DNA from: Eledone cirrhosa | Lineage: Eukaryota | Reading direction: 5' to 3' | NCBI GenBank assembly: GCA_964016885.1 | Contig: OZ024754.1 | Coordinates: forward strand, 5,766,001-5,830,000 | Length of the DNA stretch: 64,000 bases | Translations under genes and position numbers: made by a program | Shown here: positions 1 to 64,000 of the stretch, piece by piece | Position numbering within the stretch: position 1 is the stretch's first letter | Layout of the letters: every line of letters starts with the position of its first letter | The notes under the pieces: model-generated | Database searches by the model: none | Told to the model about the DNA's origin: nothing | The model's input: only the letters and a program-made list of their open reading frames with translations

Positions 1-197
1 TGTTGGTGTTGGTGTTGGTGGTGGTAGTGCTGGTGGTGGTAGTGATAGTGCTGGTGTTGGTAGTGGTAGTGCTGGTGTTGGTGGTGGTAGTGCTGGTGGT
101 GGTAGTGGTAGTGCTGGTGTTGGTGGTGGTAGTGCTGGTGGTGGTAGTGGTAGTGTTGGTGTTGGTGGTGGTAGTGGTAGTACTGGTGTTGATGTAG
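1..197. repeat. (GGT/AGT)n low-complexity tract
   Basis: Degenerate GGT/GTT/AGT triplets; the poly-Val ORF is an artefact. Confidence 0.95.
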
Positions 198-484
198 CAA
201 CTAGCTACTGTTGTGCCTATTGTTGAGTACACAATGTTACGCATCAGTTATTTCCTAATAACACATATTACAAAAATAACTTGCTAATAAATATTCACCT
301 GAATCTCTGAAATTCTATGATGAAGTGACGGCAGGACAAATTATAGGGTTTTCAGCACCTTTTAAAGGGATTAAAACCCTAAACTACGGAAGTTCCTTCC
401 TTGTTCTTTGTTTAGAAGGAGCTTTGTTGTTATTTGGAGGTTAGTTGGGCGCAGTTATGTTTGTTGTTAGTCCCCCACCTGAAA

Positions 485-625
485 GCGCATGGCTTAGTGG
501 TTAGAGCATTGGGCTTGCAATCGAAAGGTTGCGGGTTCAATTCTCGGACCGGGTGATGTGTTTGTTCCTTGAGCAAGACACTTTATATCACGTTACTTCA
601 GTTTACTCCGCTGTAGAAATGAGAT
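485..625 (+). mobile_element. tRNA-derived SINE with CORE-like body
   Basis: A box TGGCTTAGTGG, B box GGTTCAATTC, then CCTTGAGCAAGACACTT core-like motif. Confidence 0.75.
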
Positions 626-725
626 GATAGGGCTGGGGTCCCTATCATTAAGTCACCCAAGACACCTCCAACGCGATATACCTTGGAGAAGGCCAGCTAA
701 ATCTACATAGGTGTGAACTGTCACA

Positions 726-809
<84 letters not shown>

Positions 810-896
810 ACTACGGCGAATTGGCGAAGTTGTTCAGAACGTCAGATAGAATGTTCTGTGGTAATTGTACCAGCTTTCAGCTCCCTCTGTTCAAAT

Positions 897-1542
897 TGTG
901 GTGGTATTAGTGATGTCTGTGTTGGTGGTGGCAATGGTGGTACCTGGTGATAGTGAGAGTAGTGATGGTATTGCTGGTGGTAGTGTTGGTGGTGGTAGTG
1001 GTGGTGGTAGTAATGGTTTTGCTGGTCGTAGGGCTGCTGTTGGTGGTGGTAGTGATGGTGTTGATGGTGGTAGTGATGGTGTTGGTGGTGGTAGTGGTGG
1101 CGGTGGTAGTGATGGTGTTGGTGGTGGTAGTGATGGTGTTGATGGTGGTAGTGATGGTGTTGGTGGTGGTAGTGGTGGCGGTGGTAGTGATGGTGTTGGT
1201 GGTGGTAGTGATGGTGTTGGTGGTGGTAGTGGTGGTGGTGGTAGTAATGCTGTTGGTGGTGGTATTAATGGTTTTTCTGGTCGTAGGGCTACTGTTGGTG
1301 GTGGTAGTGATGGTGTTGATGGTGGTAGTGATGGTGTTTGTGGTGGCAATGATGATAGGGGTGCTGGTGGTGGGAATGATGGTGTTAGCGGTAGTAGTGA
1401 TGGTGTTGGTGGTAGTAGTGGTGGTGTTTGTGGTAGTAGTGATGGTGTTGGTGGTAGTAGTGATGGTGTTGGCGGTAGTAGTGATGGTGTTGGTGGTAGT
1501 AGTGATGGTGTTGGTGGTAGTAGTGATGGTGTTGGTGGTAGT
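897..1542. repeat. (GGT)n-based compound repeat between two SINE-head fragments
   Basis: GGTGGTAGTGAT-type units; ACGTCAGATAGAATGTT occurs on both sides (about 839 and 1543). Confidence 0.85.
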
Positions 1543-1677
1543 ACGTCAGATAGAATGTTACGTCGTAACTTTGCCAGCTTTCTGCAATCTTAGTTCAAAT
1601 TACGCCAATAATTGCGTTTTATCATTCCATGGCCAATAAATAAAGTACCAGTCAAGTATTGGGGTCGATTTGTCCTT

Positions 1678-1760
<83 letters not shown>

Positions 1761-1898
1761 AAGTAAAGAAACCAGTTGCGTTAAGACCCCGTGCGGGAGA
1801 AGTTCCTCCATGTTAAAACAAACCCACATCGCACAGCACGACCACCCCTCACCCCCGCCTACGAATCCATTAGTAGTTGTAGTGGTGGTGGTGGTGGA

Positions 1899-1940
<42 letters not shown>

Positions 1941-2315
1941 GTGTTGGTGGATGATGATGGTGATGGTGTTGGTACCAGCTATATTAGTGCTGGTAACAAT
2001 TGTGGTTTCTGGCATGGTAATAGTAACACACTTAGAATCACATTAACTATAATGATATAATAACAGTAATTAACACACCCAAACCATTAGCATCTAATTA
2101 GTTAAAAGAAACACAGAATTAATTAATCAGTAACACTTTACAAACAATACAAGGCACCACGGTAACAGTTTAAGTAAAACAAATACTATAATAGGACATT
2201 GGCAGGATATGTTTAGCCATTAAAGAACATACACTGTTCGTAGACGTCCATTCCTTTAACGTTAGTTCACTTATTTCTTAACTATTTTAATCATTTATAT
2301 ATATATATATATGTG

Positions 2316-2591
2316 TAAGTATGTATACGTACATACATATATGTATACAGACGTACAGTAGTATGTATATATATACATACATGGACACATATATATATAT
2401 ATATGGGTTTACCGAACATTTATTATAATGTTCGGTTTGTTTGTAAACAAACAGCCCGAATTAAGCCATACAGAGTTCGGCAACCATCGCTGCCCTATTG
2501 TTCAACACTGTCAGTGTTGAACAATAGGGCAGCGATGGTTGCCGAACACTGTACGTCTGTATACATATATGTATGTACGTATACATACTTA
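2316..2591. repeat. Nested inverted repeats
   Basis: Perfect 36-bp-arm palindrome 2475-2547 with 1-nt loop, plus outer 44-bp arms at 2316-2359 and 2548-2591. Confidence 0.92.
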
Positions 2592-2651
2592 AATTTAAGT
2601 ATCAGCCGTACTAAGAGTGAGAAATGAAATTTCATTTCATACTTTTCCATT

Positions 2652-2712
<61 letters not shown>

Positions 2713-2860
2713 ATACTCGGGGAGAGTCGTGTTGTTATAGTATTGCCATAAATAATAACAGAACACACTCACTGTTTGGTTGGTTTTTGCTTCTGTATTT
2801 GTATATCTCCATAGTTAATTAATTTGGCAATCAACGTTTATCATTGATTGATCAGCTGTT

Positions 2861-2922
<62 letters not shown>

Positions 2923-3103
2923 ATATAGTCAACAACCAGCTTAATATTCTAGTTACAACTACATTTGTAATAATTTCATGGCATATGACTTTTTATGATT
3001 TCTCTCGATTTTTACATTAATATTTATAATTCTAATATATTACATATTTATCATTTTCTCAATGTTTAACATCCAAATTAGTTTTTATACTAAACGAATC
3101 AAT

Positions 3104-3372
3104 TTCCTATCACATTAAACCCGAGAGATTGAAATACACAACATACAGAAAATTAAATTAAAATGTATATTAAACTAATTATAAATTTATAATATTTGTA
3201 ACTCATAATTTATTTAAAACTGGTGACGTATAATATTGAAAGTTATAGTTTACCAGTTTTAATTAAATTATGTGTTACAATTATAATAAATTTATAATTA
3301 TTTTTTATACATTTTAATTTAATTTTTTTATATGCTTCTTATTCCAATCTATTGTTTTTGATGTGATAGGAA
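3104..3372. mobile_element. Old AT-rich fold-back/MITE-like hairpin
   Basis: Imperfect arms of about 125 bp: TTCCTATCACAT...AAAACTGGT pairs with ACCAGTTTT...ATGTGATAGGAA. Confidence 0.7.
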
Positions 3373-4040
3373 TATATTTTTAGTGTAAAAACTATTCACC
3401 TGTATTTTAGTCTTCTTTCGAATTTCTTTTGACATCTCTCTCTCTCTATCATTCGATATATTTTGGTTTATAAAAAAGAAATGGAAACAAATTTAAACTG
3501 ATAATCTTATCAGATGTTTATAATTTATTTTCTTTATTCACAAACAGAAACATGGTGTTGGGTGGGTAAAATAATTAGAGTCGGGAAAATACTTGTCGGT
3601 ATTTAAATTTATGAGTTCAAACCTTGTCGAGATCAAATTTGATTTATATCCTTCCAAGGTCGATAAAATTAAAGTACATATCAAGTACTGGGGTCTTGCA
3701 ATCGACTTTAATTTCACACTAGTATCGTTTCTACATTTGGCACTTTGCCATTAATTGAAGGGAAGGTGTAAGTCAATTAAATCGACCCCGGTGAATTACT
3801 GGTACTTTATTTTATCGACCCCGTAAAGGGGCGAACTTATATGTCACAAAGCATTTTACTCGATGCTCTGCCGATACTGCCAATCCACCAAGCTAAAATT
3901 ACTGGAATAAGAAATCATTAAGAGAAATAGCAATTTAGGAAAATATTCTTTTTTAATAATAAAATTTAAGCTGAAAGTGAAATTCGCTGAGGAAATAATA
4001 TTTTCAGTCGCAAATAAACAAGTATGTGTTTGGTGTTTCT

Positions 4041-4475
4041 CGGAGTTTTAGCCGTATCTTTTCCTGATACACTATTTATTCAACTATTTTATAATTAAAC
4101 ATATTTTAATACAGCTTCTCCAAGCTAATATATATTAAAAATCGGAGTTTTAGCCGTATCTTTTCCTGATACACTATTTATTCAACTATTTTATAATTAA
4201 ACATATTTTAATACAGCTTCTCCAAGCTAATATACATTAAAAATCGGAGTTTTAGCCATATCTTTTCCTGATACACTATTTATTCAACTATTTTATAATT
4301 AAACATATTTTAATACAGCTTCTCCAAGCTAATATACATTAAAAATCGGAGTTTTAGCCATATCTTTTCCTGATACACTATTTATTCAACTATTTTATAA
4401 TTAAACATATTTTAATACAGCTTCTCCAAGCTAATATACATTAAAAATCGGAGTTTTAGCCATATCTTTTCCTGA
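4041..4475. repeat. 102-bp tandem repeat (4+ copies) running into the assembly gap
   Basis: CGGAGTTTTAGCC recurs at 4041, 4143, 4245, 4347 and 4449. Confidence 0.95.
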
Positions 4476-4675
4476 NNNNNNNNNNNNNNNNNNNNNNNNN
4501 NNNNNNNNNNNNNNNNNNNNNNNNNNNNNNNNNNNNNNNNNNNNNNNNNNNNNNNNNNNNNNNNNNNNNNNNNNNNNNNNNNNNNNNNNNNNNNNNNNNN
4601 NNNNNNNNNNNNNNNNNNNNNNNNNNNNNNNNNNNNNNNNNNNNNNNNNNNNNNNNNNNNNNNNNNNNNNNNNNN
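4476..4675. other. Assembly gap
   Basis: 200 N. Confidence 1.
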
Positions 4676-4754
<79 letters not shown>

Positions 4755-5412
4755 TACAAATGGCAAAGTCGAATTAAGATGGATTTAAATGCAGAACGTA
4801 AACTGTGACTATTCTAAGGTAGCTATATGGCTTCACATACTCCTTATTCCGAATTACGCTGTGTTAGTGCTGTTCCTATAACATTTATAAAACTACAAGT
4901 ATTTTGGTCAATATCTTCGATATGACTGCAATAATATTTGATATCAGGGCCTATGAATCCGCATATATCTTAATAAAAACTTCTATAATTTGTGAAATAC
5001 ACGATTTTATCGTTAAGGATTTAGATTCATCTTAAGGTCTTCGTTTCCATTTCCAGCCCTCATGGGCTGTTGTATCTGTGATTAAGGCATTGTATCGTTT
5101 CATCTTGCTCCAGTTAACTCAACTGAAAATGAGTACCAGCAGCATCTTAGGGTTAAGCATCAAATGGACTGGGGGTAACCCTGTACACTTCGTCTCTTAA
5201 CGCCACATAAAACGAACATAAGCTCCAGTATAGTCACAAAATGAAGGCCGCGAATTGATAAAGTTGTTAGAACGTCGGATAGAATGCATTACGATATTCG
5301 TTCTGGCTGTCTGCTCTCTGAGTTCAGATCCCGCCAAGGTTAACTTAGCCCTTCATCATTTAGAGGTCGATAGACTAGTACTGGGTCGATTCTTCCTCTA
5401 TATCTCTTTCTC

Positions 5413-5449
<37 letters not shown>

Positions 5450-5930
5450 TTCTATCTTTCTCTGGAAGAAATGTGCTGTACTCAGGATTGGAGGACTGGA
5501 GAGAGATGGGCTCCACTAATCAGGCTTTAAAATGCTCAAGAAACGCCGTATGTCAATACGGCGCCCCTACGACTCTATTAGGAGTTATGGGGACCATACG
5601 ATACTATAACATAGACTTCACAAAATAGACTTTTTTTATAATTTGGACAATTCCCACGGGCCTAAAGAAAACTCCCGAACCAATGAGCGTATGATAAGCA
5701 GGCCTGTATTAATTTTTACCTTCAAGAAATTTCCACACTACTGACGAAATTTTAAGGGTTCACAATTAATTAATCTTTTCTTTGTGCATGTATTTATTTC
5801 TGTGGTTATGTATTCATTTAATTATTTATTTAATTAAGTAGTAATTCATTTGTAAATAGGACGTCTATAGCACATGAAGAAAGCACAACTGCATCAGAAG
5901 CGCAAATGCGTTCACTAGACCATACACAAC

Positions 5931-5966
<36 letters not shown>

Positions 5967-6006
5967 TAATATAGACATATATATATATATATATACATGT
6001 ATGTAT

Positions 6007-6066
<60 letters not shown>

Positions 6067-6236
6067 ATATATATATACATGTATATATATATATACATAT
6101 ATATATATACATATATATATATATACATATATGTATATATATATATATATGTACATATATATATATATACACACATACATATACATATAAACATATATGT
6201 ATATATATATGTATATATATATATACATTTCTATAT

Positions 6237-6268
<32 letters not shown>

Positions 6269-6348
6269 CGTTATTCCGGGTTGAATCGGAGGTAACCACA
6301 GTAAGTAAGGTACTCAATACATAGCAGAGTATAACAGTTTTAATATAG

Positions 6349-6405
6349 ATGAGATTCTACAGGACTAGAACTGTTTCATTCATTAGAAATCATCAGGAAT
6401 CTCAT
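6349..6405 (-). ncRNA. Type I hammerhead ribozyme motif (family C)
   Basis: Minus strand: ATGAGATTC-CTGATGA-T TTC TAAT GAA T-GAA-ACAG ttctagtc CTGT-A-GAATCTCAT; 9-bp stem I, GUA cleavage triplet. Confidence 0.85.
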
Positions 6406-6429
6406 GATTCCTGATGATTTCTAATCTCT

Positions 6430-6478
6430 GATTCCTGATGATTTCTAATGAATGAAACAGTTCTAGTCCTGTAGAATC
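6430..6478 (+). ncRNA. Type I hammerhead motif (family C, inverted second arm)
   Basis: GATTC-CTGATGA(6435)-stem II-GAAA(6454)-CAG..CTGT-A-GAATC. Confidence 0.8.
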
Positions 6479-7076
6479 TCATCTATATTAAAACTATATA
6501 TATATATATATATATATACATATCTATATTATATGTGTGTATATATATATATGTGTGTATGTGTGTGTGTATATACACACCGGATCCATATATTGTTACA
6601 TATACGCACACAAATAAAAACCTAAAAGTACATTCCTAACTAGTTGCTATACACACACAGACACGCGCGCGCTCATATTACACAACACACATATACACAT
6701 AAACACACAGACACACATACATGCACACACACACGCACACACATACACACATACATGCACACACATGGAAAAAATAAATTCAATAAATAATAAAACAAAA
6801 AAATTAAAACAAAAAAGCAAAAACATGCAACAGTAATGTAAATACGAAGAAATAATTTACAAGTTAGATAAACATTGTCAATAAACATAATGTATTACAA
6901 CAACTACAGATTAAATAACAAACAAACTTGCATATGAAAGCTGACCAAAATATATTGTTTCCTATTGTAAATTAATTATTGATTTCTAACTCAAATCTAT
7001 ATATTTTTAGTTGAAGTTTGTGAATTGGTCGAGTCATCTTTAAGGGAAGTGCATTTTGTTAGCACACACTTTTATA

Positions 7077-7129
<53 letters not shown>

Positions 7130-7149
7130 TGAGAGAGAGAGAGAGAGAG

Positions 7150-7183
<34 letters not shown>

Positions 7184-7382
7184 TCAAAAAATGTATATAT
7201 TCTTCAACAGTATTCTAATAAATATTACCTGTACAGGTAATCAAAGTGTGTATACATTTTTGGGGACACCCTGTGTATATGTATGCATAGATATATACAC
7301 ACACAGATATATATATATATAGATATATATATATATATGTATATATATCGATATATTTATACATATATATATGTATATATAC

Positions 7383-7449
<67 letters not shown>

Positions 7450-7494
7450 GATATGTATATATGTATATATATACATATATATATGTATACATAT

Positions 7495-7554
<60 letters not shown>

Positions 7555-7614
7555 CTGTGTGTATAATTATAAATATATATATATATGTGTGTGTGTATGT
7601 GTATGTATATATAT

Positions 7615-7853
7615 AGTAATAGTAATAAATTTGAAGACTAAAATCCAAAGAGGGCTCGATAAGGATAAATATATATCAGATATATAAGAACCGTAGAGCA
7701 AATATTTATTAAAATAACAGATTAAAGTTTAAGCAAAGAATCGCTGCTTTCACCCTTAACGGAATCTTCTGAATATATATCTTCAGAAGATCCCGTTAAG
7801 GGTGAAAGCAGGGATTCTTTGCTTAAACTTCAATCTGTTATTTTAATAAATAT
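7615..7853. mobile_element. (TA)n-flanked mini-element family A with variant hammerhead (copies at 14826-14990, 31272-31500, 32482-32920, 35825-36002, 48428-48455, 56292-56421)
   Basis: Near-identical repeats; inverted arms 7702-7773 and 7782-7853; CAGAAGA-TCCCGTTAAGGGT-GAAAGCA. Confidence 0.8.
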
Positions 7854-8006
7854 ATATTTATATATATATATAAAACAGTATATATATATATATATATATG
7901 GCTTGACATGTCTGAGTCCCGTTTGATTAATATTCGAAAAAGCTGGTACGGTAAACAGCCAGGTATGTTTACATAATTCAATACATCAATACATGGTTCT
8001 ATATAA

Positions 8007-8086
<80 letters not shown>

Positions 8087-8390
8087 TCCCTTTGTTTATA
8101 TATACACTACTAGTCTGTGTTTGTGTCTTTTTTCATCAACTTACCGAATCTGCCATTTAAAGTCTTCTGATTTCGTTCATTAATTACTTAAATTGCTTAA
8201 AATACCTTTATATAATGAGCGTCTTAAATGCTTAATTGGTAAACTAGCTTTATATAATGAACGTGTGCTGTTTAATTGATAAAATACCTTTGAATAATTG
8301 ACACTTTAACACTTATATCCACATCAATGACAACAGCAATATTATTATTATTACTACTACTACTACTACTACTAGTAGTAGTAGTAGTAT

Positions 8391-8447
<57 letters not shown>

Positions 8448-9464
8448 GTTTTATTGCTGTTCTTTTGACATGTGCTTGCGATGTTGTTTTTTTTATAATT
8501 GTTATTATTTTTCTTGTTATGATTGATATTGTTGATGTTATTATTGCTATTGTTTCATAGACAACACAGCATAGTGATCGAATTCCATTCATAACACTAA
8601 TAAAGCTTTGAGCGCCATCTTTCCCTCATAGAATAGTTTATTTTGGTAGAAGCTATAGAGCATCGAACAACATACTTTGTGCCATATCGTCTTGTACCAC
8701 CGTACCAGGCGTGGTTGGTCTCTTGAAGTTTGTTAACAAAAATATTAAATCAAAGAGTGAAATTAGCATTAATTCTACTGTTATGTCCTTATAGATAAAG
8801 GAATACAATGCAACAGTGTAATAGCAATATAATCGAAACAAACGATAATAACCACATGTAATGGAACAACAATCTTTTAAGAACCAACAAATGTTGGTTT
8901 GTCCCCTCACATTTTTAAGGCAAATGAGGGCCCTGACTCCACCGCCCTGCGTGAAAGTATTGTTCTCAAAGAATAATAATACCAAAATCTCGAAGATTCT
9001 ATATTATGTGAGGTAAAGCCTTTGCTGCGAAAATACAATAGTAAACGTAAATATAGAGTAATGTAAATGCTAAATGGTTAATATCAGCTGTTCTTCCTGT
9101 CACAGACAATACCAATCGTTCATTTTATAGGGTTTCCCAAATCAGAATCAGAGTTACCAAATTCTAACAATAAGGGACTACATTGGCATTTTTTTATATT
9201 TATAATTAACCACGTGGCATGATTATATACACACCTCCCCATTCCTGCCGCCGAATTGTATTTAAGAAATGTCTGTATTAATAATCAATATTTATATTAG
9301 GGTTGGTGATTAGTAGAAGCAGTATTATATGCTATTAAGTTACGCCACTTTACCTAGTGAATTAATATCACACTAGTATCTGTTTTGTTATAGATTTTAT
9401 GAAATAAATGGCACTCAAGTACTGGCGACTGGTAATCGACTGAAAATATCCTCCATTATCGTAT

Positions 9465-9645
9465 AATTGGCAGTATCGGTAGAGGGTCGGGCATGCTTTC
9501 CAGCATAGTTACGTCCCTTTACGATCTGAGTTCAAATCCCGCCGAGGTTAACTTTGCCTTTCATCCTTACGGGGTCGATTAAAATAAAGTACCAGTAATA
9601 CACTGGGTACTTGCTGGCCTTGTGCCAAAAGTAGAAACAATTATT
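9465..9645 (+). mobile_element. Major tRNA-derived SINE, octopus-type. About 20 copies or fragments, e.g. 3725-3890(-), 13601-13820(+), 19220-19545(-), 23058-23187(+), 24703-24800(+), 27114-27340(-), 29610-29782(-), 29965-30149(-), 36836-37013(-), 46455-46678(+), 62240-62415(+)
   Basis: TGGCAGTATCGGTAG A box, GAGTTCAAATCCC B box, conserved central GGTTAACTTTGCCTTTCATCCTTACGGGGTCGATAAAATAAAGTACCAG, tail CTTGTGCC..TAGAAACAATTATT. Confidence 0.92.
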
Positions 9646-9667
9646 GTATAGACTTTATAGGCAAATA

Positions 9668-9780
9668 TAGGTGTAGACTTAGCCGTGTGGTTATGAAGTT
9701 CCCATCACAAAAAAACAAGTAGATTTGGGATCGAACTCGCCGTTTAGCACCCTGGGTAAGAGTATTCTACTGTAACTTCA
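9668..9780 (+). mobile_element. Degenerate second tRNA-SINE family (also about 17710-17885 + and 43945-44108 -)
   Basis: GCCGTGTGGTTA head, CACCCTGGGTAAGAGTATTCTACT core-like motif. Confidence 0.55.
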
Positions 9781-9805
9781 GTTTGAACATTTCCTTCTGG
9801 AAATT

Positions 9806-9984
<179 letters not shown>

Positions 9985-10010
9985 CATACATATATATATC
10001 ATATTAGCAA

Positions 10011-10064
10011 ACCATCTCTGATGACACGTGTTTCACCTTACGGATTTTCAACTCGAGTGATGGT
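10011..10064 (-). ncRNA. Degenerate hammerhead motif (family F-related) in a (TA)n-flanked element 10003-10126
   Basis: Minus: ACCATC..TTGAAAA(decayed core)-T CC GTAA GG T-GAA-ACACGTGT-C-..GATGGT. Confidence 0.55.
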
Positions 10065-10123
10065 AGTGCTGAAAAACGGAAGATTTCTATTTACTACGGA
10101 CATAAACTCCCTATGTTCTACCA

Positions 10124-10177
<54 letters not shown>

Positions 10178-10188
10178 GTATATATATC

Positions 10189-10227
<39 letters not shown>

Positions 10228-10246
10228 AGGAACATAAAAAAAGAAT

Positions 10247-10312
<66 letters not shown>

Positions 10313-10363
10313 ATTAGTTTTTATGTTCCTACACACATATATATATAGAGAGATAGATATATA

Positions 10364-10405
<42 letters not shown>

Positions 10406-10474
10406 TATAAATAGATAGTAAGGTAGAAAGATTGATAGATAGATAGATAGATAAATAAATAGGTACATATAGTA

Positions 10475-10533
<59 letters not shown>

Positions 10534-10864
10534 TTATTTATTACAATATAAATATAAATATTGTGTTATTTTGAGTATAGTTGCATTCACACATAAATAG
10601 ACGTTGCGATAGAATGAAACATGCAAGGAACTCCTAATCTCTCTGAAATCTCTAAACCGATGCAGCTAGTCACATATCTGCTAATCTCAAAACAGACAAT
10701 GCCAACCAAACTTAACATTCAGACCAATATCATATCTGTCAAACCATTCCAATATCAACCAATTCAAAAGTTTGAAGATAAGGACATGTGTATATATAAA
10801 TATGTATGTATATGTATATATATATATGTATATGTATATATATATATATGTATATGTGTGTATA

Positions 10865-10947
<83 letters not shown>

Positions 10948-10948
10948 G

Positions 10949-11005
<57 letters not shown>

Positions 11006-11022
11006 ATATACGTATGTTTGTG

Positions 11023-11062
<40 letters not shown>

Positions 11063-11139
11063 AACATACGTATATACACACATATATTTATATATATATG
11101 TATTTATGTATGCATGTGTATATATATATATATATATAT

Positions 11140-11219
<80 letters not shown>

Positions 11220-11225
11220 TATATA

Positions 11226-11372
<147 letters not shown>

Positions 11373-11375
11373 CAA

Positions 11376-11417
<42 letters not shown>

Positions 11418-11432
11418 CATATATATATACAC

Positions 11433-11532
<100 letters not shown>

Positions 11533-11569
11533 TTTTGGGAAATCGTTTGTGTTTATAAGTATGTGTATA

Positions 11570-11601
<32 letters not shown>

Positions 11602-11721
11602 AATATGTGTGTGTGAGTGTGTGTGGGAGAAGAGGGTGAACCGAGGAACTTGGAATAATGTAACAATATGGCAGAGTCTTATATTTCTATTCTGGGATCA
11701 ATGCAATATTTTCATACATCA

Positions 11722-11904
<183 letters not shown>

Positions 11905-12739
11905 TCACTATGGAAAGGATACCTCAAATAAGACATTGCGGGTTCGGTATACTTGAAAATATCCTATTTTAGGGAGCCATAATAAGATTTTTCAGCCACC
12001 CCAGTTGATCTCACCCAACTCTAAAGAGTCTCACGTTATCCAGCCACCTTCGTCAGTTCAATCTATGACATCACAGATCAGACAACTTGACCAGCACTCC
12101 GTATCTGTTGAAGCCAGACACAACCAGCTAGTTCAATCAAACCTGGCGACTGTGTGACAAAACTAACCTAAATCAAATCAGCAGCAGCCAATCAACAAAG
12201 CAAGCCTCTGTCAATCCATTCAGTCCAGCTACTTCAGCCATCCACACCACTTTAGTGAGATTCAACCAGCCAAAACCTCCGCTCCGCCTCAACCAGTCCT
12301 AGACATACTCAAGTAAATCTAGTTATACCTATCCAGTTCCTACCGGGGACAGCCTAGCAATTCGAAGTCAGATCAGCCATCGAAACAAGCCCTAACTAGC
12401 CCCAAACCTCACGCACACCCGAATATATATACAGAAAAAGGTTCAGGGGCCCGACGGCAGTGTTCAAGCCGTTTTGACGGCTATTTCTGGACGCTATTTC
12501 GACGGCTATTTCTGGTCCACATGGTTCCTTACCACACTCCCTTCGTTATATATATCTATATATTAACATAATCAATAAGAATATACATATATCTAGGGCG
12601 GTGTCCCAGCATGGCCTCAGTCGGAAAAAGTAAGTGGCTGGAAAAAGTAAACGAATAAGAGCAATATCATAAAATGAGGGGTTTTTTTTAAAGAAAAAAA
12701 AAACGAATTGTCCTATATGGGTGAAAGTACAAGGTGAAG

Positions 12740-12876
<137 letters not shown>

Positions 12877-13009
12877 GATTATATATATATATATACATAT
12901 AGATTATATATATATATACATATATATATACAAATATATTTGCAAGGTTTTTTATATGAAAACCAACCAAACAGTGAGTGTGTTCTGTTATTATTTCTGA
13001 CAATGTTAT

Positions 13010-13049
<40 letters not shown>

Positions 13050-13063
13050 GTGCTTCTATTATT

Positions 13064-13156
<93 letters not shown>

Positions 13157-13474
13157 GAGCTTCTATTATATGTATATATAATCGTCTTGAACTGTCATGA
13201 CGAACTGCACTGTTTCTATCTCCCTCTTCATTGTGGCAACAGTGTTGTAAACAACATGGACAAAACTTAATTTAGATTTCATTATAGAAACCTGAAGCAT
13301 AGCTTAGTATCACAAAATATCATTAAATAGGACCAATTTGTCCTTATATGATAAGATAATTAATATTTTGCACCAGAACTGACATTTAAAGTGAGATGAG
13401 TGATATTCAGCAGTGTTTTACAGAGCCACGGTTTCAAATTGCTTGATATTTAGTGTAACTTCATTATGCTTCTA

Positions 13475-14052
13475 AGGCGGCGTATTGGCAGAGTCGTTAG
13501 AACCTCCGATAAAACGCTTCATGGTTTTCGTTTCGGCTTTCTGCTCTCTAAATTCAAATCCCACAGAGGTCAATGTGCCTTTCATTATTTCGAGGTCGAC
13601 AGGGCGGTGGATTGGCAGTGTCGATAGAGGGTCGCTTGCCATGCTTTGCAGCATAGAGTTACGGTCTTTTATGATCTAAGTTCAAATCCTGCCGAGGTTA
13701 GATTTGCCTTTCATCTTTACGGGGTCGATAAAATAAAGTACCATTCACGCACTGGAGTCGATTTAATCGACTTTCCCCTCCCCCAAAATTGCTGGTCTTG
13801 TGCCTATACTAGAAACCATTATTTCGAGATCGATAAAAAATCGGTACAAGTCTAGTACTGGGATCGATTCTCCCTCTATATCTCTTTCACACTTCTTCTC
13901 TCTCACTTCCTACCTCTTTCTAGAAGAATTCTGTTGAACTCAGGCGGCCTGGAGACGGATGGGCTCCGCTAGTCTCAAAATGGCCAAGGAAACACCATAT
14001 ATTACCTCGGAGCCCCTTCGACTCTATCAGGAATTACGGGGTACCATACGAT
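13475..14052 (+). mobile_element. Composite SINE interrupted by a nested SINE (13600-13816)
   Basis: TSD CATTATTTCGAG(G/A)TCGA at 13583-13599 and 13817-13833; uninterrupted relative at about 5245-5603. Confidence 0.8.
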
Positions 14053-14480
14053 TATGCTTCTAATATTGAGATAAACAGTCTCATTTAAAGTATGTACTTG
14101 TGGTGATTGCTGTTTCAACTATATATTAAAGATATGGGTTGGTTTAATAAATGCTTACTAGAATACTGAACGTATTACAAAGGCCATGACACGTGAGAAA
14201 CATCTTATTTTCTCCGGTGATGTGTTTCGTATGTCAAAGTTTATCTAGCGGGTTTACTGTTACAATATGTTTTTATATTTAATATGACAAATATGATGAG
14301 ATGAATAAGAGGTGTAAATACTAGGAATGTGGAAATATATGATGTATATACTCATATATATATATATTAATATATATATATATACATGACTACATACACT
14401 CATACATAGATTCATACATACGAAGATACAATATTTATATCTATATACAGAAACACACACATGCACTTACACACACACAC

Positions 14481-14540
<60 letters not shown>

Positions 14541-14657
14541 GTGCATGTGTGTATATATATATGTGTGTATATATATATATAAGTTATATATATATATATG
14601 ACTGCCAATACTGGAATTTAAATATCAAGACCGTAGAGGTATGTCATATATCAAATC

Positions 14658-14736
14658 ATATATTTTATCTGACGAGGACGTACTGCAAAAAAAAACTACA
14701 CAGTACCTTCGAAATATATATAATAAAGCATATATT
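14658..14736 (+). ncRNA. Type I hammerhead motif (family E)
   Basis: TTTTAT-CTGACGA(14669)-GGA C GTACTG..CAGTAC C TTC-GAA-ATATATAT-A-ATAAA; palindromic stem III. Confidence 0.8.
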
Positions 14737-14772
14737 TTTATTATGTGAATATCTTCATTTGTTAATATTTTG

Positions 14773-14825
<53 letters not shown>

Positions 14826-16048
14826 AAAATAACAGAAGATCCCGTTAAGGGTGAAAGCAGCGATTCTTTGCTTAAACTTTAATCTGTTATTTTAATAAAT
14901 ATTTGCTCTACAGTTCTTATATATTTGATATATATTTATCGTTATCGAGCCCTCTTTGGATTTTAGTCTTCAAATTTATTATTATTACTATTATATATAT
15001 ATATAGATATAGATATATATAGTGGTAGAACACTGGATGGTAATATCCGTAGTGGTAGAGCACTCAGTCCATGGGTATGGTGAACTAACTGTTGTGTAAC
15101 CACTTCTATATATATATATATATATATACATATACTTATATATATATATGAAGCTTAAACAAATAACTGTGTTATATATAACACTCCCTTCATTCCATTT
15201 ACCACTTTCATGACCATATTTAAAGCTGTACACTTTACTTCAATTAATTAGTGAAGAGTTTGCTGTGATTTACTGAAGTTATTAATTATCCTTACGGGGT
15301 CGATAAAATAAAGTACCAGTAACGTACTGGGTAATTGCTGGCCTTGTGCCAAATGTAGAAACAGTTATTAATTATTTTGTAAGATAACATCTCTAAGACA
15401 CCATATCATTGTTATATAGGATTACATTGCAAGATATTTATTTATTTAGGAATCCTACCACACATACGTTAAGACGTGTGTGTGTGCGTGTGTGTGTGCG
15501 TGTGTGTGTTTGTGTGTGTGTACGTGTGTGTGTACGTATGTGTGTGTGCGTGCGTGTGTACGTGTGTGTGTACGTGTGTGTGTGTGCGCGCGCGTGTGTG
15601 TGCTTCATTGATTTTGCACGGTACAGTGCTGTCAAGAGCCTGCCTGTAACAAAAGGCCTTTTTCGCATAACTCGCACAAAAACACACACATATACGAATA
15701 CAAATATTAGACACACACACACACATACACACATACACACACACACACACATACGAACGTGCACACACACATATACACACATAGAGGCACACATACAGGT
15801 ACATCCACACACACACACACACACAATTACACACATACACAGGTACAGGTACACGTGCAGGTATACATGCAGTTAATATGCACACACACATATACACTCA
15901 CAGAGAAAAGTTCTTCATTCCTCAATCTATAACCCTCAGTTACTTCTAGCTTATAAACATGTACTCTAGAACTCTATATCCCGTAAAGTATCAAAAGGAA
16001 TCGACTATAGATTTTAACCCCCGAAACGTGAATCTTATATATTACTAA

Positions 16049-16752
16049 CACACGTGGGCATGCCAACAAAGTCAGAAAACACCACAGCTCCTATGACTTT
16101 CGGAAACATTTTTTCACGCTCAGAGTTGCTGAAACATGGAACAAACTACCTGCATCGGTTATTAGCTGTCGAGACATTGCATCCTTTAAAACCTCCATGG
16201 AACAAACTACCTGCATCAGTTGTTAGCTGTCGAGACACTGCATCCTTTAAAACCTCCATAGAACAAACTACCTGCATCAGTTGTTAGCTGTCGAGACACT
16301 GCATCCTTTAAAACTTCCATGGAACAAACTACCTGCATCGGTTGTTAGCTGTCGAGACATTGCATCCTTTAAAACCTCCATGGAACAAACTACCTGCATC
16401 AGTTGTTATCTGTCGAGACACTGCATCCTTTAAAACCTCCATGGAACAAACTACCTGCATCAGTTGTTAGCTATCGAGACACTGCATCCTTTAAAACCTC
16501 CATGGAACAAAATACCTGCATCGGTTGTTAGCTATCGAGACACTGCATCCTTTAAAACCTCCATGCTTCCTGAAATTCACCAACACTACACCTAATATCC
16601 CCCTTCCATACACACACACAGATGTATATCATGACTCATACACTATTCACTTCCCTGACATTTGTATATTATTCTATGTACTATACATGCACCTTTGATG
16701 AGTTGTAGTGCACCTGAGCACCGTACACAATAATTTCATTATTATTATTATT
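16049..16752 (+). mobile_element. CR1-clade LINE 3' end with an internal 61-bp x7 tandem duplication
   Basis: Translates TRGHANKVRK..FRKHFFTLRVAETWNKLPASVISCRDIASFK; ends in an (ATT)n tail; units at 16135-16561. Confidence 0.88.
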
Positions 16753-17899
16753 TTAAGTACCAGGATGGATTAAATTGATTAGATTACTACCATCCCTAAA
16801 ATCTATGAATATGTTAGAAAATCTTATTGTTTTTAAGGTTGTTTCACGGAAACACACATCGAATCTACCAGAACTATAAGCAAAGGCGTTCCAGATGTGA
16901 CTATCATGCCTTTGGGTTTTATATATCTGTGACTGTAATTTATTGTGGTATTATTTTAAGACTCTATAATTAAAATATATTCAGCTGCTATTTCTAGTTT
17001 ATAATCAGACGCGACGGCGTGAAGGCTTGCCCGTTGGCTCGTGTTGTTGTTGTTGCTACTGTTGCTGTTGTTGTTGTTGCTACTGTTGCAGTTGTTGTTG
17101 TTGCTACTGTTGCTGTTGTTGTTGTTGCTACTGTTGCTGTTGTTGATGTCGTTAGTGTTAATGTGTTGTTGTTGCTGTTGTTGATGTCGTTAATGTGTTG
17201 TTGTTGTTGCTACTGTTGCTGTTGTTGTTGATGTCGATAATGTTAATGGGTTGTTGTCAGACGTTGATTCTATCTCCGTCATTAAAAGGTTAATTGTGAA
17301 TTTTAATTAATCATTAAAAACAAACAAACGAAAAACCTTATCCCACCAATCTCTAAGCACGTAACATCAACTGTAGCTCTTAATCCTTCAGCAATAAAAA
17401 AAATATAAAGTTTTTCTCCACAAATACCATCTGATTAACTAATATGCCTTCAGGATTAGAGAGGTTTATGTTGATTCACATAATTGTAATTAATCATATC
17501 AGATAGATGATGTAATGGATCATATAATAACTAGGAGGGAGTGGAGGTTGCTTTAGTCCATAATTTTTTTTTTTTTTTTTTTCTTACACGGATATATATG
17601 TAGAAAAAAATATTCTACAACAATATTTGTTTTCTGGCTTTGAATTTACCAGGGCAGCCATAATATGTGTTTTTAAAGGAGCCGGTTGTGTTACAAATAA
17701 AATGATATGAAAATCCGAATGGTGGCTGAATGATGAAAAGATTTGCTTGGCATTCATAAGATCTCGGGTTTGATGCCACTATGCGGCTTTTTGTACAAGC
17801 CTGTTTCATTTACCATGGCATCAAATCTACTCACGCCATGTCAGTAAAATTCATTAGACAGAATCTGATTGGAAGCCCGAAACTGATTCAAAGGACACA

Positions 17900-18325
17900 C
17901 ATGTGTCGCACTGACTCAAAGGATCTTGCCATACACTGTGTCACACTGATTCAAAGGACCTTGCCATACACTGTGTCGCACTGACTCAAAGGACCTTGTC
18001 ATACACTGTGTCACAATGACTCAAATGACTAAGCTTGTCATACACTGTGTCACACTGACTCAAAGGACCTTGTCATACACTGTGTCACACTGACTCAAAG
18101 GACTAGGCCTACCATACACTGTGTCACACTGACTCAAAGGACTAAGCTTGTCATATACGGTGTCACACTGACTCAAAGGACTAAGCCTGTCATACAGTGT
18201 CACACTGACTCAAAGGACTAAGATTGTCATACACTGTGTCACATCGAATCAAAGCACTCAGCCTACCATACACTGTGTCACATTGAATCAAAGGCCTCAG
18301 ACTGCCATACATTGTGTCACACCGA
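17900..18325. repeat. About 31-36-bp minisatellite (CATACACTGTGTCACACTGACTCAAAGGAC...)
   Basis: About 12 imperfect units directly after a SINE remnant. Confidence 0.9.
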
Positions 18326-20331
18326 ATCTTCCTGAGAAATGTGTTAAAGAAATATGTGTCTATAGAATTTGAGACATTTACATGGTAATTAACAAGGAGA
18401 GCTTACAAGTTTACATACGCAACAGATAGCCATATATTCTATGCAATACACACAAGAGACATAACTTACATGATATATATATTGTACTACACAATATTTT
18501 CCTAATAAAATAACACAACTTACTCGACATATATCTAACACAACTTTCACAGAATATGTTGATTGTTCTTCTATTGTAAACATATTATGAATGACACTTC
18601 ATCAATTGTGGATTGAGTTGTTCATGTTATGTTAAGAATAAACTGTACGGTTTAAGTTATGCTGTTGCTCCAAGCCACCATCACCAGAAACACCCATTAT
18701 CACCACCACCGCTAACACAAAAACCATCTCCTGGAATTCGTCCCTTTACTACTCTACCAAGTATATCTAATGATATATGGGATGAGTTCTGCAGAGCTGC
18801 CATTTTCTAAGCTGTAAAATGTAGCTATAATTCTGTTAGAAATAATCCTACTGCAAGAAACATTGTTTACATTCATTCTTCACATATTCAATATCTCTTG
18901 TTACAAGTCATTACACCTTGAAGCGGATCATTAAATAACTACAAAGATTGGATTTACAATATATTGTAAAAGATCTATCAACTATAAATAAAATCTTTGA
19001 GTACAGGGAGGTTACGAAAAGACCCAACAATAGAACCTTCTAGTTACTTCACAGCTTCCCTTGCTCCCCTTTTTTTCTTTATCTTCTTTCATACTTATTT
19101 TACCTCCCGTTGGCCTTCCATATTTTAATATTTTATATTCACTTATCTCTGCATATCTTGTTTTGTTTTGCTTTTATTTCTTAACTGTAAGAAGTACTAA
19201 ATACTTCTCCTAGTCTATGATGACTGGTACTTTACTTTATCGACCCCGTAAGGATGAAAGGCAAAGTTAACCTCGGCAGGATTTGAACTCAGATCGTAAA
19301 AGGCCATAACTCTATGCCGTGAAGCAGGTCTCCGACGCTTTACAGATCTACCGCCCTTTATATCAATAGTAATAATAATAATGATAATAATAATGTTTCT
19401 ACTTTTGGCACAAGGCCAGCAATTATCCCAGTGTATCACTGGTGCTTTATTTTATCGACCCCGTAAGTTAACCTCGGCTGGATTTGAACTCAGACCGTAA
19501 AGAGCCATAGCTCTATGTTGCAAAGCAAGGTGTCGACCCTCTACTAAATAATATAGAGGTGAATCTTAAACACATACTAAAACGTCATCTGCATTAAAGA
19601 AAGTCCGACTGGATTTGTGGTTTACTTCTAGAATTAATATCTACTGTGAGATCTCTTTCACTTCACCGGAATTGTTTCCAATATATCAAAGACAACCATT
19701 TCATAGATGGCAACCTTCCCTTCATTTAAAAGCTATGGTATATTTATTTTTCCAATTTTACGAAGTGAAACTTCAGCCTTTCTCAGTTTCCTCTGTCACT
19801 AAAGCTTTTGTTTCCTTCCATTTCATTCACCAACAACCATTTCGCCTGGAAATTCCTATCCGCGTGATTCCTCAGAACGTAAAAATTTCAGGGGTAGAAT
19901 ATCTCGTGCACTAAAGTAACCGATTCCCCAAACCTTTCCACTCCAGGGGTGGGAACCCTTCACAATCCATTGAATAAATCGTTCATATTGAGATCGACGT
20001 TTAAAAACGAAAAAGAAAAGTAAAGACTTTTATGATTTCACTCTCCCAATATTATTTTGCTTGGCTGCCTTCTAGAACTAAAGCTAAAACTTTCGCCACA
20101 TTAACCATACAATATGTCCGCGTTCAAATATTAATGAAGACTCTAAAAGCAAAACAATGAAATAAATAAATAAATAAATTAAAGAACATTAGCCCTACTT
20201 TGAACATTTTATGATAAGGTTTATGGATCACTCATATCTTTTGTCGAAATGTCGGCAGTGGGTAGTGGGTTCATAACATAATCTGAGCAAACTGGGAAAG
20301 TTAATATATAAAATTGAGTATTTTGTTTTCC

Positions 20332-20555
20332 CAGCAATGTTAAACATGCGGCCCAGATGCGGCCCACATCCGGCCTTTTACAAGCACACCTGTGGTCCGC
20401 ATAAAAGGCTTTTACTGCGTGAGCATGTTTTAACTTCTCAATATAAAATAAAAAGAATTAGTTATAATGTGCGCAATTACTTGTCGTGTGTGGCCCTCGG
20501 GCAACACATATGTGACCCATGTGGGCCTCGGAGTACCCTCGCTTTCACATGCCTG
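20332..20555. mobile_element. hAT-like MITE remnant
   Basis: CAG...CTG termini with repeated GCGGCCC/GTGGCCC subterminal motifs. Confidence 0.5.
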
Positions 20556-20666
20556 CTTTATACTACTAGTGTATATATATATATATATATATTGGAAAAG
20601 TTAAAAACAATAACACGGAGTACAGTTACGAAAAGCGTTTGGTATTAGGTTTAGAGTGTGGGAGAG

Positions 20667-20726
<60 letters not shown>

Positions 20727-20839
20727 GTATATATATATATATTATAGTTAAAACAGTAAACCAAAAAACAACAACGTGGAATCGAAGAGGCAGTACAAAA
20801 TATTAATATTAGTTTCACGCTTGAGAGTGGGGAGTGGGG

Positions 20840-20873
20840 GACGACGTTTCGGGCATAAGCTCTTCATCAGGAG
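20840..20873 (-). ncRNA. Minimal hammerhead core (family K) in a (TA)n-flanked element 20747-20900
   Basis: Minus: CTGATGA-A-GAGC TTAT GCCC-GAA-ACGT-C; stem I does not pair in this copy. Confidence 0.6.
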
Positions 20874-20900
20874 AAAAGTGGGCAGGAAATATGTATGTGC

Positions 20901-21093
<193 letters not shown>

Positions 21094-21161
21094 ACGAAGA
21101 ATTCTTCTTATGAAGAAACTATTTTTTTATGTTAACTTCATTAATTTCTAATATATATATA

Positions 21162-21257
<96 letters not shown>

Positions 21258-21321
21258 GTTATATATATATATTAGAAATTAAAGAAAAAAAAATTAATAT
21301 ATATACATACATACATACATG

Positions 21322-21387
<66 letters not shown>

Positions 21388-21922
21388 CATGTATGTATGT
21401 ATGTATATATATTAATTTTTTTTTCTTTTTTCATTAATTTACAGGAAACAGAAAATGTTACTTCTACGCATATGGTGTGTTGTAAGTATAGAAACGGTGC
21501 TTCTTCCATTGGCACTTAGAATTGATATGAGTGGAAATTTGCTTGTTGTTCTTTGAATGAGGTTGGGAATCATACAGATGGTGCCAGAGCGAACAGGGGA
21601 GCAGGAAGAGGAGAAGAAATGTGGTGGTTGTGGTAGTGCATTATATTCAGTCGCAAAAACTCCAAGTCTACACTTTACATAAAAAGTATGCGTTGACATT
21701 TTCTACATTATAGAAAAGAATATATATATATATATGTGTGTGTGTTTGTGTGTGTATGTGTTTGTGTGTGTGTGTGTATAGTATAAATAAATATATATAT
21801 ATTTATATATATATTTATATATATATATTTATATATATATAGTATAAATAAATAAATATATATAGTATAAATACAAATTTATATATATATAAATACATAT
21901 ACATACATATATATATATAAAG

Positions 21923-22029
<107 letters not shown>

Positions 22030-22196
22030 ATATATATTATGAATAAATATAAATACATAGGCATACATACATACTTACATAATCACACATACATATTTAT
22101 ATACATATATATATATGTATATAATATATATTATGAATAAATATAAATACATAGACATACATACATACTTACATAATCACACATACATATTTATAT

Positions 22197-22281
<85 letters not shown>

Positions 22282-22723
22282 TATATATACACACACACGC
22301 ACACATATATATCAGCTTTAGAGAAATGATGTAAAACATAAATGAAAGTAAAACTATTCTACTGAATCTGTGAAATAGTTTATCTCTGTTAAGGAGGAAC
22401 GCTCTAGAGAAACACACCTAGTTTTAGGATTGAATTATTGCAGGAATTTTATATCGATTGGTACGAGCGGTTCTACATTGGAATTCATTGATTTCTGTTC
22501 TTCTTCTTCTTCTTCTTCTTCTTCTTCTTCTTCTTCTTCTTCTTCTTCTTCTTCTTCTTCTTCTTCTTCTTCTTCTTCTCCCCTCTCTTTCTCTCTCTCT
22601 CTATATATATAGATATATGTATATATATTTAATATATAAGGCCTTTCTATATCAAATATATATACTCTGCTCTGTATTGAGTACCTTACTTACTGTGGTT
22701 ACCCACGATTGAACCCGGGATAA

Positions 22724-22761
<38 letters not shown>

Positions 22762-22845
22762 CAACATGACCCTCCCAAAGTATAACAATATCGGTTTCAA
22801 CACACGTTTTCAGATAAAGAATCTTGCTAAACAAATTCAGAAACG

Positions 22846-22880
<35 letters not shown>

Positions 22881-23489
22881 AAGTGTACAAAAAGAATGTA
22901 TACACATATTTATTACAATGCTGTTGAAGTGTGTATATCTTTTTGGGGGAACAGCCTGTAGAAATTTATATAGCACCTATTCTTTCAGTCATCTGGTTTC
23001 CATTTAAATCCTTATATTCTATGTAACCTTACTCGCAATGTCCTCTTATATGACATTAAATCCCGCCGAGGTTAACTTTGCCTTTCATCCTTACGGAGTC
23101 GATAAAATAAAGTACCAGTCACGTAATGGGGTCTATTTAATCGACTTTCTCCTCCCCCAAAATTGTGCCTATATAAGAAACCATTATTGGCAGAGTCTTT
23201 GGAGTCGTTAGAGCGTCAAACGAATCATTTGTGGCGTTTAGTTATAGACTTCTACATTCTCAGTTCAAATCCTGCGGAGGTCAACTATGTTATTCATTCT
23301 TCCGGAGTTCATAAAATAAAGGACCAATCATTGAACGGCTGTCGATATTATCGATTTGACAAACCAATTGAATTATGCCTATATTTGAAACAATAATTAA
23401 TAATGTGTTTCGAATGGGGAAAATATATATATTGATTTTTTTTTTCTTGATTTCGATGGTAGAGAATGTTGAGAAGCCAGAGAGGATCA

Positions 23490-24052
23490 CTAATGTAGGG
23501 AAGCCGCTAGAAATGGCTGTATTTGGGAGCAAATATTGGGAATATGGAAGATGATGCGACATGCCACAGCTTGAGATCGGTGTGGAAGTCGGACCTTCGT
23601 AAAGACCTGAAAATCCGCCTCTTCATTGCTGTAGTGGAGTCTGTGCTGTTGTACGGGTCTGAGACTTGGATACTGACGAAGAAACTCACTCATATGGTGG
23701 ATGGGTGCTACACGAGAATGTTGAGGATGGCTCTGAACATTAATCAGTATACACTGAGGATGAAAAACTCAGAGCTGTATGGGAGCCTCCCAAAAGTCAG
23801 CTCAAAAGTGACACAGAGGAGACTGAGGTTAGCTGGACATGCTCACCGACATTCAGAGTTGATATTGCACTCAGTGCCCCTGTGGGAGCCCCGTCATGGA
23901 CACACTGGAAGTGGAAGACCAAGGTTAACGTATGTTGATGCCCTAAGGACAGACACTGGTCTGTTGGAGACGCAGGACATGGCAGCGATAATGAGGGACA
24001 AAGACCGCTGGAGAGAACTCGTCCATGGATCTCGGGAATTTAACCCGCCCTA

Positions 24053-24053
<1 letters not shown>
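23490..24053 (+). mobile_element. RTE-clade LINE, 5'-truncated ORF2 C-terminal fragment
   Basis: YLGA..KIRLFIAVVESVLLYGSETW..DGCYTRMLR..RRLRLAGH..GRPRLTY..DKDRWR motifs typical of the RTE RT C-terminus; followed by (TA)n. Confidence 0.92.
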
Positions 24054-24095
<42 letters not shown>

Positions 24096-24224
24096 CAAAT
24101 ATTATATTGATAAATAATATGAAGATGCCTTTCTGGGGGTAGGGAAACGTGCCATGAAATAAAATTATATATACATACATATATATATATACACATACAT
24201 ACACATATATATATATATACAATA

Positions 24225-24259
<35 letters not shown>

Positions 24260-24401
24260 CCAAAGATTAATATGGTTCATTGATTAAACAATCAATATAG
24301 TTTTACAATAGATTAAGAGCACTCTACAGTGAATTTTTTGGAGTTATTAATATTATTCAAAATATTAATAAATGAAGACATTCACATCACATAATCAAAA
24401 T

Positions 24402-24473
24402 ATATATTTTATTATATATATTTCGGAGGTACTGTGCTGTTTTTTCAGTACGTCCTCATCAGATAAAATATAT
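24402..24473 (-). ncRNA. Type I hammerhead motif (family E), best-preserved copy
   Basis: Minus: ATATATTTTAT-CTGATGA-GGA C GTACTG..CAGTAC C TCC-GAA-ATATATAT-A-ATAAAATATAT; 11-bp stem I. Confidence 0.87.
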
Positions 24474-24535
24474 GACGATGTGGAGCAAGATATAAGTAAA
24501 TAACTATGTGAACGTCTTCATATATTAATATTTTG

Positions 24536-24583
<48 letters not shown>

Positions 24584-24833
24584 CGAAGGAATTGTGGTAG
24601 GAAGCACAGATGGTCCAGAAATACCCGTCGAAACGGCTTGAGCTCTGCCGTCGGGGTCATACATTTTCCTATATATATATATATATATAAAATATTAATA
24701 TCAAGGTTAACTTTGCCTTTCATCCTTACGGGGTCGATAAAATAAAGTACAAGTAATGCACTGGGTATTTGCTGGACTTGTGCCAAAAGTAGAAACAATT
24801 AATATATATATATATATACAATATCAATATCAA

Positions 24834-24892
<59 letters not shown>

Positions 24893-25006
24893 ATTAATAC
24901 ATATATATATATATATATACTTCAGTCCAATAAACTGTTGAGTGCTACTTATCCGATATTTGCATTGCTTTATCGTGCTACAATAAAACTCACCTCCTAC
25001 ACACAC

Positions 25007-25060
<54 letters not shown>

Positions 25061-25359
25061 AGAACATACTTTAAAGTAAATCAATTATTCTGGTTCGATT
25101 TTATTATTTTATTCATCTGAGGTTGATTTCATTATTGTTGTTTATGTTGTTATTATATGACATCAATGTTATTATTGTAGTTGTTATTGTAGTTATTATT
25201 GTTGCTGTCGTTAATAATGATGAAGGAAGAGTGTGGCGATTGTGATTATTATATTGTTGTTGTTGTTGTTATTGTTGTTGTTTCACTTTCATTAATCTTG
25301 AAACGTGAAGTAAAAGGAGAAGAGAGAAACGGAAATAGAAAGTAGAATTGAGAGTAGGT

Positions 25360-26056
25360 ATAGATCTGTGAGACGGAGTGAGAGAGGATGGGGATAGACA
25401 GAGGTGAGAGAGGGGGAGACAGAGAGAGATAGAGAGAGATAGAGATAGGAGAGAGAGGCGGAAGAGAGAGAGGGGAGGGAAAGGAATGAAAATAGAAAAT
25501 AGAATATAGAGTAGGTTCTGAGAGAGAGAGAGTGAGAGAGTGAGAGATTGAGGAGAGACAGAGGTAAAAGATGGAGAGAGATGAAGACAGAGAGAGAGAG
25601 TGAGAGAGAGAGAAAGATAGAGAGTGGATCTGAGAAAGAGAGATTGGGAGAAAGACAGAGGTAAGAGACGGAGAGAGATGAAGACAGAGAGAGTGAGAGA
25701 GAGAGAGAAAGGGAGAGAGTGGATCTGAGAAAGAGAGATTGGGGGAAAGACAGAGGTGAGAGACGGAGAGAGATGAAGACAGAGACGGAGAGAGAGTGAG
25801 AGAGAGAGAGAAAGAGAGAGAGTGGATCTGAGAAAGAGAGATTGGGGGAAAGACAGAGCTAAGAGACGGAGAGAGAGTGAGAGAGAGAGAAAGAGAGAGA
25901 GTGAATCTGAGAAAGAGAGATTGGGGGAAAGACAGAGGTAAGAGACGGAGAGAGATGAAGACAGAGACGGTGAGAGAGTGAGAGAGAGAGAAAGAGAGAT
26001 TGGGGGAAAGACAGAGGTAAGAGACGGAGAGAGATGAAGACAGAGACAGAGAGAGA
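25360..26056. repeat. Purine-rich (AG)n compound minisatellite
   Basis: Recurring GGATCTGAGAAAGAGAGATTGGGGGAAAGACAGAGG units. Confidence 0.9.
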
Positions 26057-26746
26057 AAATAAATGAGTTGAAATGCAATGATAGATATAAACACTCTTAA
26101 AAGACACTAAATTGCCAAAAGAAATTTAAAAAAAAAAAAAAAATGGTGGTGGATATAAAAAAAGAAACGAAAAATAGTAAAAAAAAAAAAAAAAAAAAAT
26201 AGTAACTACGAAGAAAAAGAAAGAAAAACGAAAATAAAATCAGAAATAAAACAAAAACAAAATTCAAGAAAAAAAGCCCCAAAACAAATTTTTCTCCGCT
26301 TGACAGCGGCTGAGAATATCTGTTTTCTGTCATGCGCTGCTGGGCAAACATAGAGAGTAATCTAGCTATTAATTTGATCTGCTTTCCAGTCAATGGTGGC
26401 TAAGATATGACACTTAAGACACTTTAGAAAAGAAAAACTAACTAATAAGGAAACAAGCACTTGTCTGACAGTGGCAAAAATAATAATAGTAAATAAAATA
26501 AACCTACTTAAACTAAACTAAACAAATAAATAAAGTAAATAAACAAATAAATAAACAAATAGATAAATGAATAAATAAATAAATAAATAAATAAATAAAC
26601 AAATAATCAAAATGTTTTAAATAAAGAAGGAAGAAGAAAATAAAACCTGATAAATAAGGTATATATATATATATATATATATAAATGCATATGTATATAT
26701 ATATATGTGTGTGTGTATGTGTGTATATGTATATATACAGTGTAGT

Positions 26747-26843
<97 letters not shown>

Positions 26844-27599
26844 GGTCAGTGAAAGTTTTGGAGGAAGATGGGGGAGGAGGAGAAACAAAAATTTTTTTAA
26901 AGTGGAAACACTGAAACAATTAGAGCAAAAAACAAAGGTGAAAGAAATACCACACACACGTACACACACACACACACACGTACACACACACACACACACA
27001 GCGAGAGAGAGAGGGGGGGAGACAACACGGAAAGACACTCATACGCAAAGACGTTCTGAGAGAGACGGACAGATTAACGTAAGCGCACACACTTGCATAC
27101 ACAGATAGAGAGATAATTGTTTCCACTTTTGGCAATGAGCCGAGTGCATTACTGGTACTTCATTTTATCGATCTCGTAAGGATGAAAGGCAAAGTTAAGC
27201 TCGGTGGGATTTGAACTCAAACGGAAAAGGGACATAACTCTATGCTGCAAATCATGGCGTCCGACACTCTACCGCCAAGAGATAATTGTTTCTACTTTTG
27301 GCTCAAGGCCAGCAACCACACAGTATATTACTGGTACTTTAATGACAGATTAATATAATTGACACACATAGCTACATACATCGACACATACACTGACACA
27401 TTGTCATCTATCCAGTTTACGGAAATTGAGAGGTTTCTTATAATCATTTCATTTATTAGCCACAAGGGCCAACATGTCTATGTATTTCAAGCTTAGATTT
27501 GAGGTAAGCCTGATAAATATCTTGAATATCTTGACATATCACACTTAAATTATATTCAGAATTAATCACCTATTCAGTGTAACATCTTTTACAAACCCT

Positions 27600-27865
27600 T
27601 ACCAATATCTAACCCACAGACGTGCTGTCTCCTCTCTCTCATTTTTCTACCGGTACTACAACGGTCTCTGCTCCTCAGAACTTGCTTGTTTCAAACCAAC
27701 TCTATTTAGGTATACACAAGTCATTCGTCTTTTCTTCTCACTTTACTTTTGCTATATGTGATTCCTGCCCCATAAATACCGGTCTTGTGTAAGCCACTAC
27801 ATTCACTTCTTCCTATTCAGAACGTTAGCTTTCTGGAACTCTCTCCGTGATCATTTCTTTCCAAA
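27600..27865 (+). mobile_element. Decayed LINE 3' fragment (Jockey/CR1 group)
   Basis: Translates LTHRRAVSSLSFFYRYYNGLCSSELA and later FRTLAFWNSL. Confidence 0.72.
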
Positions 27866-29426
27866 CAGAACATCGAGGACAACACCCACCTCACACGCCC
27901 CAACCCCACGACTCGGTCTCGGTTTGCCCTACATCCTGACTACCAAGTAAAAACAGAACTCACACATTAATAAGAAACCTATACAATTCTATAGAATTCC
28001 CCACAGTTTTCTTCAAATAAAGGGATTTGGCAAAAATTTAAAACCACTTTTTGTTATGACCCTACATAGATTCAAAGTTGTAGAATTGAATACAAGAGAA
28101 TCGCTTTTTACCCATGGACAGTTAGTTATATGTAGGTTGTTCACGAGTGGAAACACCTAGAAAGTCTCATATACTATACACGAACGATAAAACGAAGAAT
28201 CTGGTGTATCTGGAAGATTTTTTTATGTTTTTGTTTTGTTTTTTTCTGTCTCACACATACACCACGGTCTCGCCTCATACTGTACTAGACACACATTCAA
28301 ATACAGTCATTTTCTCTTTTACCTGTCTTCTCTTATCATCTGTTTATCTGGGCAAAGCTGGTTACGTCAGCTAGTTTGTATATATATATAAGACCCATCG
28401 TTATATATGTATATTCTGATTTCTCTTGTTTTGCCGTTTTACTTTAATCATATAAACTTTTTTCCAGTGACCTGCTCAATTTTGAAAGTATTCACTCACG
28501 CTAAAGGCATGTTTTCTCTGGTAGACATGTTTAACCCTCCCAATGGAACGTTACATAAATTCAGAAAAAAATACTTTAATAAGTTAATTTTTAATACATT
28601 AATTATGTTTTCTTTAATAACCACAAGAGTTAATTTTAATACATTGATTATAATAAATGTTATGTACCCGTAACTCCTGGTGGAGTTGTAGGGATGCCGT
28701 AGTGACATAGTGTCTTGGGCATTCTAAACCTGTCAAAGCACATTCCCTTTCCAGGTCTGAACACAGCTGATTTCTTTCAGAGAAGGAGAGAGAGAAAGAG
28801 AGAAAGAAGAAGAAGTGAGAAAGAAACATAGAGGAAGATTCGAGCCATATACTGGACTGGTATATATTTTTTTATTTAACTCGAAAGGATGAAAATTAAA
28901 ATTGACCTCAGCGGGATTTGAACTCAGAGCACAGAGCGGTGAAACATATATCGCAAAGCATTCTATCCATCGTTCTAACGAGTCCGTTGACTTATAACAA
29001 TATTCATAATTAACATTCATTGAATATCATTTGTAAGGTCAGTTCTGAGACAAAACATTCTCATCTCCTTGTAATAGAAACTGGAACAAAGACCAATCGA
29101 TAAATATATTGACCTATAACCTCGGTTGCCAATCTTGTGTTCGATCACTCACAGGGATCCGTGGGTTAAATTCAAACGTTGGAGTAATTTGTTATAAACA
29201 TAATTGCTTCTACTTTTAGCACAAGGCCAGCAATTACTCCCAGCCACTGCCTTCGGTCGTTTTTCTTGGTGTCACACTGTTTAACTGTTCTCTTTACTCT
29301 GGACAGTACTGTATTAACATATCGCACTATTGACTGCTTTGTGATTGCCTCAAGCAACTTGATTAGTACCTGCTATATTGTGGCTACAACTTAGATTCAT
29401 ACCTAATATAATATTATATTATATAC

Positions 29427-29477
<51 letters not shown>

Positions 29478-30495
29478 GACTATATAGACTATATAGACCA
29501 ACCAGCGAAGCCTAGAGAGACATACAAACAGAATGACATAGTAGCGAAAAGGGTCAACCCTGAAGTGTTTTTAAAGATATTTCTTTAAAGTATCACCCAA
29601 CAAAAATTGTTTTAGCACAAGGCCAGCAATTATCTCAGTATATTACTGGTGCTTTATTTTATCGACCTCGTAAGGATGAAAGGCAAAGTTAATCTCGGCT
29701 GGATTTGAACTCAGAACGTAAAAGGCCATAACACTATGTTGCAAAGCATGGTGTCCGACACTCTACCGATACTGTCAATCCATCACAAACTAATGGGTAT
29801 CCATTCTTCTTTAAGTATAAACATTTCTCTTCTTTTTTTTATTTTATTGTTATTATCACTGTATAACACTCTGAGATGGGAATTACTGTGATGGGGTTCC
29901 GTGGGAAATTTTAAATGAAAGGGGTCGTTGGTAGGTAAAGGGTTCAGAACCACTGACCTATGCCAATAATTGTTTCTACTTTAGGCACAAGGCCAGCAAT
30001 TACTCAGTGCATTACTGGTACTTTATTTTATCGACCCCTTAAGGATGAAAGGCAAAGTTAACCTCGGCGGGATTTGAAATCAGACCGTAAAGGAACGTAA
30101 CTATGCTAGAAAGCATGGCGTCCAACCCTCTACCGATACTGCCAATTCACTATGCCAATAATTGCGAAACTTTTGAGCTGGGCGTGCTGAAATTATAATT
30201 TATTTAATAATCCTGTTATTGGAGTGTCACTTACATTGATGTCTGTATTTTAGTTAGAGTGAAAAGTTCTCAACTTATTGAATAGGTAGAGTTGTTAGAA
30301 AGTCGGATAGAATTTCTTGTGGTTTTCGTTCCGGCGTTCTACGCTGCACTGGATTCAAATCCCACAGAGATCTATTTCGCCATTCATTCAGCATTGAGGT
30401 CACTTCTTCATCTATCTCATACAACAGTCTTATTCTCTCTCCCTCTCTCTCTCTCTCTTACAATATTAAATACAGATGATGTCTATGAATACGTG

Positions 30496-30558
<63 letters not shown>

Positions 30559-30561
<3 letters not shown>

Positions 30562-30686
30562 CCGTCGAAACGGCTTGAGCTCAGCCGTCGGGGTCCTACT
30601 CGTTCCTATTACCCACTCTACTACCCTAAGTATTGAGTACTTTGGTGCGTTATGGTCCATCTGGTTCCTTACCACATTTCCTTCGT

Positions 30687-30688
<2 letters not shown>
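30559..30688 (+). mobile_element. (TA)n-associated mini-element family B carrying the 3' half of a hammerhead (about 11 loci: 12434, 24581, 30559, 33238, 34082, 36258, 37594, 40327, 42834, 54822, 60098)
   Basis: GAA-ACGGCT tgagctc AGCCGT-C gives stem III with a GUC triplet; conserved tail of about 100 nt ending CCTTCGTTA(TA)n. Confidence 0.8.
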
Positions 30689-30720
<32 letters not shown>

Positions 30721-31000
30721 TATATATATATATATACTGACATAAGAGAAATATAAATAAACAAATAAATAAATAAATATATACACAACCACAATAACAG
30801 TAAACACTAATAAACTAAGATAGAATACAATAACCAAAACACAGTCACACAGACGCGAACACACACACCAAACAATTTACACATACGCAAACGCATGCGC
30901 AGAAACAAAGACAAAAATAAATAAATAAATAAATAAATAAAATTAAAATAGCGTAGACATTACAATACATACAAAACAGCAGGGGAAACATGATAATAAT

Positions 31001-31042
31001 ACCACTGATGATGTTGCAGATGTGCAACGAAAGAACTTTGTT
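31001..31042 (+). ncRNA. Hammerhead motif (family I)
   Basis: ACCA-CTGATGA(31005)-T-GTTGCA GATG TGCAAC-GAA-AGaaCT-T-TGtT; perfect 6-bp stem II, weak stems I and III. Confidence 0.7.
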
Positions 31043-31239
31043 GGACTATATATATATGTATTTATATCTGTATTTTTTACCATTGGTCATTCAGTTATAA
31101 ACATTGTTGACCAAATGAATTAACTATGGAGATATAAAAGATACAGAAGCGAAAACCAACCAAACAGTGAGTGTGTTCTGTTATTATTTCTGGCAATATT
31201 ATTACAACAATAGGACCCTCCCCAAGTATAAAATATATA

Positions 31240-31270
<31 letters not shown>

Positions 31271-31502
31271 CAGCAGCGATTCTTTGCTTAAACTTTAATC
31301 TGTTATTTTAATTAATATATATATAGTAATAATAATAAATGTGAAGACTAAAATCCGAAGAGAGCTCGGTAAGGATAATATATATATAAAATATATAAAA
31401 CCGTAGAGCAAATATTTATTAAAATAACAGATTAAAGTTTAAGCAAAGGGTGAAAGCAGCTATTCTTTGCATAAACTTTAATCTCTTCTTTTAATAAATA
31501 CT

Positions 31503-31601
<99 letters not shown>

Positions 31602-31756
31602 GATAGGTAGATAAATAGATATGTTAGGTTTTGGAGTTTAAGAATATATATCCTGGTAAAGTTTATAGAAGCTCAATGCTAATCAGTATACTTGATCCAG
31701 CAGTAACCCATGTCCACTCTTAATTTATTATATATATACATATATATACATATATA

Positions 31757-31821
<65 letters not shown>

Positions 31822-32171
31822 TCCCATCCTTTTCTTTTAGATATTTTCTATTCTCAGACTACTTTGAAAGCAAAGTATCATATATGACATTTATGACAAC
31901 AGAAGACTATGATTTGATGGGAAGTTGGTTGTTATGTCTAGCATGAATGATGGCTTAAAGAGTTACATGTTGACATGTATCTGATTTTATTACACATCTT
32001 TTTGTTGTTGTATTTTTTTTTTGAGATTTGGGATATCATATGAAGAGAACATAACTGCTATTTCTTATAAATAATGCACAAAACGTAACGTAAGTTTCAG
32101 TAAAATCTATAGCTATGTTTAGTTCGATCTTCTGAAGTCTCTCCCTTTTTACCTATATATATATATATATA

Positions 32172-32412
32172 TTGTTATAATTTGGGAGGGTCATGTTGCC
32201 AATAAGAAACACACGCACCAATTGTTTCCTTCAATTTATTATATATTTATATATTTATAAATTTACAAATCTACAAACTTATAAATTTCTGGTTGGTTGG
32301 TTGGTTCCACAACCAGATAGTTGTTTATATATAGTCATAGTCCTTTCGTCACACACTCTGTGACCTCTTCAGAAACGAATTCAGAAACGAATTCAGAAAC
32401 GAATTCAGAAAC

Positions 32413-32415
<3 letters not shown>
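32172..32415 (-). mobile_element. Mini-element family G with hammerhead core at about 32335-32376 (relatives at 2709-2860, 12957-13010, 22758-22785, 31081-31232, 34563-34735, 61994-62056)
   Basis: Minus: CTGAAGA-G-GTCACA GAGTG TGTGAC-GAAA; common terminus GACCCTCCC.AAGTATAACAA(TA)n; stem III unclear. Confidence 0.65.
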
Positions 32416-32485
<70 letters not shown>

Positions 32486-32723
32486 ATAATAATAAATTTG
32501 AAGACTAAAATCCAAAGAGGGCTCGATAAGGATAAATATATATCAAATAAAATATAAATATATAATATTAATATAAATAATATTTATATTAATATAAATA
32601 TATAAAAAATTTGAAGATCCCGGTAAGGGTGAAAGCAGCGATTCTTTGCTTAAACTTTAATCTGTTATTTTAATAAATATATATATACACATATATATAT
32701 ATATACATATACCATATATATAC

Positions 32724-32831
<108 letters not shown>

Positions 32832-33130
32832 TTATTTATTTATTAAAATAACAGATTAAAGTTTAAGCAAAGAATCGCTGCTTTCACCCTTACCGGGATC
32901 TTCAAATTTATTATTATTACTATATATATATATATATATGTAGATGACGGGTTAAATAGGGGATAACCACAGTAAGTAAGGTACTCAATACATAGCAGAG
33001 TAAAAGTAATTTAATATAGAAATGGCTTCTACGGGACTAGAACTGTTTCATTCGGAGGAAATCATCATTTCCTCCGAATGAAACAGTTCTAGTCCTGTAG
33101 AAGCCATTTCTATATTAAATATATATATAT

Positions 33131-33240
<110 letters not shown>

Positions 33241-33437
33241 CGAAGGAAATGTGGTAAGGAACCAGGTGGACCATAACGCACCAAAGTACTCAATACTTGA
33301 GGTAGTAGAGTGGGTAATAGGAACCAGTAAGACCCCGACAGCTGAGCTCAAGCCGTTTCGACGGCTAATTCTGGACTCTAGAGTCCAGAATTAGCCGTCG
33401 AAACGGCTTGAGCTCAGCTGTCGGGGTCTTACTGGTT

Positions 33438-33492
<55 letters not shown>

Positions 33493-33716
33493 AGGGAAAG
33501 AGAGAGAGCTATACATATATATGTGTATACACACACACATATATATGTATAGCTCTATATATATAGTACCACATGAATATATATTCGTGCGTGATATCTA
33601 TAGTATATATGTGAATATAAATATCTGTATTTATTAATTTAAACAAAGTGCTACATACATACATTCATACATGTGTAATATGTGTAAACATATATATATA
33701 TGTATATATATATATG

Positions 33717-33817
<101 letters not shown>

Positions 33818-33823
33818 ATATAC

Positions 33824-33907
<84 letters not shown>

Positions 33908-33909
33908 GT

Positions 33910-33977
<68 letters not shown>

Positions 33978-34031
33978 AGATATATTACATATGCCGTTGA
34001 CGTGTGTATACAATTCGTTGGGACTCCCTGT

Positions 34032-34084
<53 letters not shown>

Positions 34085-34245
34085 TCCAGAAATACCCGTC
34101 GAAACGGCTTGTTGAGCTCTGCCGTCGGGGTTGAACATTTTCCTATTACCCACTCTACTACCCTAAGTATTGAGTACTTTGGTGCGTTATGGTCCATATG
34201 GTTCCTTACCACACCTCCTTCGTTATATATATATATATGTATATA

Positions 34246-34342
<97 letters not shown>

Positions 34343-34429
34343 CACAAACTGAGTGTTAAACAAACAGAGAGTAATAAATTATGTATTGTGGTTGAAAATG
34401 TTAGGGGTGGGTGTGATACAGGTGACTGG

Positions 34430-34469
<40 letters not shown>

Positions 34470-34730
34470 GTAATCGTGTGCTTTGACATACATACAAACA
34501 CACAGATATATACATATATGCGTATATATATATATATATATATTAATATATATATATATATATTTCGTTTCTGAATTTGTATGACAATATTTAAACAACT
34601 ATCTGGTTGTGGAACCAACCAACCAGAAATTTATAAATTTATAAATTTATTATAAATTTATTATAATAAATTGAAGTGAAATCTACTGGTGCGTGTGTTT
34701 CTTATTGGCAACATGACCCTCCCTAAGTAT

Positions 34731-34773
<43 letters not shown>

Positions 34774-34815
34774 TATGAAAACAAGACGTGCTGCGTGGTT
34801 GCAAATGGGTTACCT

Positions 34816-35087
34816 ATGAATAAATTTAGTCGTTCATCAGTGATCTTCCAATATAAACAATCTGTGACAAAGCACGGCGTCTGACGCTCTACCGATTCTG
34901 CCAATCCACTATACAACAACCATATTAGTAATAACTTTTAAATTGTTTACAGTCTCGCTCGTTCCCCTTATTTACGTGTCCCAACGACTTTCTTTAGCCG
35001 TTGTTCGCACCAACCGGAGGTATATGGTCTTTAAAGCAATGAAATACCAATGAAGGTTGGCAGATCACTGATGAAGGACTAAATTTA

Positions 35088-35092
<5 letters not shown>
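34816..35092. mobile_element. MITE-like element with 36-bp terminal inverted repeats
   Basis: ATGAATAAATTTAGTCGTTCATCAGTGATCTTCCAA versus the reverse complement of 35057-35092 (2 mismatches); TA context. Confidence 0.7.
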
Positions 35093-35141
<49 letters not shown>

Positions 35142-35291
35142 ATATAGAGAGAAACACACAGATACATGCGGACACATGAATATTTCCACATATATCCCTG
35201 AGTTAGTGGTACCAACCTCAACCGATGTTGCTCTATGAATAACTGGGACAAACGAATCCGAATGGAGGAGACTGATTCAGTATCAGAGCTA

Positions 35292-35433
35292 TATAATACA
35301 TTATGAAGAGAGAAGAAACATTAGATATAATTAGTAATAAGATATATCATACCTAAGCTGCTTCTATAGTCCCCAGGTATGATACATCTTATTACTAATT
35401 ATATCTAATGTTTCTTCTCTCTTCATAATGTAT

Positions 35434-35437
<4 letters not shown>
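35292..35437. repeat. Inverted repeat, 63-bp arms, 20-nt spacer
   Basis: 35292-35354 versus 35375-35437, one mismatch. Confidence 0.92.
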
Positions 35438-35475
<38 letters not shown>

Positions 35476-35526
35476 AAAAAGTTTTATTTAAAAGGAAGTT
35501 GCATTATTACAAGGTATGTCACTAAT

Positions 35527-35635
35527 TATTTATAAAACAGCTTATGTATTGTATTTTGTCTGAGGAAGGCATAACATATTTTTAATATGATATCCCAGAA
35601 ATATATATAACGAAATAAATATGGTTTTATAAATA
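35527..35635 (+). ncRNA. Type I hammerhead motif (family E subfamily) with extended stem I
   Basis: TATTTTGT-CTGAGGA(35560)-long stem II (CATATT/AATATG)-GAA-ATATATAT-A-ACGAAATA; distal pairing TATTTATAAAAC/GTTTTATAAATA. Confidence 0.78.
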
Positions 35636-35657
35636 TAGTTTCCATTTGTTTAATATC

Positions 35658-35701
<44 letters not shown>

Positions 35702-35824
35702 TTGTGTGTGTGTGTGTGTGTGTACATATAAATATATTTGTGTGTTTCTTACAATATATTATATTTTATATAAACACATACGCACACACATGCAACGTTT
35801 TTCGAAATATTTACTTCTGCGTTC

Positions 35825-35901
35825 ACAGATTGATTTTTTTTAGTTTCAGAAGATCCCGTTAAGGGTGAAAGCAGGGATTCTTTACTTAAACTTTAATCTG
35901 T
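35825..35901 (+). ncRNA. Variant-core hammerhead (family A, most complete copy)
   Basis: ACAGATT..AGTTT-CAGAAGA-T CCC GTTAA GGG T-GAA-AGCA..T(G/A)CT-T-AAACT..AATCTGT; U4A core change. Confidence 0.65.
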
Positions 35902-35999
35902 TATTTTAATATATATTTTCTCTACGGTTCTTATATATTTGATATTTATTTATCCTTATCGAGCCCTCTTTGGATTTTAGTCTTCACATTTATTATAAT

Positions 36000-36045
<46 letters not shown>

Positions 36046-36497
36046 TAGGTAGTATGGGGGAATACTGACAAAAATATATGTTTTTTCACATCGCATAACC
36101 AGTCTCGGGTGCAGATCGATACTGGAGTCGGGTCCATAACTCCTATGGGTCACATTGAGCCAATTGTCTGTGAAACGCGCGTAATAGATATTTTTCATAT
36201 GTAAACAAAACTTCCTCGTTTTTTTGTAGTATATAGATATATATATAAATATATATATAACGAAGGAAATGTGGTAAGGAACCAGATGGACCATAACGCA
36301 CCAAAGTACTCAATACTTAGGGTAGTAGAGTGGGTAATAGGAACAAGTATGACCCCGAGTGCAGAGCTCAAGCCGTTTCGACGGTTAATTCTGGACTCAG
36401 AATTAGCCGTCGAAACGGCTTGAGCTCTGCCGTCGGAGCCATACTTGTTCCTATATATATTTATATATATATATTTATGTTTATATATATATATGTT

Positions 36498-36589
<92 letters not shown>

Positions 36590-36629
36590 CATACATATAC
36601 ATATGTGTGTATATATATATATATATACG

Positions 36630-36760
<131 letters not shown>

Positions 36761-37434
36761 TGATATTTTCAATAAAATTTAGAGCCTTTCAGTACGAGTT
36801 AGAAGCACCATGTTGCAGTTACAATGCCAAAAAAAATAATTGTTTCTACTTTAGGCACAAGGCCAGCAAATATCCAGTGCATTACTGGTACTTTATTTTA
36901 TCGACCCCGTAAGGATGAAAGGCAAAGTCAACCTCGGCGGGATTTGAACTCAGATCGTGAAGGGACGTAACTATGCTGGAAAGCATGGCGTCCGACCCTC
37001 TACCGATACTGCCAAAAAAATAATGATAGAATAGAATTTCATTTCGGTGCAAAGGATTATTACATGAATAATCGATTGTAGACGCATTTCAGCTATTTAA
37101 AACAATTTATTCATTCAAATAAAAAGATTGCTACTCAACAAGAAATGACTCAACAACTTTTGTGTCGCCACAGTTTTTAGCTATATGTGGATAAATATTT
37201 TCTTATTTTATTTCAGTCTATTTCGACTATTTTATTTCGACTTGTGATTGCAACATATTTTATTCAATTAATTCAATGCTGTACGATCATGACCTTCTAT
37301 TGTAAGTTTCGTCAATGTATATATAGAATCGGTTGAGCGACGGAGAAATATAGACGTAATACTTCTTTACAGATTGGCTCTATATTTTCTGGTCTGTTTA
37401 ACATTTCTAGATGTCGAAATCGAGTTGCAACCAC

Positions 37435-37596
<162 letters not shown>

Positions 37597-37675
37597 GAAA
37601 CGGCTTGAGCTCTGCCGTCGGAGTCATACATTTTCCTATATATATATATATATATATATGACATATATAGATAGA

Positions 37676-37711
<36 letters not shown>

Positions 37712-37763
37712 TGTATGAATGTATGTATGTATGTGGGTGGGTGTGTGGGTGTATGTATGTATG

Positions 37764-38044
37764 TTCTTCTGGTTTTATAATTTCACAAATTTCTGCCAAT
37801 AGAGAGAGAGTCGGTTTCTAACATAGACACAAGAGTCTCTCATTGGAATTTACACAATATCAACTAGGTAGATATGTATGCATGTCTGCATGTATGCATG
37901 TGTAGGTATGGATGTTATTGTATGTGTGGATGTGTATGTTTTGAGTTGTATGTGTGTATGTGCATACGCTTTGTATCTGTACATGTGTATATGCAGTTAT
38001 TAGATGCAAATGTTTTGGAATGTTTTACATATTTTTACTATTCC
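37764..38044 (-). mobile_element. R4/Dong-like RLE non-LTR retrotransposon 3' end in (CATA)n
   Basis: Minus 38044-38000 translates GIVKICKTFQNICI*; (ATGT)n on both flanks. Confidence 0.65.
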
Positions 38045-38060
38045 ATGTATGTATGTATGT

Positions 38061-38480
38061 CAGGTGGCTCTCGAGTGCTACTGGTAACATGTAACCCAGT
38101 ACAACCCGTCTCATGATCGGGTCGTCAACGACTAAACCGGCAACTCCAGCAAGCTTGCTTGGTAAGGAGGGTGATATTTGGACACCTGCAGGATAAAATA
38201 CAAGACCCGGAAAAGGGCTGAGGAACTCAGCAGATTCAATAGCCGTCCAAATAGTTCTTTTTTTTTCACCTGGGAGTGAAAGGCCCCCAGTTATTGTCAC
38301 AACACCTTTCTAGGAGAGGGAAACTTTGAAAGAAACCGCGGTGTTTTCGATGCTCAGAGCGTGGAGTTGGTCGAGTGCAAGGACTTTCCCCACGTGGGGC
38401 TGCCTGTAGCCTAAAGGTGCACCGTTTTCTGTAATCTGACAAGCAATTGCAATACTCTTAGCAGAGTTTGCAGCCATAAT
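38061..38480 (+). mobile_element. GC-richer structured insert, possibly derived from an RTE 5'UTR
   Basis: Sharp microsatellite boundaries; TCTAGGAGAGGGAAACT resembles RTE 5'UTR motifs; several short hairpins. Confidence 0.4.
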
Positions 38481-38674
38481 GTATATATATGTATATATAT
38501 GTATATATATATATATGTATGTATATATGTATATATATATATGAATGTATGCGAGTGTATGTATGTATACATATGTATGGATATATATATATGTATATAT
38601 ATGTATGCTTGTATCCATACATTGATACATACATACATGCATACATACATACGTACATATATATATAAATATAC

Positions 38675-38705
<31 letters not shown>

Positions 38706-38826
38706 AACATACAGATACATATATAAATATACATACATACATATACATACGTACATACATACATACATACATACATACATACATACATACATACATACAT
38801 ACATACATACATACATACATACATAC

Positions 38827-39008
38827 TTGCGGACAAAAAGCGCAGCTCCCTAATTCATAGTCTGCAAATGGCTGCGATAGCTGGCACCTTCAAAATTTGC
38901 AAAACATTCTTGCGATTCAAGGGATGACAATTTCTTTTCTTTTACAACCTTGCCACCAGGAAGGTGGCCGGTCAAAAAAATATACTCGAAATTAAGAGAA
39001 AGAGAAAA
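38827..39008 (+). mobile_element. R4/Dong-like RLE non-LTR retrotransposon 3' end in (CATA)n
   Basis: 38829-38927 translates ADKKRSSLIHSLQMAAIAGTFKICKTFLRFKG*; (CATA)n on both flanks. Confidence 0.72.
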
Positions 39009-39365
39009 CATACATACATACATTCACTTACAGAAAACCACCCGGGGTTGGTGTTTCTGTTAGTAGACAAGTACAAGTAATAATAAGTATAGATTGTTTA
39101 CATGGTTAAGTAGCCCAAATGAGGAGAGATAAGTCTGAAGCCCACCCATAGCTTAGGAGTATGTCATAGCATTGGAATCGAATTCCACCTTCCAACTTAT
39201 TTATATATTTATCTACGGTTCCTTCTCTGTTCTCCTTCCTCCTACTGATCCCCCTTCTTATGTCTTACTTGTTCGCCCTCTCGCTCTCTCTCTTCCTCTC
39301 CTTTGCTTTTGCTTTGCTCTATCCGTGTCGATCTGTCTGTGGCACAACAGTAACATAGTATTGAC

Positions 39366-39415
<50 letters not shown>

Positions 39416-39424
39416 GTATATATA

Positions 39425-39466
<42 letters not shown>

Positions 39467-39503
39467 TATTTATATATACAGTATATATATATATATGTAT
39501 ATA

Positions 39504-39610
<107 letters not shown>

Positions 39611-39700
39611 GAGATGTATATACACGCACATATATTTACACACACAAAATATATATATATATATATACACGTCAAAATGTATATATATGTATATATATGA

Positions 39701-39746
39701 TTTCTGATGATTTCTCCCGAATGAAACAATTCTAGTCCTGTAGAAC
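39701..39746 (+). ncRNA. Hammerhead motif (family C variant)
   Basis: TTT-CTGATGA(39704)-T TTC TCCC GAA T-GAA-ACA..TGT-A-GAA. Confidence 0.72.
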
Positions 39747-39758
39747 CCATTTCTATAT

Positions 39759-39862
<104 letters not shown>

Positions 39863-40384
39863 TATATATATGCAAATAACCATTTACATATGCAAACATA
39901 TATATACATATACACTCATACAATTAAACACACACACGCACACAAAAACACACACACATATATATATATATGCGTGTGTGTGTGTGTGTGTGTGTGTCAG
40001 CAGCAACACTAACATAGCGTGATTCATAAGAGGGGTGCATGTGAAAGTATATATATGATTTCTGTACAATAAACATACACTAGTTTCTCTATAAATGTTT
40101 CAAATAATGTCATCACACCTTTAAACATCCTTACCAAACTCTTGTCTGTTTACAGTACAAATAAAAACATCGAATGTGCCTTTAGACACACACACACACA
40201 CACACAGACATACACACACACACATACACACACACACACACACATACAGACAGACAGACAGACACACACATACATACACAGAATTTCCACGCTAAATTTG
40301 TATTTACCCACGCTAAAAATTCTAATTTAGTCCAGAAATAGCCGTCGAAACGGCTTGATCTCTGCCGTCGGGGTCATACATTTT

Positions 40385-40480
<96 letters not shown>

Positions 40481-41038
40481 GAGAGAGAGAGGGGACTATA
40501 TATTATATACAGACATCCACACAATTCTGATGTTCCTATTGATCGCCATTCTCCCGCCCACTTTACATACATAAACACTGACCCTACACAGTCACTGCAT
40601 CTATTGAGTTCATAAACCTATATACTTTCTGATCTTACAAAGTCACTAAACCTATATAGTTACTAAGCCTATACAGTCTCTGAAGCTATGCAGCCACTAA
40701 ATCTATTGTCGTTAAACCTATAAACCTAAGTCTTTTTATCACAGTTTTTGTAAGAATATTATATCTCCATCGCTCCGATTAACGGCCATTTTGAATAATA
40801 TATTTTAGTGAACGGTTTCCATTGGAAACAATAACTATTCAAATTGTATTCCTTAGAATGTAATTTGAATATCATTTGGTCAGTGGTTAGATTTAGGGTG
40901 AGAATTAGTGTCGTAGGAATGGCTTCTTCATGTCGATAGCAGCAGAGCATTGAGGAAGTATTTAAAACTCCGAAGAAAGATTCAAATAATTTCGTTCTCT
41001 AATGTCTGTATGTCAGAAGGTAAAAGATACGTCATGGA

Positions 41039-41375
41039 CATTATCATCATCAACATCATCATCATCAACATCATCGTTATCGTCGTCGTCATTATCATCA
41101 TCTACATCATCATCATCATCATCATCATCATTATCGTCATCATTATCATCATCATCATTATCGTCATCGTTATCATCATCATTATCGTCATTATCGTCGT
41201 CAACATCATCATCATCTACATTATCATATTTATCATCATCGCCATCACCACCATCATCATCACCACCATCATCATCATCATCATCATCATCATTATCATC
41301 ATCATCATTATCGTCATTATCGTCATCATTGTCGTTATGGTCGTCATCATCATCATCATCATCATCAGCGCCATC

Positions 41376-41454
<79 letters not shown>

Positions 41455-41561
41455 TCATCTACATTATCATGTTTATCATCATCGTCATCACCATCATCAT
41501 CATCATCATCATCATTATCATTATCATCATCATCATCATCATCTACATCACCATCATCATC

Positions 41562-41607
<46 letters not shown>

Positions 41608-41633
41608 ACATCATCATCTACATTATCATTTTT

Positions 41634-41674
<41 letters not shown>

Positions 41675-42567
41675 TTACATTATCATCATCATCATCATCA
41701 TCATCATCACTGCCGACACCACTATCAACATCATCATCATTTCCGTCGTCGTCATCATCTTCATCGCTTCCGCCAACATCATTTATCATCATCATCAACA
41801 TCATCATCATCCTCTACATGCATCACCATCACCGCCATCACATTATCACCAGCATTACCACCGCCCCACACCGCCATCATCAAAACCATCACCACCATCA
41901 CCACCACCACCATTACTACCACCGACACGGACACCACTGCGACCACCGCCACAACCATCATTATCATCAGCAGTAGCAGCATCACCACCACCATCGCATT
42001 ATCATCATCATTACCACCGCCACCATCATCATCATCAAAATCACCACCAGCATCATCACCACCAGCATCATCACCACCCCCTACGACCAACATCACCACC
42101 ACCATCACCATCACTGCCATCACAACCATGATCACTATTATGACTATCATCACTATCACCATCACCACCCCATCACCACCACCATCACCATCACTGCCAT
42201 CACAACCATGATCACTATTTTGACTATCATCACTATCACCATCACCACCCCATCACCACCACCATCACCATCACTGCCATCACAACCATGATCACTATTA
42301 TGACTATCATCACTATCACCATCACCACCCCATCACCACCACCATCACCATCACTGCCATCACAACCATGATCACTATTTTGACTATCATCACTATCACC
42401 ATCACCACCCCATCACCACCACCATCACCATCACTGCCATCACAACCATGATCACTATTATGACTATCATCACTATCACCATCACCACCAAAACCATCAC
42501 CATCACCATCACCATCACCGTCAGTATTATCATCATCATCATCATCATCCACATCATCCACATCATC
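41039..42567. repeat. (ATC/ACC)n tract including an 80-bp x5 tandem at 42091-42490
   Basis: Triplet repeats; units start at 42091, 42171, 42251, 42331 and 42411. Confidence 0.95.
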
Positions 42568-43083
42568 TTTCTAATAAACTGAAGAATCAAATATCAAAAT
42601 TCGTATCGAATATCGGTGAAGGAGAAGATCTTATCAAGTGCCAAAGATCTTCATCCGATGACAATCAAGAAATGATGAAACAAGCGTAGGCTTTATATTC
42701 CGACATTTCGTGAGTTTTGATGATTTTTCTAGCTTGTGGAATGAAGAGGAATGTGTCTTTACTGGGATGACATTTCTTCTGGCAGAGACACACATTGCAA
42801 CTGAGTTCTTTTAGATGAAAATATATATATATAAGAACGAGTAGGACCCCGACGGCTGAGCTCAAGCCGTTTCGACGGCTAATTCTGGACTAAATGAAAT
42901 TTTTTATCCTGGTATATCATTTTATCCAGGATAAAAATTTTCATTTAGTCCAGAATTAGCCGTCGAAACGGCTTGAGCTCAGCCGTCGGGGTCCTACTCG
43001 CTCCTATTACCCACTCTACTACCCTAAGTATTGAGTACTTTGGTGCGTTATGGTCCACCTGGTTCCTTACGACATTTCCTTCG

Positions 43084-43129
<46 letters not shown>

Positions 43130-43133
<4 letters not shown>

Positions 43134-43366
43134 AAAAAAGATGAAATCAAAAATGCAACTGGAGTCTTTTTTTTTAAATATATATTTATTTGGTTCCTTT
43201 GCCGGTTTCGCAGTTCTTCTGCTTTTCAAAAGTAGAATTGATATGGAGGGTTTGTAGTTTTTCTCACAAAAAAGACTCCAGTTGCATTTTCGATTCCATC
43301 TTTTTTCCTTATACTTTCACTCGTAGGACACCGCAGTTTTTTTTCATTTTGTAAAAAAACCTCACT

Positions 43367-43368
<2 letters not shown>
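43130..43368. mobile_element. Mini-element family H with a decayed hammerhead on the minus strand (about 43194-43238); second copy 59790-59962
   Basis: Minus: CTT-TTGAAAA-GCAG AAGAA CTGC-GAA-ACCGGC-A-AAG; the other copy has GAAACGGGTAAAG; inverted arms of about 43 bp. Confidence 0.62.
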
Positions 43369-43420
<52 letters not shown>

Positions 43421-43562
43421 AAACCTATTTTCACTCAAACTAATGGACAGACCCGAAGCAAAGAATTCTATATCTTTTAGCCCATATGGATTCAACAAAT
43501 AAATATGGTATTATAAATGATATTTTCCATTTATTAATATTGTTAATATATATATATATCTA

Positions 43563-43655
<93 letters not shown>

Positions 43656-44150
43656 CATATGTACTTACCGAGACTCAACAACCTTTGTGTATAAGGTTTG
43701 CTAACACAGACCAAGGGTCTGGATTTTTTTTTTCTTCCTTTCAAGTGACACTCTTCGAGAAACCAAGAACACTAACATTGGATCCTCTTGAAGATTTCAA
43801 GTAACCATCTCGATACCTTTTCCTTCCCACGGGATGTTTTATTAGTCTTTTAAAATGGATAAGATGCTATATTATTTTACTTAACTCTAGTGAGTTGTTT
43901 CTCCCAGATGGTCACACACAAGCACAAACACAAACACACTGTTATATAAGATCGGGTTCTGCACAGTTTTCTGTTACCAAATTTCTTTCACGACATATTG
44001 AGAAACTTGAGTGTTTCGCATAAGACATGTGTCCAAAATATGTGCAGTGCAATTGAGTCCAGAATCTCGTGGTTGTGAAACGAACATCTTTACCACACAG
44101 ATATGCCTAATAAAATGGTTTTATCACATCCGGAGAAGCATAGAATTAAT

Positions 44151-44337
44151 TGTTTCTACTTTAGGCACAAGGCCAGCAAATTACCCAGTGCATTACTGGT
44201 ACTTTATTGTATCGACCCCGTAAGGATGAAAGGCAAAGTCAACCTCGGCGGGATTTGAACTCAGATCGGAAAGGGACGTAACTATGCTGGAAAGCATGGC
44301 GTCCGACCCTCTACCGATACTGCCAATCCACCGCCCT
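44151..44337 (-). mobile_element. Full-length copy of the major SINE with TSD
   Basis: TSD AAGCATA(G/T)AATTAAT at 44136-44150 and 44342-44356. Confidence 0.92.
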
Positions 44338-44756
44338 ATCCAAGCATATAATTAATGTTTTCTTTATTTATAATTAATGATATCAGTTATACAGTCATAT
44401 TTCTGTAGAGTTTCAGCATAATACAGGATTTCTATTTTTCCTTTATAACATCTGGTAAGTAGATTTGTCAATGTATTTGACCCTGTATCACATCTGGTAA
44501 TTAGGATATTCAAAGTTATCGCCTCAGTTGAACATGTGGTAATAAGGATATCCAATATACGGTATTTGGCTCTCTCTACCTCATCTGAATCTCTAATCTA
44601 GTTGATTTTCCATCAAAAGCGACTTTGTGAAAGTCATAGATATTCAATTTAGCTGTAGCTGTTATCACATCTGGAGACCCTCCCTCTACACACGCATACA
44701 CACACACATACACACAAACACAAACACACAAACACATACACACACATACATATACT

Positions 44757-44797
<41 letters not shown>

Positions 44798-44805
44798 TAT
44801 TATTC

Positions 44806-44870
<65 letters not shown>

Positions 44871-45106
44871 CATATATACATATATATATATATGCATATT
44901 TATATGCCTATATACACACACACATATATATATATATATATGCGTATATATACATATACATATATGTATATACAGATATGTATGTATGTATACAAATTTA
45001 TTTATATAGACATTTATATACGTATATATACATATCTATATATATATACACATATGCATATATGTATATATACATAGTTGCATATGTGTATGTATATAAA
45101 TATATG

Positions 45107-45232
<126 letters not shown>

Positions 45233-45620
45233 CATACATACATACATATATATGTATATATATATATATATTTTATTCAACCGTATATTTAATCTGTGTT
45301 CTATGATATTCAATATATTCATTGAATCTTTACTGAATTATCGTTTCTCTTAATACATCTATTAAATATACTCTGATGACTTATTAACCCAATAACTACC
45401 AGATGCTGACTATATTCACCATCGAATCCCCGACAGATATCAATCTATAATGGAACAGATTAAAAGCTGATCAACAATCAATAATTCTCTGCTTCTGATA
45501 TCTAAATGTTGTGTTATGCTTCATTCTCACCATTTTCTCACCGAGAAATTGAATTTATCATACACAGCAATATGGTGGAAAACCTGAAATATTTGGCAAA
45601 TATATATATGTTTATATGTC

Positions 45621-45690
<70 letters not shown>

Positions 45691-45728
45691 TATATATGTG
45701 TATGAATGAAGTAGAAAGGTACATAACT

Positions 45729-45761
<33 letters not shown>

Positions 45762-47495
45762 GTGTGTGTGTATATATATATATATGTATATGGGTGTCCC
45801 CGAAAATTGTATACATACTTGAACAGCATTCTACTAAATATTGCCGATGCGGGTAATGAAAGTGTATGACGATATTGATGATGATGATGGTGGTGGTAGT
45901 GGTGGTAGTAGAGATGAGGCTGATGACGATAATGATGATAATGAATATGATGATCATGGTGATGATGATGTATGTTTACCATCTGACATATAAGGAGCAG
46001 AAATGGTGTATCTTGTAAACGTTTAAATATCTCTTTGGTTCTTATTCGGTTAGTTACGTGATGGCGCTATTCCTTCAATCATCCAATCATTCGCCTCCCT
46101 CCAAATCATCACCAAATTACATTCTCAGGAGTTATTCCATAATTATTATTATTACTAAAGGAAACAAATTCGAGGATATATATTATTCAAAATGGCCGCT
46201 AATCCGAACAACGTAGGAATAGTATTTTATTGTATTGCTGGCTTCAATCATTAAACTGCGTCTGGTGTCCTGGGAAACCGCTTTTAGCGTTTGGTTCGAT
46301 TATATTAATCCCAGTACTTTGTCTGATAAATATTTTATCGACGTTGGGGTAAAGAACAGCAAAGCAAACCTAAACGCAAAGAGACATAATCAGAATCTAA
46401 AGATAAAATGTAATAATAAGCTAATGAGCTATGGTGATGGCATTTTGTTATTGGTGGTGGGTTGGTAGTATCGCTAGAGGGTCGGTATCGGTGAATTGGC
46501 AGTATCGGTAAAAGGTCGGACGCCATGCTTTCCACCATAGTTACGTCCCTTTACGATCTGAGTTCAAATCCCGCCGAGGTTAACTTTGTCTTTCATCCTT
46601 ACGAGGGTCGATAACATAAAGTACCAGAAATATACTGGGGTAATTGCTGTCCTTGTGCCAAATGTAGAAACAATTATTGATAGATGAAGGAGAAGAATGA
46701 AATTTAGATATATTCATCTAAGAACGAAGGTTTAATTATTTGTTTGGTTAAAAAATGCATTTGACTTCGACACAGAAAACCGGAATAAATGTGGAAACAG
46801 ATTTTATTTGAAGCTCTAGCGACTAACAATTCCTTGTTCCATGCTCCATTTTAAACCCTTCCAGCGCATCTCCCTTACCATCCTCCGGGGAAACACCTTA
46901 GCCATTCTGTCCGCCGAGGCTGTGGGGCGGCCAGCACGTGGGACGCCATTTGCTCACAATACAGAGAGATGAGGAAGGCGAGTGAGATGGAAGCGATTGC
47001 AATGGAAATTCCGCTCTTCCGAGTTGGGACACATTGCACCTGTCATGTGAGCCCTGTGTGACTAATATAGTTTCCATTGTGTACATTGGAATTATAAAAT
47101 AAAGTATCTTGTGTTGGTATTTAGTGTCTAGACACCAAGACTAAACTAAGAATAGATACGATGTAGTATATCTGAAAACAAGAAAAGATTGTATTGATGA
47201 ATAGTGGTAGAATACTATCACAGGTGTGTTCGATTACGATTTACCTGGTGGTAACTGGCAAAAGCATCAACGATGACAATGGAACTTGGCTCAGACATAT
47301 GGCACTGCCATGGATGGGAGGCAATTAACGAAGAAAAGTCTACAAATCTCCCATCACCAACGAAAGCAATATGAAAGTGGCTGTTCAGTTGATAAATCTA
47401 AAATAAATAAATTGAAACGCAAAATTTCTGGCACTATAACAGTAAGCCATATTGAAAACACACACACACTCATACACACACGCACACACACTCAT

Positions 47496-47566
<71 letters not shown>

Positions 47567-48091
47567 AATACACACAGGCACACACATACTCATACACGCA
47601 CATATACATACACATACACGCACACAGACATATACACACACACATACATACACATTCACACACATACACACACACTCGCAAACACACACACATACACGCA
47701 CACACACACACACACATACACGCACATACACAGACACATACACACACACTTCCTCTCTCTGTCTCCCTCTCGCTCTCGCTCTTTCTCACTGTCTCCCTCT
47801 CTCTCTCTCTCTCTTTCTCACTCTCTCTCACTGTCTCCCTCGCCCTCTATCTCTCTCCCTCTCACACACACACACATAACAGTATATGATATATATAGTA
47901 AAGTATATATATATAGTATGATATAGCGACATATATATATATACACACATCCCCAAGTAACTATCAGCATCAGTTCATTTATATTTAGTTGAAGAACGAA
48001 TCATAAACTTCTAGCTGCTTTAATGGCGAAACATTTCGATCGATAAACATTGAGAATTTTAATAGCATATAGGATTGTATATATATATATA

Positions 48092-48256
<165 letters not shown>

Positions 48257-48297
48257 TCATATATGTATGTATATGTATATATATATATATATGTGTG

Positions 48298-48360
<63 letters not shown>

Positions 48361-48373
48361 TTTATTTATTCAT

Positions 48374-48420
<47 letters not shown>

Positions 48421-48478
48421 TAAACATAGTAATAATAATAAATGTGAAGACTAAAATAAATATACACATATATATATT

Positions 48479-48533
<55 letters not shown>

Positions 48534-48588
48534 GCAAATATGGATGGATATGATGAATATATGTATATATATGTATATATACATATAC

Positions 48589-48630
<42 letters not shown>

Positions 48631-48743
48631 GTATATGTATATGTATATGTATATATATGTGTGTGTGTGCGCGTCAATATATTTAGATAAATAAATGCTC
48701 ACATATATTCATCATATATATATATATATATATATACATATAC

Positions 48744-48848
<105 letters not shown>

Positions 48849-49906
48849 TATATACATATATATGCGAGAAGAATTTATATCATATATTACTTAGTCCACA
48901 GTAATTACAATAATGATTATATTTCAACTGCAGAATCGTGTTTAATCTATTTCGGATTTATTTTGTATTAATAACGATAATAAAATTTCAATTACATATA
49001 TGAATTTCAATCTTAATTGATCGCATCAGTGAAATATTGAATTTTAATTATTTATGGAAATCATATAAGAGTTGTAAATCAGAATGTAATTTTTTTTTCT
49101 ATTAAGATCGAAATACATATATGTAATCGGAAACATATTATCATGATTACTATGAAATGAAAATGGAAATTTATTAACCTGTTTAGGACCAAATTCCTAA
49201 TAATATACACTGCATTTGAATAGATTCGTGGATAATTTAAAGGTATTTACTAAAATTATTAATATTTCATTATGAAATGGTGTATGTAACATAATTTGAC
49301 AAAAGGTCCTTCCGACTAAATTATGTCGGCAGGTTTTAATTTAAATGGGAGCCTTTAAAATAGCTGGAACTACATGGAACTCACTTCCAATCCCCCTCTT
49401 TATATCAATAAACATCAATCTCTCCCTCTCTATATATCTAATAAACAACAGACTCTCCTAATTCCCCTCTCTATATCAATTACCACCAAACTATCCATCT
49501 CTCTATATCAATAAACATCAATCTCTCCCTCTCTCTCTATATCTAATAAACAACAGACTCTACTAATTCCCCTCTCTGTATCAATTACCACCAAACTATC
49601 CCCCTCTCTATATCTACCATACAACACTCTCTCGTTTCCTCTCACTCTATCGATCACTACCAAACTCTCCCCCCCCCTCTCTATATATATCAATACCTAT
49701 CTCTATCATTCCTCTCACTCTATTCATGACCACCAAACTCTCCCCAATCTACATCAAATATACAACACTCTCTTCCATTCTCCCTCTCTATATCCATTAA
49801 CACCAAGCTCTTTTTCTCTCTATATCTACTATACAACACTCTCTGATTCCCTCTCTCTCCATCCATCATTACCAAAGTCTCCCCCTCTCTATATCTTATA
49901 AGGTTA

Positions 49907-49937
49907 ATGGTGGTGGTAATGTTAATGTTGGTGGTGG

Positions 49938-49970
<33 letters not shown>

Positions 49971-50604
49971 AATGATGGTGGTGGTATTGTTAGTGGTAGT
50001 TGTGGTGGTGGTGGTGGTATGGTGGTGGTGTTGGTAGTGGTAGTTGTGTTGGTGGTGGTGTTGGTAGTGGTGGTGGTGTGGTGGTGGTGGTGTTGGTAGT
50101 GGTAGTTGTGGTGGTGGTGGTGGTGGTGGTGGTGGTGGTGGTGGTGGTGGTGGTGGTGGTGTGGTGGTGGTGTTGGTAGTGGTAGTTGGTGGTGGTGGTT
50201 TTGGTGGTGTGGTGGTGTGGTGGTGGTAGTTGTGGTGGTGGTGGTGGTGTTGGTAGTGGTAGTTGTGGTGGTGGTGGTGATGGTGTCCATGTTAATGGTG
50301 CTGGTGGTGTTGGTGGTGGTGGTGGTGGCGGTGGTGATGGTGTCCATGTTAATGGTGCTGGTGGTGTTGGTGGTGGTGTGATGGTGTTTGTGGTGGTGGT
50401 GTTGGCGGTGGTGTTGGTGTTGGTGGTGGTGGTGGTGGTGGTGATGGTGTCCATGTTAATGGTGGTGTTGGCGGTGGTGATGGTGTCCATGTTAATGGTG
50501 CTGGTGGTGTTGGTGGTGGTGGTGGTGGTGGTGGTGGTGGTGGTGGTGGTGGTAATGTTTATACTAATGTTGGTGATGATGGCAGTGGTGGTGGCGGTGG
50601 TGGT
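49907..50604. repeat. (GGT)n compound tract
   Basis: GGT/GAT triplets with a repeated GATGGTGTCCATGTTAATGG block. Confidence 0.93.
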
Positions 50605-51109
50605 GAGAAGGAAACATGGCAATGAATGGGCGGCTGTAGTCAGTAGTGTTTATTTAAGGGGGAGGGACAATGTAAGGTAACGACGAAAGCAGTTTCTTCG
50701 CTCCTAATCTGTAAGGGAATTCTTTCAAATTAAGGATATTTGTCATTGTCGAATGAAATACAAAGATTGGTAATCCTTGCATTTAACAGACGAGAATGGA
50801 CGAAAGAAGGAAGGAAAGAAGTAAGGAAGGAAGAAAAGGAGGAAGGTGATGGGGGGGCAGAGGGGAGTGGGAGTGGGGGAGAAGGAGAGAGAGAGAGAGA
50901 GTGAAAGGTGAGAAAGAAAAGAGAAGGGGGGTAAAAAGAGGGAAAAACTTGTCACAAATGTTATTTTATCGTTTCGTGACGATTGTGTACGGATGTGTAT
51001 GTGTGTATGTGTATATGTGTGTGCGTCTGTGTGTGTGTGTGTGTGCATATGTATACATATATATATATACATATATATATGTATATATATATATGTATGT
51101 ATGTATATG

Positions 51110-51158
<49 letters not shown>

Positions 51159-51246
51159 GTGCGTGCATATGTATATATCTATGTATGTATGTATATGTAT
51201 ATATCTGTGTGTGTGTGTGTATGTATATATGTGTGTGCGTGTGTGC

Positions 51247-51296
<50 letters not shown>

Positions 51297-51855
51297 GTAT
51301 ATATGGAGGGGGTATGCATGTATACATGTATGTGTGTGTATAACATATGTATATATATATATGTATATATGTATATATATGTACATATGTGTGTGTGTAT
51401 GTATATATATATGTATGAATAGATTTACGTGTGACCATATTTGTTCCTGTGGGTATACGGATATGGGGCATGTGTATTCATATGTGTGTGAGTGTGTGTG
51501 TGTGTGTATGTGTCTGTGTGGATATCTGTGTGTGTGTATACGAGTGCATGTGTATTTCGTCTAGAAATGTGTGCAGCGGGGTCTGAGTACATTTGTCTGC
51601 TAACATATGTGTATCTGTGCAGATTTGTGTGGATTCCCGATGCTTTTGAGTGACAGAGTTCGTGTATGTATTTCTGTGTGTATACGCATGCGTGTGTTTT
51701 TGTGTGTGTGAGTGTGTGTGTGTGTGTGTGTGTATGTGTGTGTGTGTGTTTTCATATGTTTGCTTCAATATATTTTCTTAAACATATGTAGTATACGTTT
51801 TAGAAGAATGGGTGATATTGATGTGTGTCTATATATATATATATAAATGTATATA

Positions 51856-51954
<99 letters not shown>

Positions 51955-52009
51955 GTATGTATATTCATATATATATATATATATATTATATATACATGCA
52001 TATATATTA

Positions 52010-52109
<100 letters not shown>

Positions 52110-54187
52110 CATGAATATATGCAACTGTGTATGAATGGGTATGTTGCTTTCTGTGTATAATTGTATATATATATGTTTGTATGTGTATGAGTGTGTGCAT
52201 ATGTGAGTGTATGAGTGTCCTTGTGTGTATTTGTATGTGTGCGTGTGTGCGTGTGTGTGCGTGTGTGTGTGTGTGACTATGTGTGCTGTCGTGATAGTTT
52301 TTGAAGGAATTACAATATTTGATATGTTTGTTTATTTCTGCTGGGTTTGACAGTCATTTTACATCTGGTGAGCGATGTTGGCAACGGCGAATCGGTAGAA
52401 CGAACAAACGAAAAAAATATCTTGAAATGAAACGATTGAAAGCAACGAGGAAATCAAGGATTAAGACAATAGAAAGACAATAACTAAACAAACAAGTAGA
52501 TAAATGATGGCAGGAAGAAAGGAATGGAGGGCGGAAGAAGGACGGAAGTTAGAAACAAATTAAGAAGCTGCTGAAGAAAGAAAGGTGGGAAAGAGGCTTA
52601 AAATAATAACTTTAAAATTATTATTTTTTTGTTCTTCTGTTAAAATAAATACAAAATAAATACAAAATAAATATACAAAAATTAAACGTTCAAATATTGT
52701 AAATGGAATAAAATTGAAAAATATGTTTAGAGTAAAGAGAATAAAAGAGAGAAAGACATACAGATTGAGAAAAGAAACGCACTTACACGCACACATATAC
52801 ACACAAACTCACAAACACACGCACACACACACATACACGCACATATATACACACAGACTCACAAACACACACACACACACATACATATACGTACACATAT
52901 ACACACGGACTCACAAACACACACACATACACGCATACACACATGCCGTGGAGGAGAAGGAGATAGAGAGGGTGAAAGTGAGAATGAATGGAAGTATTTA
53001 AAGGAAATATAAATTCATTTATAAATGAAAAAGAAATATAGCGAAGGAAAGAGAAAAGAAAGAAGAGAAGAGTGAGGAAGAAATGAAGGAGTTATTAGAC
53101 AGAAAAGGGAAAGAAAACAGAAAGAAAGTATGAATGAATGACCGAATGAATGAATGAATGAACAACAAAAAGGAGGAAGAAAACGTAAAGAAGAAAAAGT
53201 TAAAGAAAGAAAGAACTATATTAAATAATTAAGAACAAGAATGAGAAAGAAAACAATTTTTTTAAAATCTGTGGAAACATACAAAAAAAAATCAAAAAGA
53301 AAACGGATGGTCATAGAAAAGAAGGAAATATAGAAAGATAGAAAGAAGGAAAGATAGAAGGAAGGAAAAAAGGAAATAAAGATGGAAAGGATGAGAGAGA
53401 GAGAGAGAGAGAGGGGGGGGATAGAGAGAGAGAGAGGGATAGAGAGAGAGAAATAGTGTAAAGGAAGAGAAATGATTTAACGAAGAGTGCCGAGGTAAAA
53501 GAATAAAAGAAAACAAAACTATTTGAAAGAATTTGATAGAAAGTGATGAAGATTTAAAGAGGGAAAGAAAAGAGGGGGAAAAGAAAAAGAGAACGAAAAA
53601 AAGAATGAATGAAACAGAGAAAGAGAGACAGAGAGAGGGGGAAAGAGAGAGAGAGAGTGCTCAGTAAATGAATAATGACTTTATTGAGTGAGGAAGGAAA
53701 GAAACAAATAGTAGAGAAGATGTTTAACGAATAAATAAATCAATGTAAAAACAAACAACAACTGCCGTCAATAATTAAAGGTGTAAGCCGCCATTTTGAA
53801 CTGCTGCTATCTAACAATTAATCCATCAATATTGTTAGGGAGAGAATTGAAGACAGCTTAGAACTGCTATTAGTGAGGTGGGGTGGGGAGGTGGGCTGGA
53901 CATTGCTGGTGGTGGGGGTGATGGTAGTGGTGGGGGTGGGGTGGTGGGGTGGTGGGGGTGACGGTGGGGGTGGTAGTGGTGGCGGTGGTGGCGGCGGCGT
54001 TGATGGTGGTAGTCGTGATGTTGGTGGTAGTGGTGGTGGTGATGTTGGTGTTAGTGGTGGTAATGGTAGTGGTGGTGGTGGTGGTGATGATGGTGGTGGT
54101 GTTGGTGTGGATATTGGTATTAATGGTGTTATTGTTAGTGGTGCTGCTGATGGTGTTGTTGCTGGTAGTTTTGGTGGTGTTGACATA

Positions 54188-54224
<37 letters not shown>

Positions 54225-54275
54225 ATATATATATATATATATATTGGTAAATATATATATATATATATATATATT

Positions 54276-54319
<44 letters not shown>

Positions 54320-54349
54320 TATATATATATATATATATATATATATTGG

Positions 54350-54380
<31 letters not shown>

Positions 54381-54383
54381 ACC

Positions 54384-54468
<85 letters not shown>

Positions 54469-54743
54469 CTATATTTGTTGCTGGTCATATTCCCAGTATC
54501 GTCAACAAAGAGAAGCAGTCGATTGCTATATATAATAGCTTACAAAATCATATAAATACTGATTTGGATGGATAAGGTGTCTAGTAGCCGCTACGGCCAT
54601 ATTTTCTGTCCACAGAGGTAGTTTACCAGATTCTCTAAGCTATTATTTATAACATTAGTTTGTTGCTACATTTATTTTCTGCGTTTTGGATTCTTATATT
54701 TTTTAAAAAGAATTTTAGTTTGTATTACAGGATATATATACGC

Positions 54744-54817
<74 letters not shown>

Positions 54818-55031
54818 TGATCTAGCTGTCGAAATGGCCGGAGCTCAGCCGTCGGGATCCTGATTCTTTTCCTATATATATACATATATATATATACCAT
54901 TACCCTATATATAGAGAGAGAGATAGATATATAGGGTATCCCAAAACATTTGTACACACTTCAACAGCATTCTCATAAATATTGCTTATACAGGTAATGA
55001 AAGTGTGTATACATTTTTAGGGGACACCTTG

Positions 55032-55062
<31 letters not shown>

Positions 55063-55134
55063 ATGTGTGTGTATGTGTATGTGTGTGTGTGTGTGTGTGT
55101 GTGCGTGTGTGTGTGTGCGTGTGTCTGCCTGTCT

Positions 55135-55575
55135 GTGTGTACGTGTTAATCTGTGTGAGTGTGTGTACGTGTTTATCTGTGTGTGTGCGTACGTGTTTAT
55201 CTGTGTGTGTACGTGTTTATCTCTCTGTGTGTGTACTTGTTTATATATGTGTGTGTGTGTGTACGTTTTTATCTGTGTGTGTGTGTGTGTGTGTGCGTGT
55301 TTATCTGTGTGTGCGTACGTGTTTATCTATGTGTTAGTCTACGTGTTTATCTGTGTGTGTTTGTCTACGTGTTTATCTCTGTGTATGCGTACGTGTTTAT
55401 CTGTGTGTGTGTGTGTACGTGTTTATCTGTGTGTTTGTCTACGTGTTTATCTCTGTGTGTGCGTACGTGTTTATCTGTGTGTGCGCGTACGTGTTTATCT
55501 GTGTGTGTACGTGTTTATCTGTGTGTGTGCGTACGTGTTTATCTGTGTGTGTACGTGTTTATCTGTGTGTGTGTT
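55135..55575. repeat. ACGTGTTTATCT(GT)n minisatellite
   Basis: About 18 units with variable GT length. Confidence 0.92.
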
Positions 55576-55954
55576 TGTCCTTGCGTAGCATATTACATCG
55601 ACCCTGATATGATGAAACCAAACTCAACCTCGGTTTGATTTGAACCCATAACTAAGAAACTTAACACCTCAAAAAGTATTATGTTATTAGACTCCCTAAT
55701 GGTTTTATTAATCCCTCTTCCTTGCCTTTTAATGCTAAACATGTGTATATTAATATAATGGCAATGTGTATATTAATATAATGCCAGTTTAAAAACACAT
55801 AAACAACAAAATATAGAGTATCACTTGTATACAATAAATATCATAGCTTTTCAACCGTCATTTATTTGTTTAGACTTACACGTCGACAACTCCACCCCCG
55901 GCGCATGTATATATATTATATATAAGTATGTATGTATGTATGTATGTATGTATG

Positions 55955-56032
<78 letters not shown>

Positions 56033-56149
56033 TATGTATGTATGTATGTATGTATGTATGTATATATATATATATATATATATATAGTAAATAATAGCGA
56101 ATGCCATTAGAGTGTGGATTACACAACTCTAGTTGGTTAATATCTTATA

Positions 56150-56209
<60 letters not shown>

Positions 56210-56430
56210 GTTTCTACTTTAGGCACAAGGCCAGCAATCACCCACAAGGCCAGCAATCACTGCTACTTTATATATATATATATATATATATAGTAATAAT
56301 AATAAATATGAAGACTAAAATCCAAAGAGGGCTCGATAAGGACAAATATATATCAGATATATAAGAACCGTAAAGCAAATATTTATTAAAATAACAGATT
56401 AAAGTTTAAGCAAAGAATCGCTTTTTATTA

Positions 56431-56474
<44 letters not shown>

Positions 56475-56516
56475 CATACATACCTACATATAGATATTAT
56501 ATATATATATATATAA

Positions 56517-56600
<84 letters not shown>

Positions 56601-56677
56601 ATGTATATATAAAAACAAATAACGAAACGAAATTAAATTTCGTTTCGTTTGTAACTCACTTTTGTATGACTGACGCT

Positions 56678-57145
56678 TAAACAATTAAGTTAAAAGTGTA
56701 CATCCACATATGTATACTGAAATACTAGTATGCATATAAATACACACACGTATACATATGTACATGTACCGAGTTTTTCACTGGACACTTTACTGTGAGT
56801 GTCCAGCTAGTCTGTATGTAACCAAACAGACAAACCGGGTTTTAGAGTCATACGGGTTTTCAAGGAAACACCTTTCCTCTATTCTCCAGAGAGCCAGCCA
56901 GGAATATTGGACTAGTTTCGATGTTATTACATCTCTGGGAGAATAGAGGAAAGGTGTTTCCTTGAAAACCCGTATGACTCTAAAACGCGGTTTGTCTGTT
57001 TGGTTACATACAGACTAGCTGGACACTCACAGTAAAGTGTCCAGTGAAAAACTCGGTACATGTACATATGTATACGTGTGTGTATTTATATGCATACTAG
57101 TATTTCAGTATACATATGTGGATGTACACTTTTAACTTAATTGTT

Positions 57146-57147
<2 letters not shown>
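56678..57147. repeat. Near-perfect inverted repeat, about 210-bp arms, with a hammerhead 3' half in the 50-nt spacer
   Basis: 56678-56887 versus 56938-57147, one mismatch seen; spacer minus strand GA-GATGT AATA ACATC-GAA-ACTAGT-C. Confidence 0.92.
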
Positions 57148-57188
<41 letters not shown>

Positions 57189-57219
57189 TAAATGGAAACT
57201 ATCTTTATAAAACCCTATT

Positions 57220-57282
57220 TATTTTATTATATATATTTCAAGGGTACCAACATTTTTTGGTACGCGCTCATCAGATAAAATA
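57220..57282 (-). ncRNA. Hammerhead motif (family E subfamily)
   Basis: Minus: TATTTTAT-CTGATGA-gcgc GTACCAA..TTGGTAC cctt-GAA-ATATATAT-A-ATAAAATA. Confidence 0.77.
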
Positions 57283-57344
57283 CAAAAGTTGTTTTATAGA
57301 TAGTGACATATTCAAGAACAAGAACTTATCGTTGTAAGTTCTGT

Positions 57345-57402
<58 letters not shown>

Positions 57403-57408
<6 letters not shown>

Positions 57409-57752
57409 TAATTAAAACGATGAATAAAAACAAAGAACAAGTTCCTTATATTAAAAAAATCATCATTTTACGATCGTTTCTAGGATATATATGCGTGTTG
57501 GTATGTATATCATATAGATCTATGTAAAAATTTTACAAACTATGAGAGGAAATATACATATACATTATTTCTGAAGACAGCATATATATGTGAAGGTATG
57601 TATATTTCCTCTGATAGTTTGTAAAATTTTTATATAGATCTATATGATATACATACCAACACACATATATCCTAGAAGCGATCGTAAAATGATGAATTTT
57701 TTAATATAAGGAACTTGTTCTTTGTTTTTATTCATTGTTTTTATTAATTTAT
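57403..57752. repeat. Inverted repeat, about 157-bp arms, CTGAAGA core-like motif in the spacer
   Basis: 57403-57560 versus 57597-57752 with several mismatches; spacer CTGAAGA-CAGCATATATATGT-GAAG. Confidence 0.88.
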
Positions 57753-58759
57753 CTTGACTCTGTTTTTCCTCTGATTTTCATCGAAAAATTTTTGAATACA
57801 TCTTCTCTTTTCATGATATTTGGATTACATTGAGTTCTTCATACGGATTGGATACTACCGTATATTTTAGTAGATTTATCTATATCTATATATATATTGT
57901 TATGTGTGTGTGTGTGTGTGTGGATAAGTGTGTAGTCCTACCAATTTGGATTCTCTCCCTTGAAGGCTGCTCCTGAAATTGCGAGGATAATTTCACCTGA
58001 TTGACATTCTCCCAACCACCCTACTCTCTCTCTCTATATATATATATATATCATTCATCCACTTTTTTATCTCTTTCTTCCTCACACTATACCCCTTTCT
58101 CTCTCACTCTTCCTTTCTTTCCCTCTCTCTCTCTCTCTCTATCTCTCTCTCTTTGTCATCCCTTCCCCTCTCCTGCCTCACAATGTCCATTTCACTTTCA
58201 TCCCCTGTGTCGTTTTCTCTTTCAGCACCATCATCATCATCATCACCATCATCATCACCATCACCATCATTATCATCAGTACCATCAACATCATCACCAC
58301 CACCATCGTTATCATCATCATCACCATCATCACCATCACCATCACCATCATCCTCATCATCATGTCCTTCTCCCTCTCTGCCCTCCATCTCCCTTATTAA
58401 CAGATAATTACCACCATCTGAATATGATATCCATAAGGAGTATAGTAGCGTCAACTGGTGAATAAACCTAAGGAGGTTTTCTTTCTGTTCAGGACTGCTG
58501 CTAATTATGTATACAAACTAAATAGAGCGTGGATGACACCATCTATAATTTACATCTACACCAAATGGCCGGTTTTTATAGACATTTGTTCTACCAAAGG
58601 CAAAGAACACACATTGTCTGTACAGCTAGCTCCTTCCTTACTGCTCTCTCTCTATATATATAACCCCTCCTCTATATAACCTCTCTCTCTCTCTCTCTGT
58701 CTATCTCTATCTATCTGTCTATATACCTATCTCTCTATTTCTCCCATTTTCTCTCTTTC

Positions 58760-59180
58760 AACTCTTAACATCCTGTAATGATTTTGTATAGAAACATCTA
58801 AAAAGTGTGTTTGTTAATTCAAATGTTTATAGTATCTTTACTAGTGGACAGATCGTGGTAATATTTTGCAGTATCAACTCTTAACATCCGCTAATGATTT
58901 AGCAGAAAATATCTAAAAAGTGTGTTTGGTAATTCAAATGTTTATAGTATCTTTACTAATTGACATATTACTGTGAAATCTTGTATATTACCTCTGAACA
59001 TTCTATAATGACTTAGTATAAAATAACTAAAAACATGTTTGTCAACTCAAAGGTTAATAGTATATTTACTATTGAACAGATAGCTGTGAACATCCATAAT
59101 ATTAACTCTTAACATCCTGTAATGATTTAGCAGCAAATATCTGAAAATATGTTTGTTAATTCAAATGTTTATAGTACCAT
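58760..59180. repeat. About 115-bp diverged tandem repeat (about 4 units)
   Basis: AACTCTTAACATCC..TAATGATTT..AATTCAAATGTTTATAGTA recurs at about 58760, 58876, 58990 and 59104. Confidence 0.85.
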
Positions 59181-59692
59181 CGTAGGGGATATATCATTTG
59201 AAAGTTTACAATAAATGAGTAAAGAATTTTAAAATAATGTAAGCATTTTTTTTCTGAAAACATTGTTGTATATAGCTGTTAACTACCTCTTAACATTCGC
59301 TAATGTTTTACCAAATTAATTGAGAGGCTTCTAGTTTTTACTATTGAGCAAAGCGTTGTGGAAATTTTCAGTATCAGATTAAAGACTTTAAAATGTGATA
59401 CCTGTCAAGAATGCTTTGCTAATGCCGTTTGTTGTGTTAGGCTGCGTTAAAAGTTAAAACTACACTGTGGTTACGTTAACTAGTCAATTAATTAGTTAGC
59501 TTAACTGCTTCGCTGTCTGTTAGTATTTGCTAGATATTTATCATTCCAAAGGCAATGAGAACAACATTGTAGAAAGTGTTAGAATGCCGACGAATGTGTG
59601 ATAGAATAGAAAGAGAAAGAGTATGTGTATGTGTGTGTTTGTGTTTGTGTGGGTGCTTGTGTGTCTGTGTGAGTATATATATATATATATAT

Positions 59693-59789
<97 letters not shown>

Positions 59790-59986
59790 TTTTTTATTAA
59801 TAAAAAAAACGAGATGCCCTACACGAGTGAAAGTATAAGGAAAAGAAATCGAAAATGCAATTGGAGTCGTTTAAAGAATATTTATTTGTTCCCTTTACCC
59901 GTTTCACAGTTCTTATACTTTTTTAAAGTAGAATTGAGATGGTGGGTTTGTGGTTTTTCTCGCATCTCTCTCTATCTCTCTCTCTC

Positions 59987-60096
<110 letters not shown>

Positions 60097-60261
60097 ACAA
60101 AGAAAGTATGGTAAGGAACCATATGGACCATAACGCACCAGAGTACTCGATACTTAGGGTAGTAGAGTGGGTAATAGGCAAAGAGTCAGGACCTCGACGG
60201 CTGAGCTCCAGCCATTTCGACAGCTAAACGTCCGGAGCTCAGCCGTCGGGGTCTTGACTAT

Positions 60262-60330
<69 letters not shown>

Positions 60331-60338
60331 GACGAGAA

Positions 60339-60385
60339 ATTGTCTGACGACCCTGTGATAAACACCGAAACTCCAGAGTAACAAT
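60339..60385 (+). ncRNA. Type I hammerhead motif (family D) in element 60327-60470
   Basis: ATTGT-CTGACGA(60344)-ccc TGT GATAA ACA cc-GAA-ACTC ca GAGT-A-ACAAT. Confidence 0.75.
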
Positions 60386-60555
60386 ATTTCCTATTTAATC
60401 TTAATAAAATGAATTAAATACATCGGTATTGAGTACTCTATTTTTCATCTATCAACCGCATACCGATGTATACATATATATAGAGAGAGAGGTAGAACAT
60501 TGGAAGGTAATATCCGTAGTGGTAGAGCACTCAGTCCATGGGACGAGTTAGGTAG

Positions 60556-60762
<207 letters not shown>

Positions 60763-61047
60763 ACTAGGGCTGGATTACCAAGTAGCGCCGATACTTCACA
60801 TTGTTTGAACACTCCACTGACTTTCTACCAGGTCAAAGGTCGAGGAAACATATGTGATTGAGGTTTGGCAAGGGACCACTCGAATTATCTACCCTTGAGA
60901 GAAAATAACGGAAATAATTTTGACATTTCTAAATTCAGCCTAGATAAAAATATACAAAGATAACTTATTTTTGGTATGTTTTCCTTTTTTCCTTTTTTTT
61001 TTCTTTTTCTTTTTCCATTGGATACACTTCTACCGCTATATCATTAT

Positions 61048-61082
<35 letters not shown>

Positions 61083-61115
61083 TATATATATATATGCATA
61101 TATATATATATATCC

Positions 61116-61152
<37 letters not shown>

Positions 61153-61156
61153 TATA

Positions 61157-61256
61157 CAGGGTGTCCCCCAAAAATGTATACACACTTCAATAGAATTCTA
61201 ATAAATATTGCCTGTACAGGTAATCAAAGTGTATATACATTTTTGGGAACACCCTG
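61157..61256. mobile_element. 100-bp Tc1/mariner-type MITE (relatives at 7179-7273, 22878-22958, 33985-34031, 45792-45870, 54932-55031)
   Basis: TIR CAGGGTGTCCC..AAAAATGTATACACACTT, TA target duplication. Confidence 0.88.
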
Positions 61257-62174
61257 TATATGTATATGTATGCGTGTGTGTGTGTGTGTTTGTGTGAGCA
61301 TGTGTGTGTGTCTGTATGTGTATGTGTATGTGTGTGTATGCGTATGTTTGTGTTTCTGTGTGTGTATGTGTCTGTGTGTGTCTGTATGTGTTTGTATGTG
61401 TATGTGTATGTGTGTGTGTGTAATACATATGTCTTAAATGCGAGTGTAAATATGTCTTAAAAGATACGATCGTCTGTATTTTACAGATTACAAGTAACTT
61501 CAACCTGGCTTTCATTTCAAATTCTATATTTGAATAAATTGAAATGCATATTAAACTTTACGAGAAAAAGATTTTAGAAAACACGTTTTTAACTGCGTCA
61601 TAAAAAGTACATGTAGACATTAAGCTACATATTTTTCTGTCCGTGGACAAAAACACGGGAATCAAGAGAACTAGTTTTTGCATTTTTAACGCTTCGTCAG
61701 AGGTCGCTTACTTAGTTTCCTGGCAGCAGTAAAACTAATAACCGCTTTATATTTTATTCACTATCTTCTGAATAAAGAAAGTATGTACACAATCATTCAC
61801 ACCCACACACACGCACACACACACTAACATACACAATCATTCACACATCACACACACACACGCATACACCCACACACATACACTATCATTCTCACACTCA
61901 CACACACAGACACACACACGCATACACGCACACACAATCCTTCACACACTCACCCACACACCCACCGGCGTACACACACACAGACACACAAAACAGTGTG
62001 TTCTATTATTATTTCTGGCAATATTTTAACAATATGACCCTCCCCAAATATAGCAATATATATATATGTGTGTGTGTGTTTGTATGTGTATGTATATATG
62101 TATGTACGTATGCATGTATATACGTATGTATGTATATACTATATGTATGTATGTATATGTGTATGTATATATAT

Positions 62175-62208
<34 letters not shown>

Positions 62209-62583
62209 GTCTATATAATACTATATATAACATTTTGGAAGTATCGGTAGAGGGTCGGACGCCATGCTTTGCAGCATAGAGTTACGCCCCTTTACAGTCT
62301 GAGTTCGAATCCCACCGAGGTTAACTTTGCCTTTCATCCTTACGGGGTCGATAAAATAAATACCAGTAATGCACTGGGTGATTGCTGGCCTTGTGCCAAA
62401 GGTAAAAACAATTATATATAACATTGCCACAAGACCGTAAAACTATTTTGACCTTGGCCTTGAGAAATTAGCGGATACTTGACAAAAGTATGTGCGTGTG
62501 TGTGTGTGTGTGTGTGTGTGAGTGAGAGAGGGAGAGGGAGAGAGGGAGAGACTGAGAGAGAGAATATTTATACGTGTGTGTGC

Positions 62584-62617
<34 letters not shown>

Positions 62618-62639
62618 CTGATAGAGAGAATATTTATAC

Positions 62640-62673
<34 letters not shown>

Positions 62674-62693
62674 CTGATAGAGAGAATATTTAT

Positions 62694-62740
<47 letters not shown>

Positions 62741-62872
62741 TTTATGAGTGAGAGACTGAGAAAGAGAGTATTTATACGTGTGTGTGTGTGTTTGTGAGAG
62801 AGCGAGAGAGAGAGACAGAGAGAGAATATTTATACGTGTGTGTGTGTGTGTGTGTATGTGTGTGTGTGTGTA

Positions 62873-62923
<51 letters not shown>

Positions 62924-63147
62924 ATAAGGAGAGAAAGAGTCAGAGAGAATGCGTACGATGGGTCAGTATAGGGAGGGAACTCTGACATAGTTGTATGTGA
63001 ACGAATACATAAATATGTACGTGGTTTCTGCCATATACTGGAAGATCTAATAACAACAGTAACGACAACAACAACAACAGTAACGACAGTAATAACAACA
63101 ACAATAACAGTAACAACAGTAACCACAGTAGCGACAACAACAATAAT

Positions 63148-63722
63148 AATAATTGTTTCTACTTTTGTCACAAGGCCAGCAATTATCTCAGTGTATTACT
63201 GGTACTTTATTTTATCGACCCCGTAAGGATGAAAGGCAAAGTTAACCTCGGCGGGATTTGAACTCAGAATGCAAAGGGCCATAACTCTATGATGCAAAGC
63301 ATTTTGTCCGGCGCTCTACCGATACTGCCAATCCAACAACAACAACAATAATAATTATTTCTATTTTAAGCACAAGACCAGCAATTTGAAGGGGGGGGGG
63401 GGAGTCGGTTAAGTCGACCCCAGTGTATTACTGGTGCTTTATTTTATCGAACCCGTAAGGATGAAAGGCTAAGCTAACTTCGGCGGGATTTGAACTCAGA
63501 ATGCAAAAGGCCGTAACTCTATGCCACTTTGCCGCTAAGCATGGTGTCCGACACTCTACCGATACAGTCAATCCACCGCCCTTCGGCGGGGTTTGAACTC
63601 AGAACCTAAAGAGCCGTAACTCTATGCCGTTAAGCACGGTGTCCGACATTCTACCGTTACTGCCAATCCAACCGGCCTTCGGCGATATTTGAACTCAGAA
63701 CCTAAAGAGCCATAACTCTATA
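63148..63722 (-). mobile_element. Tandem array of major-SINE copies and repeated SINE heads
   Basis: Two long copies plus two extra B-box/head modules (TTTGAACTCAGAA recurs 4 times). Confidence 0.88.
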
Positions 63723-64000
63723 CTGTATATTGCACCATCTACATTATCATGTATGGACGCCATGTTCAAGTAAGAGACAAGCAGATGATAATTAAGAGAG
63801 TTCTGAAGTCTTTCTCATCATAGTTAACAAAATGGGTTTTTTTTTATAGGAATTCTGCAAGATTGCTGTTGTTCTTGTAAATATTTAGCATCTGTCAGGA
63901 ATATAAAGAATATGTCAATATATAGAATAGACATTTATATCTCAAGGAAAATACTACGTTAGTCTTCCTGCTGTTTCTGCTATTACCTTCTTCCTTTCTT

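What the first reader, a model, noticed from the sequence alone, without database searches (positions are those of the whole stretch)
33317..33442. Perfect 126-bp palindrome; family B always lacks the 5' half of its ribozyme
The arms are exact and share private changes (CAGCTGTC, CTTACTGG). None of about 11 family B loci retains CUGANGA. Each begins in, or folds back near, the presumptive long stem II (also 36340-36452, 42834-43000 and 60175-60265). Inference: cDNA folds back on the stem II hairpin and self-primes, replacing the catalytic core with antisense sequence, so inserted copies are disarmed.
Basis: partly seen in the sequence, partly recalled or inferred. Interest (0 to 1): 0.75.

Follow-up and report, generated by a model that had tools for sequence, protein, structure and literature searches.

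The report
Penelope run-off palindromes, promoter inside ribozyme
This mirror-image stretch is one of tens of thousands of stub copies of a Penelope-type jumping gene whose two arms both stop at one fixed spot inside a predicted self-cutting RNA, likely because the element's transcript begins there and two reverse-transcriptase copies run off its end, which would make the open question of how these elements rebuild their ends testable.

Summary
The 126-bp palindrome is real, but its 'private' changes mark a subfamily, and family B does not always lack the 5' half. It is the 3' end of a Hydra-clade Penelope-like element. An intact copy of the same subfamily exists, and 4,220 genomic matches carry a U3-A8 core (UUGANAA) that a CUGANGA search cannot find. 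Arms do not fold back on stem II. Both arms stop at one position (+1) in loop II, at TATA/initiator-like motifs: 57 of 66 short arms stop there, against 0 of 33 long copies on their second pass. Thirteen of 17 copies where an ORF piece rejoins the pLTR join at +1; the other four join at the predicted ribozyme cut. A second family shows the same cliff 30 nt below TATAAATA and keeps its core. Likely mechanism: two cDNAs, primed from both ends of a (TA)n break, run off the mRNA 5' end and are joined head to head; long copies use a template with no end at +1. The scan has already noted two-armed insertions, twin hairpins and this ribozyme variant elsewhere in this genome; I saw no note of the +1 run-off. 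No RNA data were available.

The parts
33119..33238 (.). (TA)n target tract, left (approximate ends, a few interruptions)
33237..33377 (-). Tail-bearing arm, element positions +1 to +141; inferred cDNA primed at start site 2
   Evidence: matches L274:4848-4988
33237..33316 (-). 80-nt tail, present on one side only; in full-length copies it runs on into the ORF
33283..33297 (-). First of two similar hairpin motifs 79-80 nt apart; the second lies beyond site 2 and exists only in the ORF-side copy
   Evidence: lead from scan note e1-8804728
33317..33442 (.). Exact 126-nt palindrome (the finding)
33378..33381 (.). 4-nt junction insert CTAG, not element sequence
   Evidence: long copies read TTT before +1
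33382..33442 (+). Tailless arm, +1 to +61; inferred cDNA primed at start site 1
33382..33382 (+). +1: A of an initiator-like motif inside loop II, the shared stop point of both arms (mirror position 33377)
   Evidence: initiator consensus recalled
33392..33427 (+). 3' half of the hammerhead: stem II 3' strand, GAAA, stem III with palindromic loop, predicted cut after 33422, stem I 3' strand
   Evidence: fold of the long copy; coordinates
33441..33489 (.). (TA)n target tract, right

Best explanation
The palindrome is a stub insertion of a Hydra-clade Penelope-like retroelement whose two arms stop at one fixed position in loop II of its hammerhead, likely because two cDNAs, primed from the two ends of a cut (TA)n tract, ran off the 5' end of the element's own mRNA and were joined head to head. 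Shown: the element's identity by motifs, the two 3' end sites (+61 tailless, +141 tailed), the cliff at +7..-4, the independence of arm lengths, joins of ORF pieces to +1 and to +42, and read-through of +1 in long copies. Inferred: +1 is the transcription start (TATA-like motif at -29/-31, initiator-like TTAGTC/TCAGTC); the RT binds near the 5' end and starts only 61 or 141 nt from it; the missing 5' half of the ribozyme is simply never transcribed in that copy. Rarely the RT jumps from the run-off end to a downstream point of the mRNA. Long and tandem copies come from a template with no end at +1 (ribozyme-cut monomers that are circularised or jumped end to end, or multimers).
For: Full-length copy of the same subfamily, L274, with a 786-codon open frame bearing RWR, DKT, CxCX5C, VIY..YIG and CxxC/CxH (clade features). 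In 96 tail-anchored insertions, 57 of 66 arms that reach +7 stop at +7..-4; the stop rate is 0.108 per nt there, 0.006-0.008 downstream and 0.002 at -9..-60; inverted arms behave alike. Genome-wide, 27,951 matches reach +1 and 8,680 go four letters further. Two other public runs show the same step in summed depth (one may be the assembly's own sample). Tail arm longer 31, tailless longer 36, even 10; by 8 nt or more 6 vs 13; in long inverted insertions the ORF arm can be tailless or tailed. Of 66 tail-to-ORF copies, 17 join an ORF piece to a pLTR on the same strand: 13 at -4..+4, 4 at +40..+42, none elsewhere; their own upstream ends never pass the same limit. ORF sequence follows only the 5' pLTR, so these templates were coding RNAs that begin at +1. 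Of 38 long copies, 33 reach +7 again and none stops at +7..-4 (Fisher p 2e-18 against 57/66). Family A: 37 of 46 stop at +7..-4 of an A lying 29-33 nt below TATAAATA (8 of 9 long copies; one CATAAATA), 0 of 9 stop at -5..-60. An anole PLE protein cuts and extends both strands and starts at two internal sites (PMC11167929).
Against: No RNA evidence for a start at +1. Family B's TATA-like motif is weak (TATTTAAA, TATTTATT, TATTCATT) and was spotted after the cliff. An extra G from a cap is not shown: 5,420 of 19,271 non-continuing matches (28%) and 23 of 64 sampled arms, many explained by the partner arm. Family C shows only a weak cliff (9 of 32). My first version, a constant 10-15% chance of jumping at each pass, was refuted by the second-pass count. 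A subfamily with a mismatched C3-A8 core amplified well (1,567 matches) and ribozyme mutants still insert in vitro, so cutting may not be needed. A weak helix (-3.2 kcal/mol) ends at +5. Samples are the first matches along C1 and C2, not random draws; end points from local alignment are uncertain by a few nt at palindromic joints; later central deletions could blur arm lengths.
Confidence: 0.65

Rival explanations
1. Same RNA end at +1, but the second arm is made by one cDNA snapping back on itself at the run-off end (self-priming), not by a second cDNA.
For: Recurrent joints such as CTG|AGTCC fit a 1-3-bp hairpin primer. Paired arms nearly always share the subfamily segment: 53 of 66 compared pairs differ by 0-2 letters, and most of the rest look like mis-paired matches. 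PMC3846280 reads junction palindromes of rotifer PLEs as self-priming, on an antisense template.
Against: The tailless arm is longer in 36 of 77 pairs, by 8 nt or more in 13 against 6, and by hundreds of nt in L072 and L112. A tail cannot be copied from a tailless first strand. The same joints occur in both orientations.
Confidence: 0.15
2. The RT stalls at RNA structure near +1..+7 (the weak distal helix of loop II or a tertiary contact) on an RNA that extends further upstream.
For: The 3' strand of a predicted helix spans about -4..+5; stops are spread over about 11 nt.
Against: The helix is worth -3.2 kcal/mol, while stems III and II are passed at a low stop rate. 0 of 33 long copies stop there on the second pass. 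Family A has its cliff at a TATA-defined A in a different place relative to its ribozyme.
Confidence: 0.08
3. The RNA end is made by processing, for example at a 3' splice site: the U-rich tract plus AG at +1/+2 fits an acceptor in families A, B and C.
For: In D. virilis Penelope the intron ends at the 5' end of helix I (PMC4209133), as the AG does in family A. The sequence before +1 is U-rich.
Against: No constant exon sequence lies upstream of the joints. 8 of the 13 ORF-to-+1 joins keep the AG plus 1-4 matching upstream letters, which splicing would remove.
Confidence: 0.07
4. One reading: the cDNA folds back on stem II and self-primes, replacing the core and disarming the copy.
For: About nine in ten arms lack the 5' half. 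A few ends fall at +12..+17, at a small local hairpin.
Against: The predicted product was seen 0 times. Ends lie in loop II. Long copies pass through. Family A has a 4-bp stem II, the same palindromes and an intact core.
Confidence: 0.03
5. A DNA MITE with terminal inverted repeats, or an assembly artefact.
For: Short, palindromic, high copy number, in (TA)n.
Against: One-sided tail, variable inner joints, an autonomous RT-endonuclease partner with the same ends, tens of thousands of diverged copies, and a fold-back contig in another run (X5 record 19).
Confidence: 0.01

Closest known systems
Hydra clade of C-terminal EN+ Penelope-like elements, e.g. Hydra-1_Obim (Craig et al. 2021, PMC8557442; passages, section 11, supplement part 2 of 59)
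   Same: RT then GIY-YIG, DKT, CxCX5C linker, no CCHH, CxxC/CxH, (TA)n targets, hammerhead in the pLTR, inverted 5'-truncated copy and one-sided tail.
   Different: Unit about 3.5 kb (tandem spacing) against 'generally <3 kb'; RWR for RWK; tail 80 nt against 30-40; U3-A8 core with a loop II of about 37 nt, while the Hydra hammerheads listed there have CUGANGA cores and short loops; its ribozyme differs from that listed for Hydra-1_oBim. No fixed 5' cut-off is described in the parts I read.
U3-A8 hammerhead variant of Schistosoma Cercyon PLEs (Cervera and de la Pena 2014, PMC4209133; parts 1-2 of 4)
   Same: U3-A8 core pair, long helix II, G10.1-C11.1, palindromic loop III, many single or opposed motifs from truncated PLEs.
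   Different: Here stem III is a stable 6 bp and loop II holds the inferred promoter, so the mRNA would start inside the ribozyme.
PAc (Poseidon) in vitro mechanism (Frangieh et al. 2024, PMC11167929; parts 1-2 of 4)
   Same: Both strands cut and extended, two internal RT start sites that define the tail, binding near the pLTR-ORF junction.
   Different: That work does not address inverted copies or the 5' end point, and found no RNA reads ending at the ribozyme site.
Palindromes at inverted pLTR junctions in Adineta vaga Penelope elements (Arkhipova et al. 2013, PMC3846280; passages)
   Same: Head-to-head pLTRs with junction palindromes, optional tail, TATA and initiator-like motifs in the pLTR.
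   Different: Read there as self-priming on an antisense template; the counts here favour two sense-templated cDNAs ending at +1.
Retroviral minus-strand strong-stop DNA and U3-located poly(A) signals; L1 twin priming (all recalled, not read)
   Same: Works like it: priming near the 5' end, run-off at the RNA end, then a jump; a processing signal that is complete only in the 3' repeat; two primers from one target site.
   Different: Target-primed, no tRNA primer or integrase; both primers copy the same stretch, giving a duplicate inverted arm. Not a member of these families.

Membership tests
Hydra-clade PLE | Single ORF, RT with C-terminal GIY-YIG | tested here: met
   YRDDG and VIY..YIG read in P0001; Pfam gave no hit, so this rests on motif reading
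Hydra-clade PLE | DKG changed to DKT; RWK motif | tested here: met
   SDKTG present; RWR in place of RWK
Hydra-clade PLE | CxCX5C linker; no CCHH; CxxC and CxH around the E and N residues | tested here: met
   CNCPDRSIC; one C between VIY and YIG; CNLC..EE and N..CKH
Hydra-clade PLE | Insertion into (TA)n | tested here: met
Hydra-clade PLE | Canonical hammerhead in the pLTR | tested here: inconclusive
   Type I fold present, core is the U3-A8 variant
Hydra-clade PLE | Placement in the Hydra clade on an RT tree | not tested
   No named reference proteins fetched; homologues were unnamed
Neptune-clade PLE | CX2-5CxxC linker and CCHH motif | tested here: not met
   my early Neptune guess was dropped
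Type I hammerhead ribozyme | Three stems around the core, G10.1-C11.1, NUH triplet | tested here: met
   Minimum-energy fold of L274:4795-4898 gives the three-way junction, though z is only -0.58
Type I hammerhead ribozyme | Core pair 3-8 with free position 7 | tested here: met
   TTGA[G/T/A/C]AA in 29 of 84 distinct long copies; 47 of 84 are CTGAGAA (mismatched pair), a share inflated by my searches; genome-wide 4,220 against 1,567
Type I hammerhead ribozyme | Self-cleavage | not testable with these tools
   Indirect only: 4 of 17 joins at +40..+42
DNA MITE | Fixed terminal inverted repeats, constant interior, DNA transposase partner | tested here: not met
   One-sided tail, variable joints, RT partner
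Non-LTR retrozyme | Tandem non-coding units, each with a whole hammerhead | tested here: not met
   Stubs hold half a ribozyme; long units code for RT; definition

The most novel reading that the evidence does not exclude
This element's promoter sits inside its own hammerhead and splits its life cycle in two. The capped mRNA carries only half a ribozyme at its 5' end, folds that half into an off hairpin, and yields dead-end palindromes. Ribozyme-cut monomers, closed into circles or jumped end to end, yield the full-length and tandem copies and so rebuild the pseudo-LTR. The joins at +42 would be genomic fossils of a PLE hammerhead cutting in vivo, and the joins at +1 fossils of a strong-stop-like jump by a telomerase-related RT.
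Probability: 0.35. Interest if true: 0.8.

Novelty: new variant of a known kind. Interest (0 to 1): 0.6.

Why it matters
How PLEs form inverted and tandem repeats, how they regenerate their pseudo-LTR, and what their hammerheads do are stated as open in the papers read (PMC2377424 Discussion; PMC8557442; PMC11167929). Here tens of thousands of copies give nucleotide-level predictions: an RNA start at +1, RT starts at +61 and +141, a cut at +41/+42, and two classes of template. An intact ORF of the same subfamily exists, so the published in vitro assay can test all of them. The element itself and its inverted structure are of a known kind.

Tried and rejected
Rfam found no hammerhead among the 150 best of 366 matches shown. 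A search for CTGANGA 4-34 nt before the 3' half gave 20 matches; those I viewed are flanks or junction filler, not a shared upstream sequence. One DNA query covered the wrong side of locus L080; its loci served as extra samples. Neptune assignment dropped. Cap-derived G: inconclusive. A constant jump chance at each pass: rejected. Short tandem re-copies just upstream of +1: 0 of 61 arms in the unbiased sets, though single cases exist (L011, window 6411-6435). A 'ruler' of fixed cDNA length: rejected, since arms that start 80 nt apart end at the same place. The secondary peak at +41..+43 among short arms is weak: 8 of 194 against 2.7 expected, p 0.007 after the fact; one is an alignment artefact and two sit at a small palindrome; a stall at the foot of stem III explains it equally. 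No RNA holder listed; contigs cannot show RNA starts. Literature searches listed no paper on a fixed 5' run-off point in PLEs; Arkhipova 2006 was not read, Lunse 2017 is not held, and the preprint's supplements were not seen, so prior description cannot be excluded.

Full report
Observation. Window 33317-33442 is an exact palindrome of 126 nt inside a (TA)n tract. An 80-nt extension (33237-33316) follows one arm only. Eleven related loci lie in the window, none reaching the 5' half of the ribozyme. The variant letters are not private: 40 of 40 scored genomic candidates match the arm exactly and 31 have an inverted partner. The host looks like an octopod by recalled likeness of its SINEs and by the scan's notes; I did not test this.

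The parent element. Walking upstream gave long copies. L274 (G000:C1:11224001-11233500) is a full-length copy of the finding's own subfamily: inverted tailed arm, pLTR plus tail, a 786-codon open frame, tailless pLTR. The protein reads RWR, DKT, YRDDG, CxCX5C, VIY..YIG with one cysteine between, and CxxC/CxH. These are the features given for the Hydra clade (PMC8557442 section 11), whose members insert into (TA)n and include an octopus family. Pfam gave no hit and I built no tree. An inverted truncated copy with a one-sided tail is the known PLE structure, and junction palindromes were noted in rotifer PLEs.

The ribozyme. Long copies fold into a type I hammerhead: 5-bp stem I, core UUGAGAA, an 8-bp stem II with an internal loop, a loop II of about 37 nt, GAAA, stem III with a palindromic loop, and a cut after GUC (z -0.58, so the energy alone is unremarkable). 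Position 7 takes all four letters across subfamilies while the rest is fixed. U3-A8 is a described variant (PMC4209133). Exact matches: 4,220 TTGANAA-type and 1,567 CTGAGAA-type 5' halves, 53,660 3' halves.

Where copies end. I number from the A of AGTCC (+1). From the first 100 listed matches to a tail pattern (41,665 in all) I analysed 96; two lay in L274, one was not fetched and one did not align. Tail arms stop at 0.006-0.008 per nt from +61 to +8, 0.108 per nt from +7 to -4 (57 of 66) and 0.002 from -9 to -60. Seventy-seven have an inverted partner, 57 of them aligned to exactly +61, and these arms show the same cliff. Genome-wide, 27,951 matches reach +1 and 8,680 continue four letters. 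Summed contig depth in two other runs steps up at +1 and down after +141 (not a copy number, and one run may be the assembly's sample).

Not a stem II fold-back. That model predicts an inverted arm joined to the native loop; none was found in 1.47 Mb of loci. The tail arm is longer in 31 pairs, the tailless arm in 36, and by 8 nt or more in 6 against 13. In long inverted insertions either arm can carry the ORF. This fits two cDNAs, one from each end of the break, starting at +61 and +141, in line with two-strand cutting and two start sites in vitro (PMC11167929). I reached this reading; scan notes then showed the same idea for other families in this genome.

What +1 is. It is the A of TTAGTC or TCAGTC, with a TATA-like run starting at -29 or -31 (consensus and spacing recalled). 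Family A, an independent control from the same loci, has TATAAATA 29-33 nt above an A at which 37 of 46 arms stop, with 0 of 9 stopping in the next 56 nt; there +1 lies before stem I, so the core is kept. Family C is weaker (9 of 32). A cap-derived G is not shown. A splice acceptor at the same AG is possible on sequence but fits the joints poorly.

Fossils of the template. The tail runs on into the ORF in 391 matches. I examined 66 (of 71 in hand; five dropped as duplicates or inner array units; only one unit per array was fetched in the second batch). In 17 an ORF piece of 61-818 nt is joined on the same strand to a pLTR: 13 at -4..+4 and 4 at +40..+42, none elsewhere; L405 is one more at +1 by eye. 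Their upstream ends never pass the same limit: 7 of 7 that reach +7 stop by -3, and 2 of 2 that reach +42 stop there. ORF sequence follows only the 5' pLTR, so the templates were coding RNAs beginning at +1 or at +42, and the RT went from that end to a downstream point (or the RNA was closed there). +42 is the predicted cut, but also the foot of stem III, and joins beyond about +43 are hard to detect in tailless arms. In contrast, 33 long copies reach +7 a second time and none stops at +7..-4. This rejects a stall at structure and also my first idea of a fixed jump chance. Long copies need a template with no end at +1.

Model. Shown: the end points and joins above. Inferred: transcription starts inside loop II; the RT binds the twin hairpins (the second exists only in the ORF-side copy) and starts 61 or 141 nt from the 5' end; both cDNAs run off and are joined, here with four extra letters. 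The 5' half of the ribozyme is missing because it is not transcribed in that copy. An RNA starting at +1 is predicted to pair +12..+27 into an alternative hairpin that hides GAAA. Ribozyme-cut monomers, circles as proposed in PMC4209133, or multimers give the long copies. Against a need for cutting: a C3-A8 subfamily amplified well and ribozyme mutants insert in vitro.

Novelty. The element is a new member of a known clade and its inverted structure is known. The fixed run-off point inside the ribozyme, the two classes of template end and the second-pass contrast did not appear in the papers I read or in searches, nor in the scan notes shown (only the top eight per look-up are listed). PMC2377424 states that no mechanism for pLTR regeneration is obvious. 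Papers seen: PMC8557442 passages, section 11 and supplement part 2; PMC4209133 and PMC11167929 parts 1-2 of 4; PMC3846280 and PMC6765202 passages; PMC2377424 passages and Discussion; bioRxiv 10.64898/2026.07.22.740005 part 1 of 5, supplements unseen. All RNA-level steps are untested.

Noticed in passing
window 33009-33120, 6336-6495, 39700-39770: Family A: a second hammerhead-bearing family in (TA)n with a canonical CTGATGA core, the same tailed/tailless palindromes, and a canonical TATAAATA box about 30 nt above its 5' cliff; 6411-6435 shows a short tandem re-copy at the 5' end.
   Followed up: partly
window 32607-32909, 7702-7853, 35845-36051: Family C: a third such family; its core position reads CAGAAGA in long copies and its 5' cliff at an initiator-like TTAGTT is weak.
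   Followed up: partly
L274:4859-4874: The motif AGC(C/T)GTC occurs twice, so the stem III 5' strand can pair with either copy; in an RNA starting at +1 the off pairing is predicted.
   Followed up: partly
L112-L140: An abundant subfamily has a mismatched C3-A8 core (1,567 matches), a natural control for whether cutting matters.
   Followed up: partly
L399: At least three tandem units of 257 nt (+1 to 113 nt past the tail) with the same joint: a small RNA circle, repeated jumps, or later duplication.
   Followed up: no
L411-L414; G000:C1:437200356-437210968: Tandem arrays of four full units spaced about 3.53-3.54 kb; these could supply ribozyme-cut monomers.
   Followed up: no
L398, L445, L452: Three ORF-to-pLTR joins share AAG before +2; untemplated additions or a short unknown leader.
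   Followed up: no
window 56678-57147, 57420-57735, 2316-2591, 35292-35437: Further long inverted repeats of other families, perhaps more PLE stubs.
   Followed up: no
window 9457-9652 and about 18 more loci: A roughly 190-nt dispersed repeat that resembles an octopus SINE (recalled).
   Followed up: no
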